DNA from: Microcystaceae cyanobacterium | Lineage (GTDB): Bacteria; Cyanobacteriota; Cyanobacteriia; Cyanobacteriales; Microcystaceae | NCBI GenBank assembly: GCA_041746575.1 | Contig: JBGTGT010000123.1 | Span: 32,001 to 96,000 of the forward strand | DNA length: 64,000 bases | Reading direction: 5' to 3' | Shown: piece after piece, positions 1 through 64,000 of the stretch | How the letters are laid out: each line of letters starts with the position of its first letter | How positions within the stretch are numbered: the stretch's first letter is position 1 | Program-made: the position numbers and the translations under genes | Notes under the pieces: generated by a model | Told to the model about the DNA's origin: nothing | Database searches by the model: none | The model's input: only the letters and a program-made list of their open reading frames with translations

Positions 1-218
1 TTCCAAGCACTGGTAGTAATAAAATTCAGACCAAATTGCTGAATCGCCGGCCAGGCGCGTAAAAAGATTAATAGTCCAATTGTTATTAAAATAACGGCAA
101 TCGCAATGGCAAAGATTTTTGTCATTATAATGAAGCCATTATCCAGATTCTTCTCTAAGTCTGAACGAGAGCCGAGATTAGTGGTATTAGCGTCTTGGGA
201 AAAGCTAGGGGAAGTCAT
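1..218 (-). CDS. pstC: Phosphate ABC transporter permease PstC (5' part; continues beyond the window start)
   Basis: Manual translation from ATG at 218: MTSPSFSQDANTTNLGSRSDLEKNLDNGFIIMTKIFAIAIAVILITIGLLIFLRAWPAIQQFGLNFITTSAW. TM helix plus the PstC-type PAI..FG..F....W motif; lies directly downstream of pstS. Confidence 0.88.
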   Translation of the reverse strand, partial: MTSPSFSQDANTTNLGSRSDLEKNLDNGFIIMTKIFAIAIAVILITIGLLIFLRAWPAIQQFGLNFITTSAW

Positions 219-477
219 TGGCGTTTTGGCTTTGAGATTTTGAATTTTGGATTGACCAATGCGTCAATTTCGTTTCTTGGATGCTATTGGACATTTGTCT
301 TATCTATCTCCAGAGAGCAACGGTGGCAGGTTACGACGCAAGAAATAGCTGGATTTTTGAGAAATTTTCCTGAATATTCAGCTTTTTCTCTAATCTATGA
401 CTTCAAACGTCGAACTTTTGCAACCGTTCCTCCTTATTGTCTAATATTTTTGTAACAAAAAATACAAAATTAATGGG

Positions 478-1623
478 TTAGTTCACTTTAATCGTGTAAT
501 CAGGGGTAATTTGGTCGGCGGCTTCGGCCACTTTCTGCCGCACGTTTTGAGGTAAGGGAATGTAACCTAATGAACTACTGACATCTTGCCCTTTGGTGAG
601 TCCGTATTGAATCATCGCTTCAGTGGCGATCGCTTTGTCCTTATCTTGGTAATCTTTATAAACTAAGAGCCAAGTGTAAGTGACGATGGGATAAGATTGA
701 TCGCCTTCAGGATTGGTGATAAATGCCCGTAAATTTTCGGGTAATTCCACAGCTTCAAGTGTTTTAGCGGCAGATTCATCGTTCGGTTCAATAAAGTTAC
801 CCGATTGATTTTCTAAAGCCGCCATCGTTAAACTATTATTTTTGGCGTAACCATACTCGACATAGCCGATAGCCCCTTTTGTCTGCTGAAGTTGAGCGGT
901 TATCCCTTCATTTCCTTTTGCCCCAATGAATTTGCCTTTTTTCGGCCATGCGACACTTTTGCCCTGTCCGACGGATTTTTCCCATTCAGGACTGATTGCG
1001 CTCAAATACATGGTAAATACACCTGTCGTGCCACTACCATCGGCGCGGTGAACGACTGTAATCGGTTGATCGGGTAATTGTAAATCGGGGTTTGCCTCGG
1101 CAATTTTGGGGTCATTCCAGCTAGTAATTGAGCCGTCAAAAATGCCAACTTGGGCTTCTTGGGTTAACTTTAAGCCTTCGAGTCCGGGAAGATTATAAGC
1201 CATCACGATACTTCCTGCCGTCATAGGCAACAACAGAACGCCCCTGCTTACTTTCTCAATTTCTTCGTCTTTCATCGCTACATCAGATGCGCCAAAATCC
1301 ACTGTGCCTTGGAGAAATTGCTCAACCCCTGCACCACTACCGACGGATTGATAATTAACTTGAAGATCGGGGACTTCTTGATTGAGTGATACAAACCAAT
1401 TTTGATATAAAGGGGCAGGAAAAGATGCCCCTGCGCCGGTTAAAGCAACTTGGCCAGAAAGGGGCGGTTTTTCCATCGCAACCGTTTCAGTATTGCCGTC
1501 AGTAGCAGTGTTATCAGAGGTTGTGCCGCCACCGCAGGCGGTTAAAGTCGCTAATAATGCCAGAATTGAGCCAGTATATACTAAACGGTTAGAGAAACTC
1601 ATATAAGGAATGCTTGTCTTCAT
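478..1623 (-). CDS. pstS: Phosphate ABC transporter substrate-binding lipoprotein PstS
   Basis: Lipobox LTAC; motifs GAGASFPAPLY, YQSVGSGAG, DFGASD, HRADGSGTT, GAIGYVE. Confidence 0.95.
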   Translation of the reverse strand: MKTSIPYMSFSNRLVYTGSILALLATLTACGGGTTSDNTATDGNTETVAMEKPPLSGQVALTGAGASFPAPLYQNWFVSLNQEVPDLQVNYQSVGSGAGVEQFLQGTVDFGASDVAMKDEEIEKVSRGVLLLPMTAGSIVMAYNLPGLEGLKLTQEAQVGIFDGSITSWNDPKIAEANPDLQLPDQPITVVHRADGSGTTGVFTMYLSAISPEWEKSVGQGKSVAWPKKGKFIGAKGNEGITAQLQQTKGAIGYVEYGYAKNNSLTMAALENQSGNFIEPNDESAAKTLEAVELPENLRAFITNPEGDQSYPIVTYTWLLVYKDYQDKDKAIATEAMIQYGLTKGQDVSSSLGYIPLPQNVRQKVAEAADQITPDYTIKVN

Positions 1624-1672
1624 AAGAACAATTTTTCAATTTAAATCATTAACTATACAAATCTTAGTAGGG

Positions 1673-1705
1673 ATTGTATCGGTTATTGGTAAAGAACAGT
1701 TTAAG
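1673..1705 (-). promoter_or_regulatory. Pho box (SphR/PhoB-type) plus -10 box for pstS-pstC
   Basis: Minus strand reads CTTAAACT-gtt-CTTTACCA (11-bp period), 8 nt, then TACAAT. Resembles the cyanobacterial PyTTAAPyPyW repeat. Confidence 0.6.
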
Positions 1706-1871
1706 AAAATGATTTTTTTTGTTAACTATCAGCAAGATTGTCAAAATTTTTAGGGTTTTCACCCTTAACGACCCTATCAATGCCATAAATTCATCTGAGA
1801 GGTCACATAATCCTAAATTCAGTTGGATTGATGTATGACCCACAAAACCGAAAAAGCTGACAAATTTTTAA

Positions 1872-1904
1872 GTTAATGTTGGCTTAAACTGCTTGTGCTA
1901 AGAT
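1872..1904 (+). promoter_or_regulatory. Pho box plus extended -10 box for the second pstS
   Basis: GTTAATGT-tgg-CTTAAACT, 8 nt, then TAAGAT preceded by TG-n. Same geometry as the divergent promoter. Confidence 0.55.
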
Positions 1905-1967
1905 GGTTGATATAAAATACATCAAAATATTTTGTTTTCTTGTCCGAATCCTTCGGTGAGGTAAAAA

Positions 1968-2993
1968 ATGAAAATCTTAGAAACAATGGTTATTTTAACT
2001 ACAACAACTTTGTTTACGGCTTGCGCTTCTGTTGATCCTACACAAATTAAACCAATTAATATTGATGGATCAAGTACCGTCGCCCCGATTACCGATGCGG
2101 TTTTAAAGGCTTATCACGCCGAACCGAAAAAAGAACTCGAAAAAATTGATATTAATGCTAGTATTTCAGGAACAGGGGGAGGATTTAAGAAGTTTTGTGC
2201 AGGAGAAACCGAAGTAAGTGCAGCCTCTCGTCCGATTTCCACCGCCGAAATGAAGGCTTGCACGGATGCAGGAATTCGCTTTATTGAACTGCCCATTGCC
2301 TATGATGCGGTAACGGTTGTCGTGAATCCGAGTAACCCAGTCGAGAGCATAACGGTGGCAGATTTAAAAAAAATATGGGAACCTCAAGCACAGGGAAAGG
2401 TCAAAAATTGGCAACAAGTTAACCCCCGTTTTCCGAATCAACCGCTCAATCTTTTTGCGCCTGATCAAGATTCGGGTACATTTGATTATTTCACAGAGGC
2501 GATCGTCGGTCAACCGAAGGCAAGTCGTACCGATTATGTAGCGAGTTCAGATGATGAAATTTTAGTTCAAGGGGTAATGCAAGATGCCAACGCCCTAGGT
2601 TATTTTGGCTATGCTTATTATGAGGAACACAAAGATCATTTAAAAGCGTTAGCCATTGAGAACGGAACAAATCGTGTCTTACCTTCCCCTGAAACCGTCG
2701 AAAATAATCAATATCAACCTTTAGCAAGACCTTTATTTATTTATGTCAATGCTAAATCAGCCCAAGAAAATCCAGCCTTAGAAGCTTTTATTAAATATTA
2801 TCTTAAAAAAGCCCCTGAGCTAGTTGAAAAAGTGGGTTATATTCCGCTTCCTGCTGATGGTTATAATCTAGCAGAAATTCAATTTCAACGTTTTGAAGTG
2901 GGAACGGTTTTTGATGGCAAAATTGATCACAATCTGGCCATTAGTGATTTATTACGCAAACAAGCTAAGTTTGAATCGGCGAATAGTAATTAA
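1968..2993 (+). CDS. pstS: Second PstS-family phosphate-binding lipoprotein
   Basis: Lipobox FTAC; motifs IDGSSTVAP, SGTGGGFKKFC, ASRPI, DSGTFDYF, YQPLARPLFIYV. Confidence 0.9.
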   Translation: MKILETMVILTTTTLFTACASVDPTQIKPINIDGSSTVAPITDAVLKAYHAEPKKELEKIDINASISGTGGGFKKFCAGETEVSAASRPISTAEMKACTDAGIRFIELPIAYDAVTVVVNPSNPVESITVADLKKIWEPQAQGKVKNWQQVNPRFPNQPLNLFAPDQDSGTFDYFTEAIVGQPKASRTDYVASSDDEILVQGVMQDANALGYFGYAYYEEHKDHLKALAIENGTNRVLPSPETVENNQYQPLARPLFIYVNAKSAQENPALEAFIKYYLKKAPELVEKVGYIPLPADGYNLAEIQFQRFEVGTVFDGKIDHNLAISDLLRKQAKFESANSN

Positions 2994-3015
2994 AGAAAAC
3001 CTCATCATTGCGCCA

Positions 3016-4137
3016 CTATTCTAATCCTTTGCCCAAAACCGAGTCTATCATTAAGGTGGCTTGATTATCTCCGTGATGAGGCATCCCATCGGTATGATTT
3101 ACCCCAAATGCTTGAAAATATTGACGAACAGAGTCAGGAAAATCAGGAAAGTCAAATGAATTGTCACCTTCTGCAATATCTGCCCAAAAATTTCTTAATT
3201 TCGGCGCAAATTGAAGGGCGACTTCTTCCGATAAGTTTAAAGGAGAAGACGTCAACAAACGCATCATAAAAGGAAAAGAGCGATCGCCTAACCAATCGCG
3301 GGATATTTCTGATAAGTTTGCAAAATCAGGCACATTCTTGATGTTATAAGACTGAATATTGCATTTTATTTTTGCAGAATGATGGGTTTCTACTTCAATT
3401 ACCCGATAGGGATGGGGATAACTGACCAATGAGCCTGTCGTAATTTCATAAATATCGTTATCATTGATAATATCTTGCACATGAAGATGGCCGGTCAATA
3501 TCAATTTAACCCCGTGTTTTTTTAGGATGGCTAATAACTGAGGAGCGTTATCTACCATATACCGTTTACCGAGTTCATGGGTGGCTTGATTGGGTAAATG
3601 TTCAATAACATTATGGTGAATCATAACTAAGATTAATTGATCGGAAAACTGAGATAAACTATCATCCAACCACCTTAATTGTGTCTCATCAACATATCCT
3701 AATTGTTTGCCTTCCGAATTAAATTGATTAGAATTCAAGCCAATTAACTGCACATTTTCTAAAATCTTTTGAGTATAATAGGGACGATTGGGCTGATCAT
3801 AGCCGAAGGGCTGATAATAAGTTGGAAAATCAATTAAACCCAGACTTTCAGTGGTAGAAATGGGGGTTAAAACATCGTGATTTCCAGGGATAACATAAGT
3901 CGGAAAGGGTAACGTTTTTAATTTTTTGATCAACCATTGATGATTTTCTCTTTCTCCGTCTTGGGTTAAATCTCCCGGTAGTAGAAGAAAATCAAGTTCT
4001 AATTGCTTTAGATGATCAATGGCTTGTTCAAAGGCAGGAATACTGACTTCTACAAGGTGAAAGCGATGGCTATGATGTTTAATCGTAAGAGGAAGGGCAA
4101 TATGAGGATCACTAATAACGGCAAAACGAAAAGTCAT
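3016..4137 (-). CDS. Calcineurin-like metallophosphoesterase
   Basis: DPH, GDLT, GNHD, HH and GHLH motifs. Confidence 0.9.
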   Translation of the reverse strand: MTFRFAVISDPHIALPLTIKHHSHRFHLVEVSIPAFEQAIDHLKQLELDFLLLPGDLTQDGERENHQWLIKKLKTLPFPTYVIPGNHDVLTPISTTESLGLIDFPTYYQPFGYDQPNRPYYTQKILENVQLIGLNSNQFNSEGKQLGYVDETQLRWLDDSLSQFSDQLILVMIHHNVIEHLPNQATHELGKRYMVDNAPQLLAILKKHGVKLILTGHLHVQDIINDNDIYEITTGSLVSYPHPYRVIEVETHHSAKIKCNIQSYNIKNVPDFANLSEISRDWLGDRSFPFMMRLLTSSPLNLSEEVALQFAPKLRNFWADIAEGDNSFDFPDFPDSVRQYFQAFGVNHTDGMPHHGDNQATLMIDSVLGKGLE

Positions 4138-4271
4138 AACATTGTAGCCTTTAATAGGGGATAATAAACAAAGGATAATGAACTCTTGTTAAAGTTTGCT
4201 TTTTTTTAAAAGAGACTTTTCAGCAAAATGTGTTAGGTATCAATGATTTTATCAGGTAGGAGGTCGTTATA

Positions 4272-4907
4272 TTGGCTAGAGTTCGAGTTCGTCAGCACGT
4301 TAACCCCTTAAGCTATAAATATCGTAACCCAATTAAGCCCCCATCGTGGGAGCAAATTTACAATAACCCCCGTCAATTGTTACATTTAGACATTGGGTGT
4401 GCCAGAGGAAAGTTTTTACTTAACATGGCACAAATTCAACCTGAAATCAACTTTCTGGGCATAGAAATTCGTGAGTCTTTAGTGATTGAAGCGAACCAAT
4501 ATCGAGAGCAATTAGGGTTAAACAATTTACATTTTTTGTTCGGTAACATTAATATTTCGCCGACGACTTTATTTCAATCTTTTCCGGCAAATATCTTGCA
4601 AACAGTTTCTATCCAATTTCCCGATCCTTGGTTCAAAAATCGTCATTTAAAACGGCGTATGGTTCAACCTGGATTAGTCTTAGCCATTGCTGAGTGTTTA
4701 AGAAAAGAGGGTCATGTTTTTTTACAATCTGACATTGAAGAAGTTGCCAAAGAAATGAGTGATCGCTTTTTAGAAAATTCGACTTTTATGCAACAGCATT
4801 CATGCCAATGGTTAGCGGATAATCCTTTTCCCGTTGCGACTGAAAGGGAGATAGCTACCTTTAATAAAAATCAATCAGTTTATCGCACTTTATTAAAAAA
4901 AAGATAA
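4272..4907 (+). CDS. trmB: tRNA (guanine-N7)-methyltransferase
   Basis: RVRQHVNP, LDIGCARG, GIEIR, FPDPWFK, TERE motifs; TTG start with an upstream GGAGG. Confidence 0.95.
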   Translation: MARVRVRQHVNPLSYKYRNPIKPPSWEQIYNNPRQLLHLDIGCARGKFLLNMAQIQPEINFLGIEIRESLVIEANQYREQLGLNNLHFLFGNINISPTTLFQSFPANILQTVSIQFPDPWFKNRHLKRRMVQPGLVLAIAECLRKEGHVFLQSDIEEVAKEMSDRFLENSTFMQQHSCQWLADNPFPVATEREIATFNKNQSVYRTLLKKR

Positions 4908-4911
4908 TCGG

Positions 4912-6003
4912 ATGATTAATGTTTATACTCAGCCTGAAAAAGGAAAAATTTGGTTACAAAAATATCAGGGATGTCGTCCCCTTTTTGCATGTATTTTAGG
5001 GTTTACGGAGACAGGCTTAATTCAAGGGATCTCGGCGGCGGGTAAAACCCCCGAAGATCGACGTTATACTGCGATCGCTGATGCTGAATTTTTAATAAAA
5101 GGGGTTCAATCTTCTTATACTTACCCCTTACCCCCTTTACATGAAGGAATTTCTCCTGTATTCATCACCCGAAGTCTTCTGGCAGCTTGTGACATTCCGA
5201 TTTATCTGTTTAATGCTGGGTTGCCGATCCCTCCAGTGGTGTCTGGAATTGACCTAGGCGGAATCCCTGCTCAATGTCTATCTTCAGGTCAATCTTTACC
5301 TTTAAGCATTGTAAAACATCTTTTTGAACAAGGATTATACTGGGGCGAACAATTAAGCAAAAATGCAAGTAATTCTTATGTAATACTAAGTGAATGTGTG
5401 GTGGGTGGTACAACGACAGCATTGAGTATTTTAACGGGTTTAGGCATCGATGGACGGGGCAAGGTGAACAGCAGTTTTCCCCTATGCAACCATGAGAAAA
5501 AATGGGAAATTGTGCAGAAAGGACTCATAAATGCTCAATTGTTGCACAATAATCCGCCTGACCCTTTTTTTTTAGTAGCAGCAGTGGGTGATCCGATGCA
5601 AATTGTCGTAGCAGGAATGGCAATTACCGCAAGTCGTTGCAGTGGAGTTCTTTTAGCTGGAGGAACCCAAATGTTAGCGGTTTACGCCTTGATTCAGTCT
5701 ATTATACAACAATATAGTTTATCTGCCAACTTAGATCAAATGGTGGTAGGGACAACGCGCTGGGTAGCCGAAGATCCCACAGGGGACACAATTGGATTAG
5801 CCAGAGAACTTGAGACAGCGATATTAACATCAAGTGCTTTAAATTTAACAAATTCTAGGTTTAATAGTCTAAAAATGTACGAAAAAGGCTTTGTCAAAGA
5901 GGGAGTAGGAGCGGGAGGGAGTGCGATCGCCGCTTCCCTCTATCGAGGCTGGACATCGGATCAATTATTAGAAATTATAGAATCTTTATTACTGGAAAGT
6001 TGA
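4912..6003 (+). CDS. cobT: Nicotinate-nucleotide phosphoribosyltransferase, CobT/TIGR00303 type
   Basis: GISAAG, ECVVGGTTTA, GDPMQ, LAGGTQM, VKEGVGAGG motifs. Confidence 0.85.
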   Translation: MINVYTQPEKGKIWLQKYQGCRPLFACILGFTETGLIQGISAAGKTPEDRRYTAIADAEFLIKGVQSSYTYPLPPLHEGISPVFITRSLLAACDIPIYLFNAGLPIPPVVSGIDLGGIPAQCLSSGQSLPLSIVKHLFEQGLYWGEQLSKNASNSYVILSECVVGGTTTALSILTGLGIDGRGKVNSSFPLCNHEKKWEIVQKGLINAQLLHNNPPDPFFLVAAVGDPMQIVVAGMAITASRCSGVLLAGGTQMLAVYALIQSIIQQYSLSANLDQMVVGTTRWVAEDPTGDTIGLARELETAILTSSALNLTNSRFNSLKMYEKGFVKEGVGAGGSAIAASLYRGWTSDQLLEIIESLLLES

Positions 6004-6026
6004 GAGATTAATGCAAAACGATGCGA

Positions 6027-6056
6027 TAAAAGAGGGTGAGATTTAACCCACCCCCT
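6027..6056 (-). terminator. Intrinsic terminator of hspA
   Basis: Minus strand AGGGGGTGGG-ttaaat-CTCACCCTCT followed by TTT, between convergent cobT and hspA. Confidence 0.6.
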
Positions 6057-6096
6057 ACGACTTACTAAGACTCAGAAATTGTGATTCTAATTGTCC

Positions 6097-6537
6097 TTAA
6101 CCAAGGTTAAGTTTAACCACTTTATTTTTTTCTTCTTCCGCTTTAGGCAAAGTAAGATGAAGGATACCCTCTTTATAATCTGCCGTTACGTTGGTATTTT
6201 GGACTAAAGCTGGAAGGGCGATTACGCGCTGGAATTTACCATAACGGAATTCAGAACGAGTAACACCGTTTTCTTCCGTTTTATTTTCGACTTTCCGTTC
6301 GCCGCTGATAGAAACGGTATCTTTGGTGACTTGAACATCCAAATCTTTTGCTTCCATACCGGGAACTTCAAGTTTTAATAAAACCGCTTCATCAGTCTCC
6401 GATAATTCTGCGGCAGGATTAAAGGTCAATCCATTTCCTTCTTGCCAAGTGGGGAATAGAGAATCATCAAAAAGACGGTTCATCCGACGTTGTAAAATTT
6501 CTAACTCATGGAAAGGGTTATAACGAGTTAAAGACAT
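6097..6537 (-). CDS. hspA: Small heat-shock protein, Hsp20 family
   Basis: Alpha-crystallin domain (SEFRYGKFQRVI, GILHLTLPK); ATG at 6537 preceded by a GGAGGA RBS. Confidence 0.93.
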   Translation of the reverse strand: MSLTRYNPFHELEILQRRMNRLFDDSLFPTWQEGNGLTFNPAAELSETDEAVLLKLEVPGMEAKDLDVQVTKDTVSISGERKVENKTEENGVTRSEFRYGKFQRVIALPALVQNTNVTADYKEGILHLTLPKAEEEKNKVVKLNLG

Positions 6538-6668
6538 ATTTTGTCCTCCCAAGTATTGCTTGATTGAGTTCCTTTTGTTTTTATTTTACTGAAGTAAAGG
6601 GGGGGGTGAAAATACGGTTTTCCAGAAAAGTAAGGGTAAGATCAGCGTACTTTAATTCTTTTTATCTC

Positions 6669-6705
6669 GGTAGGGAAAACCGAAAAAGAGGTTCGGTTCT
6701 CTACC
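6669..6705 (-). promoter_or_regulatory. K-box/Rre1-like inverted repeat upstream of hspA
   Basis: GGTAGAGAACCGAAC-ctctt-TTTCGGTTTTCCCTACC; each arm resembles GTTCGG-NNAN-CCNNAC. Confidence 0.45.
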
Positions 6706-7876
6706 TTTTGGTACGAGAAAGACGGGGAATTTGCGGTTTCAGTAAACCCTGTCGCCATAAAACCGTTACAGAAATCGTGGCAATAGCAACCATCACGCCT
6801 AAGCAGAAAGGATAGCCAAAATACCAGTTTAATTCAGGCATATTCCAAGGAGAGGCATCAGGATTAAAATTCATGCCATAAATGCCAGCAATAAAGGTTA
6901 AAGGACTAAAAATCGTCGCCACCACCGTTAGAACTTTCATCACTTCGTTATTTTTATTTCCCAGTGCCGATAAATACAAATTCAATAAGGCCTCGATCAT
7001 TTGTAACGCAGTGTCGATTGTTGCCGTAATCTGAGTCGCGTGATCGTGGCAATCTCTAAGTCCTGTTCGGACTTTCTTGCTGATCCAATGCTGACCGTCT
7101 TTGAGGAGGAAGTCAAGGGCTTCTCGCTGAGATTGAATGCCTTGATTTAGGGTAATCAGTTCTTTTCTGATGGTATAAATTGTTTCTAAGGTTTGTACGG
7201 TCGGTTTGAAAAAGATTTCCTCTTCCAAAATTTCCAATCTTTCCCGACACAAGGTCAAAGCAGGGTAATAACTATCAATTACTGCATCCCAAAGAGCATA
7301 ACATAAATAATCTGCACCCATTTGCCGAATTTTTCCTTTATTATTAAGGATGCGATCCCTGACTAAATCAAAACAATCCCGTAATGGTTCTTCTTGAAAA
7401 GTCAGCACGTAATTTTTACCTAACACAAAACTGACTTGTTCTAACCAAAAGCCGTCCCCTTTCGGTTTTAAAATCGCCGCTTGGGTTAAAATCAATAAAC
7501 AACTGGGATATTCTTCAATTTTAGGTCGCTGAGGCACATTTACTACATCTTCTAGGAGATAAGGATCTAAACTAGCCATTTCGCCTACTTGATAGAGGAT
7601 TTCTTCTGTGCCTAATCCTCCAATATCTATCCAAGAAATAGAAGGACTTTCAACATAAAGACGACAGTCTTCTGGGGTTAAATCCTGACGACTGATCGCC
7701 TGTTGACTATCGTAATTGATCAGGGCAAGCACCGTCCGATAGGCATCGTGGGCAATGCGTAATGTTCCCGGTATCGTCCCCGGTGTTTGATAATGATAAG
7801 TCAAGGGGTTATCCTCATCGGGAGAAATGGGGCAGGATTGGGCTTGATGAACCGAAAATTGGCGTTGAAAGGACAT
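6701..7876 (-). CDS. corA: Magnesium/cobalt transporter CorA
   Basis: GMN signature (YGMNF), MPELNW, QRPKIE and two C-terminal TM helices. Confidence 0.95.
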   Translation of the reverse strand: MSFQRQFSVHQAQSCPISPDEDNPLTYHYQTPGTIPGTLRIAHDAYRTVLALINYDSQQAISRQDLTPEDCRLYVESPSISWIDIGGLGTEEILYQVGEMASLDPYLLEDVVNVPQRPKIEEYPSCLLILTQAAILKPKGDGFWLEQVSFVLGKNYVLTFQEEPLRDCFDLVRDRILNNKGKIRQMGADYLCYALWDAVIDSYYPALTLCRERLEILEEEIFFKPTVQTLETIYTIRKELITLNQGIQSQREALDFLLKDGQHWISKKVRTGLRDCHDHATQITATIDTALQMIEALLNLYLSALGNKNNEVMKVLTVVATIFSPLTFIAGIYGMNFNPDASPWNMPELNWYFGYPFCLGVMVAIATISVTVLWRQGLLKPQIPRLSRTKR

Positions 7877-8301
7877 TAAGCTAAGGTTAAAGCAATAAAA
7901 TGAATCAAGGGGAATTTTACTTAATTATATCGTCAATCTCTAAAAGCTTTTCTGGGTTTTTGGCGGGTCGGTCTCAGCCGAATTCAGCAACTTCTCAAGC
8001 GAAATCTAAGGGGTAAAAATTCACCTTTTATCGAAGCGATTAAGGCAGATTAGGGTCAGGATAAGGACATTTTCTGAGAGAAATTATACCCTCTGCTGAA
8101 CGGAATCTTGCTAAAACTTAGGGATGATTTTCTAACCGACAGATGAACAGTAATCTTGATGGGACACTTTGGCAGGGCAGAGAGCATTTGAAAAAAAATT
8201 TTTGATCAACTTTCTACATTAGAGTTATAGTTTAACTATGACTAATAAAAAACAACCCAGTAACACTATTGTTACAAAACATCGAGGATAAGTGAACAAT
8301 T

Positions 8302-8703
8302 ATGCCTGATATGGAACCGACTCCTATAACGGGAAAAGCCCTTCTTCAAAAGGTCAAAGAGCTTTCTCACCTTCCCCGTCGAGAAACCGCTAAAGAATGT
8401 GGTTATTACACTATCACAAAAGCGGGAGAACAACGAGTCAATTTGACAGACTTTTATGACGCAGTGCTTGCGGCTAAAGGTGTTCCTCTTGATCCAGAGG
8501 GAGCAAAAGATGGTCGAGGACGAGAACCGACTTTTCGTGTCAGTGTCCACAAAAATGGTCAAATTGTCATTGGCTCTACCTATACTGAAAAGATGGGATT
8601 AAAGCCGGGAGATGAATTTGAAATTAAATTGGGTTACAAACATATCCACCTTAAGCAACTAGACGAGGATCAACTCTCGGGTGGAGCAGATGAAGCGGCC
8701 TAA
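8302..8703 (+). CDS. calA: Cyanobacterial AbrB-like transcription regulator (cyAbrB1/CalA type)
   Basis: TGKALLQKVKELSHLPRRETAKECGY ... FRVSVHKNGQIVIGSTYT ... FEIKLGYKHIHL. Confidence 0.9.
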   Translation: MPDMEPTPITGKALLQKVKELSHLPRRETAKECGYYTITKAGEQRVNLTDFYDAVLAAKGVPLDPEGAKDGRGREPTFRVSVHKNGQIVIGSTYTEKMGLKPGDEFEIKLGYKHIHLKQLDEDQLSGGADEAA

Positions 8704-9004
8704 TTGTCCCTTTGTCTGAGTCAGTTTGCGAGATTTGCTCAGTTAGAAGGGGGAGAGAGGGGCAATGTCTGAAACGAATAGATCCCTCTGTCATAGAGAT
8801 TTAATTGTCTCATCATTCCGAGACAGTATGTTTAACCCCCAGCAGGTTTTTGTAAGGAGAAGATTAAGTGATTTTCTTCAAACAGAAACCTGCCGATCTG
8901 CTTTACCTTAAATTTAGAGATAATGAGTAATAGGTTATTGGGCTTGGCTTATGAATCAGAAGTGAGAAATCAGCATCGTCTTTTCTTATTCGTTATTAAT
9001 TATC

Positions 9005-9814
9005 ATGGAAAATTGGTCGGATTGGCCATCTATTCTTAAAGTGACTTTTTTTTTAGGAATTTGGTTAATCCTGTGGCTTCCTTTAGCTGTTCCTTTCGCT
9101 TTTGCCGTCAAATGGAAGCCTTTTAAACCCTTCACTGTTCAGCAAAAATTACCCCTTGTGTTGATGCTCTACGGACTCGCTCCTTTGCTTATCGTGGGGA
9201 TTTGCCATCTTGAACACACGACTTTAAGCGATTATGGACTTTTTTGGCGAACGTCCTTCTTTGTATCGGCTTTATGGGGATTGGGTTTAGGCGGATTCAG
9301 TTTAATTGGCGTTTTTGTCTTAGAAGGAGGAATGGGATGGGTGCAATGGCATCTTGAGCAGATGCCTCAATTGCTGAAGTGTTTGTTTCCTTTGCTCGTG
9401 ATTGCGTTATGGGTAGGAATTACAGAAGAAGCTATTTTTCGAGGTTTATTTATAACCCAACTGGAAAATCGCTATTCTCCCCTTTTAGCGGCTGCAATAT
9501 CGAGTGCTATATTTGCTTTACTCCACTTGATTTGGGAACGCAAAGAAACCATTCCCCAGTTACCGGGGTTATGGTTAATGGGAATCGTTTTAGCACTAGC
9601 GCGTGGGTTTGACGGAGGAAGCATTGGATTAGCGTGGGGACTTCATGCCGGCTGGATATGGGGATTAGCGACGTTAGAGGCGGCACAGTTAATCAGTTAT
9701 CCTTCAGCGCGTCCAATTTGGCTAACGGGATTCTATCAGCATCCTTTAGCTGGGATGGCAGGTATTTTATATTTGCTTTTAGTCGGGAGTATTTTAGGGT
9801 TATTAAAAGGATAA
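9005..9814 (+). CDS. CPBP (CAAX/Abi) intramembrane metalloprotease
   Basis: EEAIFRG, FALLH and GLHAGW motifs; multiple TM segments. Confidence 0.9.
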   Translation: MENWSDWPSILKVTFFLGIWLILWLPLAVPFAFAVKWKPFKPFTVQQKLPLVLMLYGLAPLLIVGICHLEHTTLSDYGLFWRTSFFVSALWGLGLGGFSLIGVFVLEGGMGWVQWHLEQMPQLLKCLFPLLVIALWVGITEEAIFRGLFITQLENRYSPLLAAAISSAIFALLHLIWERKETIPQLPGLWLMGIVLALARGFDGGSIGLAWGLHAGWIWGLATLEAAQLISYPSARPIWLTGFYQHPLAGMAGILYLLLVGSILGLLKG

Positions 9815-9903
9815 AAGTTGATTCGCCTTCAAATCTCCTTTCTACAAAATAAGACGACAAATCACGTAGATCTATCGTCTTATTCAAGAGAATAAGTATC
9901 AGA

Positions 9904-11382
9904 CTAAACCGTGGCAGGTTTAGGGTTCGGTTTGGGAATATCGATACAGGCGATCGCTGTTACGACTCGCTCCGCTAATTCAGGGCTGACATGGCGAAAT
10001 AGGTCAACCTGTCGCTCTTGAATGGGCTTCATACATTTACCTAAACTGCCGGCAATATTATGCACCAAACGGTCTTTTTCATCAGGCTGAAGCATCTCGT
10101 AAAACATCTGTGCTTGATCGTAATAATCTTCCTCATCGAGAGCAAGACGATCAGCCATTCCCTCCAAATGATAAGGGGGGTCTTTAGCCGTTTCGTCCGC
10201 CGTCGGATAAGGATGATGGGTCGGGTTATAATTAATGCGAGAGCCGTTATTGCTATCTACCCGCATCAGTCCATCCCGATAAGGTGTATTCGCCGTTGTG
10301 GCATGGGGTTGATTGACAGGAATTGTATCGTAATTTACCCCTAGGCGATAACGATGGGTATCTGCATAGGACATAATTCGCGCCTGTAGCATTCGATCAG
10401 GTGACCAAGAAACCCCCGGAACGACGTTGCCCGGCGAAAAAGCGGCCTGTTCGACCTCTGCAAAGTAATTTTCAGGATTACGATTGAGTTCCATTTGACC
10501 GACTTTCTGCAAAGGATAATCGCCGTGGGGCCAAATTTTAGTCAAATCGAAAGGATTCCAAGGGAAAGTTTGGGCTTGTTCATCGGTCATGGTTTGAATA
10601 TACATCGTCCATGAGGGATAATTGCCCTGATCAATGGCATTGTATAGGTCTTTGGTCGCCCAACGAGGTTCGATGCCTTGCATCTGCATCCATTCTGCTT
10701 CTGTGAAGTTTTTGATGCCTTGATCGGTTTTTAAATGAAATTTAACCCAAATTCGTTCATTGGCTTGGTTAATTAGACTAAAGGTGTGACTGCCATAACC
10801 ATTCATGTGTCGCCATCCCATCGGTGCGCCGCGATCGCCCATTAACCAAAGAACTTGATGGATACTTTCTGGAGATAAAGACCAAAAATCCCACCACATT
10901 TCATCCTGTCGCCAGTGTGCTTGAGGATGCTCTTTCTGAGAACGAATAAAGTCCATAAACTTCATCGGATCTCGCACAAAAAAGATCGGCGTGTCGTTGC
11001 CGACTAAATCCCAATTTCCGTCTTCGGTGTAAAATTTCATGGCAAACCCTCTGAGGTCACGATAGACGTCTGAACCCCCTTTAGACTTAGCAACGGTCGA
11101 AAAACGCACGAATACTTCCGTTTGTTTGCCTATTTGTGAAAATAATTTAGCTTTGGTGTATTGAGTAATATCATCAGTTACTGTAAACGTTCCATAAGCC
11201 CCCGAACCCAATGCGTGAACCACCCTTTCAGGAATTCGTTCGCGGTTAAAATGGGCCATTTTTTCAAGAAGAGTATAGTCTTCTAGGAGTAACGGTCCCC
11301 GTTTCCCCACCGACTTAGAAACCTCGTTACTAGGAACGGGAATTCCGGCGGCGTTGGTCAATGTTTCTTTTTGATTTTCCAC
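9904..11382 (-). CDS. katA: Monofunctional small-subunit heme catalase
   Basis: FNRERIPERVVH active-site motif, VRFSTV, DLVGNDTPIFF, proximal RIMSYADTH; GTG start. Confidence 0.95.
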   Translation of the reverse strand: MENQKETLTNAAGIPVPSNEVSKSVGKRGPLLLEDYTLLEKMAHFNRERIPERVVHALGSGAYGTFTVTDDITQYTKAKLFSQIGKQTEVFVRFSTVAKSKGGSDVYRDLRGFAMKFYTEDGNWDLVGNDTPIFFVRDPMKFMDFIRSQKEHPQAHWRQDEMWWDFWSLSPESIHQVLWLMGDRGAPMGWRHMNGYGSHTFSLINQANERIWVKFHLKTDQGIKNFTEAEWMQMQGIEPRWATKDLYNAIDQGNYPSWTMYIQTMTDEQAQTFPWNPFDLTKIWPHGDYPLQKVGQMELNRNPENYFAEVEQAAFSPGNVVPGVSWSPDRMLQARIMSYADTHRYRLGVNYDTIPVNQPHATTANTPYRDGLMRVDSNNGSRINYNPTHHPYPTADETAKDPPYHLEGMADRLALDEEDYYDQAQMFYEMLQPDEKDRLVHNIAGSLGKCMKPIQERQVDLFRHVSPELAERVVTAIACIDIPKPNPKPATV

Positions 11383-11793
11383 GCTCTAAAATCCTTTTTA
11401 TTGATTCGGGTTAAACGATTACTTTTTTTAGATTAATTCCTGTTTTTGGGGTTTACATCTAACTAAAGTTCAAGAGTATTGAATAAGATTAAGCGTTTTT
11501 GCTTAAGTCGATGGAGATAAAGCAATCTAACTTAGATAAGAATTTTAAGGCTCAAAACTTAAAACCTTGGGTAGAGATAAATTCAAACAAAAACCCTTAA
11601 TATCGAAAGGATATAGTGTTTTTTGACTATTGAATTAATAGGTAAACGGTCAAGTCTGGCCCCTTGTTAAATTAAAACCTGAAAGATTGAAATCCTATAT
11701 TATGAATTTTCACATGGGGTGTTATGAACGTTCAATGACTGAAGATTTTTGCTATTTTTTTAAACATCAAACATCATTTGCGCGATTACTTAA

Positions 11794-12690
11794 ATGAAAT
11801 CTAAACACCATTCGAGCAAAAAAATAGGGGATACCTGGCCACAAGAAGGTAAAGAATTAATGAGGGGCGCAGCAGGGGGGTTTTTATTTGGTGTTCCTTT
11901 GTTATACACTATGGAAGTTTGGTTTATTGGGTCTTATATTGAACCGCCTGTTCTGCTCGGAATTTTGATGATTACGTTTATTGTTATTTTTCTTCTCAAT
12001 CGAGTAGAAGGATTTCGTCCTCAAGAAAGTGCAACCCTATTGGGTGCCATAGCAGAAACCATTGAAACCCTTGCGATCGCTATTATTTGCGCCACGATGA
12101 TTTTAATCGTTTTACAGCGAATTCAATGGGGAGCACCGCTCAATGAAACCCTAGGTAAAGTCATTTTTGAAGCGGTTCCTTGTGCGATCGGGGTTGCCTT
12201 ATCCCACTCAATTCTCAGTGGAGAACCTGAAATAAAGCTAAACAATTCTTCGGCGGGAGATTCTTCTTCTAATCCCTCTCAAAAATTGATTTGGACGGAC
12301 ACTTTAGCTGATTTAAGTGCCACCTTAGTCGGCGTGATATTTGTTGCTTTTAGTATCGCCCCTACGGACGAAATTGACCTATTAGCTTCGGCGGCCACAG
12401 CTCCTTGGTTATTATTAATTATTTTTGCTTCTCTATTAATCACTTATGTCATCGTCTTTGCAGCAGGATTTACGAACCAAAGCAAACGTCGTCAACAGCA
12501 GGGAATTTTTCAAAAACCGCAAAGTGAAACCTTAGCTTATTATCTGATTTCTCTGTTTGCTTCCGCCTTAATGCTGTGGTTTTTTCAAAAACTATCTTTC
12601 CAAAATACTGGGTTAATGTGGTTACGTTACAGTATTGTTTTAAGTTTGCCCGCTAGCATCGGGGGCGCAGCAGGGCGGTTAGCCGTATGA
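11794..12690 (+). CDS. TIGR02587-family integral membrane protein
   Basis: RGAAGGFLFGVPLLYTMEVW, APTDEI and C-terminal SIGGAAGRL. Confidence 0.85.
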   Translation: MKSKHHSSKKIGDTWPQEGKELMRGAAGGFLFGVPLLYTMEVWFIGSYIEPPVLLGILMITFIVIFLLNRVEGFRPQESATLLGAIAETIETLAIAIICATMILIVLQRIQWGAPLNETLGKVIFEAVPCAIGVALSHSILSGEPEIKLNNSSAGDSSSNPSQKLIWTDTLADLSATLVGVIFVAFSIAPTDEIDLLASAATAPWLLLIIFASLLITYVIVFAAGFTNQSKRRQQQGIFQKPQSETLAYYLISLFASALMLWFFQKLSFQNTGLMWLRYSIVLSLPASIGGAAGRLAV

Positions 12691-13085
12691 AAAAAACAGG
12701 GATTATGCCGGAGAGAACCTTAGCCGAAAAAGTCAGCTTTGCTATTTCCTTGATGATTTTAGGATTCATTTTAGCGGTATTGATTTATAGTTGGATGACA
12801 GGAGATAATCAGCCGCCCATTTTAACGGTTAAGATTGACGGTGAAATTTACCAAAAAAATCAGCAATTTTATGTCCCCTATGCTGTTACAAACACAGGCG
12901 GAAAAACGGCTGAATCTGTCGAAGTTAATGCTGAATTAAAGCTGAGTGAAGAAAACAGTGAAGCAGGCACGCAATCCATTAACTATTTATCAGCAGGAGA
13001 GAAGGAAACGGGAGCTTTTATTTTTAGCCATGATCCCGATTTGGGAAAACTACAAATACGAATTGCTAGCTTTAAGCTTCCCTAA
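12687..13085 (+). CDS. TIGR02588-family protein
   Basis: ATGA overlap with the upstream gene; N-terminal TM helix, VTNTGGKTAESV, FIFSHDP. Confidence 0.85.
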   Translation: MKKTGIMPERTLAEKVSFAISLMILGFILAVLIYSWMTGDNQPPILTVKIDGEIYQKNQQFYVPYAVTNTGGKTAESVEVNAELKLSEENSEAGTQSINYLSAGEKETGAFIFSHDPDLGKLQIRIASFKLP

Positions 13086-13128
13086 TTTAAAACAACTAAA
13101 AGTTAAAGGAATGACCCGACAGAAACCC

Positions 13129-13971
13129 CTAATATCGCTTCCTGTTACCGATAACTTTTTCCCTACCGTTCGACTCCTGCAAGAAGTCTAATGGTTGAAA
13201 ATTGAACATCCGATAACGGGCTTGAACAAATAAATAAATCGCATAAGCGATTAAACCAAAGGCAACGATCCCTAACAGTAATTTACCATAAGGTTGTTGG
13301 GCTAAACTCAACAATGCGCCATCGAGTCCTTTAACTTCCTCAGAATCTACTTGATGGGCGGCTCGCATCACAAAAAAGCCGATGATAATAAAGACAAATC
13401 CTCTAGCAGCGATGCCAAAACGACTAATATTCACGAGCCAAGTTTGCTGTTCAAAATCCAATTCACTGAGGTTTAATTTTTTACGAAACTTTATTTTATA
13501 AGCTTGATAAATTCGCCAAAAACCAATCCCAATAATCAACGCACCTACCAATCCGACTAGCCATCTGCCAAAGGGTTGCCCCATGACCATTGCTGTCCAA
13601 TCTTGCTTAGAATCTCCATTATTACCACCCCCTGAACCCACGGCTAATAAGGCGGCATTAAAAGCCACACCCGCATAGGCAAATCCACTCAACGCCGCAC
13701 CCAAGCGAGTCGCAATTCCTTTAAGGTCTGAGCCATGATGTTCAGGATCACCAATCGCTTCCGTCAAACGCCACAGCACATATCCGACTAATCCGATCGC
13801 AATTAAAATCAGTATGATACTGCCCAAAGGTCGGGCTGCAATCGCTTGTAACGCCCCAGTTGTATCAGTGGTTTGACCCCCCAAATTAAAGGCCGCTAAT
13901 ACGGCTAAAATTCCGATCAGGGCGTACACCACTCCTTTGGCTACGTAGCCAAATCTTGCAAAGGTTTCCAT
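13129..13971 (-). CDS. DUF1206 membrane protein
   Basis: Repeated ARFGYVAKGVVY / RFGIAARGFVF and QPFGRWL / QPYGKLL units. Confidence 0.88.
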   Translation of the reverse strand: METFARFGYVAKGVVYALIGILAVLAAFNLGGQTTDTTGALQAIAARPLGSIILILIAIGLVGYVLWRLTEAIGDPEHHGSDLKGIATRLGAALSGFAYAGVAFNAALLAVGSGGGNNGDSKQDWTAMVMGQPFGRWLVGLVGALIIGIGFWRIYQAYKIKFRKKLNLSELDFEQQTWLVNISRFGIAARGFVFIIIGFFVMRAAHQVDSEEVKGLDGALLSLAQQPYGKLLLGIVAFGLIAYAIYLFVQARYRMFNFQPLDFLQESNGREKVIGNRKRY

Positions 13972-14337
13972 TGTTTTATTGTTTAATTTTTTAAATGATC
14001 TTGCATGCCAAAGGTTTCACGCTTTGACTAAGCATATCTTAGTTATTCTAAAGAAAAATAGCCTCTATCTTTTTAAGCAATTTCCTTTACTTCTGATGAT
14101 AGATTCTGCCCCATTTGATCTGATCATTTTGGAGGGGAAAAAGATATCTACAACGACTGAACAACTAGAGGAGAGTAACTTAATATTTCTATATAATGGT
14201 AACTGATCGCCTGACTTCAATACGTATTAATAATATTGGGGGGAGATTATTTTTCCTTCTGTAGTCAGAGGTGAGAAGAAGACTAATCGGATTAAAATAT
14301 TAGGTGACATTAAAACTTAAATTAAAAAGCAATCACC

Positions 14338-14499
14338 ATGGATATTATTCGTCTAATTTGTGCTGTTTTCTTGCCCCCTCTGGGTGTTTTTTTGCAAACC
14401 GGACTGAGTGGACAATTCTTCTTGAACATCCTATTGACTTTATTAGGGTATGTTCCGGGCATCATCCACGCTGTTTGGATTATTACCACTCGAAAATAG
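14338..14499 (+). CDS. YqaE/Pmp3-family stress proteolipid, 53 aa (not in the ORF track)
   Basis: MDIIRLICAVFLPPLGVFLQTGLSGQFFLNILLTLLGYVPGIIHAVWIITTRK; classic LPPLGV...NILLTLLGYVPGIIHA motif. Confidence 0.93.
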   Translation: MDIIRLICAVFLPPLGVFLQTGLSGQFFLNILLTLLGYVPGIIHAVWIITTRK

Positions 14500-14715
14500 G
14501 CTGATACAATCAATCAGCAAATTGCTGAGAAAAAGCGGCAGAGAAAAAATTTAAAATAAAATTAAAAATAGCGCAGGTTAGTTATTCACGGCATAATCGC
14601 TTAAGCTTAAAATCACTCTTTTGAGATAAAGCATTTCACAGCTTGAGGTAGATAAATTTTATTTTTCTTTGTGGCTTTAATTAAGAACACGCCTAATCAA
14701 AGCTATTTTTTCACA

Positions 14716-16242
14716 ATGAATACTTCAACTGAAATTAACCCCTCTTTTTGGATTCAATCCACGCCTCAAACCCATTTTCCGCTCCTCGATGGTGAGATCA
14801 CGGTAGATGTTGCGATTGTTGGCGGCGGCATCGCCGGATTAACTGCTGCTTATTTACTCAGCCGAGCGGGAAAAACCGTTGCTGTGGTGGAAGCGAAACA
14901 AATCGTCACGGGAGTCAGTGGTCATACCACCGCTAAAGTGACAGCATTACATCAACTTATTTATGCAGATTTAATCGACCAATGGGGGGAAGAGAAAGCC
15001 CGACTTTATGGGGAATCCAATTTGTCTGCCCTAGAAAAAGTGGCTGAAATTGTTGAAAGAGAACAGATAGATTGCGATTTTCGTCGTTTACCTGCCTATA
15101 CCTTCGCGCTACCCCATAATGATCTGAGCAAAGTTGAGGCAGAAGTCAAAGCCGCCCTTAAATGTGGTCTTCCTGCCTCTTTTGTCACCGACACGCCATT
15201 GCCCTTTACGACGCCGGGGGCTATTAAGGTAGAAAATCAAGCCCAATTTCATGTACGCAAGTATTTATTACATTTAGCAAATCTTGTTGTCAGTAATGGG
15301 GGTCATATTTTTGAACAATCCTCCGTAAAGACGGTAGAAGAAGGGCAACCCCACCGCGTTATCAGTTCGCAAGGCACCGTTAATGCTAAAACCGTCATTG
15401 TAACAACGAACTTACCCATTCTTGATCAAGGTCTCTTTTTTGCCAAAACCTATCCGAAGCGTTCTTATATTGTTGGGGCAACTATTGACCCAGCGGACGC
15501 ACCAGAAGGGGTATTTATTGGTTATGGTAAAGAATATCAATCCATTCGCACCACACCCGATGGAGATGAGCTATTGCTCCTTATCGGCGGACAAGGGCAT
15601 AAAGTCGGCACAAAAACCGATACTGAAACCTGTTATCAGAGTTTAGAAAATTATGCCACCACCCATTTTCCGATTAAAACCCTTAAATATCGCTGGTCTA
15701 CTCAAGATATGGTGTCCTTCGATAAAGTTCCCTATATCGGCAAGTTAACCCCTATCAGTCAAAATATTTATGTTGCTACTGGTTTTAGTTTGTGGGGCAT
15801 GACCAACGGCACGTTATCAGGCATGATTTTATCAGATCTTATTTTGGATCAAGACAATCCTTGGATCTCCCTCTATGATGCCACTCGCGCCACCTCCTTT
15901 GTGACCTCAGAATCCATCAAACAAAACCTAGATGTCGGAAAACATTGGTTTGGCGATCGCTTTAAAGATCTTTTTACCTCAGATTACGAAGATTTAAAAC
16001 CAGACCAAGGAAAAGTCATTACTCGTAATAATGAAAAAATAGCTGTCTATAAGGATTCTCAAGGGAATTTACAGGAAATGTCTGCAGTATGTCCCCATTT
16101 GGGTTGTATTGTTAACTGGAACAATGCCGAACAAAGTTGGGATTGCCCTTGTCATGGGGCGCGTTTTAGCTGTGAAGGCAAAGTCCTCCGTGCGCCTGCC
16201 ACTCAGGATTTAGAACACAAAGAACTATCGGTTAAGGGTTAA
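14716..16242 (+). CDS. FAD-dependent oxidoreductase with C-terminal Rieske [2Fe-2S] domain (YhfW-like)
   Basis: VGGGIAG FAD motif, GHTTAK, Rieske CPHLGC...CPCHG. ATG at 14716 preferred over GTG at 14671. Confidence 0.9.
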   Translation: MNTSTEINPSFWIQSTPQTHFPLLDGEITVDVAIVGGGIAGLTAAYLLSRAGKTVAVVEAKQIVTGVSGHTTAKVTALHQLIYADLIDQWGEEKARLYGESNLSALEKVAEIVEREQIDCDFRRLPAYTFALPHNDLSKVEAEVKAALKCGLPASFVTDTPLPFTTPGAIKVENQAQFHVRKYLLHLANLVVSNGGHIFEQSSVKTVEEGQPHRVISSQGTVNAKTVIVTTNLPILDQGLFFAKTYPKRSYIVGATIDPADAPEGVFIGYGKEYQSIRTTPDGDELLLLIGGQGHKVGTKTDTETCYQSLENYATTHFPIKTLKYRWSTQDMVSFDKVPYIGKLTPISQNIYVATGFSLWGMTNGTLSGMILSDLILDQDNPWISLYDATRATSFVTSESIKQNLDVGKHWFGDRFKDLFTSDYEDLKPDQGKVITRNNEKIAVYKDSQGNLQEMSAVCPHLGCIVNWNNAEQSWDCPCHGARFSCEGKVLRAPATQDLEHKELSVKG

Positions 16243-16264
16243 GTAAGGTCAGTAAAGGATCACG

Positions 16265-16307
16265 AAAAGAGGAAAGCAAAGACTATAAGAGCCCAATTTC
16301 CTCTTTT
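16265..16307. terminator. Probable bidirectional terminator
   Basis: AAAAGAGGAAA...TTTCCTCTTTT inverted repeat between convergent genes. Confidence 0.45.
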
Positions 16308-16316
16308 TCTTCTCTT

Positions 16317-18389
16317 TTAAAGTAACATCAATAAAGGCCCAGTTTGCTCTGTACCCCTGACATTTAGGTCACTGTGACAGAAAATTAGTTTTTCTTCTAC
16401 TCTCGCTAAAAGATCCTCGAGAAGACGGCTCAAACGCGCTTTATCCGCTTCCACTTCATCTTCAAGAGAAATCGGTCGTCCAGACCAATCTTTAAGGAAA
16501 ATCGGCGCACCTAAGAGGACGGCAGACCCCCCTTTTTCCCAAAGCGGTGAGGCAATATCTAGCCAAAAATGCCATTTATGAGAACGTCGCAGAGAACGAT
16601 ACTGAAAAATCGTTGCTAAGGTCACAGCCTCCTCTTTTTGACCAAAAGATTGAACAGGGCGGGGATTAGCGGTAATTGTGCCACGTTTTAGCAACTGCAA
16701 AAATTCTTTGAGGTTCATTTGCACAAAATCAGCTTTTTTTTGATACAATTGAACTCTTTTGCTGATTTCCCAATAATGCTGGCACGTTTCCATCAATTCT
16801 CGCAAGGCAGAGGCTTGATCATAGGAGAGAGAGGAATTAAAATCGATCAGTTCATTCATTGCCCCGTGTAAAACCATCAAAGGACTAGGGGACGGTTGTT
16901 GAGAAATTTTCGCTTGTGTTTCTTCAATCCATTGACAAATTCTTCGATAGGCTTCCGTTGCTCGATATCCCAAGCGATCTCGACGAGAAAAGGACTCAAG
17001 GGGTAATAAACGAGGATTTTCAGGATCAATATGATAGCAATAATCCACTATTAAACCGGCACGAACGGGGTCAATATCGGGAATTAAACGTTTTCCTATA
17101 AAATTTTGCTCTATTATGGCTTTTTGGCTTAAAATAACTAGCATTTCTGCCACTTCGTCTTTTAGAACCCATCTTCCTAAACCAGAATAGACTAAACCCA
17201 GTAAGGTTAATAAGGCACGCACGAGAGGAGAACTGATGAGAGGACGTTGTTCGTTTAACGCCGTAATGGCAATCCCTGACGCTGCAATAATCTCCATAAG
17301 ACTATATCGGGCAATTTCATCTAAACCGGGGGAAATAATGGCAATTTCTTCGGGTTTTATTTGCTTCTTTTCTACCGCTTCAATAATATAGGCGGCCGTT
17401 TGCCGTAATAATTCTGACCGTAAAGGGGTTTGAAGGGACTGAACAAAAGGGGGCAAAGAAACGATATTAAGCGGATTGAGGGCTAAAGGAACGATAATAT
17501 CAACCAATTCTCTGGCCAGTCCTCCTGTTGCTTCTAACTGGATTATTTCACAGCGATTAGCTAATTGGGAAACCGCCGTGGCATCTGCTCCCAATCCTAA
17601 GCGAATTTGACCCTGCGGATTAAAGGTAAAAACGCCATTAGCTCCAGTATTTAAGAGTAAATTTGCTAATTGAACAAAAATAGCCGGATAATCGTCTAAA
17701 TCATCTGCAAAAATCCCTTGATAACGTTCTTGAAGATAACGTTGATACTTCACATCGGGCAGTAAATCGCGCCAGTAGAGGGTATAAATCAAGCCGTAAC
17801 TTAATAATCCTCTCTCTAAACACCAGTTTTGCCACTCAATAATTAATTTACCCCGTAAAGCAATGATTTCCTCTGTTTCTGCTCCTAAACCCACTTCTGG
17901 CAAGCCTTCTCTGAGTAATACGGGAATCTCCTCAACGGGCAGGCCACTTGTCCCCGCTAGTTGCAGTAAATCCAAGGTTTGACGAACAAAACGAGATTTG
18001 CTTACTTCATTTAAGCTTAACCAGTCTTTTTCAAGGGAAGGCCGCCATAACTGAGTTGCTAAGTCTTGTTCCGTTTCAGGGCGCAATCTGAGGGGAAATT
18101 GGGCATTCAGTCCGAGCTTTTCAAATAAAATTGGCCAAAATAAGCTTATTTCTTCTGAAATAAAGCCCAAGAACGTTTTACAAAGAATGGGATAACGACC
18201 TCCCACAGCGATCGCTAGTTTATCGGCTAAAACCTTTCTATTATCATCATTTGCGGCAAAAACAAGGCTTTGTGGCATTAATTTCTGTTTTTTTTCATTT
18301 TTTTCTAGCCAATCACAAAATTTCTTCTGTAGTCTTGTCGTTTTGCCACTGCGACTGCTCCCTTGAATCCATTGTGCTGTCTCGCTCAC
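16317..18389 (-). CDS. Conserved cyanobacterial P-loop protein, UvrD/AddB-like fold, function unknown
   Basis: N-terminal GSSRSGKT Walker A; IFADDLDD Walker-B-like motif. Confidence 0.65.
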   Translation of the reverse strand: MSETAQWIQGSSRSGKTTRLQKKFCDWLEKNEKKQKLMPQSLVFAANDDNRKVLADKLAIAVGGRYPILCKTFLGFISEEISLFWPILFEKLGLNAQFPLRLRPETEQDLATQLWRPSLEKDWLSLNEVSKSRFVRQTLDLLQLAGTSGLPVEEIPVLLREGLPEVGLGAETEEIIALRGKLIIEWQNWCLERGLLSYGLIYTLYWRDLLPDVKYQRYLQERYQGIFADDLDDYPAIFVQLANLLLNTGANGVFTFNPQGQIRLGLGADATAVSQLANRCEIIQLEATGGLARELVDIIVPLALNPLNIVSLPPFVQSLQTPLRSELLRQTAAYIIEAVEKKQIKPEEIAIISPGLDEIARYSLMEIIAASGIAITALNEQRPLISSPLVRALLTLLGLVYSGLGRWVLKDEVAEMLVILSQKAIIEQNFIGKRLIPDIDPVRAGLIVDYCYHIDPENPRLLPLESFSRRDRLGYRATEAYRRICQWIEETQAKISQQPSPSPLMVLHGAMNELIDFNSSLSYDQASALRELMETCQHYWEISKRVQLYQKKADFVQMNLKEFLQLLKRGTITANPRPVQSFGQKEEAVTLATIFQYRSLRRSHKWHFWLDIASPLWEKGGSAVLLGAPIFLKDWSGRPISLEDEVEADKARLSRLLEDLLARVEEKLIFCHSDLNVRGTEQTGPLLMLL

Positions 18390-18509
18390 AGATTGTCCTC
18401 GCTTAACTTTGCTAATATATTCCCTACAATAGTAGAAAAGATCGAGTCAGTAAGAGGAAATAGGGCATTTAGCCCGTTGATTTGAATTTTTGTTATTCAC
18501 TTAAACACC

Positions 18510-19811
18510 ATGAAAATGCCTTCACTTTTTAAAGCGGTTACCCAATGGGTTTCAGAAACACCCGAAAGAGCCTTAGATAAAGCTTATCGCGCCGCCTGTA
18601 AAATCAAAGAAATTGAAGATAAACATTTTCAAGGTAAACCGGCTTTTCCCGAAAATTCAGCCTTTGGAGAAAGTTTAACTGCCTCTTTGATTTCGGAAGT
18701 CAATGGACATTTAAAAGCGATTGAAATGCGGATAGGAATGTTTAAAACCAGTCGCTATTTTTTGAATTTATATGATCCCGATAAAGTACCAAAACAAGAA
18801 CTAGCAGATTCTTCTGGCGTTGAATCATTAATGTTAGAAAAGTTAAAAATTATTGATCAGGTTACGGCGCGTTATCATCGTCAAGTCGTTTTTGAAAATA
18901 ACAATTCATCTGCAATTAAGCCCCTAACTCAACCTGAAAGTTTAACCGTTAGAAAAGAACCTCGTCCTGAAGCAAAAGATCCTAATCGAAAACTAGAAAC
19001 TGCTACTCAGAAAACGGGGGTTTTACCTCGTTCTTTCCTGAAAACAATTAATAAAATTAAGCAAGAAATTGATCCCAATTCAGTTGATACTGAAGAAGAA
19101 GTTATTAAAAAGTATCGCACTTCCCGTTATAAAACGGCTATTTCAATTAAATTTATTCTTTTTCTTATTATTGTTCCCTTGCTTACCCATCAACTGACGA
19201 AAACTTTTTTATTAACTCCCCTTGTAAGAAATTATTTTTCTTACCACGAACAGATTGTTTTTATTAATCAAGATTTAGAAGAAGAAGCCTTTACAGAACT
19301 CAAGCATTTTGAAGAACATTTACGGTTTCAAACTTTATTAGGAATTGCCCCTACATTAAGTGAAGAAGAAATTGAAGAAAAGCTAAGAGAGGAAGCGCAG
19401 GAAGTTTCAGAGCGATTCCGCCGACGAGGAGTTAATGCTTTTGCGAATATTTTTGCAGATATTTTTTCTTTAGTTGCTTTTGGGGTTGTTATTGCTATAA
19501 GTCGTGAGGAAATCGAAACGGTGAAAGGATTCTTAGACGAAACGCTCTATAGTTTAAGTGATTCTGCAAAAGCGTTTTTAATTATTCTGTTTACGGATAT
19601 GTTTGTCGGTTTCCACTCTCCCCACGGCTGGGAAGTGATCTTAGAAGGGATGGCGCATCATTTTGGACTTCCTGAAAACCGAGAGTTTAATTTTTTGTTT
19701 ATTGCGACTTTTCCCGTCATTTTAGACACGGTGTTAAAGTATTGGATTTTCCGTTACTTAAATCGTATTTCTCCTTCTGCTGTTGCCACTTATAAAAATA
19801 TGAATGAATAA
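18510..19811 (+). CDS. pxcA: Proton extrusion protein PxcA (CemA family)
   Basis: TPERALDKAYRAA, LSDSAKAFLIILFTDMFVGFHSPHGWE, FPVILDTVLKYWIFRYLNRISPS. Confidence 0.95.
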   Translation: MKMPSLFKAVTQWVSETPERALDKAYRAACKIKEIEDKHFQGKPAFPENSAFGESLTASLISEVNGHLKAIEMRIGMFKTSRYFLNLYDPDKVPKQELADSSGVESLMLEKLKIIDQVTARYHRQVVFENNNSSAIKPLTQPESLTVRKEPRPEAKDPNRKLETATQKTGVLPRSFLKTINKIKQEIDPNSVDTEEEVIKKYRTSRYKTAISIKFILFLIIVPLLTHQLTKTFLLTPLVRNYFSYHEQIVFINQDLEEEAFTELKHFEEHLRFQTLLGIAPTLSEEEIEEKLREEAQEVSERFRRRGVNAFANIFADIFSLVAFGVVIAISREEIETVKGFLDETLYSLSDSAKAFLIILFTDMFVGFHSPHGWEVILEGMAHHFGLPENREFNFLFIATFPVILDTVLKYWIFRYLNRISPSAVATYKNMNE

Positions 19812-20023
19812 TATATCCTCTCATTTTAGAGACGTTTTATGAAGATAGAGATAAGGCAACAATAACAAAATTGAAGATTGAATCAGGAGGAAAGCTCAGA
19901 TATTCCGCTCATCAAACACTTATCTTAATTTTTTATTAAATTTTCTTGAATTCTTATTTTTTTTTGTTACGTTAAATAGGCTATTGATTCATATCATTAA
20001 TGTAAATACGGAGATTAGAAGCA

Positions 20024-20119
20024 ATGACCACCGACCAACTGCTGTTATTAGCGGGTTTATTACTGCCTGGCCTTTTGCTTTCTGCTTTAGTAATGGGAAG
20101 TTTTGCTAAGGGTGGTTAA
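20024..20119 (+). CDS. norf4: 31-aa single-TM microprotein, Norf4-like (not in the ORF track)
   Basis: MTTDQLLLLAGLLLPGLLLSALVMGSFAKGG with upstream GGAG. Length and sequence resemble cyanobacterial Norf4 as I recall it; not verified by search. Confidence 0.7.
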   Translation: MTTDQLLLLAGLLLPGLLLSALVMGSFAKGG

Positions 20120-20368
20120 GCTTGAAAGGATGGCTTGAAGCAAATGCTTTGTCAAGAAAGTTTTAGGCGATATTACGTTGAAAATTGTCTTTTTATCCTG
20201 ACCATTTCCCTTTCATGTAGATTCAGTCCAATGAAAGTTTAAGAGAATGTAACCCCCGAATGGGTTATAATCAAAGATTGGGGATTTAACGCTAATGCAC
20301 CTAGTGAGATCGTCTCCCTAAGTTTATTTAGATCCTTCTTTTTGAGTCGTTTACCGTCAAAATATCAG

Positions 20369-21766
20369 ATGAAAGTTACCCAGGAAAAGCTCCCTGACAG
20401 TCAAATTAGTTTAGAAATTGAAATTCCGGCAGAAGTGTCAAAAAATACCTACGAAAAAGTGGTCAGCAATTTTGCTCGCTCCGCTAATATCCCCGGATTT
20501 CGTAAAGGGAAAGTCCCACGCCCCATTTTGTTACAACGTCTGGGAACAAAGAATATTAAAGCCGCAACCTTAGAAGAATTACTGCAAAAAAGCATAGAAG
20601 ACGCCATTAAACAAGAAGCGATAGAAACCCTCGGCAATTATCAACTTCGCTCCAATTTTGAAGAACTGCTTCAATCCTTCAACCCCGGAGAAGCATTTAC
20701 TTTTTCTGCCTCTGTGGATATTCCTCCCACCGTAGAACTAGGGGATTATCAAAGTTTAAGTGTTAAAGCAGAAGAAATCGCCTATAATCCCCAAAAAGTG
20801 GAAGATGCCCTCAAAGAACATCAAGAACAGCAAGCAACGCTGATCCCCGTTGAAAATCGAGGCACAGAGATGGGAGACGTCGTTATTATTGACTATCAAG
20901 CCCGTTATGCCAAAGACGAAGCGAGTGAAGGGATTGAAGGCGTTCAGGGGACAGACTTTAAAGTGGAAATGGAAGAAGGTCGCCTCATTGAGGGAATGAT
21001 AGAGGGAATGGTTGGGATGAAAGCCGATGAAACCAAAGAAATTGCCGTTACTTTCCCTGAAGATTACCCCCAAGAAAATTTAGCGGGGGAAGCCGTGATT
21101 TTTACCGTGACGCTCAAAGAAGTCAAAGCCAAAGAGCTGCCGGAATTGGATGATGAATTTGCCGAAGAAGTCAGTGAATTTGAAACAATAGCAGAGTTAA
21201 GAGAATCTTTAGAAAATCAATTTAAAGAACAAGCCGAAAATACTACCAAAAATAGTATTAATGGTGCAATCATTCAAGAATTAGTTAAGATTAGCACCTT
21301 TGATATTCCTGAGACCTTAGTTCAAGAAGAGGTAACGCAGGTGTTAATGCAATCTGCCACCCAACTCGAGCGGATGGGAGTGGATGTTCGGTCTTTCTTT
21401 ACCCAAGACAATCTACCTATGATGCGGGATAATGCTCGTCCTGAAGCAACAGAACGACTGAAGCAGAGTTTGGCCATCGAAAAATTGGCCGAGGTCGAAG
21501 GATTAGAACTCGACGAAGCGACTATCACCGAACGGAGTAAAGAACTTCGGGAGCAACTACAGGGACAGCAGATTGACGAAGAAAAGTTCAAAGAAGTTGT
21601 GATTAATGAGTTAAAAGTCGAAAAAACGCTGGATTGGTTGCGAGAAAAGGTTAAAGTGGAACTTGTCCCCGAAGGAACATTGAGCGAAGATAGCGAAACC
21701 ATCGCGCAGGAAGATACGGAGGACGTAACGGACGTAGAAGCCGTAGTAGTTACTGAAGAAGAATAA
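20369..21766 (+). CDS. tig: Trigger factor
   Basis: IPGFRKGKVP ribosome-binding motif and FKBP domain (TFPEDY); ATG at 20369. Confidence 0.96.
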   Translation: MKVTQEKLPDSQISLEIEIPAEVSKNTYEKVVSNFARSANIPGFRKGKVPRPILLQRLGTKNIKAATLEELLQKSIEDAIKQEAIETLGNYQLRSNFEELLQSFNPGEAFTFSASVDIPPTVELGDYQSLSVKAEEIAYNPQKVEDALKEHQEQQATLIPVENRGTEMGDVVIIDYQARYAKDEASEGIEGVQGTDFKVEMEEGRLIEGMIEGMVGMKADETKEIAVTFPEDYPQENLAGEAVIFTVTLKEVKAKELPELDDEFAEEVSEFETIAELRESLENQFKEQAENTTKNSINGAIIQELVKISTFDIPETLVQEEVTQVLMQSATQLERMGVDVRSFFTQDNLPMMRDNARPEATERLKQSLAIEKLAEVEGLELDEATITERSKELREQLQGQQIDEEKFKEVVINELKVEKTLDWLREKVKVELVPEGTLSEDSETIAQEDTEDVTDVEAVVVTEEE

Positions 21767-21798
21767 CAAGACTCTATCCCGATCCAAACCCTTAGAAA

Positions 21799-21832
21799 GC
21801 CCTCTACACTATGATAGGAGGGCGATTTTTTG
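21799..21832 (+). terminator. Probable tig terminator
   Basis: GCCCTC(T)...(AG)GAGGGC stem followed by GATTTTTT. Confidence 0.45.
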
Positions 21833-22091
21833 CCTTTTTTTCTGGAAGGAGGTATCCTGGACAGGGTACGCCGTAGCGGAAGGTTTTGGCAGGATACAAG
21901 CAACTATTACGGAGAAATACGCAAGACTTAAAAAAGAATCAAGAAAAGTTAGGGGATTTTACTTGACTTTTAGGTTTTTTTACAGTTAGATATGAGATGT
22001 AATTTTTGCTTAAAAGGCCTTAAGGTGATCTCACTAAGAGATCTCTCAAAAACCCTAAAAAACGCAAACTCTCTAGGAATCGTACTATCCG

Positions 22092-22784
22092 ATGAAATTT
22101 CCTTTAAAAACCTTAGCTGTGGTTGCTTCTGGCTCTGTTGCCGCTTTTGCGGTTGCCGGTAATGCTTCTGCGGCGATTTTGACCGAATCCTTCTCCGCTA
22201 CCGTTCCCCTGCAAAACACTAACTTTAATACAAGTGTTGCTCTATCCCATTTTGACCCTAGTTTGGGAACCTTGCAAATGGTAACCATTGGCTTAGCAGG
22301 CGTAGTACAAGGGAATGCTTCGGCAGAAAGTCTTGATGCCTCTCCTGCCACCGTTAACTTGAACCTAGGCGCATCAATTACGGCAACTGGCCCCGTTGCT
22401 TTATCAGTAAACGTTACGCCCGTCAATATGCAGGTCTTCAATGCGTCTGCTTTCGATGGAGTAATTGATTTTGCTGGAACCTCTGGTATCGCTTTCACTA
22501 ACGTTACCGGTTCTGATACGGATTCTTCTATGTTGACAGCTCCTCCGGCTGATTTATCTCCCTATATTGGCTTAGGAAACGTTATTATCGGCATTGGTGC
22601 TTTAGGAAACTCTTCCGGCAGTGGCGCCGGTAACCTGATTACCCAATTCCAAACCCAAGCGGGTGCAGAAGTGACCATCACCTATAAGTACGATACGGGT
22701 ACAACGTCAACCCCCGAACCGGCTACCCTTCTCGGCTTAATGGCCTTTGGTGCGGCAGGAATTGCCAGTCGTCGTAAAGGCTAA
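22092..22784 (+). CDS. PEP-CTERM surface protein (choice-of-anchor E-like domain)
   Basis: Signal peptide (ASA); FDPSLGTL and FDGVIDFAGTSG; C-terminal TPEP + TM + RRK. Confidence 0.88.
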   Translation: MKFPLKTLAVVASGSVAAFAVAGNASAAILTESFSATVPLQNTNFNTSVALSHFDPSLGTLQMVTIGLAGVVQGNASAESLDASPATVNLNLGASITATGPVALSVNVTPVNMQVFNASAFDGVIDFAGTSGIAFTNVTGSDTDSSMLTAPPADLSPYIGLGNVIIGIGALGNSSGSGAGNLITQFQTQAGAEVTITYKYDTGTTSTPEPATLLGLMAFGAAGIASRRKG

Positions 22785-22821
22785 AACAGCAGTCTGTCGA
22801 AAGTATAAGTAAGATGTATGA

Positions 22822-22856
22822 AGTGCGTTTCCTGTATAAGGCGCACTGTTTTTATT
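22822..22856 (+). terminator. Terminator between the PEP-CTERM gene and ppc
   Basis: AGTGCG...CGCACT stem followed by GTTTTTATTTT. Confidence 0.5.
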
Positions 22857-22894
22857 TTTAGAGGATGATGGAGTAACAAAAACCAACCATCGCA

Positions 22895-25800
22895 TCAACC
22901 GGTATTTCGCATCCCGGCGGCAATGCCATTAATCGTTAATAAAGCTCCTCGCAATAGCTCGTCTTTAGAATAACGATAATGAACGACCCCAGACTGGGAT
23001 TGCTGATAATATTGACGTAATCGAGTCAATAAGGAAACTTGTAGGAAGCCTAACGGTACAATTGTTCCATTGCGAAGTTGTACCGAACGCTGGAGGGGTA
23101 AATCCCCATCTAACAGCCGTTGATGTTCGGTAATCAAGAGAACCATCTGACACGTGCGACGGTACTCCTCAGAAATGCGTTGAAAGAGTCGGTCAAAGCG
23201 TTCCTTATCATTCGGATGGGATAACTCCTTGACATAATGATGAGCCATCTGTAGATCCACCTTAGAAAGGGTCATTTCCACTTTAGAAATCACCATGCGG
23301 AAAAAAGGCCATTTGACATAAAAATACTGCAATAGGGTTAAATTTTCATCGGGGTCACTGGTTAAAAAGGTTTCCAAGGCTGTACCCACCCCATACCATG
23401 CCGGAAGCAGAAAACGACTTTGCGTCCAACTAAATACCCAAGGAATAGCGCGCAGAGTACTTAAATCCTTTTTGCCACTCTTACGTCGTGCTGGACGCGA
23501 ACTGATTTGTAACTCACTAATTTCGGGAATGGGGGTACAAGAAAGGAAAAAATCCAGAAAATCTGGCTGTTCATAGACCAAACTGCGATACGCTTGTCGT
23601 GCCTTGGTAGCCAACTCTTCCATCGTGTCATTCCACGGTTCGATGTCATCAAAGCCACTGCCTAGCAAACTGGACTGAATGACGGCGGTGGCAATATTTT
23701 CTAAGTTATATAACGCTAATTCAGGTAGAGAGTATTTAGAAGCCAATACTTCCCCCTGTTCAGTAATTTTAATCCGTCCATTAATCGTTCCTGTTGGTTG
23801 TGCCATGATGGCCGCATAGGTCGGACCTCCTCCCCGTCCGACTGAGCCACCCCGTCCGTGAAAGAGTCTGAGGTCGATATCGTAAGCTTTAGCTACTTTT
23901 TGTAGAGCTTTTTGGGCTTTATGAATTTCCCAGTTACTACTTAAAAAACCCGAATCTTTGTTACTATCCGAGTACCCCACCATAATTTCTTGCAAATTAA
24001 GCGGTTCAAGTCCTTGCTCGACGATTTTTTGGGGTGCGTCGTGACCCCCCGCTAAGGCACTGCGATAAAGGGGTAAATCGAATAAGCTTTTCATGATGGC
24101 CGGCGCCCTTTTGAGGTCATCTACTGTCTCAAAAAGAGGGGCTATGCGAATCGTCATGGCGTTGGTGGCGGGGTCGTACAGTCCTGCCTCTTGCGCTAGT
24201 AACATCACCTCTAGTACGTCACTGGCCTCATTGGTCATGCTGATAATGTAGGTTTGACAGATTTCTAGACCGAATTCCAGTTGTAATTGACGCAATACCC
24301 TTAAGGTTTCGATGGTTTCAGTTGTTTTAGGGCTAAAGGGAATCTCATGGGGAATAAGAGGGCGACGGGTGCTTAATTCCGCCACTAGCCAGTCAATTTT
24401 TTCCGGTTCTGAGAGGTCTGTGTAGGGGCAGGGTAGAAGTCCTAAATAATCCGCAATTTCAGCAATCGCATCGGCATGAACGGTAGATTCTTGACGAAAA
24501 TCTAGCTGAGTGAGATTGAAGCCGTAAATTTCTACTTGACAAATTAAATTATCTAGTTCTAAGCAACTTAAGCCTGTCTCTGCAAGGGTTGTCCGAATTA
24601 AGGCCAATTCCGACCAAAATTCAATGCCTGAGCAATAACTATGACGGGGATTCATCCGAGTCGCCAGTTGCCGTTCTTCGGGATTTGCTAATAAATTATT
24701 GCGCCTTTTAGTATTTTCAAGGCGTTTCTCAATATACGCCAATTTAAGACGATAAGGCTCTTGACGGTAACGAATCGCTAACTCATCGTAGATGTGGGGC
24801 ATTTCCATTTTGTCCCGTTCTAAGGAGTCGAGTAAACTCTGGGAAACATGACTCCAATGAAGAGAAGGACTGAGAACCTCAGCAAGGTCTTTAATGGCGT
24901 GTAAATATTTTCGTAAGACCATTTCCCGTTGATAACAGGCAGTTTTCCATGTCACCTCTGGGGTGACAAAAGGATTGCCATCGCGATCGCCCCCCACCCA
25001 AGAACCAAAGCGACAAAAATTGGCTTTTGGCGGTCGTAAACGGGGAAAATAGCACTGTAAAGCTTGGGAAAGGCGTTTAGAAAGTTCGGGAATCGCATCA
25101 AATAGGACTTCGTCGAAATAGTGTAGGGCATAGTCCACTTCGTCTAAAACAGTGGGTTTGAACTGATGAAGTTCATCGGTGCGCCACCAAAGGCGAATTT
25201 CTTCCATTAGTTGCGCTTGAGCCGTTTCTGCTTCCCAAGAGGTGGTCAATCCCATCCCTCGAAACGCTTCTTCAGCCTGGTCTAAACAGCGTAAAATTCC
25301 AGCGATACGGCGTTGTTTGCGTCGGATGGTATGACGAACAATTTCTGTAGGATGGGCTGTAAAAACGAGGCGAATATCTAGATGATTGAGTAACCGTTGA
25401 ACTTGTTGAGGCGGAACGTTTAATTGCTTTAATTGTAAGAACAACCAGTGAAATGTGCCATTTTTTTGTGTATTTTCCCCTTCTTCAAGGCTTTTCTCTA
25501 ACATGTTGATGCCAAAAACCAGAGGAGAAATAGATTTTTGGGCTTTTTGACGTGTCTCTGCTTCTTTTTCTTTCTCTTCTTTCATTTCTTGATAATTTGC
25601 CCGTCGAGCCAGTTGCTGATCTCGTTGTTCGTAGTGTTGCTCTACAATATTAATTAATTGGAAATAGAGGGCAAAGGCTCTGGCCGCTCGAATCGCTTCA
25701 TTAAGTTCAAGGGTTTCAATCACTTCAGAAATAGATAAGTCTAAGTCGGCGGCTGTTTGACCTTCTGGGGAACACATTGCCCGTAGTTGATTAAGCAAAT

Positions 25801-25939
25801 CCACTAAATCCTGACCACACTCGGAATGCAAAACGGATTCCCAGAGATTTTCTACCAATTTCAAGCGATGTTGCAGGAGAAGTGTTGAGGTAGTGAAGAT
25901 ATTGGTATTCGTTAGGGAAGATTGAAGTAGCGAACTCAT
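22895..25939 (-). CDS. ppc: Phosphoenolpyruvate carboxylase
   Basis: [45 protein letters not shown] and C-terminal RNTG. Confidence 0.98.
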
Positions 25940-26206
25940 GGGAACCTCTAAAAGCGTACCTTAGTGAATAACATAGCGATTAGCTTGACCACTCAATGAT
26001 ATCAGCGATCGTCAAAGATGCGAGAAAAATGGCGGATTGATCCCCTATTTTCTGGGTAATTCCTTAAAAAATGGGCTATTGTGATTTCACAAGCTATCCA
26101 TTGTAGCTTGTATTTTTGATCAAAAAAGTGACGGATTGTACTGAAATCCTACGGTCTAATGGGTTCAAAAACGGAGATCCCTTTGTCTTTTGACAACCGC
26201 ACCGAA

Positions 26207-26416
26207 TCATGAGTCGGTAAAAACGTCCTTTTCATCGGACAGTGCCTCATTTGGCACATTCAGAAGAGGTAAACGTTCTCCCCGAAAGATCTCTTCGCTC
26301 ATTTCACCTATTTGACTCAATCCCTGCTCAATTCCCCGAATAACGGCTATACCAACTAAGAAAGGAGGTGTGAGTAGGCTCAACAAGATTTTGCTATCAA
26401 TTTCAAGGTTATTCAT
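26207..26416 (-). CDS. Small conserved cyanobacterial hypothetical protein
   Basis: 69 aa from ATG at 26416; hydrophobic helix and SEEIFRGERLPLL motif. Confidence 0.7.
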   Translation of the reverse strand: MNNLEIDSKILLSLLTPPFLVGIAVIRGIEQGLSQIGEMSEEIFRGERLPLLNVPNEALSDEKDVFTDS

Positions 26417-26691
26417 TGTTAAAGTCCAAAAAAGAGAAAGAGGCTGATGGGTATCATTATAAATTATTTGACCTATTAAAGTCATCAAAGCGAGTCATAG
26501 TAAAGGTTTTCACCCTTCATTTTGCCTTTTTTAGACTGCACTCAGCGATATCTTCGAGAAATTCATTTATTTTTTTTCAGGAAAATTTCCCTTAGGTGGC
26601 GTTGATTAGATTAAGAACAATGGCAGTGAATTTAAACATTGCTTCTCATGTAAAGCTCGATTTAGTTAACCCTCACCTCTTGCAAAAGCTT

Positions 26692-27792
26692 ATGATTGTT
26701 ATCATTAAACCAGCAACACCGCAAATCGAAATCCAAAGAATTAGTCATGAAGTTGCCAATTTCAATGTCAAAGTTGAAAAAACTGAAGGTAACCAAAAAA
26801 TAATTCTAGGCTTAATTGGAGAGACATCTACCCTTGATTTACGCCAAATTCAACAAATTAGTCCTTACATTGAAAAAGTGATTCGTATTGAAAAACCTTT
26901 TAAACGAGTCAGTCGCGAATTTCGCAATGGACAAGCGTCTGCTGTCACGGTTTCCACGCCCAATGGTATTGTAACCTTCGGTGAAGCCTTTCCCCTTGTT
27001 CATATTGCTGGCCCTTGTTCGGTAGAAAGTGAAGAGATGATTGTGGCGATCGCAAAACAATTAAAGGCTACTGGGGCGAAATTTCTTAGAGGAGGAGCCT
27101 ATAAACCTCGTACCTCTCCCTACGCTTTCCAGGGTCACGGAGAATCTGCTTTACACTGGCTAGCGACAGCACGCCAAGAAACAGGATTAGGCATCATTAC
27201 CGAAGTAATGGATGGAGACGAATTACCTCAAATCGCTGAAGTTGCCGATATTATCCAAATCGGCGCAAGAAATATGCAGAATTTCTCCCTCCTAAAGAAA
27301 GTAGGACGGCAAGATAAGCCCGTTCTCCTCAAACGAGGGTTATCCGCTACCATCGAAGATTGGTTAATGTCTGCCGAATACATCCTCGCCGAAGGAAATC
27401 CCAATGTAATTCTCTGTGAGCGAGGTATTCGTACCTTTGACCGCCAATACACTCGAAACACCTTAGATTTATCTGTTGTTCCCGTTTTACGAACTTTAAC
27501 CCATTTACCAATTACCCTCGACCCCAGTCATGGTACGGGTAAAGCTGAATACGTTCCTGCCATGGCCTTAGGAGCGATCGCAGTAGGTGCGGATTCCTTA
27601 ATGATTGAAGTGCATCCTAATCCGGCGCAAGCGTTATCTGATGGGCCCCAATCCTTAACGCCTCAAGCTTATGCCACATTAATGCAAAAAATGGTGACTT
27701 TAAGCGAAACTTTGGGACGGGATTCTCAGCATCCGTTAATCTCTGTTCCCCATCCTTTGCGTGAATCAGAGAAACTGCCAATTTGTGCTTGA
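26692..27792 (+). CDS. aroF: DAHP synthase, type I-beta, with N-terminal regulatory domain
   Basis: IAGPCSVES, LRGGAYKPRTSPYAFQG, QIGARNMQN, LKRG, CERG, DPSH, EVHP..ALSD; likely start ATG at 26692 (MIVIIK). Confidence 0.95.
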   Translation: MIVIIKPATPQIEIQRISHEVANFNVKVEKTEGNQKIILGLIGETSTLDLRQIQQISPYIEKVIRIEKPFKRVSREFRNGQASAVTVSTPNGIVTFGEAFPLVHIAGPCSVESEEMIVAIAKQLKATGAKFLRGGAYKPRTSPYAFQGHGESALHWLATARQETGLGIITEVMDGDELPQIAEVADIIQIGARNMQNFSLLKKVGRQDKPVLLKRGLSATIEDWLMSAEYILAEGNPNVILCERGIRTFDRQYTRNTLDLSVVPVLRTLTHLPITLDPSHGTGKAEYVPAMALGAIAVGADSLMIEVHPNPAQALSDGPQSLTPQAYATLMQKMVTLSETLGRDSQHPLISVPHPLRESEKLPICA

Positions 27793-27868
27793 GTCTCTCA
27801 TTTTATAGCTTGAACTGTGTCAACACTTATCTTTTCCGTCTTTTGTCAACCTTCCTTTGAACTAAACC

Positions 27869-29590
27869 ATGACGATTCCTTCTAAATCCCAATCCCAAAA
27901 CCTCAGCTTTGTGGGTCAATTTATCCCTCATGCTACTACCGAATCCGTTATCATGATTGGCGATAACCCTCTCACCATTGACGACGTGGTTAAAGTCTCC
28001 CGTCAAAATATCCCCGTTCTCATTAGTCACCAAGAGAAGGTGTTACAAGGGGTTCAAGCCTCCTGTGATTGGGTCGCTGAAGCAGTGGCTTCTGGTGAAC
28101 CCATTTATGGTATTACGAGTGGTTTCGGCGGCATGGCAAATGTGGTCATTAAACCCGAATTAGCGAAAGAATTGCAGAATAATCTGATGCGCTATCATAA
28201 GGTAGGAGCAGGAAAACCCTTGCCTTTGGCAGATATTCGGGCAGGAATGCTCTTGAGAGCGAATTCTCATCTTTATGGTGCGTCTGGTATTCGTTTAGAA
28301 CTGATTCAACGCATTGAAACTTTTCTCAATGCAGGCGTTACTCCCCACGTTCCCGAATTTGGCTCAATTGGCGCAAGTGGCGACTTGACCCCCTTAGCTT
28401 ACATTTGCGGCTCATTAGTAGGGTTGAATGACTATTATACGGTGGATTTTCAAGGGGAAACCTTAACAGCCCCCCAAGCACTAGAACGCCTAGGATTACC
28501 GACACTGGAATTACTGCCCAAAGAAGGTCTGGCCATGATGAATGGTACATCAGTAATGACGGGAATTGCGGCAAATTGCGCTTATGACGCTCAAATTCTC
28601 TTAGGATTATCTTTGGCATCTCACGCTCTTGCTCTACAAGGGTTAAACGGCACCAATCAATCTTTTCATCCTTTTATTCATCAGTGTAAACCCCATCCCG
28701 GTCAGGCGTGGTCTGCTCAACAAATGCTCAACTTAATTACGGATTCTCGCTTAATTCGCAATGAATTGGATGGATCTCACGATTATCGCGGGGAACAACC
28801 CATCCAAGATCGCTATTCTCTCCGTTGTCTTCCCCAATACACGGGGCCAATTGTGGAGAGTATTGCCGATATTATGCGCCAAATTGAGGTAGAAATTAAC
28901 TCAGTCACCGATAATCCGTTAATTGATGTGGCTAATCATGCCAGTTATCACGGGGGCAATTTCTTAGGGCAGTATATTGGGACAACGATGGATCAATTGC
29001 GCCACTGTTTAGGATTACTGGCAAAACATCTTGATGTGCAGATTGCCCTGTTAGCGATGCCAGAATTTAATAATGGTTTATCGGCTTCTTTGGTCGGTAA
29101 TACGGAGCGTCCTGTCAATATGGGTCTTAAAGGGCTACAGATTACAGGTAACTCGATTATGCCCTTGTTGACCTTTTACGGCAACTCTTTGGTTGATCGC
29201 TTTCCCACCCATGCTGAACAATTTAATCAGAATATCAACAGTCAAGGGTTTGGTTCTGCTAATTTAACCCGTCGTTCAATCGAAATTTTCCAGCAATACA
29301 TCGCCATTGCTTTGATGTTCGGTGTACAGTCAGTGGATTTACGAACGAAGAAAATCGCTAATCATTATGATGCGACTCAATGTCTATCTCCTGCCACTTT
29401 ACCCTTGTATTTAGCCGTTAAAGATGTAGTGGATAAAACCCCTTGTGCGCAACGTCCCTACATCTGGAACGACAACGAACAGGCATTAGACGAACATATT
29501 GCCCGAATTTCGCAAGATATCGCCACAGGAGGTCAAATTGTGCAAGCGATTCGCCAAATGATTCCCAGTCTCAAAGATAGTTTGAATTAA
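27869..29590 (+). CDS. MIO-dependent aromatic amino acid ammonia-lyase, cyanobacterial PAL clade, predicted tyrosine ammonia-lyase
   Basis: GSIGASGDL (MIO-forming A169-S170-G171), IYGITSGFG catalytic Tyr, QDRYSLRC, AEQFNQNINSQG; selectivity pair Y109-H110. Family call is firm; substrate is inferred. Confidence 0.92.
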   Translation: MTIPSKSQSQNLSFVGQFIPHATTESVIMIGDNPLTIDDVVKVSRQNIPVLISHQEKVLQGVQASCDWVAEAVASGEPIYGITSGFGGMANVVIKPELAKELQNNLMRYHKVGAGKPLPLADIRAGMLLRANSHLYGASGIRLELIQRIETFLNAGVTPHVPEFGSIGASGDLTPLAYICGSLVGLNDYYTVDFQGETLTAPQALERLGLPTLELLPKEGLAMMNGTSVMTGIAANCAYDAQILLGLSLASHALALQGLNGTNQSFHPFIHQCKPHPGQAWSAQQMLNLITDSRLIRNELDGSHDYRGEQPIQDRYSLRCLPQYTGPIVESIADIMRQIEVEINSVTDNPLIDVANHASYHGGNFLGQYIGTTMDQLRHCLGLLAKHLDVQIALLAMPEFNNGLSASLVGNTERPVNMGLKGLQITGNSIMPLLTFYGNSLVDRFPTHAEQFNQNINSQGFGSANLTRRSIEIFQQYIAIALMFGVQSVDLRTKKIANHYDATQCLSPATLPLYLAVKDVVDKTPCAQRPYIWNDNEQALDEHIARISQDIATGGQIVQAIRQMIPSLKDSLN

Positions 29591-29728
29591 GGAAGGTGTG
29601 AGGGATAAGGTACGAGGGGTTAATGCGGCATCGTTCTATATTTTCTTAATCCTCTCGTCTTCCTTGCTCAAAATTTCTGAATTCCACCATCAATCTACTG
29701 TATCCTTTGTCAACCTTAACCCCCTTAT

Positions 29729-30253
29729 ATGATGATGACACTCAACTCAACGAATCGCACCCCCAATGAATTAATCGGTAAACATCTCGTTTATACCTAC
29801 GATAATGGCTGGCAATACGAAATTTATGTCAAGAATGCCCATACCTTTTGCTACCGTATCCATAGTGGCATTGTCGGCGGTCGTTGGGTTACTGATCAAT
29901 CAGCCGATATTGTGCAAATTGCTGACTATGTTTTCAAAATCTCTTGGGATGAACCGACAGGAACGGTCGTTTGCGTCACTGTTAATCTAGAACGCCGAGA
30001 GATTCATGGAGCGATCTTTTTACCCCAATGGATTGAACAAAATCCCCAAAAAACCGTTTGCTATCAAAATGAGCATCTGGCGCAAATGTATCATTATCGA
30101 GATACAGGAGCTACTTATCCGAAAATGGTCGTTTGTGAGTTTGCCACGATTACTTTTATGGAAGATTGTGGCGCAGACCGAGATGATGTGATTAATTGTC
30201 ATCCTAGTGAATTACCGTCCCATTTTCCCTATCTAGATCGCCTTGCTTCTTGA
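29729..30253 (+). CDS. padC: Phenolic acid (p-coumarate) decarboxylase, cofactor-free PAD family
   Basis: IGKHLVYTYDNGWQYEIYVKN, YRIHSGIVGGRWV, SWDEPTGT, TVCYQNEH, TYPK..V.EFA. Y22, Y24, R52 and E75 align with B. subtilis PadC Y11, Y13, R41 and E64. Confidence 0.93.
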   Translation: MMMTLNSTNRTPNELIGKHLVYTYDNGWQYEIYVKNAHTFCYRIHSGIVGGRWVTDQSADIVQIADYVFKISWDEPTGTVVCVTVNLERREIHGAIFLPQWIEQNPQKTVCYQNEHLAQMYHYRDTGATYPKMVVCEFATITFMEDCGADRDDVINCHPSELPSHFPYLDRLAS

Positions 30254-30564
30254 ATCTTGTTTTTTGGGAAAGAATCACTCATTCTCTATTGTTATTGAGA
30301 GACTACCCAAAAATCACTCTCTCAAAGTTTAAATTAACCTAAAAAATGTAAGGATTGATACGGAAAACCGATATTTTGTTAAGAATATCAAGCCCACGTT
30401 AATTGATTTTAATGTGCTTTACAAAGGTTAACACTTAATCATCTGTTGATGATATAAACGCAATTAATGCGGTTCAATGAACAGATTACTGGAATACTGA
30501 AAAACCAATTTCAATTATTTGCCCCATCTTCCCTTATTTATTCTCAAATTCAGGAGATTAAACC

Positions 30565-31476
30565 ATGACATCCATGAAATACAAAGGTTTTCGCATTGCA
30601 ACTCTAATGGCAGTCGGTTCAACCTTAGCCTTCGCAAGCCACGCCAATGCTACTACCCTGAAAGTCACCATTGAAAGTTTAGCCCCTGCCAATGGAGCAG
30701 TAGTGACTCCTCTTTGGTTTGGTTTGCATGATGGAAGTTTTGACTCCTTCGATAGTGGTAGTGCGGCTTCAACAGGTATTATGCACCTTGCAGAAGACGG
30801 AATTGTCGGTTTAGAAGGAACCGTTCCGGGCGTTGTGGATTATTTATTAGCCAATGGACTGAATCCTGCCGTCTTGCCTCCTCCTGATAATACTATTGCC
30901 GGAATTTTTGCCAATAGCGCGGCCGGAGCAAATGGTGGGGTTCAAGGGATCATCACAGACGTTCCCATTGGCATCGGCCCTGGCCAGACTTTTTCAAGTA
31001 AGATTCGCATTAATGACGCGACGCAAAATCGCTATTTTAGCTATGGTGCGATGTTTTTCCCCAGCAATGACGCATTTATTGCTAATGGTAACCCCTTGGC
31101 GTGGGAAATCTTCGATGGAAGCGGTAAATTTAAGGGGGCTGACTTTATTATCGGTCGCAATGATATTTGGGATGCCGGCACAGAAGTCAATACGGAAACA
31201 CCGGATGATGTCCCTTTTACCTTTGATCGGGTTATTTTTGGCACCGACGAAAACGGCGTCATTACTCCTCATGCGGGTTTTCTGCCTGCCGGAAGTGGCG
31301 GTGTCTTGGACTTCAACAATGGCCAATTTGCTAACGCTGACTTTACCAATAATCCAAACTATCAACTCGCCCGTATTACCGTTACTCAAGTACCTGAACC
31401 CTCTGCCATTCTTGGTTTATTCACCATCGCAGGATTAGGCCTATTAGGACGCCAGTTAAAAAAACATAAGGAGTAA
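30565..31476 (+). CDS. PEP-CTERM surface protein with Spondin_N-like domain
   Basis: Signal peptide; TPLWFGLHDG, LAEDG, PSNDAF, WDAGTEVN; C-terminal VPEP + TM + basic tail. Confidence 0.88.
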   Translation: MTSMKYKGFRIATLMAVGSTLAFASHANATTLKVTIESLAPANGAVVTPLWFGLHDGSFDSFDSGSAASTGIMHLAEDGIVGLEGTVPGVVDYLLANGLNPAVLPPPDNTIAGIFANSAAGANGGVQGIITDVPIGIGPGQTFSSKIRINDATQNRYFSYGAMFFPSNDAFIANGNPLAWEIFDGSGKFKGADFIIGRNDIWDAGTEVNTETPDDVPFTFDRVIFGTDENGVITPHAGFLPAGSGGVLDFNNGQFANADFTNNPNYQLARITVTQVPEPSAILGLFTIAGLGLLGRQLKKHKE

Positions 31477-31496
31477 TCCCCTTACTGCAAAGTCTA

Positions 31497-31578
31497 TGGG
31501 CAGAGCGAGACTCGAACTCGCAAGACCGAAGCCGCCGCATTTTGAGTGCGGTGCGTCTACCAATTTCGCCATCCGCCC
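31497..31578 (-). tRNA. trnL: tRNA-Leu(CAA)
   Basis: GGGCGGATGGCGAAATTGGTAGACGCACCGCACTCAAAATGCGGCGGCTTCGGTCTTGCGAGTTCGAGTCTCGCTCTGCCCA. Acceptor stem GGGCGGA/TCTGCCC, anticodon stem CCGCA/TGCGG with CAA, long variable arm, GTTCGA T-loop; CCA not encoded. Confidence 0.96.
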
Positions 31579-32432
31579 GAAGGGTCAGCTTTTTGATTAT
31601 AGTCCTTTTGGCAATGCTTAAGCAAGTGATCGTATTCAGGAGAGCTTGCCCAGCGATCAATTTCTCTTGCCCGTAAAACAGGAACAGGATGGCTCAGTTG
31701 TTCGGTATGCGCCGTTTTTAGCATTTCTCCTAATTGAGTCTCGCTAATCGCATCATAATCTCTCGCTTGCTCGATGAAAGCTCCTAAGTTTAACTGAGGC
31801 GCAAGGGTAGGAGAGCCTCCTGTTAATTTCATCAAGACCGACATCACCACTTTAGGATCTTGCATTGCTAACAAAGCAGCGCGATCGCAACTGAATTCCG
31901 CACAGCGTACCCATTCTAACATCTGTTGTTGTAACGATTGAGCAATCACCGTTCCCCAATTGGGCAATAATTGAGCCGCTAAGACAATGAGATTGGCTAA
32001 GGTTAAATAAACTCCATGTTCACACTTCAAATGACCTAATTCATGGGCAATGACTGCCTGAATCTCTTCTGGGGTTAACATTTCCACCAAAGAGGTATGA
32101 AGCACGATAAACGGCTGTTTTCCTTGCATCGCAAAGGTATAAGCGTTAGGGCTGGGGTTTTGCTTCAAATAGAGTTGCGGTGGCTCTAAATCTAAGACTT
32201 GACACGCTTCAATGAGCAACTTATGAATATGGGGAAGTTGTTTCTCGCTGATGCGCAAACTTGAAGCAATATTGTCTAAATAAAAAAACTGCTCACCAAT
32301 TGAACCTAAGACATTGCGAACCATCAAATCCAATCCGGGCAGTTGTTTCAGGTTGTTGGTGGCTTCTAAATCAAGGGGATGACGAAAATCATTCGCTTTG
32401 AGACCTAAAAGAAACGTTTTTGAAAATTGCAT
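31557..32432 (-). CDS. M48-family (HtpX-like) zinc metallopeptidase
   Basis: AVIAHELGH, NAYT, EFSCDR, SHP motifs. Likely ATG at 32432; the stop codon lies inside tRNA-Leu. Confidence 0.9.
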   Translation of the reverse strand: MQFSKTFLLGLKANDFRHPLDLEATNNLKQLPGLDLMVRNVLGSIGEQFFYLDNIASSLRISEKQLPHIHKLLIEACQVLDLEPPQLYLKQNPSPNAYTFAMQGKQPFIVLHTSLVEMLTPEEIQAVIAHELGHLKCEHGVYLTLANLIVLAAQLLPNWGTVIAQSLQQQMLEWVRCAEFSCDRAALLAMQDPKVVMSVLMKLTGGSPTLAPQLNLGAFIEQARDYDAISETQLGEMLKTAHTEQLSHPVPVLRAREIDRWASSPEYDHLLKHCQKDYNQKADPSGGWRNW

Positions 32433-32437
32433 GGTGT

Positions 32438-32860
32438 TTAGCTTTCTGTTAACCAATTTTTAACCCGTTGCATACTTTTCCAATCGGGTTTGCGACTTAA
32501 ACCGTCTTCAACATTTTCCAAGACAGAATCCCGAATTTCCGTATCAAAGGACATTAATTGTTGTACGGCTTCGATATGAGGACGAACCCCTTTTGTATCC
32601 GTTTCTAACATGGCTAATACTAAGTTAACCCGCGCCTGTGGTGAACTTTTATCCAGTTTTACACTTTTTTGAGCAAATTTGAGGGCTATTTTGGGTTTGT
32701 CTTCTAATAAGTATAACCAAGCTAAACAAGCCCATCCTGTCGCATTTTTGGGAGTGTGATCGCAAATATCTTGAAAAACGGGGATCAAGACGGTGGCATC
32801 TTCCCCTGCTTTGTAGCGTTCTAACGCTTGATCAAAAAGGTCAGTAACAACTTCGGTCAT
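32438..32860 (-). CDS. Small TPR protein (conserved in cyanobacteria)
   Basis: TPR-like helices (GWACLAWLYLL, PQARVNLVLAML). Confidence 0.75.
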   Translation of the reverse strand: MTEVVTDLFDQALERYKAGEDATVLIPVFQDICDHTPKNATGWACLAWLYLLEDKPKIALKFAQKSVKLDKSSPQARVNLVLAMLETDTKGVRPHIEAVQQLMSFDTEIRDSVLENVEDGLSRKPDWKSMQRVKNWLTES

Positions 32861-32932
32861 AGTAAAATCAACAAATTAACGAAATTTAGCAAGAGATAGA
32901 GGGCATTTCTCTACCTCTTTTAGCGTATCAAG

Positions 32933-33289
32933 TTAAACGCCAAAGGATTTTCCACAACCACAGGTTTGATTTGCGTTAGGATTGGTAAATTGAAAACCCC
33001 CTCCGATCAAAGCGTCGCTGTAGTCTAACATTAAACCGTAAAGGTACAAAAGACTTTTGCGATCGCAGATGATTTTAAATCCCTCATAGTCGAAAACGTC
33101 ATCATGCTCGGTAACATTATTAATATCATCAAAATCCATCATATAGGACATTCCAGAACAGCCCCCTTGACGGACACCTACCCGCAAGCAAAGATCCTTC
33201 CCTTGTTGCTCTCGGAGTTGCAGAAGATATCTTAAGGCTTTTTCTGAGAGTTGAATCCCTTTAGTGGGGGTTTGGGTTGTTTGGGTCAT
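32933..33289 (-). CDS. sufA: A-type Fe-S cluster assembly protein (SufA/IscA, Ycf57)
   Basis: GGCSGMSY and NPNANQTCGCGKSF; probable ATG at 33289. Confidence 0.92.
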   Translation of the reverse strand: MTQTTQTPTKGIQLSEKALRYLLQLREQQGKDLCLRVGVRQGGCSGMSYMMDFDDINNVTEHDDVFDYEGFKIICDRKSLLYLYGLMLDYSDALIGGGFQFTNPNANQTCGCGKSFGV

Positions 33290-33410
33290 AACACTCAATC
33301 ATCTCCTACAAGGTTAATGCTTCATCATTCTATGATAACTTGAGTTTAGGTTAAAGGCAGGAGAAAGGCTCAATCGGTAAACCCTTGTTTTTGATGATCA
33401 ACTATCAACT

Positions 33411-34070
33411 ATGAAAAGTCCCTTAGACGTGAGAAATGTTAGCTTTTTTTGGCAAGAAAATAGCCCCATTCTCCAATCTTGTTCCCTCACTGTTCCAATG
33501 GGTGAATTTTGGATGCTATTGGGTAAAAATGGCAGTGGCAAGTCCTCGCTCCTCAGACTACTTGCTGGATTATCGACCCCTCAATCCGGAGAAATTTATC
33601 TCAAAAAACCGTTAGGATTTGTCTTCCAAAATCCCGATCATCAATTGGTGATGCCAACAGTAGGCGCAGATGTGGCGTTTGGCTTGGTTGAAGAAAAATT
33701 AACCTATGAACAAGTCAAAATAAGAGTAAAAGAAGCTTTAAATGCCGTTAATTTAACTGAATTTGAACAAAGACCTATTTATGCCCTCAGTGGCGGTCAA
33801 AAACAACGCATTGCGATTGCAGGGGCGATCGCTCGTCAGTGTGAAGTTTTGTTGCTAGATGAACCGACTGCCTTATTGGATGCCGATACCCAACTGGAAT
33901 TAGTCATGCAAGTTCAGCAACTCGTCAAATCTCGTCAAATGACGGCTTTATGGGTAACTCACCGTCTAGATGAATTAGACTACTGTGACGGGGCATTTTT
34001 ACTGGAATCAGGGCGCATCGTCGCCCAAGGTGACCCCCAAGCGATTAAACAACGCTTACAATCTTCTTAG
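33411..34070 (+). CDS. ECF/CbiO-type ABC ATPase
   Basis: GKNGSGKS, VFQNPDHQ, LSGGQKQR, LLLDEPT, VTH. Confidence 0.9.
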   Translation: MKSPLDVRNVSFFWQENSPILQSCSLTVPMGEFWMLLGKNGSGKSSLLRLLAGLSTPQSGEIYLKKPLGFVFQNPDHQLVMPTVGADVAFGLVEEKLTYEQVKIRVKEALNAVNLTEFEQRPIYALSGGQKQRIAIAGAIARQCEVLLLDEPTALLDADTQLELVMQVQQLVKSRQMTALWVTHRLDELDYCDGAFLLESGRIVAQGDPQAIKQRLQSS

Positions 34071-34239
34071 TAGTCTCTAGAATTTCATAAGTAGTTTATC
34101 AACCGTCTCATCCTGTTACTAAAACCAATAACGATTGATTAACCTATGTTGCCTAAGATCGCTGCTTGCCTTTGGCCTTCGGCGTAGCGGTATAATAGTT
34201 GGGAATTGAAATGCAAAATGCCTTAATCTCGATAAATCT

Positions 34240-35832
34240 GTGTCCTACGCCATTGACTTTGGAACAAGTAATACCGTTATAACTCGATTAAATCGGGTAA
34301 CCAATCAAGCTGAAATCGTTAAATTGAGCCAATTAAGTCAACAGTTAGGGGAAAACCCTCCTTTAATTCCCAGTCTAGTCTATGTACAACAAGCCCAACA
34401 GGGCAAGGTTTTGCTGGGTCAACAAATTTGCGACCAAGGATTAGACTTAAAAAATGACCCCCGTTTTTTTCAAGGGTTTAAGCGGGGTATTGGCGCACCC
34501 ATTCAAGGTTTTTTACCCGAATTAGATGGTAAATCTCTTAGTTTTGAACAGGTAGGAGAATGGTTCTTACAAACCCTAATTGAACAACTTCGCCAAGATG
34601 CAGAAACCTTAGACTCGTTAATTCTAACCGTTCCAGTCGATAGTTTTGAGGTATATCGTCACTGGTTAGGTCAAATTTGTCAAAAATGGTCAGTTGAACA
34701 ACTTCGTCTTCTCGACGAACCCACTGCCGCCGCTTTGGGATATGAAGAAAACGATAGCAATATTCTATTAGTTATTGATTTTGGGGGAGGGACTATTGAT
34801 TTTTCTTTAGTAAAACTTGATTTAAATCAAAATGGTCAAACTCAAGGCTTTATTGTCAAATGGGGCGAGAAATTGTTTGGTTCAAATTCAGGACAAAAGC
34901 AGAAAACGGCACAGGTTTTAGGGAAAGTTGGCACAAATTTAGGCGGAAGTGATATCGATCATTGGTTAATTGATTATTTCACTGAAATTCAAGGATTAAC
35001 AAAATCTAGCTTAACGACTCGTTTAGCCGAACGGCTCAAAATTAAACTGTCTTCTCAAACGGAAGCAACAGAAGTTTATTTTGATGATCAAACTTTAGAG
35101 AGTTATGAATTAAATCTCAATCAAGAAAAATTTAATAAAATTCTGGAAAACAACGATTTTTTTGGTAAATTAGATGATCTAATGACCCAATTATTGCAAC
35201 AAGGACGACGCAATGGTATCGAGAGTCAGGAGATCGATAAAGTGTTATTAGTCGGTGGCAGTACCCAAATTCCTGCCGTCCAAACATGGATTAAACAATA
35301 CTTTAGCACAGAAAAAATTAAAAGTGAGCGTCCTTTTACGGCTATTGCCCTCGGTGCTTTAAAACTCGCTCAAGGTTTTGAATTAAAAGACTTTCTCTAC
35401 CATAGCTATGGAATTCGTTATTGGGATCGCCGCCAAAATGCCCATCAATGGCATACAATCATTAAAGCTGGGCAACCTTACCCCATGTCAACCCCCTTTG
35501 AATTGGTCATCGGCGCATCTATTGAGCATCAACCCAGCATTGAATTGATTATTGGTGAATTAGGCAGTCAAAGTAGTACAACAGAAGTTTATTTTGATGG
35601 CGATCGCCTTGTCACTCGTTCATTAAAGACGGGAGAGAGCAACGTTAAAGCCTTAAATGATCGAGAAGGTGCAAGAACCATTGCTAACCTGAAACCTTTG
35701 GGAAATCCGGGCAAGGATCGCTTAAAATTACAATTCTGGATCGATGAAGCTTGCTTTTTACGCTTAACCGTTGAAGATTTACTCACGCAAGAAACCCTGA
35801 TGCGTCAGCAAATTGTAACCCAATTAAGTTAA
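34240..35832 (+). CDS. Hsp70-family protein (non-DnaK, cyanobacterial type)
   Basis: AIDFGTSNT, DEPTAAALGY, IDFGGGT, LGGSDID, LVGGSTQIP. Confidence 0.9.
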   Translation: MSYAIDFGTSNTVITRLNRVTNQAEIVKLSQLSQQLGENPPLIPSLVYVQQAQQGKVLLGQQICDQGLDLKNDPRFFQGFKRGIGAPIQGFLPELDGKSLSFEQVGEWFLQTLIEQLRQDAETLDSLILTVPVDSFEVYRHWLGQICQKWSVEQLRLLDEPTAAALGYEENDSNILLVIDFGGGTIDFSLVKLDLNQNGQTQGFIVKWGEKLFGSNSGQKQKTAQVLGKVGTNLGGSDIDHWLIDYFTEIQGLTKSSLTTRLAERLKIKLSSQTEATEVYFDDQTLESYELNLNQEKFNKILENNDFFGKLDDLMTQLLQQGRRNGIESQEIDKVLLVGGSTQIPAVQTWIKQYFSTEKIKSERPFTAIALGALKLAQGFELKDFLYHSYGIRYWDRRQNAHQWHTIIKAGQPYPMSTPFELVIGASIEHQPSIELIIGELGSQSSTTEVYFDGDRLVTRSLKTGESNVKALNDREGARTIANLKPLGNPGKDRLKLQFWIDEACFLRLTVEDLLTQETLMRQQIVTQLS

Positions 35833-35989
35833 TATCAACTTGAATTAGGCTATCTATGTTTTAGGCAAAAAAACGGTTGTTCACAAATCTTAATCCTTAA
35901 TTTCCGTAATTTTCCCCTTTGATCTCCCCAGAAAATACTACACCCTTAGATCATGACCCAAAAAAGTTCAAAAACTACGGGGGGAAATA

Positions 35990-36178
35990 ATGATCAGTTT
36001 TACGTTTATCCGCGAACAGCGTCAAGAAAAAGGGTTATCCCAAGAACAATTGGCTACTCAAGCCAATCTTGATCCAGCCTATCTTTCTCGACTCGAACAA
36101 GACCGCCTCGTGTCTCAAGATCCTGATCCCACTGTGGGAATGTTACAGCGATTATACCATATTTTAAATGGTATTTAG
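35990..36178 (+). CDS. XRE-family helix-turn-helix protein, 62 aa
   Basis: IREQRQEKGLSQEQLA...AYLSRLE; GGGGGA RBS. Confidence 0.75.
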   Translation: MISFTFIREQRQEKGLSQEQLATQANLDPAYLSRLEQDRLVSQDPDPTVGMLQRLYHILNGI

Positions 36179-36375
36179 CCACGTTTATGCTTTAGTTAAT
36201 AAAATATTCATTTTAAATCCTTTGAACACCAGATTCCTTGTTAATCTCTTCTTTAATCAAAGACTAAAACGAGGGATAGATTCGGGTAAGGGACAGGTTA
36301 ATGGCAAAATTTTCCCATAGATTTAGAGAAGTATGCTAGTATCTGTGTTAAATTAACAAGACTTGTTGAAAACCG

Positions 36376-36873
36376 ATGAGCAAGGTTCTGGTGTTAAACG
36401 CATCCTACGAACCGCTTAACATCACCAGTTGGCGAAGGGCGGTTGTTTTGTTGCTAAAGGGAAAAGCAGAGCAACTCGAACACAACGGAAAAACGATCTA
36501 TACCAATTTTCCGCTTCCTTCTGTGATTCGACTCCGTCAGTATGTGCGAGTCCCCTATAAAGAAATCCCTTTAACTCGTCGCAATATTCTCGAGCGCGAT
36601 CGTCATACTTGTCAATACTGCAACTATCGAGGAGAACAATTAACCCTTGATCACGTGATTCCCCGCTCCCGTGGGGGAGGAGATACATGGGAAAATTTAG
36701 TTGCCGCCTGTGTGCGTTGTAATGTTCACAAAGGCAATCGTACCCCAAAAGAAGCAGAAATGACCCTGAGAACCCAACCCCGTCGTCCTTACAGTAGTCT
36801 TCATTTTGAAATTGTCAAACATACAAGAGGAAATCTCAATCAAGAATGGCGTAAATATGTCATTGGGATCTAA
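36376..36873 (+). CDS. HNH endonuclease
   Basis: VLVLNASYEPL, RD..CQYC, LTLDHVIPRSRGG, NLVAACVRCN. Confidence 0.92.
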   Translation: MSKVLVLNASYEPLNITSWRRAVVLLLKGKAEQLEHNGKTIYTNFPLPSVIRLRQYVRVPYKEIPLTRRNILERDRHTCQYCNYRGEQLTLDHVIPRSRGGGDTWENLVAACVRCNVHKGNRTPKEAEMTLRTQPRRPYSSLHFEIVKHTRGNLNQEWRKYVIGI

Positions 36874-36903
36874 ATCTAATAGTCGTTTTGCCTAAGCAGG
36901 CTC

Positions 36904-37683
36904 TTAGAAAAGGGGCAATAAAAATTGGAAAACGATGGATGCAACCCCCTGCATAAGATTCCCTAAATAGACGCCGCTTTTTCCTTCAGCCCTCGCTTGT
37001 TGGAGTGCTTCTATGTTTTTGATAAACGCTTGAGTGGTTTCCAAGCCGCTTTGATCGTTTTGTTCTTCAAATAAGCGAGAAGCCATCTCTGCATTTTGAA
37101 TAGCTCCTTGTTCGTTGCCTAAACGAAAGAATACTAATCCTTTCGCTAAATAAGCGGGTGCATAGTCTGGCTCAAGGAGGAGAGCTTTATTATACTTCTC
37201 TAACGCCGCCTGATAATTCCCTTTTTGGGTTTCCAATAATCCCCAATTGTAGAAAAGTTTAGGGGTTCCTGCCGTTTGGGGAATGCCGACAACTCCTTGC
37301 ATATAAGCTTGATCAAAGCTAGTATCGGTTGCGACTATATTATACAAATATGCGCCTCTTAAGTCTGTTCCGATGAGCATTGCGCCCGTTAGATTTGCCC
37401 CCGTCAAGTTTGCCCCATGTAGGGAAGCCCCACTCAAGTTTGCCCCCTTTAAGTTTGCTCCCGTCAAATTGGCTTGACTGAGATTTGCCCCAACAAGATT
37501 TGCGCCTTCTAGATTAGCCCCTGCTAAATTGACGGTAACGAGGCCAACCCCATCGAGATCACAGTATTGACACTGCTTCGTTGATAGTAATTGGTTTAAA
37601 TGCTCAAGATTTTCCGATAATACAGGGTGATAAGCCGTAAAAATCGATAAAAGCGTTGTCGTTGCCATTAAAATTCTTTTCAT
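36904..37683 (-). CDS. Pentapeptide-repeat protein with TPR
   Basis: Signal peptide, CQYCDL, (G)ANL(x) repeats, TPR helices. Start may extend to 37710. Confidence 0.88.
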   Translation of the reverse strand: MKRILMATTTLLSIFTAYHPVLSENLEHLNQLLSTKQCQYCDLDGVGLVTVNLAGANLEGANLVGANLSQANLTGANLKGANLSGASLHGANLTGANLTGAMLIGTDLRGAYLYNIVATDTSFDQAYMQGVVGIPQTAGTPKLFYNWGLLETQKGNYQAALEKYNKALLLEPDYAPAYLAKGLVFFRLGNEQGAIQNAEMASRLFEEQNDQSGLETTQAFIKNIEALQQARAEGKSGVYLGNLMQGVASIVFQFLLPLF

Positions 37684-37783
37684 GCGTCCTTCACTCCCGA
37701 TTAACACCATACCTAAAGATTAACCCATCCTTCGTTAAAGATGCTTTTATAATAGTGGAGCTTACATCAATCTTGACTCAATC

Positions 37784-38644
37784 ATGAAACTGGGAAGCCC
37801 ACAGCATAAAGTTCTTTTTTGTCGTCAATTTATTGACTCCCATTTGAGTTACGAACCCGAAAAATTGCCTTGGCCGGACTTAGATGAAGTTTCTTTAGGG
37901 AGATTACGAAGTATTCCCTTTTGGCGACAGGCTTTAATTACAGAAAAAGAGGCTGGCGTCATGGTGAGTCGTTTTGCGGAAACGATTGAAGATCCTTTAA
38001 TTCGAGAAGCGATCGCTTTACAAGGGCAAGAAGAAGAACGTCATGGGCGTTTAATTAACTTTTTAATTAATTATTATCATATTGAAATTAAAGAGCCTGA
38101 ACCTCAAGTTTTTGCCGAAGTTGAAACGGCGTTTATTGAGTTTGGTTTTGAGGAATGTTTAGATTCCTTTTTTGCATTTGGGATGTATGGTATTGCTCAT
38201 CAAGCGCAATATATGCCCGCATCTTTGTTTGCTATTTTTGACCCCATTTTAGATGAAGAAGCGCGTCACATTGTCTTTTTTGTTAATTGGATAACCTACC
38301 GTTTAATTCAAGAAGGTAAGGGGTTTGAGGCTTATCGAAGTCTTTATACTTTTTGGCACTATAGCAAAGCGTTATGGAAATTAGTAGAAGTGTTTGGCAG
38401 CAATAATTCATCGGAAGAAGAGGCAGAATTAGCTTTTACTGCCGTGGGGGCAAGTGGCTTTATGGATAATTTAACGCCCGAATTATTTTTTCAGACCTGT
38501 TTGGCAGAAAATCAGAAGCGAATGAGCAAATTTGAGCGGAGATTATTACAACCGATGTTGTTGCCTCGTTTATCTCAATTGTCATTGCAAGTGCTGAAGT
38601 TGTTTCCGAAACAGCAACCGAAAACTTCAATTCAGCAATTTTAA
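37784..38644 (+). CDS. Ferritin-like di-iron domain protein
   Basis: Two ExxH motifs (EEERH, EEARH); ECLDSFFAFG. Confidence 0.75.
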   Translation: MKLGSPQHKVLFCRQFIDSHLSYEPEKLPWPDLDEVSLGRLRSIPFWRQALITEKEAGVMVSRFAETIEDPLIREAIALQGQEEERHGRLINFLINYYHIEIKEPEPQVFAEVETAFIEFGFEECLDSFFAFGMYGIAHQAQYMPASLFAIFDPILDEEARHIVFFVNWITYRLIQEGKGFEAYRSLYTFWHYSKALWKLVEVFGSNNSSEEEAELAFTAVGASGFMDNLTPELFFQTCLAENQKRMSKFERRLLQPMLLPRLSQLSLQVLKLFPKQQPKTSIQQF

Positions 38645-38678
38645 AGTCGTTTATCACACCATATATAGGAAACTTTTT

Positions 38679-39469
38679 ATGAAAACAACTAAACAATTCG
38701 TCAAAAAAATTCCGATTATCGGCAACTTGCTGGTGCCATTTTATAAAAAGTTTTGGAGTCCAAAAAAGTTTTCGGTAGCCTACTGGATAGAAAAGCTCAC
38801 TAAAAATAGAAATCTCAAGATAGTTCAAGTCGGCTCGAACGATGGCAAAACGACTGATCCTCTGTTTACTTCAATTAATAAAAATTTAAGCTGGGAAGTT
38901 CTTTTCGTTGAACCCGTTTCTTATCTATTTGAAAAGCTGAAGACGAACTATTCAGAAGAACCAAGGTTTAAGTTTGAAAATACACTGATCAATGATGGGT
39001 CACCCCAAACTTTTTATTGGGTAAGAGAAGAAGCGATTGAACGTTTTCCCAATTTACCAACTTGTATAATCAGCTAGGATCTTTTGATAAAAAGCATATC
39101 TTAAAACATCTCAAAAATTTTGTTAATCTTGAAAAACTCTCTCCCTTTATTGTTGAAGAAACAATTCAAGGAATGACCCTATCTGAGCTTTTTCAAAAGC
39201 ATAAAATTGAGCAATTAGATATTTTTCATGTCGATACAGAAGGGGCTGATTGGGAAATTTTATCTCAATTAGATTTAGCCAAGTATACTCCTTTGATTAT
39301 CCTTTTTGAGCATCGACATTTGCAAAGTTTTGAAAAAGAATCTGCAATCAATTTCTTAAAAAATAGTTATCACCTATTTCAAATTTCGGGTGATTTTTTA
39401 TGTATCAGAAAACAAAATAACAATTTATCAATTCAGGATCTTATTAGCTTACGAATTTCAGAGCATTAA
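38679..39469 (+). pseudogene. FkbM-family methyltransferase, split by a 1-nt frameshift near 39064
   Basis: VQVGSNDG and FVEPV lie in ORF 38679-39077; HVDTEGADWEIL and FEH lie in ORF 39062-39469. Confidence 0.8.
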
Positions 39470-39502
39470 TTATCTTAAACTAACTCCATTTCAGGGTTTC
39501 TC

Positions 39503-41938
39503 TTACTTAATATTCGGATAGGCAATTCGTTTATGATGGAACTGTTGCCAAACTTTGGTAAAAACATCAGCAATAATCGGTAATTCTTCAAAAGTGATGC
39601 CACTATCCTTTAATTGTCCATCGCGCCAACGGGCTTTAAAAATCTTTTTAATTAACGCTGAAGCCGCTTCAGGTGTGCCTTCTCGCATAGATCTTAGAGC
39701 CGCTTCACAGCCATCCGCTAACATGACAATTCCTGTTTCTCTACATTGAGGAATTGGACCTGCATACCGAAAGTCATCTTCTAAAACAGGAGCAATTTTT
39801 TCTTGTTCTGCCTGTTGTTTGGCTTGGAAATAAAAATATGATATTAATAATTGTCCTTGATGTTCGGGAATAAAATCTTGAATTTTTTTGGGTAAACCGT
39901 ATTGTTTTGCCATCACTAAACCTTCACTGACGTGCTTTTTGATAATTTCGGTACTCACCCAAGGATCATCAATTTCATCATGTTTATTCGGCCCTCCCAT
40001 TTGATTCTCAATAAAGCCTAACGGATCGTGCATTTTCCCAATATCATGGTAAAGCGTTCCTGCCCTTATTAATTCAACATTACAATTCAATTCTCTCGCC
40101 GCCGCTTCCGCTAAACAAGAAACAAATAACGTATGTTGAAACGTACCGGGGGTTTCGGTCGCTAATCGTTTTAATAACGTGCAGTTTGGATTCGCTAACT
40201 CCACGAGACGAATTGGCGTAACTAAATCAAAAAAGCGTTCTAAATAAGGGGAAAGACCGATGGCTAAGACCGTCCAAACCATCCCTGATACGCCACAAAC
40301 GATCGCTTTCGGCAACAAAAAATACCAAAAGATCCCGCTTCCTCCTGTAACGGCGTTTAAGAGAATATGATAAAGAAAATAGACACCTCCTTGGGTTATT
40401 CCCGTCCCGACTCCTAAAAAAGCCAATTCATCTCTGGATCTTAATCGTCCTGCGATCGCCGCCGCTAAGAGACCACTCGCTGTTCCTGCTAAGAGATAAT
40501 CCCATTGGGGATCTTCAATCGCGAAGGCCGATACTCCCCCTAAAGCTATAACCTGAGTGATTGCAAGGGCAGGACTATAAAAACTACTGGTTAATACGCC
40601 AATCATCGGTAAATTGAGATAACTTTGATTGATGATCGCTAAAATCGGGGTACTGGTACTTAGTAGCCACAATAAGATATGATCCCGACGACGTAAATCT
40701 GCATTCACTCGCCGCGCCACCCAACAAAACGCCCCAATCCCTCCAATCACCAATAAACCCGAAATCCCTAAACCTGTCCCATTAATCTGTCGTTGACTCA
40801 GTTGAAAGCCATCCAACAGGACAAAGGCTTCTTGACTCACCGTTTCTCCGGCTTCGACGATTACCTCTCCTTGGCTAATTTCTACAAAGACGGGTTCAAT
40901 CGCTTCGGATGCTTGCTGGGCAACGAGGTGGGTTGCTTGTTCATCTTTGACTAAATTGGACTCGTTCGCTAAGACTTTGAGCAATAACTCCTTGATAATC
41001 GCTTCAACCGGCTTAGGGAGTTGCTGGTGTAATTGGGAATCAATAATTTCGAGGAGAAGAGAAGGGGGCAGTCCGGCATAGAGTCCTTGGGTTAGCATCC
41101 GATGAACTGCTTCTAGGGTTGCCTGTTGGGTGTTTTGCCATTGACTATCTGTGAGATTAATTAACGCTAAGATATCGGGTTCATCTAAATGGTAAACCGT
41201 TGACATTGGTAAAACGTCTTTGAATTTCTGATATTGCTGTCGAGATTGACGAATTTTATCAATAATCTTTTTTGTATCGGAGGTTTGATTGATTTTTTCG
41301 GTAATTTGCGAAGATAATGTTTTATTAATCTCTTTTGTTGCAGATGATGCTTGAGAAGGGTTGATTTTTTTAAGAATTGCTTGCCATTTTTCTTCAGGAC
41401 ACGTTCTGAGATAGCGTTGGGCTTCTGTACTGAGGAGGGTTTCGTCCAGAAAGGGGAAACTGCCCGCCTGTTGTCGAAATTGTTGAATTTGATCGAGGGT
41501 TTGGGTGACAGTCACTCTTAATTCAATTGTTTTGGTCGGATCTCGCTTTAAAATTGGAATAATATTCGTTTCTACTGCCTTGCGCTTGCTCTCCGTGGTT
41601 TTGGGGTCTTCAAACTGATCGGTTCTAGGCGCAATAATGGTATAGGGCGATTCTGTCCCGACCGTTAATTGAGGTTGATTATAAAAACGATAACCGACTA
41701 GCCCCGTTAGAGAAAAGGCTGCTATTCCTAACATAAGGGGGGGATGGGCATTCAGGAAAGGTTTAGACCGAAAAACTTTCTGATTCAAATCAGAAGCCAG
41801 CTTAAAAGAACAATTTTGCAAATTCTTAAGGGTTTTATTCTCGAATAACAAATGAATCATTCCCGGATGTTGTTTACCGTCGAGCGATGGTTTAAGGGTT
41901 TCTGTTAATTGACGTTGTTTGTTCATATTCATGGTCAA
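39503..41938 (-). CDS. 7TM HD-family phosphohydrolase (PgpH-like)
   Basis: PGTFQH, LYHDIGK, FIENQ, IIKKHV, PEHQG, FRYAGPIP, MLADGCEAA; multi-TM block. Confidence 0.9.
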   Translation of the reverse strand: MTMNMNKQRQLTETLKPSLDGKQHPGMIHLLFENKTLKNLQNCSFKLASDLNQKVFRSKPFLNAHPPLMLGIAAFSLTGLVGYRFYNQPQLTVGTESPYTIIAPRTDQFEDPKTTESKRKAVETNIIPILKRDPTKTIELRVTVTQTLDQIQQFRQQAGSFPFLDETLLSTEAQRYLRTCPEEKWQAILKKINPSQASSATKEINKTLSSQITEKINQTSDTKKIIDKIRQSRQQYQKFKDVLPMSTVYHLDEPDILALINLTDSQWQNTQQATLEAVHRMLTQGLYAGLPPSLLLEIIDSQLHQQLPKPVEAIIKELLLKVLANESNLVKDEQATHLVAQQASEAIEPVFVEISQGEVIVEAGETVSQEAFVLLDGFQLSQRQINGTGLGISGLLVIGGIGAFCWVARRVNADLRRRDHILLWLLSTSTPILAIINQSYLNLPMIGVLTSSFYSPALAITQVIALGGVSAFAIEDPQWDYLLAGTASGLLAAAIAGRLRSRDELAFLGVGTGITQGGVYFLYHILLNAVTGGSGIFWYFLLPKAIVCGVSGMVWTVLAIGLSPYLERFFDLVTPIRLVELANPNCTLLKRLATETPGTFQHTLFVSCLAEAAARELNCNVELIRAGTLYHDIGKMHDPLGFIENQMGGPNKHDEIDDPWVSTEIIKKHVSEGLVMAKQYGLPKKIQDFIPEHQGQLLISYFYFQAKQQAEQEKIAPVLEDDFRYAGPIPQCRETGIVMLADGCEAALRSMREGTPEAASALIKKIFKARWRDGQLKDSGITFEELPIIADVFTKVWQQFHHKRIAYPNIK

Positions 41939-42073
41939 TTACCAAGGCTGAATCAGCGATCGCCGTCGATACAGGTTGAGCGAACCGATCAACGCAACGG
42001 CTTGATAGAATGGCTTTTTTGTCTCAACACACCTCAGCAAAATCGAAAAATTGCGTTTCAATGATATCCGTAT

Positions 42074-42994
42074 TTACTCATGCTCTATCTCTATTATCAA
42101 CGATGGTTCAGATTCTGTGTCCTTCAGCCGAGGAAATTTTACATACTCTTGATGGGAGACGAGACGAAGGGAGGGGCGGTCTTGTAGCGTGAGCGGGGAA
42201 ATAATAGATGTCAAAGGGGTAAGATTCCTATCATAATCTAGTTTACCTGTCCATTTATGCCATAAACAATTTATTTTGTGCAATTTTGATGATTGCTGTT
42301 TATTTTGCTCTAGGGAAACCCACCAAGTCCAAGGCATTCCTTGAATGTTACCATAAGCTCCCCCCAAGGCACTGGTTAATCCTAGCGCAATCGGAGATAA
42401 ATTCATGGCAGATAAACGGTTAAGGCTAAGAGCAAGGGCGTCTGGTGTGGCACAAAAAGAGAATAAAGCTAAAAAAATGCTTGTTAATTCCCTATTCTTT
42501 GGAAAAGATGCACTTTTTTGCAGTTGATTGACAGACACTCCCGTTTCTAATCCCCGTTGCACCTCGATCAGAGCATCTTTAAGCGAAAAATAAGGGTGAT
42601 TGGCAACCAGTTGAGTCATTAAAGACGAAGGAGATAATTTTCGTTTTAATGCGGCAGTTATCGCTTCTGTCCAAAGATATAAAGATTCTTTCGTTGTTTG
42701 AGAAAGTTGATAAGTATGGATAATTTCGTCGAGTTGTTGCTGTAAGGTGAATAAATCATCATGGAAATAAACGATTAGTGGCAATAAGAGCAAACAACAT
42801 TGGGCGGGTTTATCTCTGAGAAAAGTCAAAATTTCCTTCTTATTGAGGCACTTTGTCAAATCAAGGCGATTATGAGCCATCAATGTTTCGATAACGATCA
42901 AGGTCTCTTTTTGCCAAAAGGATTGTTCTATACTGAAAGAAGGAGAAATTAAACCCAATCCTCCGATTAAAGCAGCTTGAAACGCATTAACCAT
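42074..42994 (-). CDS. Degenerate ADP-ribosylglycohydrolase-like protein
   Basis: FQAALIG N-terminus and LTSALGGAYGN..GMP..W motif; catalytic TDD/DTD not evident. Confidence 0.55.
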   Translation of the reverse strand: MVNAFQAALIGGLGLISPSFSIEQSFWQKETLIVIETLMAHNRLDLTKCLNKKEILTFLRDKPAQCCLLLLPLIVYFHDDLFTLQQQLDEIIHTYQLSQTTKESLYLWTEAITAALKRKLSPSSLMTQLVANHPYFSLKDALIEVQRGLETGVSVNQLQKSASFPKNRELTSIFLALFSFCATPDALALSLNRLSAMNLSPIALGLTSALGGAYGNIQGMPWTWWVSLEQNKQQSSKLHKINCLWHKWTGKLDYDRNLTPLTSIISPLTLQDRPSLRLVSHQEYVKFPRLKDTESEPSLIIEIEHE

Positions 42995-43001
42995 TTTTAG
43001 A

Positions 43002-43286
43002 ATGAATTCCTCAAGAAGGCAAGTGTTTGTTTGTCGACATCGTACCTGTCGTCGTCAAGGTTCTCAGCAAGTGAAGGCGGCATTTATGCAACAACGAGTG
43101 AAGGGTGTAGATATCTCTGAATGTGGCTGTTTAGGCGGCTGTGGCAATGGGGTCATGGTCATTATTTTACCTGATAAAATTCGTTATTGTCGAATTACGC
43201 CGCAACGAGTCAGCTTAATTATTGAACAACATTTAAAAAGACATTCTCCTGTTAAAGAATTGATTGATCCCACTTTTGAAGGGTAA
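43002..43286 (+). CDS. Thioredoxin-like [2Fe-2S] ferredoxin
   Basis: VFVCRHRTC...GCLGGCGNG...EQHL. Confidence 0.85.
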   Translation: MNSSRRQVFVCRHRTCRRQGSQQVKAAFMQQRVKGVDISECGCLGGCGNGVMVIILPDKIRYCRITPQRVSLIIEQHLKRHSPVKELIDPTFEG

Positions 43287-43401
43287 AGTGTTATCATCGG
43301 TCAATTCCTATTTCTTGGGTTACTTTATGATCTGAAATCGGAAGCATAAAGTCAGTCAAAGCAGTGATGAATGTAAGTCTTTTAAGGTTTATTAATGATG
43401 G

Positions 43402-43423
43402 GTAGGGGCGCAAAACTTGCGCC
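43402..43423 (+). repeat. GTAG-type REP-like palindrome
   Basis: GTAGGGGCGCAAAACTTGCGCC; related copy at 50574-50596. Confidence 0.6.
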
Positions 43424-43442
43424 GATAATTAGTTGGGTTAAG

Positions 43443-44426
43443 TCATCTTTCACGATTGACTGTATGAAGGGTTTCTAATAATTTGCGGTGACTCCACCCA
43501 TTACTGGCAACAATTCCATAATTATTTACCATTTTAATCCCACAGGAAAAATCAAGGGGTTTACCGTTTAAATCCGTCACTTTTCCTCCTGCTTCTTCCA
43601 CCAGAATAATACCTGCTGCATGATCCCAAATATTCTCTTTCCATGTGATAAAATGAGGTAACGGAATGCGTAAATAAATATCCGCTTCTCCCCTCGCCAC
43701 CACACCATATTTTGCGAGAGAATCCATTTTTTCAGGCGGTTTCGTTATTCCTAAAAGGTGATCAAAAACTTGAGTTTGTTGGCGATCGCTATGACGGGTT
43801 TCTAAGCTCTCAATACGTAATAATTCATGCCATTCTTTGACACGATTAACGTGAATAAAACAAGATTTATTATGGTCTAAATCTATCATTTCTGTGCCTT
43901 GATTTTCTACTGCAACAAAGATTACTCCTTGATTTTCCTGAGGATTTTGAGGATCAAAAGGCAACGCAGGACAAACCAAAACCCCCACTTTAACCCTTCC
44001 CTCCTCAATCAAGGCCAAAGCCACTGCGTACTGATCCCCTCGAATAAAGCCTTTTGTGCCATCAATCGGATCTAATGTCCAATAACGCTGAGAAATTTGA
44101 CCATTACCTCTGTTAATCCAGTCAATCACCTGATCGTCGCTTGCTTGGGGTAAAAATCGTTGAACATTTTCCGTCACTTTCGTTAACGCATCGGGAGATT
44201 CTTGCAATAAGGTTGCGTCTTCTTCGCCAATGATGGGATCATCAGGAAAAATTGCCGATAAACCTTGACAAATTAGAGCTTGTGCGCCAAAATCAGCAAT
44301 AGTGACCGGACTGTCATCGGGTTTTTCTAGGGTTGAAGTGGTAGATTGATAACGAATGTGTTCCGTCAGTTGAGCGGCAAGGGTAGTGGTGGCGATCGCA
44401 ATTTCTCGTTCTTTTTCGTAGGCCAT
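43443..44426 (-). CDS. 3'(2'),5'-bisphosphate nucleotidase, HAL2/SAL1 type
   Basis: SPVTIADF, GEED, WTLDPIDGTKGF, DSLAKY, ENIWDHAAG. Confidence 0.92.
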   Translation of the reverse strand: MAYEKEREIAIATTTLAAQLTEHIRYQSTTSTLEKPDDSPVTIADFGAQALICQGLSAIFPDDPIIGEEDATLLQESPDALTKVTENVQRFLPQASDDQVIDWINRGNGQISQRYWTLDPIDGTKGFIRGDQYAVALALIEEGRVKVGVLVCPALPFDPQNPQENQGVIFVAVENQGTEMIDLDHNKSCFIHVNRVKEWHELLRIESLETRHSDRQQTQVFDHLLGITKPPEKMDSLAKYGVVARGEADIYLRIPLPHFITWKENIWDHAAGIILVEEAGGKVTDLNGKPLDFSCGIKMVNNYGIVASNGWSHRKLLETLHTVNRER

Positions 44427-44431
44427 TTTAA

Positions 44432-45475
<1,044 letters not shown>

Positions 45476-45476
45476 T

Positions 45477-45713
45477 TCACTTTTTCTGGTCATTATCCTT
45501 GGCTCGAACCGCTTTTTCTAAGTCATCAACCTGATTCATCCGTCTATAGCTGGGATTTTTCATTTTTGGATTAAAGGCGTTAACTAAGGAATTATTAAGG
45601 GTGGTTCGAGTCTGGGTACTCCAATTTCCGTAAGGCTTGGGTAAAAAAATATCGCCTACTAAGATAAAAATTAGGCCTCCCAGTACACCAAGGATTAACA
45701 ACTTCTTTAACAT
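45477..45713 (-). CDS. Small membrane-anchored hypothetical protein
   Basis: 78 aa with N-terminal TM helix and GD.FLPKP motif; GGAGGG RBS. Confidence 0.7.
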   Translation of the reverse strand: MLKKLLILGVLGGLIFILVGDIFLPKPYGNWSTQTRTTLNNSLVNAFNPKMKNPSYRRMNQVDDLEKAVRAKDNDQKK

Positions 45714-45843
45714 TCTGAGTCCCTCCTGTTGTTGTATTTAGGGTTATTATGCCCTCGCCGGAGGGTAATTCTTTCAGGTATCTTTAGCTAAGGTTGATCT
45801 TGCGCCCTCGCTATTCTAAAATTTTCTGGTTATCATTGTGATT

Positions 45844-46278
45844 ATGGTTCAATTTAGCAATTCTTCTGCCAATAATGCCCCCAGTCGCTGGCAATATCGA
45901 TTAGATCGATTCGTCAAAACCCATCAATCCTCGTTGGCGGCTTTGGCGTGGGGATTACGTCAAGAATGGGACAATCAGGGCGATATGTTAGGCATTGATC
46001 TTAAAACGACTCCTCATTTTATCTGTTGTTCTTATGAGGCGATCGCTCAATTAAACGAGAATGTTGATTGTAAAATTCAAGAGATATTAGGGATTATTGA
46101 ACATTATGATCCTCAAGAAGAAGTGGTGATTATTACGATCGCCAATAGTCAAATTCAGTTAATTTATTTCCAACCGAATCCGACTCCTCCTGAGTGCTTC
46201 GCTCAGCATCAATTGAACTTAGATCAATTAATTCAGTCTCTAGAAACTGAAATGCAATCTATTGGGATTGAGGATTAA
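45844..46278 (+). CDS. ccmS: Beta-carboxysome assembly chaperone CcmS
   Basis: W..RLDRFVK...LAALAWGL, GIDL..TPHF, QEILGIIE, PPECF; recognised from memory of the Slr1911 family. Confidence 0.75.
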   Translation: MVQFSNSSANNAPSRWQYRLDRFVKTHQSSLAALAWGLRQEWDNQGDMLGIDLKTTPHFICCSYEAIAQLNENVDCKIQEILGIIEHYDPQEEVVIITIANSQIQLIYFQPNPTPPECFAQHQLNLDQLIQSLETEMQSIGIED

Positions 46279-46337
46279 GTAATGATGGTCATTAATCAAA
46301 AACGAATCAGGAAATAATTACAGCAAATGGCAAGTTA

Positions 46338-46537
46338 ACGTGAGTTCGACGAGGGCAATTATCTTAATCCTTTTGTTCATTCTAGTTTATTGGGATTAGA
46401 AAAAGAAAAACAAATTCTTGATTGGGGGACTAGCCCCCCAAACCCCCCAACGGGGGACGGAGTGCCTCCCCCGCACCCCCTGCACAAAAAAATTAAATAA
46501 AGAAGTCTCGTAGATTTTTTGATGGTCGAACTCACGT
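46338..46537. mobile_element. 200-bp MITE with IS982-like ends
   Basis: Perfect 13-bp TIRs ACGTGAGTTCGAC (46338-46350) and GTCGAACTCACGT (46525-46537); 7-bp direct repeat CAAGTTA at 46331-46337 and 46538-46544; no transposase. Confidence 0.88.
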
Positions 46538-46606
46538 CAAGTTAATATCATACACTTCTGGATGCTAATCTTACCTCCTTACAATAAAAAGTCAACGTGA
46601 TTTAAG

Positions 46607-46861
46607 ATGAAACTGATTCTGTATAGTAAACCGGATTGTCATCTCTGTGAAGGATTACAAGAAAAGTTAGCAAAAGTTAAATCAATTCCTCTTGAAATAG
46701 AGGTAAGAGATATTACCACTTCTGAGGATTGGTTTAGTGCTTATCAATACGAAATTCCTGTCCTTTATTGTATTACTCCTCAAGGCGCAACCCTAATTCC
46801 TCGTTTTTCGCCTCGTTCTTCAGTTAAGCAGATTGAAAAAATTCTTCAAACTTATTCATAA
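46607..46861 (+). CDS. Glutaredoxin-like protein (DUF836)
   Basis: LYSKPDCHLC, YQYEIPVL. Confidence 0.88.
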   Translation: MKLILYSKPDCHLCEGLQEKLAKVKSIPLEIEVRDITTSEDWFSAYQYEIPVLYCITPQGATLIPRFSPRSSVKQIEKILQTYS

Positions 46862-46889
46862 TTTTTATCCATTCTAGGAAACATTTCTT

Positions 46890-48215
46890 TTAATTTTGAG
46901 GTAATAAAACGGTTACACTTGTTCCTTGATGCAGTTCACTGTTTATCATAATTTTACCGTGATGATTCTCGACAATGGCAGAAGCGATCGCTAATCCTAA
47001 TCCGCTTCCCCCGGATGCTGAAGGATTGGGTTGATGGTGACGTGCGGGATCAACTCGATAAAAGCGATCAAATAAATGAGAAATATCTTCTTTTGCAATT
47101 CCTATCCCATTATCTTTAACCATGACTTGCAATTGCTTTTGTTTATCTAAATAAAGGACTTGTAAAATGACGTCAACGGTAGGATGGGGCGTAATAACAG
47201 AAACATTGGTATAAATTAAAGCATTACTAATTAAATTTGTAAATAAACGGATCAGTTGTGTCCAATCTCCTATTAGAGTGAATTTGTCCTCAGAATCGCT
47301 CTTAGGCGGATCTAAAACTTGAAAAGAGAGTTTAATCCCTTTATTTTCGGCAAAAATACGCTGTTCTTCGATAACTTCCAGCAATAAAGCATCAAGCGGA
47401 ATTGTTTGAAGATCAACGGGTAATGTTCCACTATCAGATCGGGCTAAAAAAAGCAAATCATTAACTAAATTACCCAAACGTTTCGTTAATCGTTCAATGA
47501 CACTCAATTGCTTGCGCTGAATCTCTGGATTAACGTCAGGATAGTCTAATGCCATTTGAACATTGGTTTGAATCATGGCAATCGGGTTACGCAATTCATG
47601 GGAGGCATCGGCGGTAAATTGCTTTAAACTTTGATAAGAGTCTAAAACAGGTTGAATGGCGATCCCTGACAACCACCATCCTAAGCCAGCGACACAAGTC
47701 AACATAAAGCTGATTAAGAGGGATAAATCCAGAATTAAACGGCGTGTCGGTTTGGTGACTTCAAACCACGGATGACTGACTCGCAGGTATCCTAGCACTT
47801 GATGATTCATCTCAATACGTTCAGTAACTTGTCGCAATAAGTGATTAAGAGAAAGACGGACAGTCGTGGCGGTATGTTTAGGATTGAGGGGAATTTTCGG
47901 CGGCTCGCTGAAAGTTGACCACATTAGAATCCCTTGAGGGTTAAACCATTCAAGATCAATATGATCATCTTCTACCGCCTCTGCATTAGGTTGAAAACTC
48001 GCTTCTACGTTAATTTGATAGCGATTAGTGTCAGTAATTGACTGAATGACGAGGGAACGATGAATGACTTCGACAACGTGCTTCAGGGTATCATCTATTC
48101 GTTCAATTAAGGTGCTACGAACATAAAAATAAATGCCTGTGGCAAAGAGAAAAAGTAGGATTGCCGTAATAATAGTGTACCACAATGCTAAACGGCGACG
48201 CGTCGTTTGAAACAT
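46890..48215 (-). CDS. manS: Two-TM sensor histidine kinase, ManS/Hik27-like
   Basis: H box ADASHELRNP, N/G1/F/G2 boxes. N-terminus MFQTTRRRLALWY resembles ManS. Kinase call is firm; the ortholog call is less so. Confidence 0.75.
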   Translation of the reverse strand: MFQTTRRRLALWYTIITAILLFLFATGIYFYVRSTLIERIDDTLKHVVEVIHRSLVIQSITDTNRYQINVEASFQPNAEAVEDDHIDLEWFNPQGILMWSTFSEPPKIPLNPKHTATTVRLSLNHLLRQVTERIEMNHQVLGYLRVSHPWFEVTKPTRRLILDLSLLISFMLTCVAGLGWWLSGIAIQPVLDSYQSLKQFTADASHELRNPIAMIQTNVQMALDYPDVNPEIQRKQLSVIERLTKRLGNLVNDLLFLARSDSGTLPVDLQTIPLDALLLEVIEEQRIFAENKGIKLSFQVLDPPKSDSEDKFTLIGDWTQLIRLFTNLISNALIYTNVSVITPHPTVDVILQVLYLDKQKQLQVMVKDNGIGIAKEDISHLFDRFYRVDPARHHQPNPSASGGSGLGLAIASAIVENHHGKIMINSELHQGTSVTVLLPQN

Positions 48216-48316
48216 AATATATTAAAGTAGCCACGTAAATAAAAACAAAATAATGATCAAAATAATGATAAATGCCACCTTTCTAGGTTTTTTCTTTTCT
48301 TGCGTCTCAATACTTT

Positions 48317-50074
48317 TTAATACTTTCCCAGACGATAATTTTCTGCTTTTGTTAGTAAGGATTCTGCAAACGCCATCGCTTCTTCTGCTGAATGTCCTCC
48401 CGTCAGTTGTGCGAGTTCATCCCGTCGAGTATGATGAGAGTCTAAAGCTTTTACCCTTACGACTGTGCGAATTTCTGGCATCGTCATTTGTCCTGTCTCT
48501 AAATCCAAAATGGGGGTAGATTCTTCTATCATTTGCTTGATTACCCGAAAGTGAGTATCTGCCATTGCCGCCACTAGGGGTTGATGGGTGACGCATAAGA
48601 CTTGATGGTATTCACTCAGTTGATGGAGTTTTAGCGCGATCGCTTGTGCCACTTTTCCTGACACTCCTGCGTCTATTTCATCAAAGATCAGTGTCTCTGA
48701 GGGTTGATCAGCATCGGTAAAGCAGGCTTTTAAGGCTAAGAGAAAACGACTCATTTCGCCGCCTGATGCGGTCTCTGCAAGCGGTTGTACTTTTTCACCC
48801 GGATTCGGGCTAAAATAAAAGCTCACTTGATCTTCACCTGTTGCCGTTGGTGCTGTTGGGGTGATTTGGCAGACAAAGATCACTTTATCCATCGCTAAGG
48901 GTTTCAATTCTTTGACCAGTTGTTTTTCTAGTTTTTCAGCCGCTTGTTGACGTAATAGGGTTAATTGATGACATTCTGTTCGTAAAATCTCTTGTTTATT
49001 TTGAAAATCTTCTTCTAACGCTTCTAGGGATTGTTCATTGTGGGTGAATTCTTCATATTCCCTTTGTAAGTTTTGGTAAAAGGCGATCGCTTCGGGTAAA
49101 CTCGGCCCATATTTACGACAAATTCGTTTTAACAGTTGAATTCGTTCTTCTATCTCCTGTAAGCGTTGGGGATCACTGTCTAAGCCGTCACCATAGCTGT
49201 TGATTTGGTTTCCTGCCTCTACGACTTGAGTTAAGGCAGTTTGAATCATTTCTAAGATCGGTTCAATTTCTTTGTCATATTCAACCATATTTAGGAGAAT
49301 AGACTCAGTTTGTCCTAATAAATCAGAAACGGCTTCTCCTTGATCATTTTGGTATAAAATTTGATAGGATTGGTAACTCAATTGTTGCAATTCAACGATA
49401 TGGGATAAGCGATCGCGTTCTTGTTCAAGGGTTTCCTCTTCATTCGGATCACTTAATTGTGCTTCCTCAAGTTCTTTTCGTTGATATTCCAGAATATCTA
49501 AGCGTTGCAAGCGATCTTTCTCAGCTTGAATGCGTTTATCAAGTACTCTTTTGGCTTCTTGACTAAGGCTATAAGCATTTTCTACCTGTTGCCGTTGCTG
49601 TAACACCTCTTTTCCGCCATAAGCGTCGAGTAATTCCCGTTGATGTTGGGGGTTAACCAGATGCACTGTTTGACCTTGTGCAGTAATTTCGACTAAATAT
49701 TCTCTTAGTTGGGAAATTTGCTGAAGATTGACGACAATTCCATTGACTCGACAGCGAGAGCGTAAGGTAGATTTATTTAATGTCAATTCTCGACTACAGA
49801 TAATCGTGCGATCATCCAATGGCTCAATATCTTGGTCTTGTAACCATTGTTCTATTTTAGGATGGGTTTGAAAGGTTGCTTCAATGATCGCCTGTTGCGT
49901 GCCTTGACGAATCCAACGACTGGTGGCTTTTCCCCCTAAGACAATATCAATGGCATCAAGTATAATAGATTTTCCTGCGCCTGTTTCACCTGTTAAGACG
50001 CTTAATCCAGAGAAAAACGTCAATTCTAGCTGATCGACTAAGGCAAAGTTTTCAATACGCAAGCAAGAAAGCAT
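48317..50074 (-). CDS. recN: DNA repair protein RecN
   Basis: LTGETGAGKS, ASGGEMSR, FDEIDAGVSG, VTHQP. Confidence 0.97.
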   Translation of the reverse strand: MLSCLRIENFALVDQLELTFFSGLSVLTGETGAGKSIILDAIDIVLGGKATSRWIRQGTQQAIIEATFQTHPKIEQWLQDQDIEPLDDRTIICSRELTLNKSTLRSRCRVNGIVVNLQQISQLREYLVEITAQGQTVHLVNPQHQRELLDAYGGKEVLQQRQQVENAYSLSQEAKRVLDKRIQAEKDRLQRLDILEYQRKELEEAQLSDPNEEETLEQERDRLSHIVELQQLSYQSYQILYQNDQGEAVSDLLGQTESILLNMVEYDKEIEPILEMIQTALTQVVEAGNQINSYGDGLDSDPQRLQEIEERIQLLKRICRKYGPSLPEAIAFYQNLQREYEEFTHNEQSLEALEEDFQNKQEILRTECHQLTLLRQQAAEKLEKQLVKELKPLAMDKVIFVCQITPTAPTATGEDQVSFYFSPNPGEKVQPLAETASGGEMSRFLLALKACFTDADQPSETLIFDEIDAGVSGKVAQAIALKLHQLSEYHQVLCVTHQPLVAAMADTHFRVIKQMIEESTPILDLETGQMTMPEIRTVVRVKALDSHHTRRDELAQLTGGHSAEEAMAFAESLLTKAENYRLGKY

Positions 50075-50436
50075 AAGATTGTTAAATTGAAACGATGAAT
50101 CAACGGTCAGCCATTTCTCAAGCTTTCTGTATTTTAAACTAAATTAAGATCAAGATTTTAGGGAAGCAGAACAGAATGTAACTAAAATAGGATTTACAGA
50201 ATCATTGAGTCGTGCTTAAGATTACTCTTTTAGGAATTGTGCCATCGTCACTATCAGATATTCATTAAAAGAAAACATGATTACATTCATGTAAGTACAA
50301 ATAAGCATATAAGAGCAAGAAAATACAATCATAAAAATTGAAATGACTCACCGGTTATTTCAAAATATGGAATTGCAGCCCCTTGCTACAGTCTTTTGGC
50401 ATGATTCAATTTGAGACAGTTAATGTTAATATAGCT

Positions 50437-50545
50437 TTAAATTTTCTCAATGGGTGCTAATTTTGGGTCAATAATTTTTTGTCCTAAACCTTCAAATTTA
50501 ACTGCAATATTTATTTTATTGCCAGCTCTCAAAAGACGAGTGAGA
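50437..50545 (-). pseudogene. Orphan 3'-terminal fragment of a pcrA/uvrD-like helicase gene
   Basis: Translates to LTRLLRAGNKINIAVKFEGLGQKIIDPKLAPIEKI*, resembling the cyanobacterial PcrA C-terminal Tudor-like tail. Confidence 0.6.
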
Positions 50546-50573
50546 TCAAATCCGTTTAAACGACCATAATTCC

Positions 50574-50596
50574 GTAAGGGTGCAAGGCTTGCGCCC
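50574..50596 (+). repeat. Degenerate GTAG-type REP-like palindrome
   Basis: GTAAGGGTGCAAGGCTTGCGCCC; related to the 43402 copy. Confidence 0.55.
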
Positions 50597-50717
50597 ATCT
50601 TGCTCCAAAGAGATTATGTAAAAGGCGATCGCCCCTGAAATAAAACGGCTACCATAACCACAAGATAGATTAATAGGAGTCTCCAAACTTCAACTTATCT
50701 ACTAAATTCTTGTGAGA

Positions 50718-53531
50718 CTATAACCAATTACCCACTAAAACGAAAGGAGCCCAATAAAAAGGATGTTGATATTGAGGCGATCGCAATAAAGACAGTTGCG
50801 CTTGTCTTAAGGCTTCCGCTTTACTCATGTCAGATTGACTCAAATACTGATAGAATTGAGCAATCAAATCTGCCGTCGATTGATCTTGGACTGACCAAAG
50901 AGTGGCTAAGGTACTCTGCGCACCTGAACGAACGGCGGTCCCTGCTAATCCTAATACGGCTCGTTTATCCCCCGTTGCTGTCTGACAAGCACTCAAAATC
51001 AACAATTCAATCGGATTTCTCTGTTGTTTTATCCGTTTTCGGAGCAATTGATCTAAATTTTTGACATTGATTCGTTCATCCCACGTCAGTAAAAACGTTT
51101 CTTCTGCTTGAGAAGAAAATTGACCGTGAGTGGCAAGATGAACCACAGGGAATGAGGTTTCTTCAATTTCTCGTTGCAGACGGTTGCGGGTAAAATCTTC
51201 GTCTAATAAGACTTCGGTAGAAACCACTGCCGAAATTTCTTGTACTTCTGCCTTGACACCGGGTAAGGAAGAGAATCCTTGACGTGCTTGCGCTAATCCC
51301 CCTGCTAGGGTTTTTAAGGGTTTTTCAGAGAGAGAGGACGGACGAAGCAGGTGCAAACCGGGTGCTAAAGCAATGTTATACTTTTCAATTAAGTATTGCT
51401 GACCATCATGAAGCGCGGCCATCGGAATATTGCGTAGAAGGCCATCGAGAACGAATACCAAGGTTTTGATATGATTAGCTTCTAAGGTAGCTTCTAAAGG
51501 GCGAATTAGCCAATTATAAAACTGTTGATGGGGTTCTAGGGGATAAGGACTTGAAATAAAGGGGTTCAAGTTGGCAAATAACTCATCGAAGACAGGTTCA
51601 AGTTGTTCTAATGTCCCATAGCCGGAATTCTGATTAAAAGCGGTTTCATAGTAGCTTAACGGCTTTTGCGGTAAAGACAAAATGATGGCAATTCGTTGGG
51701 GTAAAACAATGGGATAGATTACTGCCGCATCGGGATCGAGTTGATCAACGGCTTGAAATTCCGCTTCTAGGCAGTTTTCTCGAAAGAAGTTGTTTAATTC
51801 AGCAAGTTGCAAAGACTCAATGATATTACGGGCTTCTTTGAGGGTATTTTCGCTGATTTGCCCTGTTGGCTCTAAAAGTTGATCGACCAATTCTCGATAG
51901 ACAGGTTCGACACTATCGCGAAAGTTAAATTGGATGTCTGCATTGCTGGTGACTAAGTCCCCTCGTAATGATTCTAGAATTTCTACGGCTAAGCGATAAG
52001 CAGCGATCGCTTCTTCTTTTTTTCCTAAAGAATAATACAAACGTCCCAGTTGCCATTGCCAGAAATAAGCCAATTCTGGATTTTCAAAGGCAGATATCTG
52101 CTGTAAAGCTAGCACGGTTGACTGTTGCGCCTTTATGGGTTGTCCCATCCCTTGGTAGGTTGCCCCTAGATATCCTAGGGAATTTGCTTGTGCGGCTTTG
52201 TCTCCTAGGGTTTGAGCTTGATTGAGGGCGATGGTGACTTTTTGCTGAATCTTTGTCCAAGTTGGTGGCGTTATTGCCTCAAAATGGGGATTTTCGACTA
52301 TTGGACAAGACTGAAGAATAGGGGTGACAGGTAAGGTTTCATCCGTAGTGAATTGAGAGCGTAGGCACATTAACTGTTGAGCAAATTTGAGTTGTGCGGC
52401 AACGGTTGGATCATTAGGGGGTGAATTTGTTAATTCTGCCTCAATTTTAGCGATTAAAGTCGGTAGTTCTTGGCTTTGTCCTAGTTGCATCCAGAGACTC
52501 AGTAAATTGAGTTGCGCTTGTACTCTCGTGAGGGACGAAGGGGATTGTTCCGCTTGGTGATAACAGGCGATCGCACTTTGATACCATTGACTAAGACTGA
52601 GATCATCCTCGGATAGGGGGCAACTGACAGATTGGGTTAAGTTGATCGGCGTTGGGGATGGAGGAATCGTAATTTTTTGATTGCCTAATATTCGCACGGT
52701 ATTGCCTAAACTGAGGGCAATTTCGGCTAAACTTTCTTTATCTTCATTCCTTTCTGCTAATTCCCAACTTTTTAATAGTACCCGATGGGAGACGTGGGGT
52801 TGCCCCGTTACTCGTAAGACGTTACCAAGACTGCGTAATCCTAGAATTTGTAGAGAAGTGGGCATATTTTCGGGGACTTGTGGCAATTTGTCCCCTTTTA
52901 TTTGACAATCTTCACTCTTAAAGTCCAAAGCATCGAGTAATGTTGTGCAAGCTCTCGGATAAAACCCTAAGGATTGCATGGCTTGTGCTTGATTGATCTG
53001 GCTTTGACGGACTCGATTGGGTTCCCCCATTTCTTGATAAATAGTAGTTGCTTTTTGCCAATTTTCTAAAGCATTTGCAGATTGACCCAAGTTTAAAGCT
53101 AATTTTCCTTTGATTTCTAGAGTTTCTGCTAAGATACGCTGTTTAGTATTGTTTTTTTTGACAGTGTCTAATAGAGCTAAGCTTTGAGCGATCGCTTTTT
53201 TGGCCTCATCCCATTGTCCGAGTTGCTGATGGGTTAAGGACAGATTACTCAGTGCCATGGCTTGATTGAGGGTATCTCCTTGGGTAGCAAATGTCTCGAC
53301 TGCCTGTTGCCAGAGGGGGATTGCCGACTCAAATTGTCTTGTTTGATAGTTTTCTTTTGCTTTTTCAACCCATTGCGCTGTATTTTGCTGATTCTGAACA
53401 GAGGGCATGGAAAGAGAAACCGAAGAAGTAATCAGAGGAAGCGTGAAAGCAACAAAGAAAAGAAAAATAAGCAGAATTGACTTTTTTCTGATAAAACTTC
53501 GTACTCTCTGGTTTTTAAATCCAATTTTCAT
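50718..53531 (-). CDS. TPR + CHAT (caspase/HetF-like) protease
   Basis: Signal/TM segment, TPRs, HLATHG and LSAC catalytic His/Cys, TLATLWSV, HPFYWAPF. Start ATG overlaps the upstream TAA (TAATG). Confidence 0.92.
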   Translation of the reverse strand: MKIGFKNQRVRSFIRKKSILLIFLFFVAFTLPLITSSVSLSMPSVQNQQNTAQWVEKAKENYQTRQFESAIPLWQQAVETFATQGDTLNQAMALSNLSLTHQQLGQWDEAKKAIAQSLALLDTVKKNNTKQRILAETLEIKGKLALNLGQSANALENWQKATTIYQEMGEPNRVRQSQINQAQAMQSLGFYPRACTTLLDALDFKSEDCQIKGDKLPQVPENMPTSLQILGLRSLGNVLRVTGQPHVSHRVLLKSWELAERNEDKESLAEIALSLGNTVRILGNQKITIPPSPTPINLTQSVSCPLSEDDLSLSQWYQSAIACYHQAEQSPSSLTRVQAQLNLLSLWMQLGQSQELPTLIAKIEAELTNSPPNDPTVAAQLKFAQQLMCLRSQFTTDETLPVTPILQSCPIVENPHFEAITPPTWTKIQQKVTIALNQAQTLGDKAAQANSLGYLGATYQGMGQPIKAQQSTVLALQQISAFENPELAYFWQWQLGRLYYSLGKKEEAIAAYRLAVEILESLRGDLVTSNADIQFNFRDSVEPVYRELVDQLLEPTGQISENTLKEARNIIESLQLAELNNFFRENCLEAEFQAVDQLDPDAAVIYPIVLPQRIAIILSLPQKPLSYYETAFNQNSGYGTLEQLEPVFDELFANLNPFISSPYPLEPHQQFYNWLIRPLEATLEANHIKTLVFVLDGLLRNIPMAALHDGQQYLIEKYNIALAPGLHLLRPSSLSEKPLKTLAGGLAQARQGFSSLPGVKAEVQEISAVVSTEVLLDEDFTRNRLQREIEETSFPVVHLATHGQFSSQAEETFLLTWDERINVKNLDQLLRKRIKQQRNPIELLILSACQTATGDKRAVLGLAGTAVRSGAQSTLATLWSVQDQSTADLIAQFYQYLSQSDMSKAEALRQAQLSLLRSPQYQHPFYWAPFVLVGNWL

Positions 53532-56116
53532 TAACGAGTACACCCCTGCTCTGTTTCTCTCAAGCGTTGAACACTGGTCACCGTAGGATCATAAGACACC
53601 AAAACGACTTCCCCTCTCTCGTTAAAAACCCATCCTTGGGTGGCAACAAGGGAATTAGGACTTAAAGCAGTTTTTGTAATCGCTATGCTCTCTTTTTTGC
53701 CAATCTCCTGATTTCTCATGGGTGCAGGTTCAACTAAGCCGATTTCAGTGGCTTCACTGTTGAGATTTTCATTAAGGCTAGGGGTAGGGGGTAAGCCGCC
53801 CCGTCCTGATACGACTAATTCACTTCCTAAGCCGCTTTTACAGGAATTTTGGGCAATTAGTGTCTTGGGATCGACAATGGTTTCGGGCAGTAGCTCTAAG
53901 CCTTGATTGGAGTCTGGTTCTCGGTTAATAAAGATTTCTCCGGCTGAACCTGATTCTGAACTGGCATCAAGATCATTGGTTCGATTGCCGTCAGAAGCTT
54001 TCCGTCCTTGAATCCCAAAAATTCCCTCTGCGTTAATAATAATCCGTCCTCCATCTCCTTGGTTAGCATTAGCTGTAATGTCGCTTCCATTTGCACCCGT
54101 TGGTGGAGAAACAATCAAAAATGGTGTTTTAATTGTGATATTTCCTCCGTTAGCCTCCCCGTTGGCGGTAGCAGAAATGGTGCTTTCGTTGGCTATGGTT
54201 ATTAAATCTGATGCAGTTAGGGTAATATTTGCTCCCTCTTCTCCTTGACTCCTACCTGTTTCGGCGGTAATTAAACCTTGATTAAGGGATAAGGAATTAG
54301 CGTTAATGTCAATGTTTCCGGCTAAACCTTGGCGACTGCTAACAGTGATTTGTGCGCCCTCAGAGAGGTTTAATTGTCCTGTAGTAAGGTTTAAATTCCC
54401 TGCTGTCCCACCTTCTTGGGTTGCTTTTACGGATAATTCTCCATTATTGCTCAATTGTACCGCTTCATGTGCGTTAATCGTTAAGTTTCCTGCCCTTCCT
54501 GTTTGAGTCGAAGCAGATAGGGTAGCTCCCTGTTGAATGGTTAATAGAGGAGTATTGATGGTCAAGTTTCCAGCCGAGGTACTTTGACTGGTCGCTAAAA
54601 CAGTGCTGTTTAACCCACTCAGGATAACTGACTCAGAAGCATTAATATTCAAGTTTCCTGCTTGTCCTGTACTTCTATCAAGAGCGGAAACGGATATACT
54701 CCCTCCGTCTTGGATACTCAGGCGACCTGTGTTGATGGCGATACTTCCTCCATTCCCTGAGGCTTCTCCTATTGTTTGAGCAAACAAACTACTCCGTATT
54801 ATTTTATTTTCTGATCTCCCTTGACCGCTAATCTCTACTGATTCCGTTGCTTCTACCGTAATCGTACCTGCATTGCCAGCACTAGAAGTCGAACTTGATA
54901 GCTGGCCTCCATTACGCAAAATAAGGCGACCCGTTTTAAGGGTTAAATCCCCTGCATTCCCATTGGCGAACGTTTGAGTACTTAATTGGTTAAAGCCTCC
55001 CCCAGCGTCCACCTCTACAGATTCAGTTGCATTGATAATTAAGTTTCCGCCTCGTCCCTCCTCATTTTCTGCAGTTGTCCTTATAAACGATGAGTCATCT
55101 CGGACAACTAACTGTTTGGCTTCAATAATAATATCAGCCGCTGACCCACTATTAGATGTTGCTGTTACATCACTATCTCCTTCGACTGTTATCATTTCGG
55201 AAGCGTTTAGAGTAATTGTTCCACCTACATCCGTTCCTTGATTAAATCTTGTGATTTGGGATTTGTCCATTAATAAAATGTTTCTACCCCGTAAGCTAAT
55301 ACTTCCGAGACCTTCCGTCGGTTCTAAAATACCTATACCTATACCTGCCTCCCGTGAAAGTTGAATATCTTGGAATGCCTCTACACTGTCGTAACTGAAT
55401 GTCCAAGTAGTAGTTTGAGGGATTAGACTAACAAAAGCAGGAGAAGCTACGCTACCGATCTCAATGCTTCCTCCCAGAGTCGTAATTTTGCCTCCTTCTA
55501 AAAATACGCCACTCCCAATAAGTGCTAGGGTTCTACTGGGTGGAACTGCGAGTCCAGATGAATTTGTATCATTCACGACGGAGCGATTGACGATACTGCC
55601 CGAATTCCCCCTAAATTGCAGACCAATCGGAATGCTAGTGGTTAGCAAGGGGGACGGCGACAAATCTCTAGCACTGAAAACCTTTCCATCCGCAAAATGA
55701 ATCTCACTAGCAGTACTGGCAATAAATGAGCCACCAATCTTTAATTGGGCATTATTCCCAAAAACGATGCCGCTCGGATTTAGTAAAAAAAGGTTCGCTG
55801 GATGATTTGCTCGAATTACTCCCTCAATATTAGATAAAGATCCCCCTGTGACTCGACTAAAGATATTTTGGATGGTATTGGCATTGTTAAAGAAAGCTTC
55901 TCCACCTGAGGGAATGGAGAACTCACGGAAGCTATGAAAAAGATTTCCTCCTTCTTGCCGACCCCCTACAATCGTAAATTGAGATTGATCGGGGGTGGTG
56001 ATCTCAGTCGATAATGTCCCGTCCCCACTGATTTGTGCCAAGCCGAGGGGCGTTATTATTAAATTACCTAAACTAAAAACACTGACAAGGGAAAGGAAAT
56101 TTATCAATTTTTTCAT
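53531..56116 (-). CDS. TpsA exoprotein with filamentous-haemagglutinin N-terminal (TPS) domain
   Basis: Signal peptide, NLFHSFREF, SRVTGG, LLNPSGIVFG, GNAG-I-I beta-helix repeats, C-terminal GRGGLP...QGW. Confidence 0.92.
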   Translation of the reverse strand: MKKLINFLSLVSVFSLGNLIITPLGLAQISGDGTLSTEITTPDQSQFTIVGGRQEGGNLFHSFREFSIPSGGEAFFNNANTIQNIFSRVTGGSLSNIEGVIRANHPANLFLLNPSGIVFGNNAQLKIGGSFIASTASEIHFADGKVFSARDLSPSPLLTTSIPIGLQFRGNSGSIVNRSVVNDTNSSGLAVPPSRTLALIGSGVFLEGGKITTLGGSIEIGSVASPAFVSLIPQTTTWTFSYDSVEAFQDIQLSREAGIGIGILEPTEGLGSISLRGRNILLMDKSQITRFNQGTDVGGTITLNASEMITVEGDSDVTATSNSGSAADIIIEAKQLVVRDDSSFIRTTAENEEGRGGNLIINATESVEVDAGGGFNQLSTQTFANGNAGDLTLKTGRLILRNGGQLSSSTSSAGNAGTITVEATESVEISGQGRSENKIIRSSLFAQTIGEASGNGGSIAINTGRLSIQDGGSISVSALDRSTGQAGNLNINASESVILSGLNSTVLATSQSTSAGNLTINTPLLTIQQGATLSASTQTGRAGNLTINAHEAVQLSNNGELSVKATQEGGTAGNLNLTTGQLNLSEGAQITVSSRQGLAGNIDINANSLSLNQGLITAETGRSQGEEGANITLTASDLITIANESTISATANGEANGGNITIKTPFLIVSPPTGANGSDITANANQGDGGRIIINAEGIFGIQGRKASDGNRTNDLDASSESGSAGEIFINREPDSNQGLELLPETIVDPKTLIAQNSCKSGLGSELVVSGRGGLPPTPSLNENLNSEATEIGLVEPAPMRNQEIGKKESIAITKTALSPNSLVATQGWVFNERGEVVLVSYDPTVTSVQRLRETEQGCTR

Positions 56117-56162
56117 AGCGATCCTTTTTTATGACGCTTGCTCTCATCTTAACTTTTCCGTT

Positions 56163-56624
56163 CTATCCCGGATTACAGGTGACACATCTTCGCCAAGGAC
56201 CAAACCCAGCCCACTCCCCAATTCGTCCGAAACGAGACGTACATTCTCCGCATGCTAAACCAACCCGAGAAGTTAGCCCTTCTATTGCCTTTTCTCCGGC
56301 GCCGGCTTGCTTCCATAAGCGATCAGCTTTACTCAGTTCACCTTTTTGTTTTTTAATGTCTCCTAGACGCGTTTTAGCCACAATCAAAACGTCAACGTCT
56401 TTATTGTTTAGAACTTCTTCGATGGCTTTGTTAAAGAAAAACTCTGCATCATTGGTGTTCCCTGCTTCACTGGCTGCTATTCCGTCTTCTAACGCTTTCA
56501 AAGCTTCGCTATCGCGGGGCGTCTGAGCTGATGCAACTACAGGCGACATTACTAATACGGTTAAGCTGAGCATCAATGCTAGGACAAGGGAGCAGAGCAT
56601 TGTCAAGGGAGACCGTCTTTTCAT
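56163..56624 (-). CDS. Small secreted helical/TPR-like protein with Cys-rich C-terminal tail
   Basis: Signal peptide (ASA), TPR-like helix pair, tail CGEC...CVTC. Confidence 0.7.
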   Translation of the reverse strand: MKRRSPLTMLCSLVLALMLSLTVLVMSPVVASAQTPRDSEALKALEDGIAASEAGNTNDAEFFFNKAIEEVLNNKDVDVLIVAKTRLGDIKKQKGELSKADRLWKQAGAGEKAIEGLTSRVGLACGECTSRFGRIGEWAGFGPWRRCVTCNPG

Positions 56625-56725
56625 AAGTCAAATTTCCTTTTTTAAAAACAACTGAGATAAGACATCAGAATTCTAGAGAATGATTCCCGTGAATTTTCGA
56701 CTTTTTTAACAAAAATTCATATCTC

Positions 56726-57091
56726 TTAGCGGAGTTCAATATCTGAGCGATCACGAACAACGGATTCAACTTCTGGCAAAGCGGCAATCTTTTCTGCGAC
56801 CATTGGCGTACCTAACAAAGCGACAAGGGGAAAGGCTGTTGGCTCTCCTATCGCCAAAACCTGATCTTCTAACCCCTCCTGTTGAAGCCATTGTTGGAGT
56901 TTTTGTTGAAAAGCTTGGTTATAAGCGATTCCACTTTCATAGATAGCCCCCCGTCCTTGAACAGATTTTGAGCTTTCATTTTCTGGTTTTAGCCGAATAA
57001 TGTAAGGGTGTACGTCTGGAGGTAACTTTGAATAATCGCCGAGTAAAGGCTGAATGTTGGATGAAACATCTTGATCGGGTGGAATTTCCAT
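56726..57091 (-). CDS. Hypothetical protein resembling a subtilisin propeptide/I9 inhibitor
   Basis: YIIRLK ... LPEVESVVRD pattern; ATG 13 nt after the subtilase stop. Confidence 0.55.
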   Translation of the reverse strand: MEIPPDQDVSSNIQPLLGDYSKLPPDVHPYIIRLKPENESSKSVQGRGAIYESGIAYNQAFQQKLQQWLQQEGLEDQVLAIGEPTAFPLVALLGTPMVAEKIAALPEVESVVRDRSDIELR

Positions 57092-57104
57092 AGAAAAACA
57101 ATAA

Positions 57105-58484
57105 CTAAGAACAGGTAGGAACAAATCTAGCTAATCCAGCACCGACTCGTGCGGCGGGTTGATCATTAAGCTTAAGGGTATTGTTGAGGAGTTTTGCTCT
57201 AACGTCTTCTGGGGTTAATGAAGGCTCTTGACAGAAATATAAAGCCGCAATTCCCGTAACATAAGGGGCTGCCATACTGGTGCCACTTAAATTTTTATAG
57301 AGAGAGGAACCCTCGTAATCTCTTTCGTAGCTAGAATATATATTCACGCCATAGCCTACTAAATCCGGCTTACTGACGTTTCCGTCTTCATCTGCTTGTC
57401 CACTACCCGACAAGTCAAAGATTTGATGATTGAAATCCACAGCACCGATCCCCAAAATTTCCTTAAAACCCGCAGGAAATCTTAAATTGTCTTGGCCTTC
57501 ATTGCCGATTGCCGCAATGGGCAATATATTTGCTTTAATTAGCATTTGCAGAATTTTCCGCATGGTCTTGAGGCGTCCTTTGAACTCAGCGTCGGATTCG
57601 ATATCCGTCGCCAATGAGCGGCTAAAACCAAGGGACATATTGAGAACGGCGGGAAGATTTTCATTTTCGGGGCGACTGAAATGAGACAAGAGCCACTCCA
57701 ATCCAGCCGCAACTCGAATAAGGTCAGTGCGAGAACTGCCGCTTTCGATCACTGACGCAACGTATAATTTGGACTCAGGTGCTATCCCTACCCGATTACC
57801 GCCAACAATACCGCAAACGTGTGTACCATGACCGTCAGGATCAAACCCTCGTACATCACGAGGCGGCCATTTGAAATCTTGGGGAAAGAGAGAGACGTAG
57901 CGATAGGTTACAGGACGACTAAATTCTTGATGATCGGCGTCTATTCCACTATCGAGAACCCCCACGAGAACATCTTGTCCTCTGATGTTTTGCTCGTGTG
58001 CTTCTGCTACCCCGCTAGTAATGCGCCATTCCTCCTCCTTAGCGCAACGGTATCCCCGAGCGTCATCATGAGTGATTGGCTGGGTTAAAAATAAGGGAAA
58101 ATTAGGGAGAAATAAATAATCGCTATCTAGATCGCTTTTGGCATCGTTTTCTTCCTTCTCATCACAAAAATAGGCGGCAGTCACTCCCAGGGCATTGAGA
58201 CTAGAAAATATTCCTTTTGAACAGGAAGATGCGTCTTCCGTTTGTAGCTTTTGAATATTCTCAAGACCCAGTTTTTGTAACTTATTGGGGACAGAAAACT
58301 CAGCATCTGGGTCATCTCTTCTCCATTCTAGCGGCTGCTGAGTTCCTCGACTACGTTGCATGATGGATCGAGAAGAAGTTGTATTCGAGTCAGCTTGACA
58401 AGTATGCTTGGGAACAACAAGATAGGCGTTGGCAAACTCTTGTTCTAAAGAATTAAGCGTTCTCTTCATCGAGGATTGAGGCAT
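57105..58484 (-). CDS. S8 subtilisin-like serine protease, no evident signal peptide
   Basis: VGVLDSG (Asp), HGTHVCG (His), AAIGN, SGTSMAAP (Ser). Confidence 0.93.
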   Translation of the reverse strand: MPQSSMKRTLNSLEQEFANAYLVVPKHTCQADSNTTSSRSIMQRSRGTQQPLEWRRDDPDAEFSVPNKLQKLGLENIQKLQTEDASSCSKGIFSSLNALGVTAAYFCDEKEENDAKSDLDSDYLFLPNFPLFLTQPITHDDARGYRCAKEEEWRITSGVAEAHEQNIRGQDVLVGVLDSGIDADHQEFSRPVTYRYVSLFPQDFKWPPRDVRGFDPDGHGTHVCGIVGGNRVGIAPESKLYVASVIESGSSRTDLIRVAAGLEWLLSHFSRPENENLPAVLNMSLGFSRSLATDIESDAEFKGRLKTMRKILQMLIKANILPIAAIGNEGQDNLRFPAGFKEILGIGAVDFNHQIFDLSGSGQADEDGNVSKPDLVGYGVNIYSSYERDYEGSSLYKNLSGTSMAAPYVTGIAALYFCQEPSLTPEDVRAKLLNNTLKLNDQPAARVGAGLARFVPTCS

Positions 58485-58662
58485 AGGAATAATGGGCTAA
58501 AGTTTAATGAGTAATAAGTTAGGGATACAACATAGATTGATTTTTTCCTTAAATTGTCTGCTTATCGTAACTCACTTTTATTTGAGCCTTTGACGCACTG
58601 TAATATTTATTTAATATTCAACGCACTAAGCAAACATAAATAGCTACTCATCGTTATTTTTT

Positions 58663-60405
58663 CTAAAAAAAGCGATAATTAATCGTAAAATAAAGCCCTT
58701 GCTCCTGTAAGGTCTGATCACTCGATTCAACATCAATTAAGGGAATTCCCCAATCAAAACGCGCTGTAAAATTGTCCCCCATCTGCCACTGTAGCCCCAG
58801 TCCTATGCCTAGCAACGTATTTGGTACAGGAGTTAAGAGGGGATTACCCGTATCATTCCAAGCTACCCCAAAATCGATAAAAGGAGCAACTTGTAGAATG
58901 CCATTCACTTCATCAACCCGAAGAATTGGCAAACGCACTTCTGCTGAGGCGAAAACCCCATTATCCGTTAATAATAGATCCTGTCGATAGCCTCGCACCG
59001 TATATAAACCCCCCAAAGTAAATTGCTCCAACGGAACAAGGGGTTGAGTCGTAAACTGTAAGGAAGAACGGAGAAGAAGCAAAGTATCGGGTGCCAGCGA
59101 TCGCACATACTGTCCTTGCCCTTGCCATTCAAAAAAGCGGCTATCGGGGGGATTATTATTTGTCGTTGCATCAAAGATATCTAAGCCAAAACTAAACTGA
59201 GAACGAAGAATAAAGATATCCTGAGAGCCTCGCTGAGTCCACTCTTGAAAAAAGCGTAGGGCTGAAATCCTTGTTTTCCCTTGATCATTTGCGCCAGGTG
59301 AAAGAGGGAAACCTATGCCTAAGAGCCGAGTTTGACTCGCTGAATAGGAGGCGGTGATTCCCAAGGCCAATTCTTGGGTCGGAGTTTGCCAAATCGGTTG
59401 GCGAAAGCTTAGATCAAGATAAAGGGAATCCCCTTCAATATCTAAACGGTCAAAAGGGGCTTCAATCACCTGACTCGCCGTCCCTTGCGCTGTCAATTGC
59501 ACTGTGCCATTGTAAGCATTAACAGGGATTGTGTAACTGCCATAAATGGCGTTACTGCCCTCCGTATTGGCGTATTCTATCCTCAAGCCGTCGCCAATAC
59601 CGAATAAATTGCCTTGATTGAGGTCAATTCCCCGCTCAAAACTGCCAATACTGGGTACTCGGCTATTATCCAGAAAAACATTCAGATAAAAAGAATCAGC
59701 TTCTTGGACTTTAACCGACAGAATACTCAATTCAGGGCGGCTTCCTGCTGACAAATCGGCGGAAATCGTTTCAATAAGGGGATCTAATTGTAAGAGTTGT
59801 AGGGCTTCTAAGAGGCGATTTTGATTGAGGGGTGGGGCGGTGGCAATGGCTAACCGCTTGCGAACATAATCGGGGTTCAATCGTCCTTCAACCGTCACGT
59901 TGATGTCTTCAATGCCTCCTTCAATCACTTGCATTTTAACCACGGCGCGCTCAGGGGTAAAAACCTGTCCGGCGGGAATAAGCGCACCCGAATTGATATA
60001 TCCTGCGTTGACATAGTGTTGGGTAATCGCCGCCTCCGCTTGTAGTAATTGAGCAAAAGTGATGGGTTTATCGGTAAAAGGGGCGGTCACTTCCCTTAAT
60101 TCTTGATCGCTAAACGCCGTATTGCCCTCAAATTCAAAGCGAATAATGGTAATATTTTGGGGCAAGTTGGGTTGATTTTGAGGAGAGGGAAGGGGTGTCG
60201 GAGGGATATCTAAGGAAGGAGCAGGAGGCGTCTGGGGAATCGGAATCGGTTCTGGCGATCTAGGGGGCAAAATAAAGGGACTCAGCGGCGGTTGGGAGCG
60301 AGGAGGAGTCGGATTTTGCGCATTTGCTCTCTCTTGAGAAAAAACAACGAATCCCTTTAATATCAATAAAACTAATAAATTTGCACTTAAACAGCGAAAA
60401 TACAC
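58663..60405 (-). CDS. TpsB (ShlB/FhaC/HecB) outer-membrane transporter
   Basis: Pro-rich linker, POTRA (FEGNTAFS, YVNAGY), VRGY motif, FIDFG, C-terminal Phe. Confidence 0.93.
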   Translation of the reverse strand: MYFRCLSANLLVLLILKGFVVFSQERANAQNPTPPRSQPPLSPFILPPRSPEPIPIPQTPPAPSLDIPPTPLPSPQNQPNLPQNITIIRFEFEGNTAFSDQELREVTAPFTDKPITFAQLLQAEAAITQHYVNAGYINSGALIPAGQVFTPERAVVKMQVIEGGIEDINVTVEGRLNPDYVRKRLAIATAPPLNQNRLLEALQLLQLDPLIETISADLSAGSRPELSILSVKVQEADSFYLNVFLDNSRVPSIGSFERGIDLNQGNLFGIGDGLRIEYANTEGSNAIYGSYTIPVNAYNGTVQLTAQGTASQVIEAPFDRLDIEGDSLYLDLSFRQPIWQTPTQELALGITASYSASQTRLLGIGFPLSPGANDQGKTRISALRFFQEWTQRGSQDIFILRSQFSFGLDIFDATTNNNPPDSRFFEWQGQGQYVRSLAPDTLLLLRSSLQFTTQPLVPLEQFTLGGLYTVRGYRQDLLLTDNGVFASAEVRLPILRVDEVNGILQVAPFIDFGVAWNDTGNPLLTPVPNTLLGIGLGLQWQMGDNFTARFDWGIPLIDVESSDQTLQEQGLYFTINYRFF

Positions 60406-60671
60406 AGTTTACTTTTGATTTCTAACGTTGCTTAACTTTTATTTGAGAATAACATAGACTTCTTGAATCTTAAAAAAAATTTGACATCATCCAAAAGTTC
60501 GGCTACCACTGAAATAAAACATCCTTTTCTACAGTTGTTTTGTTTGCAACTTGACGGAGGCAGGACTTCGCCTTTTATAATTCCTCTTTTCATTTTTATC
60601 GTCCATTTAAACCCCTGTTGAGTTAATCTAAAAACTTTAGAAAATCCCTATTTTTGCCATAAATAAGTAAA

Positions 60672-61400
60672 ATGCTCAATAAACAGCTTATTCTTTATCC
60701 AATCCTTCTAGGGCTATTGGTTCTGGAGACGACTCCCACTGTCGCCCAATCTCATCCTCCAGCATCTGATCCAACCCCTCGCATTTTGACTAGAGTCTTA
60801 TTTAAGCCACCCCCAGAGGACAAAAAACCGCATCAAACTAGAGCGGCAGGTTCTCGTAATGAAGGACGTTGTCCTCAAGATAGAGATTCTTCATCAACAC
60901 CTCTGACTCCCCTCGTTCCTTCCGCTTCCTTTGGCTTAACAACAACAGAACGCCCCACTTTATGGTTAATGATACCCAAAACAACTGCTAGACAGGTGGT
61001 GTTAAGCATTCGAGAAGAAGGCATCCAATATCACTCCAAAACCCTGATTCCGATTACGGGTGAGTCTGGCGTTATTGGTTTACAACCCTCCGCAGATGCG
61101 CCTCCTTTAGCGACCGGCAAAACCTATCAATGGGGGGTAGTATTGGTCTGTGGAAAAACCCCGACGCCGAATGATCCCTCCTTTGCGGTTTGGGTAAAAC
61201 GGGTGGCTATTGGCAATCCCCCTCAGCACGGCTCAACTTTGGAACAAGCCGCTTGGTATGGTAATCAGGGGATTTGGTACGATGCTTTAACCCATCTCGT
61301 GAAAGCCAGTCAATCTCAGCCGAATGATCCCGAATTAAAAGATATTTGGCATAATTTTCTTCAATCCGGAGGAATATTATCGAACGCTGATGAAGAGTAA
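60672..61400 (+). CDS. DUF928 protein
   Basis: Signal peptide, AGSR...C, GLTTTERPTLW, GIWYDAL. Confidence 0.88.
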   Translation: MLNKQLILYPILLGLLVLETTPTVAQSHPPASDPTPRILTRVLFKPPPEDKKPHQTRAAGSRNEGRCPQDRDSSSTPLTPLVPSASFGLTTTERPTLWLMIPKTTARQVVLSIREEGIQYHSKTLIPITGESGVIGLQPSADAPPLATGKTYQWGVVLVCGKTPTPNDPSFAVWVKRVAIGNPPQHGSTLEQAAWYGNQGIWYDALTHLVKASQSQPNDPELKDIWHNFLQSGGILSNADEE

Positions 61401-61414
61401 AAAGTCTTATAATC

Positions 61415-64000
61415 TTATTTTAGGAGTTCTTTCTCGATAAATGCCTTATTTTCAGGTGTTTCTGATTGCTTTAGGTATTCAAGAGCCATGCGTCCAATTT
61501 GTTCATCGTCTCGATAGGCTTCTAATAAAGCGTCTAAGGTGAGATGAAATTGAAGCTGATCTCGTTGCTTGTTGGTAATGAGCAGTAAGATGGTCGTCCC
61601 CCCTAAAAGAGCGATTAAAGAAGGCATAACAGGCAACCACCACCCCTCTATAAAGGCAAGGTAGCATCCCCCCACCAGTCCCCCACTGATCCCTAAAGAA
61701 ACGATGAGAATCGCTTTAAGCGATTTAAATCGCCAACTGATGCTAGCACCGACGGCGGCCATCACTAAAATCCACAACCCTTCCCAGAAATCGGGCAAAA
61801 CCCGCAGTAAGGGTCGCCCATCTAAGGCAGCACTGAGCAGTTGGCTGGCAATATTAGCCTGAATAACGATTCCCGGCATCATTGCAGGGGAATTCAAGAA
61901 CGGACTGCTATAAGGGGTATAGAACAAGTCATTGATGCTTTCGGCGGTTGTTCCGATTAAAACTAAGCGATCGCGGAAATCATCGGGAGAAATGGGGTTA
62001 TTCAGAATTTCTCTTAAGGAAAAAGTTCTAAAATTAGGTTCTGTTCCTCGAAAATTAAGCAAAATCTGGTAACCGCCTGACTGGGTGCGTACATATCCCC
62101 CATCGTTCCCAGTGAACCGCTCAAAGTCGGCTTTTCCCAGACGCACCCGTTGTCCCTGTTGATCGAGAGATTCAAGCGTAATATTATGGACTTCAAGATA
62201 ATGCAAGGCTAACTTTACGGCAAAACTGTAGCGAATCTCGTCATCCGCGAGAATCATCGACAATAAGGCACGACGAACTTTTCCATCTCCATCGACCACT
62301 AGATCGGCAAAACCAATTTGTTGACGTTGATTAAGGTAGGGAGAAGGGGCAATTGTCATACCGATCGCTTTTTCGATGCCGAATAGATAGGGGGTCGATT
62401 GAAACAGTTGAACTAAATCACGATGACCGGGTTCGACGGGTAAATCTCGATAAAGATCGAGTCCAATGGCTTGAGGTTGGGCGGCTTTAATCCGGCTCAG
62501 GGCTTGAGCTAAGATACGGTCGGGGATCGGCCACTGTCCAACTTGAGCCAAGTCTGTCTCATCGATGGTTACAATTACAACTCGTTCGTCAGGGGGTTCT
62601 AGCGGTCGCCAACGTAGGAATCGATCAAATCCGTGCCATTCTAAGCCCTGTAGCAGTCCACTGAAGCGCAGGAGGAGAAGGGGGATAGTTACCCCTAGGG
62701 CTGTAAGGGGAATCCATTTGCACTCGGTTCTTCGTTTCAGAATGGTTTGTTTGGCGATCGCTCTAGCGGATGCTAGTAAGTGACTAGCTTGTTCGGTAAC
62801 ATCTAAGAGGTGCTGGGTTTGTTGTTTGGCGACATCTTGACTGGCTACTAAAAATTGATAATCTTCTTCGCTGAGGCATTTTCCTAATCCCCACGTTAAG
62901 GCTTTTTGCAATTCTACCCCTTGTAACAAATAGAGAGTATCCTGACGTTCAGACGCAGACCAAGCGGCGATCGCACTGGCATACGGTCGCAATTGCTCTA
63001 ATTGTTGTTCTAGCCAATTTTGGTCAAAAACCGCTTCATAAATGGGATTATGAATTTTGAGGTGTCCTTGCTTTTCGACCACTAACCCTGACATTCGTAA
63101 TTCCATCTGTTCAGCACTGCCGTCAGCAGGAATTTCGCCTTGTTGCCATATTTTTTGATAAAGTCCTAGTAATTGAACGGCTTTTTCTTCGTTTTTAAGA
63201 ATTCTGTCTCGGATCGTTTTTAAATGTTGGGGTTCGTCTTGAACAACCCAGTTTTTGACAATCTGATTGCGTACTATTTGTTCAATGGTGGGAAGTGTCG
63301 TAATGGGTGAAGTGGCATCAAAGAGAAGGGATTGGGATTTGACGACTAAATGACAGAGTTTTTGGGTAAGAAAGGGCTGTCCTCCTGTCCAGTCTAGAAT
63401 TTCTCGGATCACGGCTTCAGGATACTCTATCGTCCCTTTTAATCCTTCCATTAAGGGTTGGACTTCGGCAAAAGAAAAGCCAGATAGTTGAATAGCCTGA
63501 CCAATATTAAAGGGGGTTTGTTTTTTATCACGAATTAAGTCAGAGGGAGAGGCAACTCCTAACAGGGCAAAGGTCAAACGTTTGTAATCGGAATGGGTAT
63601 TCCGTCTCTCGTAACAATAGCGAATTAGTCTAAACAGGTCATCAAGGGAAAAGGATTGACTGAGAACATAATCAATTTCATCAATAAAAATAGCGATATT
63701 CTGCTTGATTTCAACTAAGAGAATTTCTTCGATAAATAAACTTAAACATTGTACGGGTGAAAACATTTCCCGCTGTTTCTTCCACCAGGTTCGCCATTCA
63801 AATTTCGAGATGAGTTGACCGCCATTGACTAGGGTATAAAAAATGCCAGCATACCACGTTTCGGGGGTTACATTCTGACTGCCGAGGCACGTTAGGTCAA
63901 TACAAACACAAATGATCCCTTCTGCTTCTAATCGCTTCATCGTTCGCACTCGCAAGCTGGATTTGCCCATTTGCCGCGAGTTGAGGACATAACAAAACTG
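61415..64000 (-). CDS. AAA_35-type ATPase fused to a CHASE2 sensor domain (5' end outside the window)
   Basis: Frame stays open to the window end (QFCYVLNSRQMGKSS); IFIDEID, TPFNIG, WTGGQPFLTQKLC; CHASE2 motifs (IDE, WP, IGLDLYRD, DGKVRR, LIGTTA) followed by three TM helices. Confidence 0.9.
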   Translation of the reverse strand, partial: QFCYVLNSRQMGKSSLRVRTMKRLEAEGIICVCIDLTCLGSQNVTPETWYAGIFYTLVNGGQLISKFEWRTWWKKQREMFSPVQCLSLFIEEILLVEIKQNIAIFIDEIDYVLSQSFSLDDLFRLIRYCYERRNTHSDYKRLTFALLGVASPSDLIRDKKQTPFNIGQAIQLSGFSFAEVQPLMEGLKGTIEYPEAVIREILDWTGGQPFLTQKLCHLVVKSQSLLFDATSPITTLPTIEQIVRNQIVKNWVVQDEPQHLKTIRDRILKNEEKAVQLLGLYQKIWQQGEIPADGSAEQMELRMSGLVVEKQGHLKIHNPIYEAVFDQNWLEQQLEQLRPYASAIAAWSASERQDTLYLLQGVELQKALTWGLGKCLSEEDYQFLVASQDVAKQQTQHLLDVTEQASHLLASARAIAKQTILKRRTECKWIPLTALGVTIPLLLLRFSGLLQGLEWHGFDRFLRWRPLEPPDERVVIVTIDETDLAQVGQWPIPDRILAQALSRIKAAQPQAIGLDLYRDLPVEPGHRDLVQLFQSTPYLFGIEKAIGMTIAPSPYLNQRQQIGFADLVVDGDGKVRRALLSMILADDEIRYSFAVKLALHYLEVHNITLESLDQQGQRVRLGKADFERFTGNDGGYVRTQSGGYQILLNFRGTEPNFRTFSLREILNNPISPDDFRDRLVLIGTTAESINDLFYTPYSSPFLNSPAMMPGIVIQANIASQLLSAALDGRPLLRVLPDFWEGLWILVMAAVGASISWRFKSLKAILIVSLGISGGLVGGCYLAFIEGWWLPVMPSLIALLGGTTILLLITNKQRDQLQFHLTLDALLEAYRDDEQIGRMALEYLKQSETPENKAFIEKELLK

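Follow-up and report, generated by a model that had tools for sequence, protein, structure and literature searches.

The window analyzed here, a stretch of 64,000 nucleotides from a Microcystaceae cyanobacterium, carries a cassette of three uninterrupted ORFs on the + strand that encode a DAHP synthase, an MIO ammonia-lyase and a cofactor-free phenolic acid decarboxylase (PAD). We consider it probable (about 0.6) that this cassette is a minimal pathway from tyrosine via p-coumarate to 4-vinylphenol, which would be released as a signal or allelochemical. In the proposed mechanism, the extra DAHP synthase would raise the shikimate flux, the lyase would convert L-tyrosine to p-coumarate, with the ammonia going back to the cell, the PAD, which needs no cofactor, would transform p-coumarate via a quinone methide to 4-vinylphenol, and this small, hydrophobic compound would diffuse out of the cell to serve as an allelochemical or signal. 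By analogy, we infer 4-vinylphenol as the likely product and, in the same manner, its putative release and role. An initial annotation of this DNA had already read the locus as a de novo biosynthetic route, a reading supported at the sequence level by the tyrosine-type motif of the lyase, the intact PAD, a second DAHP synthase, the lack of a padR nearby, and recurring synteny.

Table 1. Predicted features of the cassette and its surroundings (positions in the window)
Feature	Position	Strand	Evidence or remark
DAHP synthase, type I-beta, N-terminal ferredoxin-like regulatory domain	26692-27792	+	Pfam/NCBIfam; 366 aa
12-bp word, copy 1	27842..27853	+	just upstream of lyase
MIO ammonia-lyase, NpPAL/AvPAL clade, tyrosine-type pocket	27869-29590	+	Lyase_aromatic; 573 aa
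12-bp word, copy 2	29706..29717	+	upstream of PAD
Cofactor-free phenolic acid decarboxylase, PAD/PadC family	29729-30253	+	PF05870; 174 aa
F-spondin-domain protein, signal-peptide-like start, PEP-CTERM-like tail	30565..31476	+	NF038123
tRNA-Leu(CAA)	31497..31578	-	cassette boundary, not member

The ORF coordinates agree with the three co-oriented genes and the gaps of 76 bp (DAHP synthase-lyase) and 138 bp (lyase-PAD) described before, and the same neighbours were found, namely ppc, a gene for a spondin-domain protein whose tail is PEP-CTERM-like, and tRNA-Leu(CAA), with 20 bp between its 3' end and the end of the cassette. Motif checks and alignments likewise bore out that all three proteins keep their catalytic motifs. 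The spacing suggests that the three genes may be co-transcribed; no terminator-like sites were detected between them on the + strand, and the promoter scan was uninformative, with fewer sites than in shuffled sequences (8 vs a mean of 11.6). A 12-bp word with five copies in the genome occurs twice in the cassette and is absent upstream of the 11 related starts compared. In the assembly check, one contig of run X1 spanned positions 25500-31522 with zero differences (depth 29.7 over the cassette vs 28.9 in the flank), a match that speaks only against a chimeric join because X1 may be the window's own source. Genome completeness was 99.78%.

A recent genomic island was considered and rejected, as GC content (0.42-0.45 in the cassette vs 0.40 in the genome) and codon use (codon-adaptation percentiles of 48-90 among 2136 ORFs) look native, no duplicated tRNA end was present elsewhere in the assembly, and no integrase was recognised in the ORF list, which was judged by eye. 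Absence from the relatives searched points to an old acquisition of the cassette and is the one line of evidence for it. Purifying selection acts on all three genes, with dN/dS about 0.1 or lower (0.08-0.10 for the PAD) and near-saturated synonymous distances.

The lyase, beside which no second aromatic ammonia-lyase was found in the genome, carries the MIO tripeptide ASG169-171, and its residues Y80, N225, Q313, Y316, R319, N349, and F365 are invariant in alignment A2. Its specificity residues, Y109/H110 together with N453/Q454, fit the rule for tyrosine ammonia-lyases (TALs), which requires an H/L, Y/H, F/H or S/H pair plus N/Q (PMC9321829). In a Treponema enzyme, a histidine at the second position gave tyrosine specificity, and the H87L exchange switched the preference to phenylalanine. 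Based on this pocket motif the protein is a predicted TAL, in accordance with the earlier claim of a tyrosine-accepting enzyme. The rule has its limits, as two of ten putative TALs proved to be phenylalanine ammonia-lyases (PALs), two were inactive, and S/H with N/Q is also found in tyrosine aminomutases (PMC9321829). This fallibility counts against the proposed pathway. The Rivularia TAL was discarded as a direct comparator, since it belongs to branch 12, where the pair is H/L. Among 85 lyases of the clade, all nine PAD-linked ones carry Y/H (9/60 Y/H vs 0/24 F/L lyases), but the association between motif and PAD linkage was not significant (Fisher p = 0.054, rows not independent).

It could be argued that the enzyme is a phenylalanine or histidine lyase or an aminomutase, and that the genes are functionally unlinked neighbours. 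The best PDB matches of the lyase and its nearest solved structures, 2nyf (NpPAL) and 2nyn (AvPAL), are indeed PALs, motif predictions can fail, and the S/H plus N/Q combination of aminomutases is relevant to the high-GC loci described below. Nevertheless, a PAL of the NpPAL/AvPAL type was rejected, as the F/L pair of these enzymes aligns with Y109/H110 and is absent from the lyase, and so was a histidine ammonia-lyase, since Y/H occurs here with N/Q and not S/H with Q/E or T/E (hutH 330 bits vs 539). No urocanase (PF01175) was matched in the genome, the control being positive in 6/14 genomes, aminomutase models reached only 251 against a cut-off of 501, and the adjacency of lyase and PAD recurs in other genomes. 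With this evidence, a lyase of another specificity next to unlinked neighbours is a very improbable explanation.

The PAD scored 249 bits with PA_decarbox (PF05870, cut-off 24.6), and its PDB matches were PAD/FDC/PDC enzymes without exception. Residues Y22, Y24, R52, and E75, which correspond to the essential Tyr19, Tyr21, Arg49, and Glu72, are invariant across 89 PAD rows. Relatives begin with MTL, so translation probably starts at the third ATG (29735). Classical PADs have a detoxification role. A PadR-PadC detoxification module was rejected for this locus, as an adjacent padR is absent: in agreement with the initial annotation, PadR-family genes were found only on contigs C8 and C80 and none on the cassette contig. 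PADs require a para-hydroxyl group (PMC13358373), and the protein is a predicted p-coumarate decarboxylase. None of the alternative coumarate-consuming pathways searched was found, nor any partner gene of the furanolide, PYP or urocanase kind; for PYP supply (TIGR02373, no match in the genome) the control was silent too, no control genome passing the cut-off. Styrene monooxygenase (PF17885) and tyrosinase (PF00264) gave no matches, with equally silent controls. The accessible part of PMC10360455 describes the toxicity of 4-vinylphenol to bacteria as exceeding that of coumarate, and there is no exporter in the cassette, two observations that count against the proposed pathway.

The DAHP synthase was assigned through DAHP_synth_1 and the ferredoxin-like domain (PRK13396, 624 bits vs a cut-off of 486) and has all of the motifs AGPCS, KPRT, DPSH, EVH, and SDG, while the longer GTG start (26596) given by the ORF finder is unsupported, since the profile begins at 26692. 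The check for a separate DAHP synthase advised in the initial annotation retrieved a second, housekeeping-like copy on contig C126, which is 65% identical to that of the cassette and groups with the copy of a same-family genome (79% identity, support 97). The cassette copy does not cluster with its counterparts from the other PAD cassettes, to which it is 68-69% identical, and has a long branch; this too counts against the proposed pathway. No DAHP synthase was found in the DNA examined at L101, L095, L075, L080, and the 18 high-GC loci. The DAHP synthase is a predicted accessory member for precursor supply, with lyase and PAD as the conserved core.

A fourth, accessory member of the cassette is probably the spondin-domain gene. 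Its product scored 124.9 bits with NF038123 (cut-off 40), and its structural model (pLDDT 96) resembled the F-spondin domain of mindin (Z 15.6, rmsd 3.1 over 181 residues); the PEP-CTERM-like tail was read from the sequence, the Pfam PEP-CTERM model giving no match. A role as an enzyme was rejected, as the fold matches F-spondin domains only, which are non-enzymatic matrix domains. The best match among 400 other genomes is located between lyase and PAD in G110, and next to PAD, a spondin gene is found in the window, L012, and L092 and an RTX-like tail in L100, i.e., 4/6 loci of the cassette's PAD group have such a neighbour. This arrangement is compatible with an explanation in which 4-vinylphenol is only an intermediate that is hydrated, methylated, esterified like the vinylphenol of bagremycins, or joined by oxidative coupling outside the cell to form a sheath or a UV/antioxidant polymer, with the secreted spondin protein as surface scaffold. 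Vinylphenol is used as a building block in the bag/fev systems, as far as the accessible text of PMC6692506 goes, PADs can hydrate hydroxystyrenes (PMC13358373), a SAM methyltransferase lies ahead of the lyase in L101, and in L095 the lyase is followed by a P450. However, no downstream enzyme recurs among the cassettes compared, the spondin fold itself is that of a matrix domain, and near-equal spondin homologues exist in G356, a genome without lyase or PAD match, and we thus regard an intermediate role as unlikely, though worth keeping in mind next to the release of 4-vinylphenol as such.

Beyond the source genome, lyase and PAD are paired in further cyanobacteria, in two Bacteroidota, and at 18 metagenome loci of Polyangiaceae-like type. 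Within the order, 9/401 genomes had a PAD match and 52/401 a lyase match, and given these frequencies the adjacency of the two genes in four of the nine PAD-bearing genomes (source genome included) is above chance; three of the nine were without a lyase, which counts against the proposed pathway. Lone PADs occur in the cyanobacteria G252, G052, and G035. The intact DAHP synthase-lyase-PAD triplet is also present in L012, L092, and L136, so the synteny on which the initial annotation depended is conserved, but the conserved unit is lyase plus PAD and not the triplet. Decaying copies, namely a PAD interrupted by a stop in G166 and an internally shortened DAHP synthase at L011, are another observation counting against the pathway. 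In G214 no overlap joins the contig ends, and adjacency was deduced there only from collinearity with G166. In metagenomes, 20/80 PAD loci had an adjoining lyase, on the same strand in every case (lyase first in 17, PAD first in 3) and with gaps of 6-7 bp in L112, L114, and L134, and these loci never overlapped with the PadR (7) or LysR (9) loci. The lyase-linked PADs form four groups on the PAD tree (all trees being quick trees with SH-aLRT support only). The lyases of the 18 high-GC loci are about 32% identical to that of the cassette; S/H is seen in the 14 with a match extending over the motif, and N/Q in the four that were aligned. In the Bacteroidota, 1/61 genomes of G703's family encoded a PAD. 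Of 86 plasmid PAD records two were examined, a Streptomyces locus without lyase match within 8 kb and a Mesorhizobium locus without annotated lyase within 5 kb. Bacteroidota and Polyangiaceae-like bacteria would have built the same pairing from other lyase and PAD lineages.

A wider reading, which we put forward tentatively and at somewhat less than even odds, is that lyase and PAD make up an unrecognised two-gene biosynthetic module with several independent origins and a biosynthetic, regulator-free PAD branch, interchangeable in cyanobacteria with furanolide assembly genes behind one DAHP synthase-TAL front end, and that 4-vinylphenol truly serves bacteria as a volatile signal or weapon. A styrene monomer would then be produced natively from CO2 by a photosynthetic organism. 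The origins in that reading would be two cyanobacterial PAD lineages, Bacteroidota, and Polyangiaceae-like myxobacteria. The distribution also bears on a possible metabolic valve, by which excess fixed carbon and reductant would be burnt off or nitrogen stripped from tyrosine, the PAD merely removing the inhibitory product of the lyase. TALs are strongly product-inhibited (Ki 0.05-0.19 mM; PMC9321829), the pathway frees NH3 and is cofactor-independent, and the DAHP synthase would push flux. Yet the distribution is patchy (PAD above the family cut-off in 1/401 phylum genomes, the source genome itself, and lyase in 0/27 same-family genomes), the front end is common to specialised-metabolite clusters, and relief of product inhibition was judged an unlikely cause of the titres of engineered strains in the accessible part of PMC10360455. 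A valve is accordingly improbable.

An aspect the initial annotation did not see is that DAHP synthase and lyase are the standard front end of furanolide clusters. According to the accessible portions of PMC13288894, PMC9324945, and PMC12395478, the cyanobacterin (cyb), maculalactone (mac), and nostoclide (ncl) clusters start from a DAHP synthase (macA) and an ammonia-lyase, CybB converting tyrosine to 4-coumarate. The cassette shares lyase clade and gene order with furanolide-type loci (CybB itself was outside the comparison), and a DAHP synthase of more than 60% identity is encoded at 36/80 related lyase loci. In contrast to these clusters, CoA ligase, ThDP acyloin synthase, and furanolide synthase are absent from the cassette, the genome has no orthologues of them either (best matches to CybC/E/F 22-33% identical vs 53-82% among orthologues), and since PAD stands in place of the assembly genes, the product cannot be a furanolide. 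The cyanobacterial PAD would then be a plug-in on a front end that otherwise feeds furanolide assembly. In L202 and L203 the lyase is followed by a CoA ligase, which counts against the proposed pathway. Both lyases nest within the PAD-linked clade, and the swap may have run in either direction. A PAD-only lyase clade, suggested by a first tree, was dropped after G212 and G227 were added.

This kinship allows a further explanation, a furanolide cluster that lost its downstream genes and kept the PAD as damage control against orphan p-coumarate or environmental phenolic acids. L202, which has the full furanolide-type order, is 88% (DAHP synthase) and 91% (lyase) identical to the PAD cassette L012, and both decayed copies and lone PADs exist. 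On the other hand, losing an orphan lyase would be cheaper than compensating for it, yet the genes are held under the selection reported above, the pairing recurs in both gene orders without furanolide genes nearby, and the nesting of L202 and L203 does not establish such a loss. A relic therefore seems hardly probable, and we retain the biosynthetic route to 4-vinylphenol.

PADs have been studied as detoxification enzymes and biocatalysts, and the combination of TAL and PAD has repeatedly been engineered for a polymer monomer. The recurrence in unrelated bacteria suggests that this family, known for detoxification, is also used for product-making. If real, such a TAL-PAD module, native, recurrent, and under selection, would assign a biosynthetic role to the PAD family and predict a specific volatile, easy to measure, for mats of cyanobacteria as well as for marine Bacteroidota and soil myxobacteria. 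It would further show how one front end of specialised metabolism can yield either furanolides or a simple styrene, with co-adapted enzyme pairs on offer for photosynthetic 4-vinylphenol production.

The novelty of a natural route, about which the initial annotation was undecided, holds only in part. For the Streptomyces bagremycin/ferroverdin (bag/fev) clusters, a two-step conversion of tyrosine to p-vinylphenol with TAL (FevV/BagA), decarboxylase, and DAHP synthase (FevY/BagF) was already proposed, the same logic as in the cassette; their decarboxylase, however, is the prFMN-dependent UbiD/UbiX (FevL/FevK) instead of a cofactor-free PAD, and vinylphenol is esterified as a building block (PMC6692506, accessible text). 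The cassette proteins are far under the BagA (275 vs 1000) and BagF (305 vs 700) model cut-offs, and no UbiD/UbiX pair, 3,4-AHBA synthase or condensing ligase was found among the cassette ORFs. For the native TAL-PAD variant no earlier description was found in the accessible text of the open-access literature, and it appears to be new. NpPAL (2nyf), AvPAL (2nyn), and the Herpetosiphon aurantiacus lyases belong to the same clade as the cassette lyase and have no PAD neighbour (no PAD match in G706); both H. aurantiacus DSM 785 lyases examined (65% identical) share its Y/H, whereas NpPAL and AvPAL are F/L and Phe-specific. PadC of Bacillus subtilis, PDC of Lactobacillus plantarum, and FDC of Enterobacter are of the same family and have the same catalytic residues as the cassette PAD, which, unlike PadR/LysR-regulated PADs, is paired with a substrate-making enzyme and has no adjacent regulator. 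Finally, as the initial annotation pointed out, the pair is a known engineered route: strains with TAL/PAL plus PDC and relieved DAHP synthase flux make 4-vinylphenol in vivo by the identical two-step chemistry, but they are artificial and combine parts from separate organisms (PMC10360455, accessible part), and the cassette would be their native equivalent.

The open reading frames and families of the three genes that the initial annotation had read as a natural 4-vinylphenol operon (DAHP synthase, lyase and phenolic acid decarboxylase, PAD) were verified, as were the gaps of 76 bp between DAHP synthase and lyase and of 138 bp between lyase and PAD; this observation is confirmed, and its interpretation is supported with the qualifications given below. 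A spondin-domain gene starts 311 bp past PAD, and the end of a tRNA-Leu(CAA) lies 20 bp beyond it. The window's genome is 4.2 Mb long and 99.78% complete. The stretch is present in four sequencing runs, each labelled hot springs metagenome and belonging to a single study, and window positions 25500-31522 are covered by a single contig of one run with zero differences; as this run is possibly the source of the window, the match argues only against a chimera. A 12-bp word precedes both the lyase and the PAD starts (27842-27853, 29706-29717), with five copies genome-wide and none seen in relatives. Between ppc and the cassette, a 93-aa ORF (26207-26488, minus strand) has a nucleotide match in another compared genome (G002) and zero Pfam or NCBIfam matches.

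Genes of the three-gene cassette in the window
Feature	Position	Strand	Status
Type I-beta DAHP synthase	26692-27792	+	intact ORF, family assignment by profiles
Aromatic ammonia-lyase	27869-29590	+	intact ORF, family assignment by profiles
Phenolic acid decarboxylase (PAD)	29729-30253	+	intact ORF, family assignment by profiles

The separate DAHP synthase that the initial annotation had proposed to look for is located on contig C126; it is 65% identical to the cassette copy and clusters on a tree with its counterpart from another genome in the family, so the cassette gene is an extra one. Lyase and PAD occur in one copy each, and the PadR-family genes sit on other contigs than the cassette, in line with the earlier remark that no padR is nearby. 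In the same genome, urocanase was searched for and not found, PYP gave no match (with a weak control), and the furanolide CoA ligase, ThDP enzyme and synthase had no orthologue genome-wide (best 22-33% vs. 53-82% among orthologues); PAD is the sole evident p-coumarate consumer among the routes searched. In the mechanism that we favour, with a probability of roughly 0.6, the extra DAHP synthase would add shikimate flux, the lyase would convert tyrosine to p-coumarate with return of ammonia, PAD would decarboxylate p-coumarate to 4-vinylphenol, and this would be released as an allelochemical or signal. The cassette chemistry alone, from tyrosine to 4-vinylphenol, is very likely. With added flux at one end and ammonia returned at the lyase step, the cassette could instead be read as a carbon/nitrogen valve, which we regard as very unlikely.

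The best solved relatives of the window lyase are the Nostoc and Anabaena PALs, whose Phe/Leu specificity pair aligns with its Tyr109/His110; it also carries N453/Q454 and ASG169-171. Y/H with N/Q is given as a TAL pattern by Brack et al. (PMC9321829), and an F/H enzyme was a TAL that H87L turned into a PAL (Kukil and Lindblad, PMC8750797). Both lyases of H. aurantiacus DSM 785 among the compared loci are Y/H; an enzyme of this species is in use as HaTAL1. The motif rule is fallible: of ten enzymes that Brack et al. (PMC9321829) took to be TALs, two were PALs and two were inactive. A wrong lyase specificity, or genes that are unlinked, appears highly improbable. PAD residues Y22, Y24, R52, and E75 correspond to Tyr19, Tyr21, Arg49, and Glu72, described as essential (PMC13358373). 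Comparison with relatives gave dN/dS values of ~0.08-0.10 across four PAD pairs and ~0.1 or lower across four lyase pairs, one of which was saturated; the three DAHP synthase pairs gave 0.10-0.18. That the cassette is a relic with detoxification, the classical PadR-controlled role of PAD, seems very unlikely.

PAD is rare in cyanobacteria, being present in 9/401 genomes of the order and, above the family cut-off, in 1/401 genomes of the phylum sample (the window's own). Lyase and PAD share one cassette in four of the nine (the window's genome, G033, G110, and G166). The G166 PAD has an internal in-frame stop, while G214 has an open PAD and the G166 gene order divided between two contig ends; in G352, one contig end carries a partial PAD and the lyase is located elsewhere. 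The remaining three, G252, G052, and G035, have PAD and no lyase. Of 415 lyase loci in GTDB genomes, the best 80 include four with PAD in the flank: L011 (counted once with its duplicates L002 and L091), L012, and two from Bacteroidota, L075 and L080. In the cyanobacterial clade, 9/9 PAD-linked lyases have the Y/H pair, vs. 0/24 F/L lyases linked to PAD (p = 0.054, not significant, non-independent rows). In the family of the window's genome, the lyase matched 0/27 other genomes sampled, and the cassette is missing from the ppc-side and tRNA-side neighbourhoods in two same-genus genomes. Its composition looks native to the genome, so it was probably acquired long ago. One of these two same-genus genomes, G001, has a PAD-like fragment of 30 residues in a different context (L004:1489-1587), possibly a remnant.

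Among metagenome PAD loci (best 80 of 87, many short and some near-copies), 20 contain a lyase, two of the window's clade (L101, L136) and 18 in high-GC loci with a lyase only ~32% identical, S/H in the 14 whose match spans the motif and N/Q in the four aligned; one high-GC PAD has exactly the sequence of a protein assigned to Polyangiaceae by its source. Lyase and PAD share a strand in every one of the 20 pairs, with the lyase first in 17 and PAD first in three. PadR occurs in seven other loci and LysR in nine, with zero overlap with those bearing a lyase; where at least 2.5 kb were available on both sides, the lyase was present in 9/30. In a quick, unrooted and unbootstrapped PAD tree of 89 rows, the window PAD falls in a six-row group (support 100) beside a 20-row high-GC group (95), their joint node reaching only 83; a second cyanobacterial lineage, that of L136 and L095, branches elsewhere, as does the Bacteroidota pair. 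On such a tree, several independent lyase-PAD pairings would be the simplest reading. F40, T55, and R89, which 25-26 of the 26 PADs of the lyase-linked group have in common, occur in only a minority of the remaining 63 rows and might mark biosynthetic PADs.

Several loci differ in their surroundings. In L136:2371-6519, the PAD that comes 713 bp after DAHP synthase-lyase belongs to the second cyanobacterial lineage, apparently a separate recruitment. L095:9802-14313 and L094/L198 have the order PAD, TerB-like gene, Y/H lyase, and cytochrome P450, which might give a catechol variant. In L101:1-1891, an MddA methanethiol S-methyltransferase (over cut-off) and a SAM methyltransferase occupy the DAHP synthase position directly upstream of lyase-PAD; these might add a methyl group to vinylphenol or have no connection with the cassette. 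The high-GC pairs L112-L125 are mostly followed by convergent genes for a ParA-like ATPase, a DUF4388 protein, and a TPR protein, probably an insertion site and not pathway members. PAD adjoins a glycoside-hydrolase-28-like gene in 6/6 loci of L161-L166 (ThDP enzyme in four, flavin oxidoreductase in four), and lies between argS and metG, with no regulator, in ten related loci (L130, L139, L146-L149, L153, L156, L157, L160).

All three genes are intact together in four loci, namely the window, L012, L092, and L136; at other lyase-PAD loci the DAHP synthase is shortened (L011:7278-7934, where an in-frame loss inside the gene leaves 218 aa, with lyase and PAD intact) or was not found in the locus DNA covered (L101, L095, L075, L080, and the high-GC loci), and it is an accessory booster. 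PAD has a spondin-domain gene as its neighbour in three loci (the window, L012, L092) and an RTX-like tail in L100. The spondin gene's best match among 400 other genomes is the copy within the G110 cassette, ahead of its own-genome paralogue; G356 has near-equal copies and no cassette. In its predicted structure (pLDDT 96), the protein resembles F-spondin domains (Z 15.6; 181 residues superposed at rmsd 3.1), and it is probably a surface protein without enzymatic activity that accompanies the cassette.

A DAHP synthase >60% identical accompanies 36 of the best 80 of 415 lyase loci, and the usual genes after DAHP synthase-lyase encode an AMP-ligase, a ScyA-related ThDP enzyme, and a KAS III-like protein. 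This usual continuation of the window-type front end is the furanolide architecture, CybB/C/E/F with the DAHP synthase macA supplying precursor (PMC13288894, PMC12395478, PMC9324945). Within the locus DNA covered, the 85 clade lyases have a ThDP and/or KAS III-like gene in 38 cases, only an AMP-binding gene in 32, PAD in nine, and neither in six. A PAD-only clade of five holding the window lyase, seen in a first tree, was rejected after a wider genome search added members from G212 and G227, whose lyases are followed by a CoA ligase, without PAD. L202 has the full furanolide-type gene order; compared with the PAD cassette L012, its DAHP synthase is 88% and its lyase 91% identical. The output module is therefore exchangeable behind one front end, and since L202 and L203 nest within the PAD-linked lyase clade, the swap may have gone in either direction. 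The window DAHP synthase groups apart from the L012 and L092 copies (68-69% identity). In L203:7764-17850, the genes after DAHP synthase-lyase-CoA ligase are a GNAT-like one and a 576-aa ORF of no assigned family in place of the ThDP/KAS III pair, a further output module behind this front end. Six Microcoleaceae loci (L039, L040, L045, L046, L049, L051) contain lyase, a 112-aa unknown, AMP-ligase, and a KAS III-like gene, with the ThDP enzyme absent from the locus DNA covered; their product is possibly non-furanolide.

An allelochemical or signal role for 4-vinylphenol is argued by analogy, because the furanolide-type products that this front end otherwise feeds act as chemical mediators or algicides (PMC13288894, PMC12395478, PMC9324945), 4-vinylphenol is membrane-active (PMC10360455), and the patchy distribution fits specialised metabolism. 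The same chemistry could yield 4-vinylphenol as an intermediate for a conjugate or polymer, which we consider unlikely. No description of a native lyase-PAD operon or of cyanobacterial vinylphenol synthesis was found in searches of open-access literature. The cassette works like engineered TAL + PDC strains (PMC10360455), which bears out the earlier mention of TAL + PAD as an engineered route, and like the proposed vinylphenol branch of the Streptomyces bag/fev cluster, TAL with UbiD/UbiX and a DAHP synthase in the cluster (PMC6692506). It belongs to neither the bag/fev nor the furanolide family, since their defining downstream genes are missing from it. Every enzyme and the chemistry are already known; the concrete result, cheap to test, is that a native lyase-PAD pairing recurs across three lineages and is interchangeable with furanolide genes.
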